Counted from the first letter of the stretch, positions 1-32,000 are shown. The stretch is 32,000 nucleotides of DNA from Clostridium disporicum (GCF_001405015.1 NZ_CYZX01000017.1:43552-75551); one strand, 5' to 3'. The notes: generated from the letters alone by a model not told the origin. Program-made: numbers and translations.

Positions 1-2175
<2,175 letters not shown>

Positions 2176-2207
2176 AAACTAGACCTTGAAGGTCCAGTAA
2201 ATTTCCA

Positions 2208-2233
2208 GTGGCAAGCAGTTGCTTGTCACTTTT
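2208..2233 (+). terminator. Rho-independent terminator after katG
   Basis: A 9-bp stem pairs GTGGCAAGC (2208-2216) with GCTTGTCAC (2221-2229), including one G-U pair. The loop is AGTT and a TTTT run follows. Confidence 0.7.
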
Positions 2234-2253
2234 GTAGGAACTAATATACATTA

Positions 2254-2282
2254 TTGACTTATACTGTGTCAAATTATATAAT
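2254..2282 (+). promoter_or_regulatory. Sigma-A type promoter for the MATE gene
   Basis: TTGACT (2254-2259), a 17-bp spacer, then TATAAT (2277-2282), about 55 nt upstream of ATG 2338. Confidence 0.65.
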
Positions 2283-2337
2283 TATTTCCAATTAGTAAAA
2301 TAAATAGAAATATAAGTAATTTGGGGATGGTATAAAA

Positions 2338-3711
2338 ATGACAAACGAAAAGATAAGTTTGACAGAAGGAAATGCAAAGGTTGGGATGTTAAAGTTCGCT
2401 TTTCCAATATTTTTAGGACAAGTATGCCAACAGCTATATAATGTTGTAGATGCCATAGTTGTAGGGAATTATGTTGGGCAAAATGCTTTAGCAGCAGTTA
2501 CTAGTACTGGAGCGCTAATATTTTTACTTGTAGGTTTTTTTGGAGGAATGTTTTCAGGAGCAGGTGTAATTATTTCTAGATACTTTGGAGCAAAGGATGA
2601 GAAAAAGATTAAAAAAGCCGTTGGAACTGCAGTATCATTTGGATTGATTAGCGGTACAATCCTTACTATAATAGGCACTTTATTAACACCGACTATTCTA
2701 AGACTTATGGGAACTCCTGATAATGTATTTCAAGATTCATCAATATATATAAGAACATATTTTACAGGTATTATTTTTGTTGTTATGTATAATACAGCTT
2801 GTGGTATTTTTCAAGCTGTAGGAGATAGCAAACGTCCTTTATACTATCTTGTTATATCCGCTATAATTAATGTCATTTTGGATATAGTATTTGTAGGATT
2901 TTTTAATATGGGAGTTATAGGAGCTGCAATAGCTACAGTAATATCACAAGGTACAAGTGCATTTTTAGCTTTTTTTAGATTAGCTCGTATTGATAGCACA
3001 TACAAAGTAACCATAAAAGGTATTTGTATAGAAAAAAGTATTCTTAAAAGTATGATAAATATAGGATTACCTTCAGGTATACAAAATTCAGTGATTGCTT
3101 TTGCTAATGTAGTTGTTCAATCGAGTGTCAATTCATTTGGGGCAGTTGTTATGGCTGGAAATGGTGCATATATAAAATTAGAAGGCTTTGCTTTTATACC
3201 AGTTACTGCATTTTCAATGGCAATTACTACATTTGTAAGTCAAAATATTGGTGCTAAAAATTTTGATAGAGTAAAAGAAGGGGCAAGATTTGGAATTTTA
3301 TTTTCTTGTATTTGCGCTGAAGTAATTGGGCTAGTTATATTTGTCTTAGCTCCATATCTTATTAGTATATTTGGAAATAATCCAGATGTTATAGCTGTAG
3401 GGGCACAAAGAGCACATCTAAATGCATTATTTTACTTCTTATTATCATTTTCACATTGTGTATCTGGTGTTTTAAGAGGGGCTGGTAGGTCAAAGATACC
3501 TATGTTAACAATGCTGATTTGTTGGTGCGTAATACGTGTTTCATATATACAAATTGCAACACATTTAATAAATGATATAGCAGTAGTATTCTGGGCATAT
3601 CCTATTACGTGGTTCTTAAGTACAACTGTATTTTTAATATATTATAAAAAATCAAATTGGCTTGAAGAGTGTAAAAAGAAAGCATTAAGTATAGAGATTA
3701 AAAGTATTTAA
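2338..3711 (+). CDS. MATE family multidrug/toxic-compound efflux transporter
   Basis: The 457-aa polytopic membrane protein has a typical MATE N-terminus (GNAKVGMLKFAFPIFLGQVCQQLYNVVDAIVVG) and a 12-TM-like layout. GGGGATGG lies upstream of the ATG. Confidence 0.9.
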   Translation: MTNEKISLTEGNAKVGMLKFAFPIFLGQVCQQLYNVVDAIVVGNYVGQNALAAVTSTGALIFLLVGFFGGMFSGAGVIISRYFGAKDEKKIKKAVGTAVSFGLISGTILTIIGTLLTPTILRLMGTPDNVFQDSSIYIRTYFTGIIFVVMYNTACGIFQAVGDSKRPLYYLVISAIINVILDIVFVGFFNMGVIGAAIATVISQGTSAFLAFFRLARIDSTYKVTIKGICIEKSILKSMINIGLPSGIQNSVIAFANVVVQSSVNSFGAVVMAGNGAYIKLEGFAFIPVTAFSMAITTFVSQNIGAKNFDRVKEGARFGILFSCICAEVIGLVIFVLAPYLISIFGNNPDVIAVGAQRAHLNALFYFLLSFSHCVSGVLRGAGRSKIPMLTMLICWCVIRVSYIQIATHLINDIAVVFWAYPITWFLSTTVFLIYYKKSNWLEECKKKALSIEIKSI

Positions 3712-3760
3712 ATAAATATAGCAAGAGTGTTTTTGCATTATAAAATATTAGTATAATTTT

Positions 3761-3790
3761 AGTGGTAGGCTTTAGCTTTCCACTTTTTTT
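3761..3790 (+). terminator. Rho-independent terminator after the MATE gene
   Basis: An imperfect hairpin pairs AGTGG..AGGC with GC..CCACT and is followed by a 7-T run (3784-3790). Confidence 0.6.
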
Positions 3791-3960
3791 GTATATGAAA
3801 GTTCAAAATTTAATGCATGTAGGGTTTTTAGAAGTTTTGACTTCTCACTTAAGGAGTGTAATGAGATACTTCAATGGAATTCAATCTCTGAAGTGAAAAC
3901 TAAATTTGAAGAAAATATCAAGCTTCAAAATTATAAGTTAGAGTTTAAAAAGATAAAGAG

Positions 3961-4122
3961 ATAGAAGTTATTGATGAAGAAGGAAATGTTATAGATGGTT
4001 TATATGCTGCTGGAGAAGTTACAGGTGGAATTCATGGCGGTAATAGAGTAGGTGGAAGCTCATTATCAGATATATTTACATTTGGTAGAATTGCAGGTAA
4101 GAGTGCTGCTAATAATAAGTAA
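3961..4122 (+). pseudogene. 3' remnant of an FAD-binding flavocytochrome c-type fumarate/urocanate reductase gene
   Basis: Translation gives [53 protein letters not shown]. This is the conserved C-terminal FAD-binding segment ([17 protein letters not shown]) of an enzyme of roughly 500-600 aa. It has no start codon, a stop lies immediately upstream, and I recognise nothing further upstream. Confidence 0.75.
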
Positions 4123-4172
4123 TATGAAATAGTAATAGATTATATTGAAAGTCCAGTAGATTTTCAGGTGGA

Positions 4173-4205
4173 AAGCTCTATGTTTAAATACACAGAGCTT
4201 TTTTA
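4173..4205 (+). terminator. Orphaned rho-independent terminator behind the flavoprotein remnant
   Basis: The stem pairs AAGCTCT.TG with CA.AGAGCTT and is followed by a TTTTTT run. Confidence 0.6.
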
Positions 4206-4353
4206 TCTTTCTTATACAATAATAAGTATATTCTTAGGCAATGATTAAGTTCTTGTCGTAGATATAATTATTATCCATGAAATCATAAATTTTGATTTTC
4301 ATAGGATTTTATCTATATTTATAAATAACAAACTAAATTTATTACAATGATTA

Positions 4354-5729
4354 TTAGCATTTCTCTAAGACAACTTTTGAATCTACATTGTCTTTCATAA
4401 GTTTCTGGGAAGTAATAACATATAAAATAATAGCTAGGCAAATAGAGAGAATATCTGCTACTGGTTGAGCCCATACAAGTCCATTTATTCCAAGTATAGC
4501 TTTTAGAATAAATAGTGCAGGGATATATATAATTCCTTGACGACTAATATTTATTATTAGTGAAGAAACTGCAGCCCCTGTAGCTTGTAATGCATTAATT
4601 AAAACATAAAATACGCCAAATAGTGCACTTGTTGAAAGAAGGATTCTAGAAAACTCAACTCCATAGTCAAAGGCACTAACTTCAGTTAAAAATGTACTTA
4701 CAATTTGATTAGTAAATAAATAGCATATAGCTGTTAATGATACACCAAGAATTAGAGCAAACCAAAGGGAGAATTTTAATATTTTTTTATATCTATCCCA
4801 ATTCTTTGATCCTACACAAAAACCAAGTAGTGGTTGAATTCCTTGCCCAAGACCTATACAAACCATACCGGTAATCATAGTTACCTTCATAGCAACACCG
4901 ATTCCAGCTAAAGCCATATCACCATAAGAAGCCATTTGACTATTCATTATAATTTGAGAAACACTCATAAGAATAGAACCTAGAGAAGCGGGTATACCAA
5001 TGGCTAGTACGCTACTACATACCTTATCTTTTATAGTGAAATCTTTAATATTTATGCTAAGCATAGATTTTCCCTTCATAAAGTATGCAATATAGTAAAG
5101 AGCTCCAATTATATTACCAATAACTGTAGCAATAGCAGCTCCAGTAATGTTCCAACCAAAACCAAGAATCATTATTGGGTCAAGAATGATGTTTAAAAGA
5201 TTACCTATTAACATACCCATCATAGCCTTATTAGATTGACCTTCAGCTCTTAAAACATTTGAGTAACAGTTTGAAATTAGAACAAAAGGACCAGAACAAA
5301 TAACTATAATAAGATAGCTACGTGTTAATTCAATAGTATCTGAGCTTGCACCAATAAATACAAGAATTTGATCCATAAATATAAAGAAAAGTAGTGATAT
5401 AATAATCCCAACTATAACACAAGACCACATACAGAATGAACATACTTTTTTGCATAATCTTTTCGTCCTTCTCCCATGGCACGAGATATAACTGAAGTTC
5501 CTCCTATACCGAAAATAGTACCTATAGCCATAAAGATTAAAAAAACTGGAGTAGCTAGAGATACAGCAGCTACTTGAAACGGATCGTGGGTCTGTCCAAT
5601 AAAGAAAGTATCTGCTAGGTTATAAATTAGAACCATTATCATAGCAGCGATTGCAGGAACCGAATTTTTTAATATAGCCTTTGAGACAGGCATTGAGTTA
5701 AATACATCTAGAGATTTTTTGTTTTCCAT
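4354..5729 (-). pseudogene. MATE family efflux transporter split by a -1 frameshift in a poly-A run
   Basis: Two overlapping minus-strand ORFs, 5412-5729 (105 aa, MATE N-terminus) and 4354-5430 (358 aa, the rest of the MATE protein). On the coding strand the sequence reads GAT TAT GCA AAAAAG TAT..., with the A6 run at plus-strand T6 5446-5451. One extra A would give ...DYAKKVCSFCMWSCVIVG... and restore a single protein of about 460 aa. Confidence 0.85.
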
Positions 5730-5755
5730 AGTTATTTCTCCTTTAAAATATTCGT

Positions 5756-5779
5756 TAGCACAATATTAATAGTATGCTA
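5756..5779. promoter_or_regulatory. 24-bp imperfect palindrome upstream of the frameshifted MATE gene (candidate MarR operator)
   Basis: TAGCACAATATTAATAGTATGCTA has 10 of 12 pairs symmetric. It lies between the marR terminator and the MATE start at 5729. Confidence 0.4.
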
Positions 5780-5790
5780 TTAATTTGATT

Positions 5791-5818
5791 TTATTAAAAG
5801 CTCGAAATAGTATCGAGC
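5791..5818 (-). terminator. Rho-independent terminator after marR (minus strand)
   Basis: The hairpin pairs GCTCGA (5800-5805) with TCGAGC (5813-5818). On the minus strand it is followed by TTTTAATAA. Confidence 0.5.
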
Positions 5819-5820
5819 AT

Positions 5821-6243
5821 TTATTTCATGTTATTATTTACTTTTTCTAATAGGTCATTGAAGATTAATTTTTCTTCTTCACTTAATCCAGATAAAAGTC
5901 TTTTTTCAGCATCATCCATACTTTTCTCAGCATCTAAGCAACATTCTTCGCCTCGATGAGTAAGCTTAACCATTTTTATACGTTTATCTGATGGATCACT
6001 AAAACCTTCTACAAACCCTTTTTGCTCTAATCTTGAAATGACCCCAGCAGCAGTAGATTGAGCTACTTGAAGAACTTTTTCCAGTTCCTTTAAAGAATAC
6101 TTTTTATCAGGAGCATCATTTAAAAGAAGTAGAACAGTAACTTGAGTCATAGTTAAATCTTTGCTACGTAATTCATTATTAGATTGCTTTTCTAAAGAAT
6201 CATGAATTTGTTTAATTAATAGTCCACATGGATTATGTTTCAT
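5821..6243 (-). CDS. MarR family transcriptional regulator
   Basis: The 140-aa protein has a winged-helix MarR pattern (LTMTQVTVLLLL..., SLKELEKVLQVAQSTAAGVISRLEQKGFV, DKRIKMVKLT). AAGGAGG lies upstream. Confidence 0.9.
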   Translation of the reverse strand: MKHNPCGLLIKQIHDSLEKQSNNELRSKDLTMTQVTVLLLLNDAPDKKYSLKELEKVLQVAQSTAAGVISRLEQKGFVEGFSDPSDKRIKMVKLTHRGEECCLDAEKSMDDAEKRLLSGLSEEEKLIFNDLLEKVNNNMK

Positions 6244-6355
6244 TACTTAAAGGCCTCCTTAGTTACTTCTTAATAAGAGTAACATATTTACTTTTTAAAA
6301 ACAATAGCATGCTTTTAAAAATCAGAAGTTTTTATTAAAAAATCATTTTAGAGTA

Positions 6356-6386
6356 TTGACTTCGAGTTAACTCTAAGGAGTAAGTT
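6356..6386 (+). promoter_or_regulatory. MerR/NmlR-type promoter: -35 TTGACT, 19-bp spacer containing a dyad, -10 TAAGTT
   Basis: TTGACT (6356-6361), a 19-bp spacer, then TAAGTT (6381-6386). The dyad CTTCGAGTTAACTCTAAG (6360-6377) has a perfectly palindromic core, GAGTTAACTC, and sits across the spacer. Confidence 0.5.
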
Positions 6387-6430
6387 TATTTTATAGAGAA
6401 TAATTTAATAAAATTAGAGGAGCAATATAA

Positions 6431-6847
6431 ATGAATAAAGATAGTCTAAAAAATATTAATACTATATTTCCTATAGGAGATGAACTTCCAGAACAAATTT
6501 CAAAATATTTTATTGGCACTGCATATCTAAATATGCTTACTACAAGTGGTGTTGGAATTGGAAATGTTACATTTGAACCAGGCTGTCGTAATAATTGGCA
6601 TATCCATCATAAGGGTGGTCAAATTCTTCTTGTTATATCTGGCCGTGGCTGGTATCAGGCAGAAGGTGAAGAACCAAAAGAGTTATATCCAGGAGATATA
6701 GTTAATATACCTGCTGAAGTAAAGCATTGGCATGGTGCAGCAAAAGATAGTGCTTTTTCACATCTTGCTATTGAAGTCCCAGCTGATGGTGCATCAAATG
6801 AGTGGTGTGAGCCTGTTTTTGATGAAGAGTATTTAAAATTGAAATAG
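6431..6847 (+). CDS. Cupin domain protein
   Basis: The 138-aa protein has the cupin motifs NNWHIHHKGGQILLV and GDIVNIPAEVKHWHGA. GAGGAG lies upstream. Confidence 0.85.
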   Translation: MNKDSLKNINTIFPIGDELPEQISKYFIGTAYLNMLTTSGVGIGNVTFEPGCRNNWHIHHKGGQILLVISGRGWYQAEGEEPKELYPGDIVNIPAEVKHWHGAAKDSAFSHLAIEVPADGASNEWCEPVFDEEYLKLK

Positions 6848-6878
6848 TAAAATAAATTAAGAGTAAGGGGTTATATTA

Positions 6879-8406
<1,528 letters not shown>

Positions 8407-8634
8407 TAGAAGTTAATACAAATCAAATAATGAAATAATATGAAAACAAAGAATAAACTTAATAGTCAACAAAAAAGATAGCATTACAGCTTTTTAAAGC
8501 GGTAAAATGTAGCTTAAAAGATTATGAGGGGTTAAAAGGTAGTTGAAGTAGTATTACAAAGTGGTTAGCATATAACTATTATAATATAGTATAATGTAGG
8601 TCTATTAAATAAGAGATTAGCAAATATAAAATAG

Positions 8635-8689
8635 AAGTACGTAAGGATAGTTGAAAAATATTTATCAACTATTTCTTACGTACTTTTTT
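8635..8689. terminator. Bidirectional terminator between the AKR and hydrolase genes
   Basis: A long hairpin pairs AAGTACGTAAG..ATAGTTGA with TCAACTAT..CTTACGTACTT. A T6 run follows on the plus strand and a T-rich tract follows on the minus strand. Confidence 0.65.
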
Positions 8690-9629
8690 AGTCTAAGTTT
8701 TTACTTTGTACATCTTGCCAATTATCTACGTTTTGGAATATTTCAGGTGAAGCTCCAGAAAAAACTCCAAGTGCTTCATTGTCATTCATCAATGTATATC
8801 TAAACCAAGCAGTCATATAACCATCAGCATATATTAACATATCTCCGTGGTCAATATTTTTTCGTCTTGCCATAATTGCTTTTATATTATCATTTAATGC
8901 TTCAAAGTTTCTAATCAAAGAATCAAGTGGTGCAATAGTTTCAGCATCAGCTTTACCTGTGCCAGCCACCATAAAATAAGGAATATTAACTTTAGTTATA
9001 TCATAGTTCCACTCTAGTGCATTTGCAAGCTCTAGAGAAGTGGTGCTTGCAGTATAAATTGATTTAAACATACTGCTGTTATTAAAGTTTGTTATAGTAT
9101 TGATTGCACCGACTCCCCCTTGTGAATGTCCTGATATACCGATATTTTCTATATCTAGCTTATTGTAAAATATGCTTTTTTCATTATTATTTAACGATAG
9201 AATATAGCTTAATGTAATTGAAGAAGATTCGCCAGATGCAGTATTTTCATCATCATTTCCTATAACAACAAATCCCCATGAAGCTAAATGATCAAATGTT
9301 GCTCCGTATTTTGAATAAGGTACACCAGTTCCATTTACAAATAATACGATTGGATATTTTTTGTTACTATTGTGGACTAGTTCAGTTGGATACCATATCT
9401 TATATTTACTAAATAACTCTTCGTTACTGTCAATCTCTAAAGAAGTAACATCATATTCTCCATAAGCTATATATTTTTCTTCAAGAACTCCACCAGCGAC
9501 AACATTATTGAAATATTCACTATTAATAGGTTTTGATGCAAAGTATTTCAATAGTATTAAAAAAGCAATTATTAAGAAAAGAATAATTACAAATACAATT
9601 AAAATGGTTTTTATAAATTTTTTTACCAT
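8688..9629 (-). CDS. Membrane-anchored alpha/beta hydrolase (esterase/lipase-like)
   Basis: It has the nucleophile elbow GHSQGG and an N-terminal TM segment (ILIVFVIILFLIIAFLILL). I prefer the start at MVKKFIK (9629) because AAGGGGGAG lies 7 nt upstream. The track's extension to 9671 has no RBS. Confidence 0.85.
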   Translation of the reverse strand: MVKKFIKTILIVFVIILFLIIAFLILLKYFASKPINSEYFNNVVAGGVLEEKYIAYGEYDVTSLEIDSNEELFSKYKIWYPTELVHNSNKKYPIVLFVNGTGVPYSKYGATFDHLASWGFVVIGNDDENTASGESSSITLSYILSLNNNEKSIFYNKLDIENIGISGHSQGGVGAINTITNFNNSSMFKSIYTASTTSLELANALEWNYDITKVNIPYFMVAGTGKADAETIAPLDSLIRNFEALNDNIKAIMARRKNIDHGDMLIYADGYMTAWFRYTLMNDNEALGVFSGASPEIFQNVDNWQDVQSKNLD

Positions 9630-9655
9630 TAATATCTCCCCCTTTACAATATGAT

Positions 9656-9755
9656 GAGACAGCTGTATCATAAGTTCGAGACAAGTGTATCATACACTTT
9701 ATTGCAAAAACAATAGTTTATAAAAAATGAGACAAGTTGAGAGGTTTTGTATCAT
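9656..9755. repeat. Three direct copies of GAGACA-NN-TGTATCAT in the hydrolase/TetR divergent intergenic region (candidate TetR operators)
   Basis: The copies are GAGACAGCTGTATCAT (9656-9671), GAGACAAGTGTATCAT (9678-9693), and GAGACAAGT + 10 nt + TGTATCAT (9729-9755). The second copy overlaps the perfect 13-bp palindrome GTGTATCATACAC (9685-9697). Confidence 0.55.
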
Positions 9756-10262
9756 ATGAAAAAAGAAGAAAATAATACGTATGTAAAGAAGCAGATTACA
9801 CAGGCACTTTTGAAGTTAATGGAGACTCATGTGTTCGAAGAAATTAAAATAACTAATATAGTTAAAGAAGCAATGGTTGGAAGAGCTTCGTTTTATAGAA
9901 ATTTTACGAATAAAGAGGATGTAATAAAACAATATCTTATACAACTGATTAAAGAATGGGAAGAGAAACTTAAACTAGAACAAAGAGAAGAGTCAGATTG
10001 GATAGAAAACTTATTTGGTCTTTATAAAAATTATAGTGAAGTTTACAAATTGTTATATCGCTCTAATTTATCATATTTAGTATTAGAGAATATTAAAGAA
10101 GTCTGTGGACCTAAAGAGGAACAAGATGATTTACAAGCATATTTTAATTCGTGGGTAGCTCATGGATTATTTGGTTGGATTAATGAATGGATTGTAAGAG
10201 GAATGAAGGAATCTCCTAAAGAAATGGCACAATTAATTAAGGCAGCGGAACAGCGATCTTAA
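9756..10262 (+). CDS. TetR/AcrR family transcriptional regulator
   Basis: It has the N-terminal HTH ITNIVKEAMVGRASFYRNFTNKEDV. I prefer ATG 9756 (GAGAGG is 11 nt upstream) over the track's TTG at 9747. Confidence 0.88.
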   Translation: MKKEENNTYVKKQITQALLKLMETHVFEEIKITNIVKEAMVGRASFYRNFTNKEDVIKQYLIQLIKEWEEKLKLEQREESDWIENLFGLYKNYSEVYKLLYRSNLSYLVLENIKEVCGPKEEQDDLQAYFNSWVAHGLFGWINEWIVRGMKESPKEMAQLIKAAEQRS

Positions 10263-10341
10263 AATTATTAGTTATAGAATAATAAAGTTATTAAATAATA
10301 CTATATGTAGATATGTAATTAAATTTAAAAGGAGTAAATAA

Positions 10342-10655
10342 ATGAATAAAACAATAGAAAGAATAAGAAAATTTAGAGAAGATAGAGATTGGTCACAATT
10401 TCATACACCAGAAAATTTAGCAAAGGCTATAAATATAGAAGCTGGTGAGTTATTAGAACATTTTTTATGGGACAATAATTTTAATAAAGAAGAAGTATGT
10501 GAAGAACTAGCTGATGTTATGGTTTATTGCTTACATATGGCAGATTCATTAGGTGTTGATATTGAAGATATTATAAATAAGAAGATGGATAAGAATGAAA
10601 AAAATATCCAGTAGAAAAAGCTAAAGGAAATAGTAAGAAATATACTGAATTATAG
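10342..10655 (+). pseudogene. MazG-like nucleotide pyrophosphohydrolase with a C-terminal frameshift in an A7 run
   Basis: The core is MazG-like (RDWSQFHTPENLAKAINIEAGELLEHF, EELADVMVYCLHMAD). After the A7 run (10598-10604) the frame ends as ...KNEKNIQ*. One extra A would read ...NEKKYPVEKAKGNSKKYTEL*, which I recognise as the usual family ending, with a stop at 10653-10655. Confidence 0.7.
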
Positions 10656-11051
10656 TATAGAAAAGTATATAGAAAGTGGAGCATCTGCACTAGCCTTTAA
10701 CTATGGCGATTTAGTAAAGATTAAAGAGTTAAATGCTAAGAATCAAAATGTAGGAATAGCATGTAGAATTAAATTTATAATAATATAAAATATGGTATAA
10801 TATATGGTATTATGTCTAAAATTGTTTGATATACATAAGAGTATGTAAGAGGGAATTTGGTGGATTAAAAGATGAGTGATAATTATGTTAAATTTAAGAG
10901 AGATTATACAAATGTAAAAAAGTTTAATGTAGAATTCTCAGATATTTATAATTAATTTTAAATTGTTAATTTATATATTTCAGAAAATATATAATCTCTA
11001 ATTAAATGATAATTGCTAGATAGTAAAAATTTAAGAAAGAGGGAGTAAAAA

Positions 11052-11708
11052 ATGCCTGTATATAGATTAAGTAAAGAAATAATATTTCCAAATCCAGACT
11101 TAGCTGAAGAGGATGGATTGCTAGCTGTAGGAGGAGATTTAAAGTTTGAAAGACTTATATTGGCTTATTGTAATGGTATTTTCCCGTGGTATAGTGATGG
11201 AGAACCAATACTTTGGTGGTGTCCAAAGCCAAGATTTATTATAAAACCTAATGAAGTTAATGTATCAAAGTCTATGAAAAGAGTTTTTAATAAAGGTAAG
11301 TTTACTGTTACTTTTGATAAAGATTTTAAAGCGGTAATACAAAACTGCAAAGAGCTTAGAGAAAATAAAGAAGGCACTTGGATAACTGATGAAATGATGG
11401 ATGCGTATATAAACTTACATAAAAGAGGTTTTGCATCAAGTGTCGAAGTGTATAATAATGAAAGGCTCGTAGGTGGTCTTTATGGAGTTAAGATAGGAAA
11501 GTGCTTTTTTGGAGAAAGTATGTTTTCAATAGAATCAAATGCATCTAAAGTAGCATTGATTAGTATGTGTAAAAAGCTTGAAGAAGAAGGCTTTATATTT
11601 TTAGATTGTCAAATGCATACTAACCACTTAGAAAGTATGGGTGGGAGGTTTATAGATTGGGAAGAGTTTAAATTAATGCTAAAAGAAGGCATCGAATTTG
11701 TAAACTAG
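11052..11708 (+). CDS. aat: Leucyl/phenylalanyl-tRNA--protein transferase
   Basis: The 218-aa protein has family motifs: GLLAVGGDL, LAYCNGIFPW, ILWWCP.PRF, GTWITDEM, and GGLYGV.IG.CFFGESMFS. GAGGGAG lies upstream. Confidence 0.9.
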   Translation: MPVYRLSKEIIFPNPDLAEEDGLLAVGGDLKFERLILAYCNGIFPWYSDGEPILWWCPKPRFIIKPNEVNVSKSMKRVFNKGKFTVTFDKDFKAVIQNCKELRENKEGTWITDEMMDAYINLHKRGFASSVEVYNNERLVGGLYGVKIGKCFFGESMFSIESNASKVALISMCKKLEEEGFIFLDCQMHTNHLESMGGRFIDWEEFKLMLKEGIEFVN

Positions 11709-11719
11709 ATAGGAGTAGT

Positions 11720-12481
11720 ATGGGAAAGATTTATGTATCACAGCTTTTTTCAGATGTAGAAGTATTTGAATTGCTTAAAGATAAAGATATAGGTATTGAA
11801 ATTATCGAGTTCGGTATTGGAAGCGTACTTGATAAAGAGGATAACGGATTAAGTGATTATTTAAGTAGGATGGGCGATAGTATAAAGAATAGAAACTTAT
11901 CTTTACATGGACCATTCCTTGATTTAAACCCAGCTAGCTTTGATAGCTTAGTAAGAAGTGCAACTATGCAGAGATTTAATCAAGTATATTCTGTTGCAAA
12001 GAAACTTAATGCTGATAGAATAATTTTTCACTCATGTTTTTATGAAGATATTTATTTCAAAGAAGCCTATGTTACCAACTCTATAGAATTCTGGAAAGAA
12101 TTTTTAGCTGATAAGGATGAGTCTATTAAAATACATATAGAGAATGTGTTGGAAAAGTCTATGGACCATTTAGTAGAAGTTGTAGAAGGAGTAAATAATG
12201 ACAACTTAACGATATGCTTAGATATTGGACATGCAAATTGCTATTCAGATGTACCAGTAGAAGAGTGGATTAAATCTTTAGGAAATAAGATAGGTCATAT
12301 TCATCTCCATAATAATTATGGAATTAAAGATACACATGAAGGCTTAAATAAAGGCAATATGGATATTTGTTATTTGCTTCATAAAATTAATGAATACTGT
12401 TGCAATCCATCAATGACTATTGAAATTAATGATTACTATGAAATAAATAGCTCTATAGAAGTGTTAAATAAGTTTTTGTAG
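11720..12481 (+). CDS. Xylose isomerase-like TIM-barrel protein (sugar phosphate isomerase/epimerase family)
   Basis: The 253-aa protein has LSLHGPFLDLNPAS, IIFHSCF, IENV, CLDIGHAN, and HIHLHNN, the typical metal-ligand pattern of this fold. It starts 11 nt after aat, so the two are probably co-transcribed. Confidence 0.75.
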   Translation: MGKIYVSQLFSDVEVFELLKDKDIGIEIIEFGIGSVLDKEDNGLSDYLSRMGDSIKNRNLSLHGPFLDLNPASFDSLVRSATMQRFNQVYSVAKKLNADRIIFHSCFYEDIYFKEAYVTNSIEFWKEFLADKDESIKIHIENVLEKSMDHLVEVVEGVNNDNLTICLDIGHANCYSDVPVEEWIKSLGNKIGHIHLHNNYGIKDTHEGLNKGNMDICYLLHKINEYCCNPSMTIEINDYYEINSSIEVLNKFL

Positions 12482-12488
12482 ATATTTT

Positions 12489-12524
12489 CAGTAGAGGGTT
12501 TAGTTTAGGCTAAACTCTCTACTG
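12489..12524 (+). terminator. Strong hairpin terminator after the aat operon
   Basis: A 15-bp stem pairs CAGTAGAGGGTTTAG with CTAAACTCTCTACTG (one G-U pair) around a 6-nt loop. A T-rich tail follows. Confidence 0.75.
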
Positions 12525-12747
12525 AGTTATTCTTCTTTCTATTAAGTTTTATTGATTTTTAATAAATTCTTTTGGTAGATTTTTTTATGTTTAAAGGCTT
12601 CTGTCTAAAGAAAACATTATTTGTAATTATATTTACTATCTCCTTTTTTGTTGTAATTAATAACATAAAACAGTAAAATTATACTGTAATAAGGTGTTTT
12701 ATCTAGAATAAGCATAGTAAAAAAATATAGATTAAGGGGATGGATTT

Positions 12748-12930
12748 ATGTATAAGTATAGATATGAAAAATCATCAGGGGGAACGTTTTTTACAGAACC
12801 GGATCATAGAGAGGTCATAGATAAATTAGCTAGAGAGGGATGGAGATTTGTAGCTGCAATACCTACTTATCAAACTGGAGAAGGTAAAGTTAAGGAGTTT
12901 GATTTAGTATTTGAAAAAAAGGTCGATTAA
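12748..12930 (+). CDS. Small DUF4177-like protein
   Basis: The 60-aa ORF has AAGGGGATGG upstream. The sequence YKY....GGTFF..PDHREVIDKLAREGWRFV resembles DUF4177 from memory. Confidence 0.65.
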   Translation: MYKYRYEKSSGGTFFTEPDHREVIDKLAREGWRFVAAIPTYQTGEGKVKEFDLVFEKKVD

Positions 12931-12978
12931 TAATAGTTTAATGGGAAGTAGTATAAAATTTATATTTAGTTATTTATT

Positions 12979-13006
12979 AAAGCTATAGAGTAATCTATAG
13001 CTTTTT
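12979..13006 (+). terminator. Rho-independent terminator
   Basis: The stem pairs AAAGCTATAG with CTATAGCTTT around a 6-nt loop, and a T5 run follows. Confidence 0.75.
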
Positions 13007-13117
13007 ATAATATCTTCTGTTAAAAAATGATATTATTTATCACAAAAATAATAATATAATTTACTAAATTATACAATTTATGGTAAAATATTTTTGTGAA
13101 CATTTGGGGGTGGGTGA

Positions 13118-14221
13118 ATGGAACTAAAACATATTTCAATAAAAGTAAAATTAATAATATTTGTATATATGTTATTATCAATAACAAAAATGCAAAAAAT
13201 AGATAAGTCATTAATAATTTTAATGCTTTTATATTTAATATCAATATTTTCAAATGGAATAGTAAAAGAGAAATATAGAATTATACTAAGTGCTTTTGAA
13301 GGTTTATGTGCTTTGTTTATAGGAATAAAGTTTATTCCTATAGCTATGGTTTTATTAATAATTACAATGCTGGAGCTTGCTCTAGGAAAGATAAAAGATA
13401 AAGGTATTTTATTTGCTTTAATTGCTTTACCTTTATTGTTAATAAGAGACTATTTATTAAATAGTGAAATTATAGTATTGGTTTTAGTTATAGCATTGTT
13501 CTTTTCTTATTATTTTAAAGAACAACATAACTTATTTAAAATGGAGAGAGAAAATGAACAAAGAAGAAAAGAAATATATAAACTTCAAAGCAGATTAAAA
13601 GAAGAACAGAATTTTAAAGAGCAATTTCTGTATACAATGCAATTAGAAGAAAGAAATAAGCTTTCTGGAAAGCTTCACGATAGAATAGGTCACACAATAT
13701 CGGGAACGTTGCTTCAGTTAGAAGCTATTAAACTAACTATTGATAATAACAAGGAGCAAGGAAAAAAACTATTAGATATGTCTATTGATAACTTAAGAAA
13801 AGGTATGAATGATATTAGAATGATTTTAAGAGAAATTAGACCACAGCAAGAAGAATTAGGAATTAATAGAATCAAATTAATATTAGAAGAAAAGACTAAA
13901 AATACAAGATTTAAATATAGTATAAGACATTCAGGTGATTTAGAAAAAATATCAGCATCTAATTGGATTATTTTTGTACAAGCTGTAAAGGAATTAAGTA
14001 CAAATTCAATTAAATATTCTAAGGGTACAGAAATAGATGTAAATATAACAATCTTAAATAAAATTATCAAGTTAGAAGTTAGAGATAATGGTATAGGCTC
14101 AATGGAAGTTAAAAAGGGCATTGGTTTATCTAATTTAGAAGAGAAGATTGCAGAAATCAATGGACAGCTAATAGTTGATGGTACAGATGGATTTTCTGTA
14201 ATTTTAATAATTCCATTTTAA
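13118..14221 (+). CDS. Sensor histidine kinase, HisKA_3 (NarX/DesK/LiaS-like) with a multi-TM N-terminus
   Basis: The N-terminal region of about 150 aa is hydrophobic (about 5 TM) with no obvious extracytoplasmic domain. The H-box is LSGKLHDRIGHTISG and the ATPase motifs are ELSTNSIKYS, DNGIG, and GIGLSNL. GGGGGTGGGTGA lies upstream. Confidence 0.9.
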   Translation: MELKHISIKVKLIIFVYMLLSITKMQKIDKSLIILMLLYLISIFSNGIVKEKYRIILSAFEGLCALFIGIKFIPIAMVLLIITMLELALGKIKDKGILFALIALPLLLIRDYLLNSEIIVLVLVIALFFSYYFKEQHNLFKMERENEQRRKEIYKLQSRLKEEQNFKEQFLYTMQLEERNKLSGKLHDRIGHTISGTLLQLEAIKLTIDNNKEQGKKLLDMSIDNLRKGMNDIRMILREIRPQQEELGINRIKLILEEKTKNTRFKYSIRHSGDLEKISASNWIIFVQAVKELSTNSIKYSKGTEIDVNITILNKIIKLEVRDNGIGSMEVKKGIGLSNLEEKIAEINGQLIVDGTDGFSVILIIPF

Positions 14222-14231
14222 AGGAGGCTAT

Positions 14232-14870
14232 ATGGAAAAGATTAAAATCTTAATAGTAGATGATGATTCCTTAATAAGGGAGAGTTTAAAAATAATATTA
14301 AGCTCTGATGACAAAATAGAAGTTTTATCTACAGCTAGTAATGGACAAGAAGCAGTGGATTATTGTATTAAAAACTCAGTTGATATTGCTTTAGTAGATA
14401 TAAGAATGCCTTTAGTTAATGGAGTAAAAGCTACAAAAGAAATAACTAAGAGAACTAACACTAAGGTAATTATTTTAACTACTTTTGATGAAGATGAATA
14501 TATAAAAGAAGCATTGAACTATGGAGCTAAGGGATACTTATTAAAAAATACATCACCTAGAAAGATAATAGAAACTATAAAAGTAGTGAGCAGTGGAAAT
14601 TGCGTCATTCAAGAAGAGGTATTAAATAAGATAACAGATAAGCTACTTAAAGTTAATAATAAATCAGAAAAGAAAATAGATACAAGTTTATTTACAGAAA
14701 GAGAATTAAACATTATGGAAGCGATAGCAGATGGATTAACTAATAAAGAAATATCAAAAAAACTATTTATATCAGAAGGAACTGTAAAAAACTATATTAC
14801 ATCTATTTTAGATAAGACAGATTTAGAACATAGAACACAAATAGCAATTTACTATATAAAAGGTAAGTAA
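14232..14870 (+). CDS. Response regulator, NarL/LuxR family
   Basis: The receiver domain has ILIVDDD...DIALVDIRMP. The C-terminal LuxR HTH is LTERELNIMEAIADGLTNKEISKKLFISEGTVKNYITSIL. The gene starts 10 nt after the kinase. Confidence 0.93.
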   Translation: MEKIKILIVDDDSLIRESLKIILSSDDKIEVLSTASNGQEAVDYCIKNSVDIALVDIRMPLVNGVKATKEITKRTNTKVIILTTFDEDEYIKEALNYGAKGYLLKNTSPRKIIETIKVVSSGNCVIQEEVLNKITDKLLKVNNKSEKKIDTSLFTERELNIMEAIADGLTNKEISKKLFISEGTVKNYITSILDKTDLEHRTQIAIYYIKGK

Positions 14871-14922
14871 ACCCAAAGAATTAAATATATAGTGGTAACT
14901 AAGAGACAGGGGGAGATTTTAA

Positions 14923-15075
14923 TTGAAGTTTGATCTTTGGAGATCGGTAGAAGTTTTTGTAATTGGATTAATAGTATGCTTTACTACAACTATGCTTCTT
15001 GGGGATGAGGCATTTACTGGTATAGCAATAATTTATTTAGCTGCAGTTATTGCAGGAAAAGTCAGCAATAAATAA
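14923..15075 (+). CDS. Small two-TM membrane protein (50 aa, TTG start), absent from the ORF track
   Basis: A strong RBS, GGGGGAG (14909-14915), lies 7 nt before TTG 14923. Translation gives MKFDLWRSVEVFVIGLIVCFTTTMLLGDEAFTGIAIIYLAAVIAGKVSNK*, which has two hydrophobic helices. Confidence 0.45.
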   Translation: MKFDLWRSVEVFVIGLIVCFTTTMLLGDEAFTGIAIIYLAAVIAGKVSNK

Positions 15076-15106
15076 GTTAGGTTATTAAATTAAAGGGGTG
15101 ATTGAA

Positions 15107-15811
15107 ATGAAGGCATATGAGAAATTATCTAAATTTTACAAAAAGGATTGGGGTAATGATAGTATTAGATATATTGATTTAATTACAAATGTAATTAATA
15201 CATTAGATTTAAAGATAACTTCTATCTTAGATGTTGGGTGTGGTACAGGGATACTTGCAAATGAGTTGAAGAAAATGAACTTTGAAGTTAGCGGAATGGA
15301 TATTTCAGAGGACATGATTAATGTAGCTAAAGAAACTACAACAGAAATTGAATTTATAGTAGCAGACATGAGAAATTTTGATATGAAGAAGAAATTTGAT
15401 ATGATTACATGTGCTTTTGATGCTATTAATTATATAACTACTGATGAGGATATGGAAAATGCTATGAGTAGTATTTATAATAACTTAAATGAAAATGGAT
15501 TTTTTATATTTGATGTTAACACACCTTATTTATATGAGGATAAGCATTTTGGTGTAATCAATAGGGTATTTGATAATATACATTTTAAGCAAATATTAGA
15601 ATATGATAAAACAACTCAAATAGCTACTACACTTTTTGATTTTGGAAATAATGAGTTAGAAAATCATATTCTAAGGGCATATTCAGTTGAAAAAATGGAT
15701 GAATATCTTTTGAAATCTGGATTTGAAATAGTTGGTAGATATAAAAACTTTAGAATGTTTCCTATAGAAGATAGAACATACAAGGTTTTTTATGTAGCAA
15801 AAAAGAGGTAA
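15107..15811 (+). CDS. Class I SAM-dependent methyltransferase
   Basis: Motif I is ILDVGCGTG and the post-I motif is DISEDM. I prefer ATG 15107 (AAAGGGG is 8 nt upstream) over the track's GTG at 15098. Confidence 0.88.
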   Translation: MKAYEKLSKFYKKDWGNDSIRYIDLITNVINTLDLKITSILDVGCGTGILANELKKMNFEVSGMDISEDMINVAKETTTEIEFIVADMRNFDMKKKFDMITCAFDAINYITTDEDMENAMSSIYNNLNENGFFIFDVNTPYLYEDKHFGVINRVFDNIHFKQILEYDKTTQIATTLFDFGNNELENHILRAYSVEKMDEYLLKSGFEIVGRYKNFRMFPIEDRTYKVFYVAKKR

Positions 15812-15893
15812 GCTAGAAATAATATAGCTTTACAAAAGGGAGGTTAAGGAGATTTAGAGTCTCAGTTAAATTCCAAGTTAGAGGTGAATTCAG

Positions 15894-16397
15894 ATGAATT
15901 TAAGATTAGCTAATATGTATGACTTACCCAAAATCAAAGTTGTATACGGAAAAATAATTGATAACATGAATAAAAATAACATACAGATTTGGAATGAGAT
16001 TTATCCATGTGAGGTTTTCTATGATGATATTGTAAATAATCGTCTTTATGTTTTAACGGAAAACGATGAGATAGTTTCAGCTTTTGCTTTAAGCAATTCA
16101 AATTTAGGAGAAGAGTATATGAAATGGGGAAATAAAAATGCTAAAGCATTATATATTGATAGGTTTGGAGTTAATGTCAATTATTTAAGAAAAGGAATTG
16201 GCAGCGTAATGATTAATAAAGCAATTGCCATTGCAAGAGATAGCAGTGCTAAATATATACGGCTTTTTGTTGTGGATATAAATAAACCTGCAATAAATTT
16301 TTATTTAAAGAATGGCTTTAAGCAAGTTGATGGAATCTATGAAGAAAGAATTGATGATTTTGTGTTAAGTGAATATGGCTTTGAGATAAAAGTATAA
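15894..16397 (+). CDS. GNAT family N-acetyltransferase
   Basis: The 167-aa protein has the acetyl-CoA motif A, RKGIGSVMINKAIAIAR, followed by NKPAINFYLKNGF. Confidence 0.88.
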   Translation: MNLRLANMYDLPKIKVVYGKIIDNMNKNNIQIWNEIYPCEVFYDDIVNNRLYVLTENDEIVSAFALSNSNLGEEYMKWGNKNAKALYIDRFGVNVNYLRKGIGSVMINKAIAIARDSSAKYIRLFVVDINKPAINFYLKNGFKQVDGIYEERIDDFVLSEYGFEIKV

Positions 16398-16442
16398 ATG
16401 AACATGTATAATTTTATTATTAAATTAAGAGATATTGAATAG

Positions 16443-16487
16443 GTGCCAGTAGGTGTTTTGTTTTTGCACAAATATACCTACTGGCAC
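16443..16487. terminator. 12-bp-stem hairpin terminator after the GNAT gene
   Basis: GTGCCAGTAGGT (16443-16454) pairs perfectly with ACCTACTGGCAC (16476-16487). T-rich sequence follows. Confidence 0.65.
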
Positions 16488-16598
16488 TAGTTTATTTATT
16501 TCTTTTTAAATATCTCATTATTATAATACCCTCTTCAACAACATAATATCGAAGAGTTTTGATTTCGTATTTAGAGTCAAATCACCATCTCAAATTAT

Positions 16599-16676
16599 CT
16601 AGTCGAATCCATCATTTTCATCTGCTATATAGCAATCTAAGCCTATTGTTAAATTTAATATTATTTTCCCATCCAT
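16599..16676 (-). pseudogene. N-terminal remnant of a RibD C-terminal-domain (dihydrofolate reductase-like) protein
   Basis: The minus-strand translation MDGKIILNLTIGLDCYIADENDGFD* matches the conserved start of that family (..SLDGYIAD..G..DWL). LDNL continues in a shifted frame and similarity then ends. Confidence 0.45.
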
Positions 16677-16755
16677 ATTAGTAATACTCCAGGTAACCTT
16701 TTTTATAGTATTTATAAAAATTTATCCCCTTAATATAAAGGCGAAGCAATTAAAT

Positions 16756-16788
16756 ATGACTTTTGTCATATGCACTTTATGACTTTGT
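16756..16788. promoter_or_regulatory. Inverted repeat ATGAC-TTTT-GTCAT plus a third ATGAC half-site upstream of the ABC operon
   Basis: ATGACTTTTGTCAT lies at 16756-16769 and ATGACTTTGT at 16779-16788, about 70-100 nt upstream of ATG 16854. Confidence 0.3.
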
Positions 16789-16853
16789 ATAGTAGGTTGA
16801 TTTTTATATATTTCCTATAATGATGGTATAAGATAAAACTTGGGGGTATTTAA

Positions 16854-17789
16854 ATGAAGGTTATTGAAATAAGGGATTTAGTAAAGAAGTATGGTAATAA
16901 CATTGCTGTTGATAATATTAACTTATCTATAGATGAAGGTGAAATATATGGTCTACTTGGGCCAAATGGGGCTGGTAAAAGTACAATTATAAACATGCTT
17001 TGCTCTTTATTAAAGCCAAACTCTGGTTCTTTAAAGATATTTGGGGTAGATGTGCAAGAGCATAACATGGATGTTAAGAAAAAGATTGGGCTAGTTCCTC
17101 AAAATGTTGCTGTATACAAAGACTTTACTGCTTATGAAAATGTTAAATTTTTTGGAGAGTTATATGGTTTAAGAGGAAATAAGCTTAAGGAAAGTGTTAA
17201 TAAAGCACTAGAATTTGTTGGATTACTAGATGTAGCTAAAGACCAAGCAAAAAGTTTTTCAGGTGGAATGGTCAGAAGATTAAATATAGCTTGTGCGATA
17301 GTTCATGAACCAAAATTGATTATAATGGATGAACCTACTGTAGGAATCGATCCTCAATCAAGAAATCATATTTTAAATGCTGTAAAGACTTTAAATAAAA
17401 ATGGGACTACTATAATTTATACTACTCACTATATGGAAGAAGCAGAGAATCTTTGTAGCAAGATAGGAATTATAGATAAAGGAAAGATAATAGTTGAAGG
17501 AAGTACTGATGAGTTAAAGTCTATGGTAAGTGATAAGAAAACTTTACAGATACGTGTTGATGATGTTTATAAGCTTGAAATAGAAAATATTAAAAAGATA
17601 AAAGGTGTATCAGAAATTATCATTGACCAAAACTGTTTAACAATAAATACTCAAAAGGAAATAAACAACCTAGATATATTAATAAAAAGTATAACTGATT
17701 CAAATGTAAAAATATTAGATTTAGGCTTTAAGGAAATAACACTTGAAACTGTATTTTTAACTTTAACAGGTAGAAGTTTAAGAGATTAG
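16854..17789 (+). CDS. ABC transporter ATP-binding protein (ABC-2 subfamily)
   Basis: Walker A is GPNGAGKST, the signature is FSGGMVRRL, and Walker B is LIIMDEPTVGID. GGGGGT lies upstream. Confidence 0.95.
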   Translation: MKVIEIRDLVKKYGNNIAVDNINLSIDEGEIYGLLGPNGAGKSTIINMLCSLLKPNSGSLKIFGVDVQEHNMDVKKKIGLVPQNVAVYKDFTAYENVKFFGELYGLRGNKLKESVNKALEFVGLLDVAKDQAKSFSGGMVRRLNIACAIVHEPKLIIMDEPTVGIDPQSRNHILNAVKTLNKNGTTIIYTTHYMEEAENLCSKIGIIDKGKIIVEGSTDELKSMVSDKKTLQIRVDDVYKLEIENIKKIKGVSEIIIDQNCLTINTQKEINNLDILIKSITDSNVKILDLGFKEITLETVFLTLTGRSLRD

Positions 17790-17797
17790 GAGGAGTT

Positions 17798-18943
17798 ATG
17801 ATATCAATAATTAAAGGGATAATATTAAATCAAATAAGAAAGAAAAATAGTACACTCTTTAAGATAGTTTTTCCAGTATTCTTAATTCTTGTTCTAGGTT
17901 TTACTCTTTCAAATGATTTTGAAACAGGTAGAGATACATCTTTAGATAAATTAGATGTCTTATATATTGATAATGGAGACGATTATTCAAAAGAAGTATT
18001 AAAGGCTTTTAAGAAAATAGATTCGGGGTTAGAAATAGAATTTAAAGAAGCAACTTCAATAGAAGAAGCTAAACAAAGAGTTAGAATTGAAAAAGCAGTG
18101 TTTCTCTATTTAAATAAAGGAATAATAGAGATATATTCTAACGATAAGTATATTACTAATTCATCTATAGTATATGGAATGTTGAAGGGGATAAGCAATG
18201 GTTTAAATGCCACTTTAGAGATGTATAATGTTAATCCACAAAGAGATTTTACAATAACTCCTATAGAAAAAAATGGAATTTTAGATGTAGAAACTATAGC
18301 AAGTACTAAGTCACCATCATCAATGGATTATTATGGTGTGGCAGAGATTGGGCTTATGATATTTTATTACTTTTCAATGCCAATTTATTATATGAAGGAA
18401 GAAAGAAAAAGAAATATAAAGGACAGGATTTTACTTTCTGGAATTTCAAATAGAAAATATTATTTTGCATCTTTTATAGGTTATTCTGTATTTGCATTTT
18501 CAACTACTACGCTAGCATATCTAATATCTAAATTTATCTTAGGCATTAACTATGGAAATAATATTTTAATCCTTCCTATTGCAGCATTACCTTTTATTAC
18601 GTTAGTGATATCTTTAGGTATGTTTTTATCAATAGTACTAAAGGATGAAGATAGAGGTGAAATAATAGGATCTTCAGTAGTAATTCCAATTTTATGTTTC
18701 TTAGGGGGAGGATATATAGCTTTAGGTGATGATGTAAATGTTCTATTCAATATTGTTACAAAGATATCACCATTAAGATGGTTTAATAATGGACTATTTA
18801 GATATATCTATAACGGTGACAGCTCTATGTTAATTACATGGGTTATTATAGGTTCTTTAGCAACAATAATATTATTAGCATTAATATACTATATACTTGG
18901 AAAGGAAGATTTTATTGATGGCAAATGTATGGATTCTATTTAA
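17798..18943 (+). CDS. ABC-2 type transporter permease
   Basis: The 381-aa protein has an N-terminal TM, a large extracytoplasmic loop, and then a cluster of about 5 TM. It starts 8 nt after the ATPase, with AGGAGG upstream. Confidence 0.85.
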   Translation: MISIIKGIILNQIRKKNSTLFKIVFPVFLILVLGFTLSNDFETGRDTSLDKLDVLYIDNGDDYSKEVLKAFKKIDSGLEIEFKEATSIEEAKQRVRIEKAVFLYLNKGIIEIYSNDKYITNSSIVYGMLKGISNGLNATLEMYNVNPQRDFTITPIEKNGILDVETIASTKSPSSMDYYGVAEIGLMIFYYFSMPIYYMKEERKRNIKDRILLSGISNRKYYFASFIGYSVFAFSTTTLAYLISKFILGINYGNNILILPIAALPFITLVISLGMFLSIVLKDEDRGEIIGSSVVIPILCFLGGGYIALGDDVNVLFNIVTKISPLRWFNNGLFRYIYNGDSSMLITWVIIGSLATIILLALIYYILGKEDFIDGKCMDSI

Positions 18944-20066
18944 GAATAATTTATATATTTCAGTAGTAAAGAAAAAGGTTAATTTTATTTTAACCTTAGT
19001 AGCTCCTATTCTAATTTTATTGCTTATGGGTAAAATACTTAGCTTTGGTGGTGGAAATTCTTTGAATATTGGGATAGTAGATAATGATAATACAAAGACT
19101 ACAGAAGCTTTAGTAGAATTTTTACAAGACACAAATTTTATTAATGTTATAAATATGGATGAAAATGATATAAATAATAAGTTAGCAGAAAGAACTATAT
19201 TCGGTGTTATATCTTTTAAAGAAGGATATGAAGAAGCATTATTTACTGGAAATGAAGATAAGATTTTAATAACAACTACTGAGAATGATGTTGATATTAA
19301 AGATATTATTAGTGACATGCTGTACCCTGAAGTTGTAAATATTAGAAATTTAGCTAATGTATGTGAAAGTAAACAAGAGTATATAGAGGTTTTAGATAGT
19401 TATAAAAATGACGGAGAAGTTAAAATTGAGAGAAAACCACTTTCAGATTTGAGAGAAGATTACTTAAAATCAAGTATATTTGTTGGTTTTATTATATTCT
19501 TTATGTTACTTAGAGGAAGTAGTGGATCATTACATTATTATGAAGAAAAAGATGAAAATGTATTTAATAGACTTTTTATGGCACCAGTGGAATCATATCA
19601 GTACTATTTAGCTGACCTTTTAAGCAACTATTTAGTAGTTTTTATACAAGCTATTATAGGAATACTAGGAATGAAGATTTTAGGTACTAACATTGGTGTT
19701 AGTAGTGGAATGCTATTGCTAATAATGGGTGTTGTTGGGCTAGTGTCAGTATCACTAGCTATATGTATTAGAGCTTTTTGTAATACCTATAGTGAGTTTA
19801 ATATGATTTTTAATTTTTTAAATATTATTCTAATAATTGTTGGAGGATGTTTCGTACCATTAGATATAATGCCAAAGTTGGTAAATAATATTTCATATTT
19901 GACACCAACTAGATGGGCAATGGAAGCAATAAGTGATTTACAATTAGGATTAGGATTTAAGGATATAGTACCACATATATTCATTATTATATTATTTGCA
20001 GTAGTTTTCTTTGTTATTGGTTCATACAAAACAACAAAATCAGAAAAAGAGTTTTCTATAATTTAA
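18918..20066 (+). CDS. ABC-2 type transporter permease (second subunit)
   Basis: It has the same architecture as the preceding permease. I prefer ATG 18918 (MANVWILFKNN; GGAAAGGAAG upstream) over the track's TTG at 18897. It overlaps the previous gene by 26 nt. Confidence 0.85.
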   Translation: MANVWILFKNNLYISVVKKKVNFILTLVAPILILLLMGKILSFGGGNSLNIGIVDNDNTKTTEALVEFLQDTNFINVINMDENDINNKLAERTIFGVISFKEGYEEALFTGNEDKILITTTENDVDIKDIISDMLYPEVVNIRNLANVCESKQEYIEVLDSYKNDGEVKIERKPLSDLREDYLKSSIFVGFIIFFMLLRGSSGSLHYYEEKDENVFNRLFMAPVESYQYYLADLLSNYLVVFIQAIIGILGMKILGTNIGVSSGMLLLIMGVVGLVSVSLAICIRAFCNTYSEFNMIFNFLNIILIIVGGCFVPLDIMPKLVNNISYLTPTRWAMEAISDLQLGLGFKDIVPHIFIIILFAVVFFVIGSYKTTKSEKEFSII

Positions 20067-20160
20067 ATATTAAATACTTTATGTTTAACAAATTTAAATG
20101 AATATATGTATATAAATCTAAATCCATCTAAAGATCCTAATAGGAATTTTTTTATTAAAA

Positions 20161-20186
20161 GTCACAGGGGAATCTGTGACTTTTTT
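20161..20186 (+). terminator. Rho-independent terminator after the ABC operon
   Basis: GTCACAG GGGAAT CTGTGAC followed by TTTTTT. Confidence 0.8.
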
Positions 20187-20259
20187 GTTGGATAAAAATA
20201 CCGATACTAGGTTTTAATTAGATAAAAATATAATTTTTGAAAAAATAAATGAAAAAATC

Positions 20260-20288
20260 TTTACAACAGAACATATGTTCTTTATAAT
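20260..20288 (+). promoter_or_regulatory. SOS promoter with a LexA (DinR) box inside the spacer
   Basis: TTTACA (20260-20265), a 17-bp spacer, then TATAAT (20283-20288). The spacer contains the perfect palindrome AGAACATATGTTCT (20268-20281), which matches the Firmicute LexA consensus GAAC-N4-GTTC. Confidence 0.85.
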
Positions 20289-20324
20289 TAAAAGTAGCAT
20301 TTATTTATTAAGGGAGTGGTATAA

Positions 20325-21581
20325 ATGGATTCTTGTCCAGAGAGAATAATATTTCATATTGATGTTAATTCTGCATACTTATCTTGGACTGCAGTTAAAC
20401 AATTGCAGTATGGCGAAAATGATATAGATATTAGAACTATACCTTCTATTATTGGTGGAGATGGAGAAAATAGGCATGGAATAGTGTTGGCAAAATCAAT
20501 ACCAGCTAAAAAGTATAATATTCAAACAGGAGAATCAATAGCAGAATCTTTAAAAAAATGTCCTAACTTAAAGATATATCCCCCAGATTATAATTTGTAT
20601 ATGAGGTGTAGCAATGCTATGGTTGAGCTGTTAAAGGAATATACCCCAGTAATACAAAGATATTCAGTAGATGAAGTATTTATGGATGTGAGTCATTTTA
20701 AAGATAAGTATATGGAAAAAGCTTATGAAATAAAACTTAGGATAAAGGAAGAGTTAGGATTTGCAGTAAATATAGGTATTAGCCATAATAAATTACTTGC
20801 TAAAATGGCTAGTGACTTTAAAGAAAAGGACTCTGTTCACACCCTTTTTAAAAATGAGATTAAGGATAAAATGTGGCCACTAAATATACGGGATTTGTTT
20901 ATGGTTGGAAAAGTTACAGAAGCCAAGTTACTTAAGTTGAATATTAATACAATAGGAGAGCTTGCTCAATATAATCTAGAGTTTCTTAAACCTATTTTTA
21001 AAAGCTATGCAAGTGTAATTCATAATTATGCCAATGGCATTGAAAATTCAGAGGTTAGAGCTAGTAATTATATGGAAGTTAAGGGGATAGGTAATTCAAC
21101 TACTACTAGTAAAGATATATATACAAGAGAAGAAGCATTGAAAATATTATTATCATTAACAGAAACAGCATCTATGAGATTAAGAAAAAATAATAGTATG
21201 TGTAGTTTAATTGCAGTATCAATAAAAACTAATGGATTTTTTAAGTTTTCACATCAAAGAACTTTGAATAATATTACAGATTCAACAGAAGAAATATTTC
21301 ATCAAGTTACTAGTGTTTTTGATGAAATGTGGAATAATCAACCTATTAGGCAATTAGGGGTACGCTTTAGTAATTTATGTAGCAATGAATTTTATCAAAG
21401 AACATTTTTTGATGATAAAAATATAGATAAGAAAAGATCTTTAGATAGGGCTATAGATAACATAAGAGAGCGATTTGGAGATAAAGCAGTATTTAGGTCT
21501 GTATTTATTAGTTCGGATATAAAACCTTTAAGTGGAGGTAATGGAGAAGACGATTACCCTATGATGGGAAGTATATTATAG
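20325..21581 (+). CDS. dinB: Y-family translesion DNA polymerase (Pol IV/DinB-like)
   Basis: IFHIDVNSAYLS corresponds to the catalytic D-x-N/D-xFYxS region, SVDEVFMD to the SIDE motif, and there is ISHNKLLAKMAS. The length is 418 aa. AGGGAG lies upstream. Confidence 0.9.
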   Translation: MDSCPERIIFHIDVNSAYLSWTAVKQLQYGENDIDIRTIPSIIGGDGENRHGIVLAKSIPAKKYNIQTGESIAESLKKCPNLKIYPPDYNLYMRCSNAMVELLKEYTPVIQRYSVDEVFMDVSHFKDKYMEKAYEIKLRIKEELGFAVNIGISHNKLLAKMASDFKEKDSVHTLFKNEIKDKMWPLNIRDLFMVGKVTEAKLLKLNINTIGELAQYNLEFLKPIFKSYASVIHNYANGIENSEVRASNYMEVKGIGNSTTTSKDIYTREEALKILLSLTETASMRLRKNNSMCSLIAVSIKTNGFFKFSHQRTLNNITDSTEEIFHQVTSVFDEMWNNQPIRQLGVRFSNLCSNEFYQRTFFDDKNIDKKRSLDRAIDNIRERFGDKAVFRSVFISSDIKPLSGGNGEDDYPMMGSIL

Positions 21582-21590
21582 GAGATGATT

Positions 21591-21854
21591 ATGGTGAAAG
21601 GATTAGCAAAAACTATACAGATGATAGCTTGGTTTGACGAAAACGGTAAGATAAATCCTATAAAGTTTAAATACGAAGAAGAGAATGAAGGGACTAAGGT
21701 AATCTGTATAAATAATGTTTTGAATAGAAGTTTTGAAAAATTAGCAGGAAATCTTATGTGGAAATTTACTTGTACCAGTATTGTTGATGATACAGAATAT
21801 ATCTATAATATAAAATATGATTTAATAAATTGTAGATGGCTATTACTAAGTTAA
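21591..21854 (+). CDS. Hypothetical small protein, translationally coupled to dinB
   Basis: The ORF is 87 aa from ATG 21591. AGGAG overlaps the dinB stop codon and lies 6 nt upstream. I recognise no motif. There is no terminator between it and its neighbours. Confidence 0.6.
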   Translation: MVKGLAKTIQMIAWFDENGKINPIKFKYEEENEGTKVICINNVLNRSFEKLAGNLMWKFTCTSIVDDTEYIYNIKYDLINCRWLLLS

Positions 21855-21874
21855 TTAAAGGAGGTTATGAAAAA

Positions 21875-22171
21875 ATGAGATATTTTATAGTAGAGGGAAC
21901 AATAATAAATGCGGATTTAATGAATGATAATATTATGAAAAAACATATGGAGTATTCACAAAAAGCAATGAATGAAGGATTAATATTAATGTCCGGTCTT
22001 AAAGAAGATATGAGTGGTGGATTATTTATTATGAAATCAGAGTCTATTGAAAAAGTAGATAACTATTTATGTAATGAACCATTAAAAGTTAATGGAATAC
22101 AGGAGTACAAGATAGTAGAGTTTTCGCCACATTATTTTAATCAATCTCCTAATGACTGGTTTAATAAATAA
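21875..22171 (+). CDS. YciI-like (DGPF domain) protein
   Basis: It is 98 aa from ATG 21875, with AAAGGAGG upstream. MRYFIVEGT...HMEYSQKAMNEGLILMSG...GGLFIMK.ES...VDNYLCNEPL...G resembles the YciI fold pattern. Confidence 0.7.
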   Translation: MRYFIVEGTIINADLMNDNIMKKHMEYSQKAMNEGLILMSGLKEDMSGGLFIMKSESIEKVDNYLCNEPLKVNGIQEYKIVEFSPHYFNQSPNDWFNK

Positions 22172-22236
22172 TTAAAAAACTATAAACATATATATTAATT
22201 AGAAATAAGAAGTTTCAAAATTATTAATGTATATAA

Positions 22237-22265
22237 TTGACAGGTAATATTTAAAGTTATATAAT
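22237..22265 (+). promoter_or_regulatory. Consensus sigma-A promoter for the T-box leader
   Basis: TTGACA (22237-22242), a 17-bp spacer, then TATAAT (22260-22265). Confidence 0.8.
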
Positions 22266-22271
22266 TATGAC

Positions 22272-22572
22272 AAATAAAGGCTATGAAGAGAAGAGTAGTT
22301 ATGAAGTAATATACAGAGAGTTTCCGTTTGGTGGAAGGAAATTATGAAATCATAATGAAACAAGGCTTGGAGCTGCATATGGGATCTTATAAAATTGTTT
22401 ATAAGTGATAATATGACGTTTGTTCACGTTACAGAACTAGAGTATGATTTGACCTTTTAGGAAGATGGTGTACTTGATGAGATTAAAATGGTGACATTTT
22501 AAGAATAAAGGGTGGTACCGCGAAATTGAACTTTCGCCCCTGTGGAATTTACGTTCTACAGGGGCTTTTTTG
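22272..22572 (+). promoter_or_regulatory. T-box riboswitch leader (tRNA-sensing transcription attenuator)
   Basis: It has the GA/K-turn ATGA (22283-86), AGAGTA (22292-97), the AG bulge AGAGAG (22315-20), the distal loop GGTGGAA (22330-36), an F-box-like hairpin GTTC-ACGTTACA-GAAC, and the T-box sequence AAAGGGTGGTACCGCG (22507-22522). The terminator is CCCCTGTGGAA...TTCTACAGGGG (22537-22564) plus T6. Its 5' arm overlaps the antiterminator 3' strand CGCCCC. Confidence 0.92.
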
Positions 22573-22634
22573 ACGTTAAAAATACTATACTCGAATAACT
22601 TATAAAATTTAGAAATCTTAAAGGAGAGATTATT

Positions 22635-24602
22635 ATGATAAGTAAAAGATTAGATAGAAATGAAAGACCAATATTTCCTAAAAAAGCTGTTATTACTGCT
22701 GGAATGCCATATGGAAATAAAAATCTTCATTTTGGTCATGTAGGAGGAATGTTTGTCCATGCAGACATATTTGCAAGATTTTTAAGAGATAGAATAGGAA
22801 AAGAAAATGTAATCTTTATATCAGGTACAGATTGCTATGGTTCTCCAATTCTTGAAAGCTATAGAAAATTAAAAGAAGAAGGCTACGAAAATACTATAGA
22901 AGATTATGTTAGAGGAAATCATTTAAGTCAAAAGAAAACCTTAGAAGACTACAATATTAGTCTAAATATTTTTGGTGCTTCGGCTCTTGGAAGAACAGGA
23001 GAAATTCATGAGGAAGTATCAGAATATATCTTTAACACTTTATTTGAGAATGGATATATAAAAAAGATGTCAGCATTGCAATTTTATGATGAAGAAAAGA
23101 AAACTTTTCTTAATGGAAGACAAGTAGTTGGTAAATGTCCAATTGCTGGGTGTAACTCTGATAAAGCCTATGCGGAAGAATGTTCATTAGGACATCAATA
23201 TATGGCATCGGAATTAATTAATCCAATTAGCACGTTGTCAGGTAAAAAACCAGTACTAAAAAGTGTAGATAATTGGTATTTTACTTTAGATGATTCAATG
23301 GATGTTATGCAAGAGCTTAATGAGTTTTTAAAGAAAAATACTAATAGAAGAAAATATGAAATAAAAGCTATAGAAGAATTTTTAAAGAAACCAGTGATTT
23401 ATGTTCCTAGAAAATATATTGACAATTTAGCCGAACTGGAAGCTAAATTCCCAAATCATGAAACTATTGATGAAGAGAAAAAGTCATCAATAACTTTTGT
23501 TTTTGAACATTTAGAAGATAGAGATAGAGCTAAGGAAGTATTGGAAAGTTTAAGTATTAACTACACTAGTGGTAAGACTTTAGTACCTTTTAGATTATCA
23601 GGGAATATTTCATGGGGAGTAAAGGTTCCAGATAGAGATGATTTAAAGAATTTAACATTCTGGGTGTGGCCTGAATCTTTATGGGCGCCAATATCATTTT
23701 TAAAAACTTACTTAGAATCAAAAGGTAAGGATGCAGAAGAATGGCGTAATTGGTGGGAATCAGATGATTCAATGGTTTATCAATTTATAGGTGAAGATAA
23801 TATTTATTTTTACTCTATTGCAGAAATGGCAATGTTTATAGGTTTAAAAATAGCCAAAGGAGAAAGTGTGGATGTTACTAAAGTAAATCTACCACATATA
23901 GTTGCTAATAAGCATATTTTATTTATGGATAAAAAAGCAAGTAGTAGTTCGGAAATAAAGCCTCCAATGGCAGATGAATTATTAAAATATTATACTAAAG
24001 ATCAATTACGTATGCACTTTATGAGTTTAGGCTTATCATCAAAGAGTGTTGGATTTAAACCACAAGTTTATATGAAGGAAGAGGAAAAAGTAGGAACGGA
24101 TCCAGTATTAAAAGAAGGAAACCTTTTAACAAACGTATTTAATAGACTTATTCGTTCATGCTTCTATACATTGCAAAGCTTAAATGAAGATATACCTACT
24201 GAAGAAGTAAGTATAAAAATAAAAGAAATAACAGAGAAGGCAGTTTTTGAATACGAAAGACATATGTACAATCAAGATTTTCATAGAATAGCATATGTTT
24301 TAGACGAATATATAAGAGAAATAAATAAGTATTGGACTAACAATATAAAAAATGATGAATTAAAAAGACAAGTAGTTTCAGATTGCTTCTATGCTTGTAA
24401 AGTTATAGCTATGCTAATACATCCAATAGCTCCAGAAGGATGTGAAATGTTTAAGGATTATCTAAATATTGGTGATGAAATATGGAATTGGGATAATATA
24501 TTTGAACCTATTAATTTCTATTTTAAAGATAGTGAAAATCACAAATTTAAATTCCTAGAACCAAAAGTAGATTTCTTTAAGAAAATGGATTATCAATATT
24601 AA
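22635..24602 (+). CDS. Divergent class Ia aminoacyl-tRNA synthetase of MetRS architecture (MetRS-like paralog; amino-acid specificity uncertain)
   Basis: MetRS-like blocks are present: MPYGNKNLHFGH (PYxNGxxHxGH), SGTDCYGSPI (GTDEHGxxI), a Cys/His knuckle (GKCPIAGCNSDKAYAEECSLGH), FIGEDNIYF (FxGKDIxxF), DQLRMHF, and NVFNRLIRS (NLxNR). However, KMSKS is KASSS (23934-23948) and several MetRS-invariant residues differ (see findings). AAGGAGAG lies upstream. Confidence 0.8.
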   Translation: MISKRLDRNERPIFPKKAVITAGMPYGNKNLHFGHVGGMFVHADIFARFLRDRIGKENVIFISGTDCYGSPILESYRKLKEEGYENTIEDYVRGNHLSQKKTLEDYNISLNIFGASALGRTGEIHEEVSEYIFNTLFENGYIKKMSALQFYDEEKKTFLNGRQVVGKCPIAGCNSDKAYAEECSLGHQYMASELINPISTLSGKKPVLKSVDNWYFTLDDSMDVMQELNEFLKKNTNRRKYEIKAIEEFLKKPVIYVPRKYIDNLAELEAKFPNHETIDEEKKSSITFVFEHLEDRDRAKEVLESLSINYTSGKTLVPFRLSGNISWGVKVPDRDDLKNLTFWVWPESLWAPISFLKTYLESKGKDAEEWRNWWESDDSMVYQFIGEDNIYFYSIAEMAMFIGLKIAKGESVDVTKVNLPHIVANKHILFMDKKASSSSEIKPPMADELLKYYTKDQLRMHFMSLGLSSKSVGFKPQVYMKEEEKVGTDPVLKEGNLLTNVFNRLIRSCFYTLQSLNEDIPTEEVSIKIKEITEKAVFEYERHMYNQDFHRIAYVLDEYIREINKYWTNNIKNDELKRQVVSDCFYACKVIAMLIHPIAPEGCEMFKDYLNIGDEIWNWDNIFEPINFYFKDSENHKFKFLEPKVDFFKKMDYQY

Positions 24603-24658
24603 AAATTATGTTTTAGAATGTTAATATATTTTTCTGTTAATTTCCATTAGAGTAAAGT

Positions 24659-24707
24659 GTTGATATGTTATACTTACACAGATAAATATTAAGTATAATA
24701 TATCAAC
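24659..24707. terminator. Long hairpin between the convergent synthetase and hxlR genes
   Basis: An 18-bp stem pairs GTTGATATGTTATACTTA with TAAGTATAATATATCAAC (one mismatch) around a 13-nt loop. Neither side has a clean U-tract. Confidence 0.5.
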
Positions 24708-24725
24708 AGTATCTAATAAAGAAAG

Positions 24726-25052
24726 TTATTTATAATTAGCTTGATAGTTTTTTCCCCAAGCTTCCATTACATTAATAACAGGTCTTAATGAGTTTCCAAG
24801 AGCACTTAAACTATATTCAACTCTAGGGGGTACTTCAGGATATGCAGTTCTGATTACAATACCATCTTCAACCATAGACTTTAAAGATTGAGTTAATACT
24901 TTTTGGCTAATTTCTGGTATACTTTTTTGAAAATCACTATATCGTCTAGTATCAGCTAAAAGATCTCTTAATATTAATAGCTTCCATTTACTATCTATAA
25001 GTCTAACAGTTGTTGCAACTGGACAAAGGGGTAGTTCTTTTTTTGTCTTCAT
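24726..25052 (-). CDS. HxlR family transcriptional regulator
   Basis: CPVATTVRLIDSKWKLLILRDL, the winged helix, and PPRVEYSLSALG are typical of HxlR. I prefer the start at MKTKKELP (25052), which has GGAGG upstream, over the track's start at 25085. Confidence 0.9.
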   Translation of the reverse strand: MKTKKELPLCPVATTVRLIDSKWKLLILRDLLADTRRYSDFQKSIPEISQKVLTQSLKSMVEDGIVIRTAYPEVPPRVEYSLSALGNSLRPVINVMEAWGKNYQANYK

Positions 25053-25221
25053 AAAATTTTTCCTCCAAAGTAAGTAAAATATCAATTCATACCAAAAGGT
25101 GCGTAGCGAACATAAAAGTGCCTACTTTCCAAGCTTTTACACCTAATGATATTATAATGACAGTTAAGAATGCATGCAACTATTAATGAATTTATGATTT
25201 AAATATAGGGAGAAGATAAAA

Positions 25222-25815
25222 GTGAATGAAGTAATTAAATGTATAAAGGAAAGACGTTCAATTCGTAAATATTTAAAGAAGCAAATAGAAGAAGATAGAC
25301 TAGACGAAATTTTAGAAGCTGGTATTTATGCTCCTAATGCAGGTGGGAGACAATCGGCATTAGTTGTAGTATCACAAAATGAAGAAGTTAATGAAAGACT
25401 TGGAAAGATTAATCGTGGAGCTTTTTATGAAAGTGTTCCGAAGAATGCAAAATTAGGAGTATCTAAAGACCAACCTAGTATTGCAGATGATAGAAATATA
25501 AAAAGTGCTTTTTATGGAGCACCAACAGTTATAACATTATTCGCACCTAATAACTATCTATACACATATGCTGACTGTGCTGTTGTAGCACAAAATATTA
25601 TGATATCAGCACATTCATTAGGAATTGGATCTTGTATGGTTGGACGAGCTGATAAAACTTTTGAGGGTGAGTATGGGAATGATATTCTGAAAGAGTGGGG
25701 AGTAGAAGAGGGATATATTCCAACATATCATATTGCTCTTGGATATTATGAGTGTGAATTACCACAGGGGAAGGAGAGAAAAGAAGGGAGAATAAAGAAA
25801 ATCTTAAATAAATAA
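25222..25815 (+). CDS. Nitroreductase family protein
   Basis: IKERRSIRKY, APNAGGRQS, and GIGSCMVG are nitroreductase motifs. The start is GTG, with GGGAGA about 9 nt upstream. It is divergent from hxlR. Confidence 0.88.
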   Translation: MNEVIKCIKERRSIRKYLKKQIEEDRLDEILEAGIYAPNAGGRQSALVVVSQNEEVNERLGKINRGAFYESVPKNAKLGVSKDQPSIADDRNIKSAFYGAPTVITLFAPNNYLYTYADCAVVAQNIMISAHSLGIGSCMVGRADKTFEGEYGNDILKEWGVEEGYIPTYHIALGYYECELPQGKERKEGRIKKILNK

Positions 25816-25828
25816 GAAAATTTAAAAA

Positions 25829-25860
25829 GAGAGTAACAAAGTTATATTTTAGTTACTCTC
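25829..25860. terminator. Bidirectional hairpin terminator (nitroreductase / helicase)
   Basis: GAGAGTAAC (25829-37) pairs with GTTACTCTC (25852-60). Both flanks are T-rich on the appropriate strands. Confidence 0.6.
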
Positions 25861-25948
25861 CTTTAATTATAATAAACGAAGTTATTACTAACACAAGCTG
25901 TCTATTATTTTTAAAAATAGGCTATAATTTTCAGTTATTAGATAATAA

Positions 25949-27055
25949 CTATTCTAAAGTTCTTCTAGGAATTCTAAGCTTAATTTCATTTTCAATTTGT
26001 GAAAGCATTTTAGAATCCTTAGGATCTACAAATAGACATGTATAACCTTCATTTCCAGCTCTTCCGGTCCTACCAATACGATGAATATAAGTTTCAACAG
26101 ATTCAGGAATATCATAATTATAAATATGACTAGCCCCACTAATATCTAATCCACGAGAGGCTACATCAGTTGCAATTAAATATTGTATATCAGCATTTTT
26201 AAAAGATTTCATTATTCTTTCTCTTTTAGATTGTTGGATATCGCTATGAATTACCTTGCAGTTATATCCACGTCTATGCATAACAATTTCAAGCTCATCA
26301 GCTCTTCTTTTTGTTCTGCAGAATATTATGGCCATAAAAGGATTATCTTGATCTAAAACTTTGCATAAAGTTTCTCTTTTTTCTCTATCAATTGTTTCAA
26401 CAACTTCTTGTTTAATATTAGTTAAAGTTACTTCCTCCTTTTTTACAGTTACAAGTACAGGGTCTTGCATATATCTATAAGCAAGTTTTTTTACAGAAGC
26501 ATTCATAGTAGCAGAGAAGCATAAAGTTTGCTTCTTTTTAGGAGTTTCTTTCATTATAGTATCAATTTCATTTCTAAATCCCATTAAAAGTATTTGGTCA
26601 GCTTCATCTAATACTATAGTTTTTAAAGTACTTAAATTTACAGTTTTTCTTTTAAGATGATCTAAAAGTCTTCCAGGAGTTGCAATTATAAGCCTTATAT
26701 TTCCTTTTAACTTTTTCATTTGGGACCCAATATCTTTACCACCATACATAGATAAAACACCTATATCCTTAGCAAGACTTAATTTATTTGCCTCTTCAGT
26801 TATTTGAATTGCAAGTTCTCTTGTAGGAGAGATTATTAAAGCTTGAATGCCATTAGAAGTTAATGATATATTTTCAAATATAGGTAATAAAAAGGCTAAG
26901 GTCTTTCCAGTACCTGTTTGAGCTTCAGCTATAACATCTTTTTTATTTAAAATATGTATTATACTATCCTGTTGAATTGGTGTTGGAGTTTTAATTCCAG
27001 ATTTCTTTAATATATTTTCTATATCGTTACTAATTCCTAAATCTTTAAAGTTCAT
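25949..27055 (-). CDS. DEAD-box ATP-dependent RNA helicase
   Basis: It has the Q motif (F.DLGIS...PTPIQ), AQTGTGKT, PTRELA, DEAD (VLDEADQIL), SAT, and HRIGRTGRAG. I prefer the start at MNFKDLG (27055; GGAAGG upstream) over the track's start at 27088. Confidence 0.93.
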   Translation of the reverse strand: MNFKDLGISNDIENILKKSGIKTPTPIQQDSIIHILNKKDVIAEAQTGTGKTLAFLLPIFENISLTSNGIQALIISPTRELAIQITEEANKLSLAKDIGVLSMYGGKDIGSQMKKLKGNIRLIIATPGRLLDHLKRKTVNLSTLKTIVLDEADQILLMGFRNEIDTIMKETPKKKQTLCFSATMNASVKKLAYRYMQDPVLVTVKKEEVTLTNIKQEVVETIDREKRETLCKVLDQDNPFMAIIFCRTKRRADELEIVMHRRGYNCKVIHSDIQQSKRERIMKSFKNADIQYLIATDVASRGLDISGASHIYNYDIPESVETYIHRIGRTGRAGNEGYTCLFVDPKDSKMLSQIENEIKLRIPRRTLE

Positions 27056-27184
27056 ATTATTATACCTTCCGTTTTTCTTAAGTTTCATATCATTATAACA
27101 TATTAACGTAAAATATATGTAAAGATAGATTATTTATTAATCCGCAATAAAAAAATTTATTTATGACATTATTCACTAGTTACT

Positions 27185-27231
27185 GAAAAAATTAAAGAAA
27201 GAAACTAATATGTTTAGCTTCTTTCTTTAAT
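27185..27231 (-). terminator. Rho-independent terminator of the Cys-rich gene (minus strand)
   Basis: A 13-bp stem pairs ATTAAAGAAAGAA (27191-27203) with TTCTTTCTTTAAT (27219-27231). On the minus strand it is followed by TTTTTT (27185-27190). Confidence 0.75.
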
Positions 27232-27263
27232 TTAATAATAACCTTATAATTTAATATAATTAG

Positions 27264-27845
27264 TTATCTTGTACATTTAGCACAATTTGAAACTTTTAAA
27301 GTGTTAAGTGCTTCATCGATTGGGGTAGCTTGAAAATATAAACCATTAGTTGTTGATGGGTATGCGGCATTTACTTGTGCATTTCTTTGTAATGCACAAT
27401 AAAGATTTGCTAGATTTACTCTTGAATTCCTTGTTGAAGTTACCTTGAAAATTGCGTCGTCTAGATAGCTAATATCAAGGGTTGATAATATAGATTTAGC
27501 AACTTGAATATCTGTAAGTTTTTGACAATTATCAGAACCAACAACAAATCTAAATACTGAACAGTGATCACATATTGCTTGAATTTCAAAACCATCAATT
27601 TTAATTTTTTGATTACAAAGTTCTTGTAAAACATTACAAATAGTTTGTGGTGATTCTTTTATGATTAGTTCAGTTCTTAAATCAACATCAAAATTAGAAT
27701 TGTTAGTACAATCGCTAGCAAAGTTAGTATTTAATATATCTTCACACCTGTTACACTCATCGTCAAAGTTGTCATAAGATGAAAAGTCAGAGAAATCTGA
27801 ACAACCACAACAATCATCATCTAAAATATTACTATAATCAACCAT
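27264..27845 (-). CDS. Orphan cysteine-rich protein with an acidic N-terminus (unknown function)
   Basis: The 193-aa ORF has the strong RBS AGGAGG 8 nt upstream, its own terminator, and 14 Cys. The first 56 residues contain 15 D/E and the clusters CCGC and CNRC. The C-terminal part shows alternating beta/alpha-like periodicity. I recognise no family. Confidence 0.7.
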   Translation of the reverse strand: MVDYSNILDDDCCGCSDFSDFSSYDNFDDECNRCEDILNTNFASDCTNNSNFDVDLRTELIIKESPQTICNVLQELCNQKIKIDGFEIQAICDHCSVFRFVVGSDNCQKLTDIQVAKSILSTLDISYLDDAIFKVTSTRNSRVNLANLYCALQRNAQVNAAYPSTTNGLYFQATPIDEALNTLKVSNCAKCTR

Positions 27846-28127
27846 ATTAATTTCCTCCTAAGTTAAAATATAAAAAATAATTTATCTGTTAAAGATATTT
27901 ATAATTCATTCTATGAAAGAATGTCGAAAATGTGTAAAGAAAAGTATTTTTTTGATAAATTCAAGGTAATATATTATTAATTGATTTGAGTTTTTTCTAA
28001 AATAAATAAAGTTTTAATATATATTTAGATGCGATAAATAATCAGATAAAGGGGTAAAGGTGGTATGTGTAGAATATAAATAGATATATGAATTTACAGT
28101 AAATAATTGTTTTTAAGGAGTAGTTAA

Positions 28128-28919
28128 ATGGTACATGATATTGATTATAAAATTCACGGTAATGAGATGCAGTTTGTAGAAATAGTTTTAGATCCAAGAG
28201 AAACAGTAGTAGCTGAAGCAGGGGCTATGATGATGATGGATAATAGTATTACTATGGAGACTATATTTGGAGATGGTAGTGAAAAGAGTAAAAATGGTGG
28301 ACTTTTTGGTAAGCTAGGAGGAGCTGCAAAAAGAGTAATAACTGGAGAAAGTTTATTTATGACAGCATTTACAAACCAGGGATATGAAAGAGAAAGTGTT
28401 GCTTTTGCTGCACCTTATCCTGGAAAGATATTACCAATGGACTTAAAAGCTTTAGGCGGAGCATTAATTTGTCAGAAAGATGCATTTTTATGTTGTGCAA
28501 AGGGAATTAGTTTAGGAATTGCCTTCACTAAAAGATTAGGAGCAGGATTCTTTGGAGGCGAAGGTTTTATACTTCAAAAACTTGAGGGGGATGGATTAGC
28601 TTTTATACATGGTGGAGGAACTATAGTTAGAAAAACGTTGATACCAGGACAGATATTAAAAATAGATACTGGATGTTTAGTTGCTATGACTAAAAATGTA
28701 AGTTATGATATTCAATTTGTAGGAGGACTTAAGAATACTGTTTTTGGCGGGGAGGGATTATTCTTTGCTACATTAACAGGGCCAGGGGATGTATGGATTC
28801 AAAGTTTACCATTTAGCAAACTTGCAGATAGAGTTATATCAGCAGCTCCACAATTAGCTGGTAGATCAAAAGATGAAGGAAGTATTCTTGGAGGAATAAG
28901 CAATTTATTTGAGAATTAG
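28128..28919 (+). CDS. TIGR00266/AIM24 family protein (DUF124)
   Basis: The 263-aa protein has [24 protein letters not shown], a Gly-rich beta-structure, and ...[16 protein letters not shown]. All match the AIM24 family as I remember it. AAGGAG lies upstream. Confidence 0.8.
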
Positions 28920-29157
28920 AGGAAGCTATAAATATATAAAAGAACAAAGAAATTAACAAAAAGTAAAAGAATTCATAGTGACATAAAGTTCATTAAATGT
29001 TTAAGTACATTTTGAACTTGATAAATCCTTATATTATTAAATTAAATATACCATCATTACTAGCAGTAGATGAAATATATAGTAATGATGGTTCCAATCT
29101 TTTAGATGAGCTAAGAGTATACTATTTATTGTATAGACTATAAACTAGAAATAATTC

Positions 29158-29313
29158 AGTGCTGATTATAAAACACCAAAGGTTTTAGGATGAAATGATA
29201 TTAGAGAAATTTCAGTAGGAAAAGTAACTGATTTATTTATAATAGATATAAATAGGATAGATATTGTTGGAATTAGTCATTTTATGTTATATCAATGTAT
29301 AAAAAATACTTGA
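29158..29313 (+). pseudogene. C-terminal remnant of an amidohydrolase (MtaD/chlorohydrolase-like) gene with an in-frame stop
   Basis: The frame reads SADYKTPKVLG*NDIREISVGKVTDLFIIDINRIDIVGISH..., compared with the family pattern A..LG.....GS.EVGK.ADL..ID...P.. . TGA at 29191-93 is in frame and there is no N-terminal part. Confidence 0.4.
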
Positions 29314-29337
29314 CATTACAAATGAGTGTAATATAAT
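29310..29337 (+). promoter_or_regulatory. Sigma-A type promoter for the orphan histidine kinase
   Basis: TTGACA (29310-15), a 16-bp spacer containing the inverted repeat TTACA-N6-TGTAA, then TATAAT (29332-37). Confidence 0.6.
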
Positions 29338-29425
29338 AGAAAATTACATGGATATTTGTTTAATAAAAAGAAAAATAAGTAAATTGAGTCTAGGGTAGTA
29401 TTTGGAAAAGTAGGGTGTATGAAGA

Positions 29426-31414
29426 GTGATCTTAAAACAAAGTTTAAAAAATAAGTATTTAGAAGAGAGAGAAACTAAGTTCTTTATCTATATAGCTGTA
29501 ATTATGATATTAATATTAAGTTCTTTAATTGGTAATATTTTTATTAATAGAAATAATGATTATACATATTTAGAATCAACATTGGTGTTTATTAAAACTT
29601 TTAATATTATATTATCTGCTTTGGCATTTATAAGTTGTTTAATATCATATAATAGAGTGAAAAAAGATAACATATTTATTATATCGTTAATGTACTTAGG
29701 ACTAGCTATAGGTATAGCATTAGGACATATAGATTATCTTACTTTTTATCATGAAGAAATAAATATATCAAATTATATTGTTGTATCAACTTCTTTATTA
29801 AGGATACTTTTACTTATTATTACGATTTCTCCTAAATCTAAACTAAGGAGTTTAATAGTTAATAATAAAAAGAAATCAATGATATTTGTAGTACTGTACA
29901 CAATAGTATTTGGTTTTTTAGAATATAATTATAATAGCGTTAGTATATACTATAGCAATTATTTTTTCATATTATATAATATGTTTTTAATGGTAGTATA
30001 TATTGTAGTATCAGTAAGGTTATTTATAGTAGGACTAAAAGAAAAAGAATATTTATACATAGTTTTAAGTTCAAGTATTTTTGTGCTTGCATTAAAGGCT
30101 CTATACGCAATATATGGAATAAGAGTTGCATCATTTTATGTAAAATTAATGTCTGTTTCAATAACATATATATGTTTCTGTATAGTTATTGTAGGTAGCT
30201 TTATAGAATTGTATTTGTACATAAGTAGAACTAAAATATTAAATGACAATCTAAGTGTATTTTATAAGTTAGCAGATAATAATAAGCATAGTTTTATGTT
30301 TATATGTACTGAAGATGGTAAAGTAATATATGCAAATAGAAAGCTTAAGGAATTTTATTTTGGAACAAACGATATACAAAATAATTGTCTTGATGATTTA
30401 TTAAAAGCTAAAATGAAAGCAACAGGTAAAAGGAATGAAATATTAAATTCTTTAAATGAAACTGGGCTTTGGAGAGGAATTATAAATAATAAAGAAGAAA
30501 ATAAAACAATTGATTGTACAGTCCAATTAATTAGCACGTATAGAAATAATAAAGAAATAGCAGTATCATATATGGATATTTCTGATGAAATAAAGAGAGA
30601 GTTAGAATTAGAAAAACTTAAGATTTATGATAAAGAAAAAAGTGATTTTATCTCTAATATATCTCATGAACTAAAAACACCTTTAAATATTTTTTACTCA
30701 ACTGTACAATTATTAGATAGTGCAGCAGATAAAGAGTGTATAAGTTTTAAATCAACTTATAAAAAATATAATAAGAGTTTACATATTAATTGCAAAAGAA
30801 TGTTACGATTAATAAACAATATAATGGATATATCAATGATAGATATGGGGATTTTAAAAGCTGATTTTAGAAATTATGATATAGTGTTTTTGATTGAAGA
30901 AGTAACTTTATCTGTTGTTAATTATGCGTTATCTAAGTCAATTGTGCTGCAGTTTGATACTAATGTGGAAGAACATATAATTAAATGTGATGCTTCTATG
31001 ATTGAAAGAGCAATACTTAATTTATTGTCAAATGCAATTAAATTTTCTAAGGAAAATAAAAGTATATATGTTAATGTATTAGTAGAAGAAAAATTTGTTA
31101 GAATAGACATTAAGGATGAAGGAATAGGAATCTCTGATGAGAGTAAAGAATTTATATTTGATAGATTTGTTCAAGTTGATAAGTCATTTAATCGTATGAA
31201 TGAGGGCTGTGGGATTGGGCTTAGTATAGTAAAAGCACTAGTAAATCTTCATGGTGGACAAGTATTTGTAGACAGTACAGTAAATAAAGGTAGTACTTTT
31301 ACAGTATTGTTACCGAATGAACTTTTAAATAATACAGAGATGAATTTATATGATAATGATATAAACAATACTGAATTAGAATTATCAGATATCTACGAAT
31401 TGTTAAATAAATAA
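29426..31414 (+). CDS. Orphan multi-TM PAS sensor histidine kinase (HisKA + HATPase_c)
   Basis: About 270 aa of N-terminal TM helices are followed by a PAS-like segment (FMFICTEDGKVIYANRKLKEFY). The H-box is FISNISHELKTPLN, the N box is LLSNAIKFS, G1 is DEGIGI, and G2 is GCGIGLSIV. The GTG start is uncertain. No response regulator gene is adjacent. Confidence 0.88.
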   Translation: MILKQSLKNKYLEERETKFFIYIAVIMILILSSLIGNIFINRNNDYTYLESTLVFIKTFNIILSALAFISCLISYNRVKKDNIFIISLMYLGLAIGIALGHIDYLTFYHEEINISNYIVVSTSLLRILLLIITISPKSKLRSLIVNNKKKSMIFVVLYTIVFGFLEYNYNSVSIYYSNYFFILYNMFLMVVYIVVSVRLFIVGLKEKEYLYIVLSSSIFVLALKALYAIYGIRVASFYVKLMSVSITYICFCIVIVGSFIELYLYISRTKILNDNLSVFYKLADNNKHSFMFICTEDGKVIYANRKLKEFYFGTNDIQNNCLDDLLKAKMKATGKRNEILNSLNETGLWRGIINNKEENKTIDCTVQLISTYRNNKEIAVSYMDISDEIKRELELEKLKIYDKEKSDFISNISHELKTPLNIFYSTVQLLDSAADKECISFKSTYKKYNKSLHINCKRMLRLINNIMDISMIDMGILKADFRNYDIVFLIEEVTLSVVNYALSKSIVLQFDTNVEEHIIKCDASMIERAILNLLSNAIKFSKENKSIYVNVLVEEKFVRIDIKDEGIGISDESKEFIFDRFVQVDKSFNRMNEGCGIGLSIVKALVNLHGGQVFVDSTVNKGSTFTVLLPNELLNNTEMNLYDNDINNTELELSDIYELLNK

Positions 31415-31435
31415 AAGTAATATTAATAGTTAAAT

Positions 31436-31477
31436 CCTCAAGAAATTTAAAAAATACCTCTTGAGGGTTTTTATTTT
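31436..31477 (+). terminator. Rho-independent terminator after the kinase
   Basis: CCTCAAGA pairs with TCTTGAGG and is followed by GTTTTTATTTTT. Confidence 0.75.
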
Positions 31478-31588
31478 TATAAGTGTTGGATATAGCTTTA
31501 TTGAAGCAATAGGTTTTATGTTTGATATTAATAATTTAAATAAAGATACGTTAATATTTTTAACTAATCAATAGTACTTTATGTTAAT

Positions 31589-31622
31589 TAAGTAATAAGA
31601 TATAATTATATATTATTACTTA
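31589..31622. promoter_or_regulatory. 34-bp near-perfect palindrome overlapping a TATAAT (candidate operator)
   Basis: TAAGTAATAAGATATAATTATATATTATTACTTA has 16 of 17 symmetric pairs. It contains TATAAT at 31601-06 and ends 30 nt upstream of ATG 31653. Confidence 0.5.
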
Positions 31623-31652
31623 GTATAAATATAAGGAAAAGGTGTTATTATT

Positions 31653-32000
31653 ATGGATTATCAAGAAGTATTAAAAAATGCAAGAGATTGTATAGGTGAG
31701 TATTGTAAAGCTTGTAATGAATGTAATGGGAAAGTGTGTAAGAACCAAATACCAGGGCCAGGGGCTAAAGGTGTTGGTGATACAGCTATAAGAAATTATG
31801 ATAAATGGAAAGAAATTCGTGTTAATATGGATACTTTAACTGAAAATAAAAAAGTTGATATGAGTATAGAGTTGTTTGGACAAACTTTTAAATATCCTTT
31901 CTTTGCTGGACCTGTAGGAGCAGTTGGTCTTATGTCAATATTTTGGACACAAAAAGTCAAACTTTTTTATGCTGCACTTCTAGCTAATAATTCACATTGA
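31653..32000 (+). pseudogene. FMN-dependent alpha-hydroxy-acid dehydrogenase family gene, truncated after about 93 conserved residues
   Basis: The N-terminus is typical of the clostridial family (CKACNECNGKVC.. IPGPGAKG ... ELFGQTFKYPFFAGPVGAVGL). From about 31932 the reading is unrelated (MSIFWTQKVKLFYAALLANNSH) and ends at TGA 31998-32000. As I remember it, the family is about 330-340 aa long. Confidence 0.55.

What the first reader, a model, noticed from the sequence alone, without database searches (positions are those of the whole stretch)
22237..24602. T-box-regulated MetRS paralog with altered active-site signatures and an apparently non-AUG Specifier
The leader is a complete T-box, with K-turn, AGAGTA, AG bulge, distal loop GGTGGAA, T-box sequence and terminator.

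Hand fold of Stem I:
- GTTATGA (22298-304) pairs with TCATAAT (22350-56).
- GAG (22288-90) pairs with CTT (22366-68), next to the GA/GAGC K-turn.
- The layout and spacing parallel the glyQS Stem I as I recall it: 59 nt separate AGAGTA from GAA.
- This leaves GAAACAAGG (22357-65) as the 3' side of the Specifier loop.
- The GAA-NNN-purine rule gives ACA (Thr). The rule that the codon plus a purine abuts the lower helix gives AAG (Lys).
- The two nearby AUGs (22344-46, 22355-57) fall in paired or upper-loop positions.

The enzyme:
- It has MetRS architecture: PYxNxxxHFGH, GTDxYG, a zinc knuckle, FIGEDNIYF, and NRLIRS.
- By eye, positions I know as MetRS-invariant differ. KMSKS is KASSS. The His of KDIxxFH is Tyr (YFY, codon 23811-13). 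WLDAPIGY is SLWAPISF. The FWP segment is AEM, which introduces a Glu. The anticodon-domain PW motif is missing (INKYWTNN).
- An insertion of about 65 aa lies before PFRLSGNISWGVKVP.
- There is no C-terminal tRNA-binding (EMAP-like) domain.

A changed methionine pocket together with a non-Met tRNA sensor would point to a MetRS-derived enzyme with a different amino-acid or tRNA specificity, or a non-canonical function. I do not know of a described example. The specifier call rests on a manual fold and is uncertain.
Basis: partly seen in the sequence, partly recalled or inferred. Interest (0 to 1): 0.7.

Follow-up and report, generated by a model that had tools for sequence, protein, structure and literature searches.

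The report
Glutamine-sensing T-box controlling a MetRS-like enzyme
A tRNA-sensing RNA switch that reads the glutamine tRNA, not the methionine tRNA, controls a widespread clostridial enzyme built on the methionyl-tRNA synthetase fold, so this uncharacterised family probably works in glutamine-tRNA metabolism.

Summary
A 12/12 sigma-70 promoter is followed by a complete T-box leader (Rfam RF00230, 110.5 bits, cut-off 93), an intrinsic terminator and a 655-aa MetRS-fold ORF.

Its codon calls are not. In 35 orthologous leaders the 3' side of the Specifier loop reads GAA-N-CAA/CAG-G-N. Only the middle frame keeps one amino acid: CAA 32 times, CAG 3 times, both Gln. The Thr frame varies ACA/GCA/CCA. 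The Lys frame varies AAG/AGG. The overlapping AUG is lost in 6 leaders.

The protein belongs to a family found in at least 582 species, mostly Clostridia. It scores far below every MetRS equivalog cut-off. KMSKS is KASSS, and a lysine appears in the HIGH loop in its place. His301, Tyr260 and the anticodon Trp461 of MetRS are lost.

The family coexists with a canonical GlnRS in one genome. A divergent member is translationally coupled to a GluRS-like gene.

My best reading is a tRNAGln-controlled, MetRS-derived enzyme acting on tRNAGln. The activity is inferred, not shown.

The parts
22237..22265 (+). Sigma-70 promoter: -35 TTGACA (22237-42), 17-nt spacer, -10 TATAAT (22260-65)
   Evidence: 12 of 12 consensus matches, the only perfect site in 22100-24800. 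Sequence read.
22274..22544 (+). T-box leader (Stem I, Stem II, IIA/B, Stem III, T-box sequence/antiterminator)
   Evidence: RF00230, 110.5 bits against a gathering score of 93, full model 1-219. Orthologous leaders score 96-121 bits.
22280..22290 (+). Stem I base, 5' strand: K-turn (GC 22280-81, bulge UAU, GA 22285-86, A 22287) and lower helix GAG 22288-90
   Evidence: Pairs G4-C102 and C5-G101 are invariant. Lower-helix pair 12-97 covaries as GC 17, AU 6, GU 6.
22291..22297 (+). 5' side of the Specifier loop, AAGAGUA (the S-turn AGUA is 22294-97)
   Evidence: Nearly invariant in 35 leaders.
22298..22356 (+). Upper Stem I: helix 22298-304/22350-56, AG bulge ACAGAGA 22313-19, distal helix 22320-25/22337-42, distal loop GUUUGGUGGAA 22326-36
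   Evidence: All 7+3+6 pairs vary, 15 of them with changes on both sides.
22357..22365 (+). 3' side of the Specifier loop, GAA-A-CAA-G-G
   Evidence: Consensus GAA-N-CAR-G-N in 35 leaders.
22361..22363 (+). Specifier codon CAA (Gln); the conserved purine G follows at 22364
   Evidence: CAA 32 times and CAG 3 times in orthologues. This is the only frame with a constant amino acid. It lies at Rfam model positions 91-93, the same columns that hold UGG and ACC in control T-boxes.
22366..22373 (+). Stem I base, 3' strand: CUU (pairs with GAG), G, then GAGC of the K-turn
22507..22522 (+). T-box sequence AAAGGGUGGUACCGCG; UGGU (22513-16) pairs with the tRNA NCCA end
   Evidence: Rfam alignment. In the 35 orthologous leaders (window included) N is U in 21 and C in 14.
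22536..22571 (+). Intrinsic terminator (13-pair stem, 7 G-C) plus a U-run; its 5' arm overlaps the antiterminator 3' strand
   Evidence: It is the only terminator-like site in the region.
22635..24602 (+). ORF of 655 aa: MetRS-fold class I synthetase homologue (RBS GGAG at 22623-26)
   Evidence: PF09334 at 220 bits. NCBIfam MetRS equivalogs score 240 against a cut-off of 587 and 194 against 336. AlphaFold model pLDDT 82, pTM 0.85. Best Foldseek matches are P. abyssi and E. coli MetRS, TM 0.66-0.79.
22719..22739 (+). HIGH region: K29 (HIGH-loop lysine, 22719-21) and H32-F-G-H35
   Evidence: K is invariant in the family. Gly occupies this position in the KMSKS-bearing sister clade and in canonical MetRS.
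23136..23195 (+). Single zinc knuckle: C168, C173, C183, H187
   Evidence: Invariant in 32 family members.
23388..23582 (+). Insertion of about 65 aa (residues 252-316), a small beta-alpha-beta-beta-alpha module absent from solved MetRS structures
   Evidence: Gap in the alignments to 1rqg and E. coli MetRS. Secondary structure from the model. Shared with the sister clade.
23667..23813 (+). Amino-acid pocket segments: W345-PES-LW-APISF355 and D388-N-I-Y-F-Y393
   Evidence: Mapped to E. coli MetRS W253...Y260 and D296...H301. Y260 to F, H301 to Y, and a 3-residue insertion. Invariant in the family.
23934..23948 (+). KASSS in place of KMSKS (K434-S438)
   Evidence: Invariant in 32 members. Aligned to the KMSKS of E. 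coli and P. abyssi MetRS.
24141..24155 (+). Anticodon-domain helix N503...R507 (equivalent to E. coli N391 and R395), retained; the APW (Trp461) motif further on is absent
   Evidence: Profile alignment. Invariant columns.

Best explanation
The leader is a transcription-attenuating T-box riboswitch whose Specifier is CAA (Gln).

How the switch works, from the established T-box mechanism:
- Uncharged tRNAGln pairs its UUG anticodon with CAA at 22361-63.
- Its free NCCA end pairs with UGGU at 22513-16.
- This stabilises the antiterminator over the terminator at 22536-71 and lets RNA polymerase read into the ORF.
- Charged tRNAGln cannot do this, so transcription stops.

What the ORF encodes. It is a member of a conserved, mostly Clostridia family of class I synthetase homologues. 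The family derives from the E. coli/archaeal type of MetRS, not from the Firmicutes MetRS1 type. It keeps:
- the Rossmann fold;
- HIGH;
- the alpha-amino-binding Asp (D66);
- the zinc knuckle;
- a helical anticodon-binding domain.
It has lost the MetRS hallmarks His301, Tyr260, the second lysine of KMSKS and Trp461. It has gained a lysine in the HIGH loop.

Most likely function (inferred). The enzyme acts on tRNAGln and raises the supply of Gln-tRNAGln when its charging falls. That would make it a non-canonical, MetRS-derived glutaminyl-tRNA synthetase-like enzyme, acting beside the canonical GlnRS where one is present.

Shown here: the T-box, its Gln Specifier, the family and its sequence signatures, and the two Glx-synthetase gene linkages.
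Inferred: the substrate tRNA of the enzyme, the amino acid and the reaction.
For: Specifier.
- Across 35 leaders, frame 2 reads CAA 32 times and CAG 3 times. The CAG leaders are L026, L058 and L059, the first two scoring 109 and 103 bits for RF00230. Frames 1 and 3, and the overlapping AUG, all change amino acid.
- The Rfam alignment places CAA at model positions 91-93 with a purine at 94. A Trp T-box upstream of a trpXYZ-like transporter and an ACC T-box use the same columns.
- The Stem I fold is supported by covariation.
- UGGN is U in 21 leaders and C in 14. A G73 discriminator satisfies both. By textbook knowledge tRNAMet and tRNALys carry A73 and E. coli tRNAGln carries G73.
- TBDB records Gln T-boxes as a rare class, 226 of about 23,500, with CAA 215 and CAG 11. 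It also reports that 3'-A is preferred in two-codon families (PMC7778990).

Protein.
- It falls below all MetRS equivalog cut-offs.
- KASSS and K29 are invariant, and the two covary. The family has Lys at HIGH-3 with K(A/I)(S/A)SS. The sister clade and canonical MetRS have Gly there with K-x-S-K/T-S.
- A HIGH-loop lysine replacing a degenerate KMSK is known in ArgRS (Sekine 2001, cited in PMC8318970).
- Sequence conservation is strong, 59-97% identity across at least 582 GTDB species.

Links to Glx-tRNA.
- In L088 and L089 a GluRS-like gene (gltX_bact 221 bits) overlaps the start of a divergent family member by 4 nt.
- In L051 a canonical GlnRS (glnS equivalog 736 bits) lies 2 kb away.
- In Ruminococcus and one other lineage the gene follows rpsF-ssb-rpsR, a translation context.
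Against: - No activity was measured. The amino-acid pocket cannot be read from sequence.
- A sister clade with the same pocket motifs (DNxYFY, WPESL) and an intact KMSKS could be the true MetRS of its hosts. In that case those motifs would be compatible with methionine.
- At least one genome already has a canonical GlnRS, so a second GlnRS is not obviously needed.
- The GluRS linkage comes from a single lineage.
- 46 of the 80 genome loci have no T-box upstream. Ten of those were scanned against Rfam, and none has any riboswitch upstream of the gene.
- tRNAGln genes of the host genomes were not available, so the discriminator argument rests on textbook values.
- N391 and R395 of MetRS, which contact the CAU anticodon, are retained.
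Confidence: 0.5

Rival explanations
1. The enzyme is linked to tRNAGln but uses different chemistry. One version loads glutamate onto tRNAGln, like GluRS2, to feed GatCAB. Another adenylates the side-chain carboxylate of Glu-tRNAGln and amidates it, which would make it a new tRNA-dependent amidotransferase.
For: The Gln Specifier. A GluRS-like gene is translationally coupled to a family member. A canonical GlnRS is already present in L051, so a route that does not depend on free glutamine would make more sense under glutamine starvation. The anticodon-binding domain is retained. aaRS-derived amide synthetases exist (AsnA, from my own knowledge).
Against: D66, the residue that binds the alpha-amino group of a free amino acid in MetRS, is invariant. 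So is the HIGH/Lys catalytic set expected for alpha-carboxylate adenylation. I found no gatCAB linkage in 93 loci. No class I synthetase is known to do this.
Confidence: 0.2
2. The enzyme is a tRNA-independent ligase that boosts glutamine supply, for example an amide synthetase analogous to AsnA. It would be placed under a Gln T-box in the way biosynthetic genes are.
For: T-boxes often control biosynthetic genes, including the aaRS-like asnA under Asn T-boxes (RegPrecise table in PMC3766115). MetRS-like domains act as tRNA-independent ligases in hydrazine synthetases.
Against: A full anticodon-binding domain with conserved N503 and R507 is retained. There is no fused cupin or other domain. The gene context is translation genes, not metabolism. 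Hydrazine-synthetase-like PDB entries score far lower than true MetRS.
Confidence: 0.1
3. It is simply a divergent but genuine MetRS. The Specifier would be the AUG at 22355-57, which overlaps the top of the loop. RegPrecise appears to have assumed this when listing 'metS3' of C. beijerinckii under T-box(Met).
For: AUG followed by A is present in 29 of 35 leaders. The protein has the MetRS fold. A sister clade with the same pocket motifs keeps KMSKS. The RegPrecise table places metS3 under Met. That metS3 is this family is my inference.
Against: - The A and U of that AUG are the closing pairs of the upper helix, and they covary with their partners.
- AUG is replaced by ACG (4 times), AAG and GCG in intact leaders.
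- Eleven AUG-containing leaders have UGGC, which needs G73, whereas tRNAMet has A73.
- That reading would destroy the conserved AGUA/GAA S-turn.
- The protein scores far below the MetRS equivalog cut-offs and lacks H301, the second Lys of KMSKS and W461.
Confidence: 0.07
4. The Specifier is ACA (Thr) or AAG (Lys).
For: Each fits one of two rules of thumb in the window sequence alone.
Against: The ACA frame reads GCA in 3 leaders and CCA in 1. The AAG frame reads AGG in 3. The base after AAG is C, G, U or A rather than a conserved purine. AAG is the disfavoured Lys specifier, at 13% in TBDB.
Confidence: 0.03
5. It is a catalytically dead pseudo-synthetase that only binds tRNA, acting as a chaperone, sequestering factor or regulator.
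For: The second KMSKS lysine is lost. Several pocket residues are changed.
Against: HIGH, D66 and the zinc ligands are invariant. A compensating HIGH-loop lysine covaries with the KMSKS loss, which argues for retained catalysis.
Confidence: 0.05

Closest known systems
Methionyl-tRNA synthetase, E. coli/archaeal type (PDB 1rqg, 1qqt; NCBIfam PRK00133)
   Same: The overall fold (TM 0.66-0.79), HIGH, the alpha-amino-binding Asp, Trp253, Ala256-Pro257, a zinc knuckle and a helical anticodon domain with the N391 and R395 equivalents.
   Different: - It scores 240 bits against an equivalog cut-off of 587.
- KMSKS is KASSS, and a Lys is gained in the HIGH loop.
- H301 is Tyr and Y260 is Phe.
- There is a 3-residue insertion in the pocket loop and an extra module of about 65 aa.
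- The APW Trp461 is absent and there is no C-terminal tRNA-binding domain.
- It is regulated by tRNAGln, not tRNAMet.
T-box-regulated auxiliary synthetases (B. cereus lysK, thrZ, tyrZ, ileS2)
   Same: A second, T-box-controlled enzyme sits beside a housekeeping synthetase that is not under a T-box. Foy et al. noted this for every T-box-regulated LysRS (PMC2916919). Here a canonical GlnRS with no T-box lies in the same locus, L051.
   Different: In the known cases the auxiliary enzyme belongs to a synthetase family for that same amino acid. Here the fold is that of MetRS while the sensor is for tRNAGln.
Gln-specific T-boxes as catalogued in TBDB
   Same: CAA is the dominant Specifier and CAG the rare one. 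It is a rare class, 226 entries.
   Different: I found no published statement of which genes they control. A RegPrecise-based table lists what is probably this gene (metS3) under Met and leaves Gln empty in the Clostridia rows I saw.
Arginyl-tRNA synthetases with a degenerate KMSK and a HIGH-loop lysine (Sekine et al. 2001)
   Same: Loss of the catalytic KMSKS lysine goes together with a lysine three residues before the first His of HIGH.
   Different: It is a different synthetase family. Compensation here is inferred from covariation only.
Canonical GlnRS and GluRS2 (the two known ways bacteria load tRNAGln)
   Same: The proposed substrate is the same tRNA. There is gene linkage to a GlnRS (L051) and to a GluRS-like gene (L088).
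   Different: There is no homology beyond the class I Rossmann core. The Pfam family is PF09334, not PF00749.
MetRS-like domains of hydrazine synthetases
   Same: They are also MetRS-derived with changed amino-acid specificity.
   Different: Those are fused to a cupin domain, act without tRNA in secondary metabolism and are much more distant in sequence.

Membership tests
T-box leader (Rfam RF00230) | Covariance-model score at or above the curated gathering score | tested here: met
   110.5 bits against 93. Fourteen orthologous leaders score 96-121 bits.
T-box leader (Rfam RF00230) | Stem I with K-turn, Specifier loop with the AGUA/GAA S-turn, AG bulge and distal loop | tested here: met
   All motifs are present. 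The helices are supported by covariation.
T-box leader (Rfam RF00230) | T-box sequence with UGGN in an antiterminator that competes with an intrinsic terminator | tested here: met
   UGGU at 22513-16. Terminator at 22536-65 plus a U-run overlapping the antiterminator 3' strand.
T-box leader (Rfam RF00230) | tRNA-dependent antitermination | not testable with these tools
   This needs in vitro transcription with tRNAGln.
Gln-specific T-box | Specifier CAA or CAG at the codon position, followed by a purine | tested here: met
   CAA 32 times and CAG 3 times, always followed by G. The register was calibrated on Trp and ACC T-boxes.
Gln-specific T-box | UGGN complementary to the discriminator of the host tRNAGln | tested here: inconclusive
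   N is U or C, which fits G73. No host tRNAGln gene was within reach.
Methionine--tRNA ligase (MetRS) | Passes a curated MetRS equivalog model | tested here: not met
   240.5 bits against 587 (PRK00133). 193.8 against 336 (TIGR00398). 75 against 598 (PRK12267).
Methionine--tRNA ligase (MetRS) | HIGH and KMSKS catalytic motifs | tested here: not met
   HFGH is present. KMSKS is KASSS in all 32 aligned members.
Methionine--tRNA ligase (MetRS) | Methionine-pocket residues (E. coli Y15, D52, W253, Y260, H301) | tested here: not met
   Y26, D66 and W345 are kept. Y260 is Phe and H301 is Tyr. There is a 3-residue insertion.
Methionine--tRNA ligase (MetRS) | CAU-anticodon recognition triad (N391, R395, W461) | tested here: not met
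   N503 and R507 are kept. The APW tryptophan is absent in the profile alignment.
Methionine--tRNA ligase (MetRS) | MetRS three-dimensional fold | tested here: met
   The top 50 Foldseek hits listed are all MetRS, with TM up to 0.79.
Methionine--tRNA ligase (MetRS) | Methionylation of tRNAMet; sole MetRS of the genome | not testable with these tools
Family members are closest to the E. coli/archaeal MetRS type, not to the Firmicutes MetRS1 type.
Canonical GlnRS / GluRS (PF00749) | Homology to the Glu/Gln synthetase catalytic and anticodon domains | tested here: not met
   Only PF09334 is found. True GlnRS and GluRS-like genes are separate ORFs in L051 and L088.
Hydrazine synthetase (cupin + MetRS-like) | Fused cupin domain and a biosynthetic gene cluster context | tested here: not met
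   There is no cupin domain. There is no conserved neighbourhood.

The most novel reading that the evidence does not exclude
This family is a third, previously unrecognised kind of enzyme for making Gln-tRNAGln in bacteria. It would be a MetRS-derived synthetase, or a tRNA-dependent amidating enzyme, that switched both amino-acid and tRNA specificity from Met to Gln. It moved its catalytic lysine from the KMSKS loop to the HIGH loop. It is induced by uncharged tRNAGln in hundreds of gut and soil Clostridia.
Probability: 0.4. Interest if true: 0.9.

Novelty: new variant of a known kind. Interest (0 to 1): 0.72.

Why it matters
Synthetase families are usually taken to be fixed to one amino acid. 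The known exceptions (class I against class II LysRS, GluRS2, SepRS, PylRS) each changed how the evolution of the genetic code is viewed.

A MetRS-fold enzyme wired to the glutamine tRNA sensor, present in at least 582 species including common gut Lachnospiraceae and Ruminococcus, would be a new case of specificity switching between synthetase families.

It would also correct current annotation. These genes are labelled 'methionyl-tRNA synthetase' or 'class I tRNA ligase family protein', and probably sit under a Met T-box in RegPrecise.

The loss of the KMSKS lysine together with the gain of a HIGH-loop lysine is a clean natural experiment in class I catalysis.

All of this can be tested directly with one purified protein, tRNA transcripts and an antitermination assay.

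Tried and rejected
- **tRNA genes.** I looked for tRNA genes in the window and in 80 loci, to compare the tRNAGln discriminator with UGGN. Only one tRNA-Leu turned up.
- **Gene neighbourhood.** I clustered 801 ORFs from 81 loci. No conserved neighbour emerged, so the gene behaves as a stand-alone housekeeping-type gene.
- **Other riboswitches.** I scanned ten T-box-less Lachnospiraceae loci for any other riboswitch (lysine, glutamine) upstream of the gene. None was found.
- **Literature.** Searches for a described MetRS paralog under T-box control, or a MetRS-like GlnRS, found nothing. Only hydrazine synthetases and general reviews came up. Vitreschak et al. 2008 is not held.
- **AUG as Specifier.** Rejected on conservation, helix covariation and UGGC.
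- **ACA and AAG as Specifier.** Rejected on conservation.
- **Ile297 to Asn as a specificity change.** Rejected, because P. abyssi MetRS also has Asn there.
- **W567 as the equivalent of Trp461.** Rejected after the profile alignment placed it at Val455.
- **Insertion module.** I did not pursue a separate structure search for it.


Full report
**1. What is in the window**

A perfect sigma-70 promoter is followed by a match to the Rfam T-box model at 22274-22544. The promoter is TTGACA 22237-42, a 17-nt spacer and TATAAT 22260-65. The T-box match scores 110.5 bits against a gathering score of 93 and covers the full model. It is the only Rfam family found in the 32 kb.

A 13-pair terminator at 22536-65 with a U-run follows. 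Then come a GGAG ribosome-binding site and a 655-aa ORF at 22635-24602.

Pfam finds a single domain, PF09334, the class I (M) synthetase domain. An AlphaFold model (pLDDT 82.4, pTM 0.85) matches P. abyssi and E. coli MetRS best, with TM 0.66-0.79.

**2. The family**

The protein has close relatives at 59-97% identity in Clostridium, Hathewaya, Sarcina, Lachnospiraceae, Epulonipiscium and other Clostridia. Ruminococcus carries a more distant member at 53% identity. Source annotations call them 'class I tRNA ligase family protein' or 'methionyl-tRNA synthetase'.

The protein scores far below every NCBIfam MetRS equivalog cut-off:
- 240 bits against 587 for the E. coli type;
- 75 bits against 598 for the Firmicutes MetRS1 type.

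It is therefore not a recent copy of the host's own metG.

A search of 1.8 billion cluster representatives shows a discrete family of 39-53% identity outliers. Beyond it lies a sister clade at about 30% identity (P0157, P0165, P0187, P0191). The three whose loci were fetched come from housekeeping contexts in Gram-negative-type genomes. Beyond that lie ordinary MetRS sequences.

**3. Stem I and the Specifier**

I parsed Stem I in 35 leaders, the window plus 34 of the 80 genome loci.
- 91.9% of cells are paired, against 36-48% for slid partners;
- 16 of 21 pairs show changes on both sides;
- the lower-helix pair covaries as G-C, A-U and G-U, which fixes the loop boundary.

The 3' side of the Specifier loop reads GAA-N-C-A-R-G-N. 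The six bases after GAA are distributed as follows:

| Six bases | Leaders |
|---|---|
| ACAAGC | 16 |
| ACAAGG | 7 |
| ACAAGT | 4 |
| ACAGGC | 3 |
| GCAAGG | 2 |
| GCAAGC | 1 |
| ACAAGA | 1 |
| CCAAGC | 1 |

Read in the three frames:
- Frame 1 gives ACA, GCA and CCA (Thr, Ala, Pro).
- Frame 3 gives AAG and AGG (Lys, Arg).
- Frame 2 gives CAA 32 times and CAG 3 times, always Gln and always followed by G.

Of the three CAG leaders, L026 and L058 are bona fide T-boxes at 109 and 103 bits; L059 is identical to L058 in the part of the leader printed.

The Rfam alignment puts CAA at model positions 91-93. Two unrelated T-boxes in the fetched loci put their codons in the same columns. One has UGG plus A upstream of a trpXYZ-like ABC transporter. 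The other has ACC plus A.

TBDB reports that 3'-A specifiers dominate two-codon families. It lists 226 Gln T-boxes, with CAA 215 and CAG 11 (PMC7778990).

**4. Why not AUG**

An AUG at 22355-57 overlaps the last two pairs of the upper helix and the G of GAA. It is present in 29 of 35 leaders. Several observations argue against it as the Specifier:
- In six leaders it is replaced: ACG four times, AAG once, GCG once.
- Its A and U covary with their helix partners.
- Using it would abolish the conserved S-turn.
- 14 of 35 leaders have UGGC, 11 of them with the AUG. UGGC requires a G73 discriminator.

By textbook knowledge tRNAMet and tRNALys carry A73, while E. coli tRNAGln carries G73. A G73 tRNA fits both UGGU (wobble) and UGGC.

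I could not check the host tRNAs. No tRNAGln gene lies in the window or in any of the 80 loci scanned.

A RegPrecise-based table lists 'metS3' of C. beijerinckii and of Alkaliphilus OhILAs under T-box(Met), and leaves the Gln column empty in the Clostridia rows I saw (PMC3766115). If metS3 is this family, which I infer but did not verify, that assignment is probably wrong.

**5. The enzyme**

Mapping onto E. coli MetRS by profile alignment gives:

| E. coli MetRS | This protein | Status |
|---|---|---|
| Y15 | Y26 | kept |
| D52 | D66 | kept |
| W253 | W345 | kept |
| A256-P257 | A351-P352 | kept |
| N391, R395 | N503, R507 | kept |
| Y260 | F355 | changed |
| H301 | Y393 | changed |
| W305 | E397 | changed, variable in the family |
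| KMSKS | KASSS | changed |
| APW (W461) | none | absent |

In addition:
- a 3-residue insertion (SLW) lies between E347 (aligned to D255) and A351-P352, four residues after W345;
- a module of about 65 aa is inserted at residues 252-316;
- there is no C-terminal tRNA-binding domain.

The Ile297 to Asn change is not diagnostic, because P. abyssi MetRS has Asn there.

Every family member has a lysine three residues before the first His of HIGH, as in PYGNKNLHFGH. The KMSKS-bearing sister clade and canonical MetRS have glycine at that position. A HIGH-loop lysine substituting for a degenerate KMSK is documented for ArgRS (Sekine 2001, cited in PMC8318970).

This covariation argues that the enzyme is still catalytic. 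So does the invariance of HIGH, D66 and the zinc ligands.

The sister clade shares DNxYFY, WPESL and the insertion. Those features therefore predate the KMSKS loss, and on their own they do not prove a non-Met specificity.

**6. Context**

There is no conserved neighbourhood across 81 loci. Three linkages are informative:
- In L088 and L089 a divergent family member (P0130, 41-44% identity, KAASS) is overlapped by 4 nt at its start by a bacterial-type GluRS-like gene. That gene has PF00749 plus PF19269 and scores 221 bits on gltX_bact, below the cut-off of 290.
- In L051 a canonical GlnRS (736 bits on the glnS equivalog) lies 2 kb from the T-box-controlled gene. No T-box reaching the Rfam gathering score precedes that GlnRS. 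Canonical GlnRS is common in Clostridium.
- In Ruminococcus and one other lineage the gene follows rpsF-ssb-rpsR.

Lachnospiraceae orthologues mostly lack a T-box. The ten such loci scanned have no riboswitch of any kind upstream of the gene.

**7. Interpretation**

With high confidence, the leader senses tRNAGln.

With moderate confidence, the enzyme has been recruited from the MetRS lineage to act on tRNAGln. The most likely activity is direct glutaminylation. The T-box-controlled copy would serve as a starvation-induced auxiliary to GlnRS. This echoes the rule seen for T-box-regulated LysRS (PMC2916919).

Two alternatives cannot be excluded with these tools:
- glutamylation of tRNAGln, or amidation of Glu-tRNAGln;
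- a tRNA-independent ligase.

The reading 'ordinary divergent MetRS with an AUG Specifier' is unlikely.

I found no publication describing this pairing.

Noticed in passing
L088 3-1415 (+) and L089 1-447 (+): A divergent bacterial-type GluRS-like gene (gltX_bact 221 bits, below the cut-off of 290) overlaps the start of a divergent member of the MetRS-like family by 4 nt. That suggests translational coupling.
   Followed up: partly
L051 5816-7477 (-): A canonical GlnRS (56% identical to E. coli GlnRS) lies 2 kb from the T-box-controlled MetRS-like gene in a Clostridium MAG. No T-box reaching the Rfam gathering score precedes it, although about 390 nt of intergenic DNA lie upstream.
   Followed up: partly
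L081-L084, 1746-2901 (+): In Ruminococcus champanellensis-like contigs and one other lineage the family gene sits directly after rpsF-ssb-rpsR. The gap is only 100-170 nt and there is no T-box.
   Followed up: partly
L085, L086, L093 (sister clade P0157, P0187, P0165): A sister clade in Gram-negative-type genomes keeps KMSKS and Gly in the HIGH loop but shares DNxYFY, WPESL and the 65-aa insertion. In two loci it neighbours a Leu/Phe-tRNA-protein transferase gene. Whether it is the hosts' only MetRS is unknown.
   Followed up: partly
PMC3766115, Additional file 2 (literature, not sequence): Paenibacillus sp. JDR-2 'glnS2' is listed under a Lys T-box. This could be the same CAA/AAG frame ambiguity seen here.
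   Followed up: no
L025 10606-10820 (-): A T-box with an ACC (Thr) Specifier sits upstream of a 195-aa 2'-5' RNA ligase/LigT-family protein. That is an unusual T-box target.
   Followed up: no
L078 8043-11053 (-): A T-box with a UGG (Trp) Specifier sits upstream of a trpXYZ-like ABC transporter (PF04392 binding protein, permease, ATPase). I used it as a register control.
   Followed up: yes
window 20325-22171 (+): A Y-family DNA polymerase (IMS domains) is followed by an 89-aa ORF with no Pfam hit and an overlapping YCII-domain ORF. This group ends 66 nt before the promoter of the T-box gene.
   Followed up: no
window 24726-25815: A divergent pair: an HxlR-type regulator (-) and a nitroreductase (+). 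A DEAD-box helicase follows at 25949-27088 (-).
   Followed up: no
L041 9828-9942; L003 11312-11394; L007 10945-11006: An FMN riboswitch, a c-di-GMP-I riboswitch and a RAGATH-18 RNA lie in the flanks of orthologous loci. They are unrelated to the finding.
   Followed up: no
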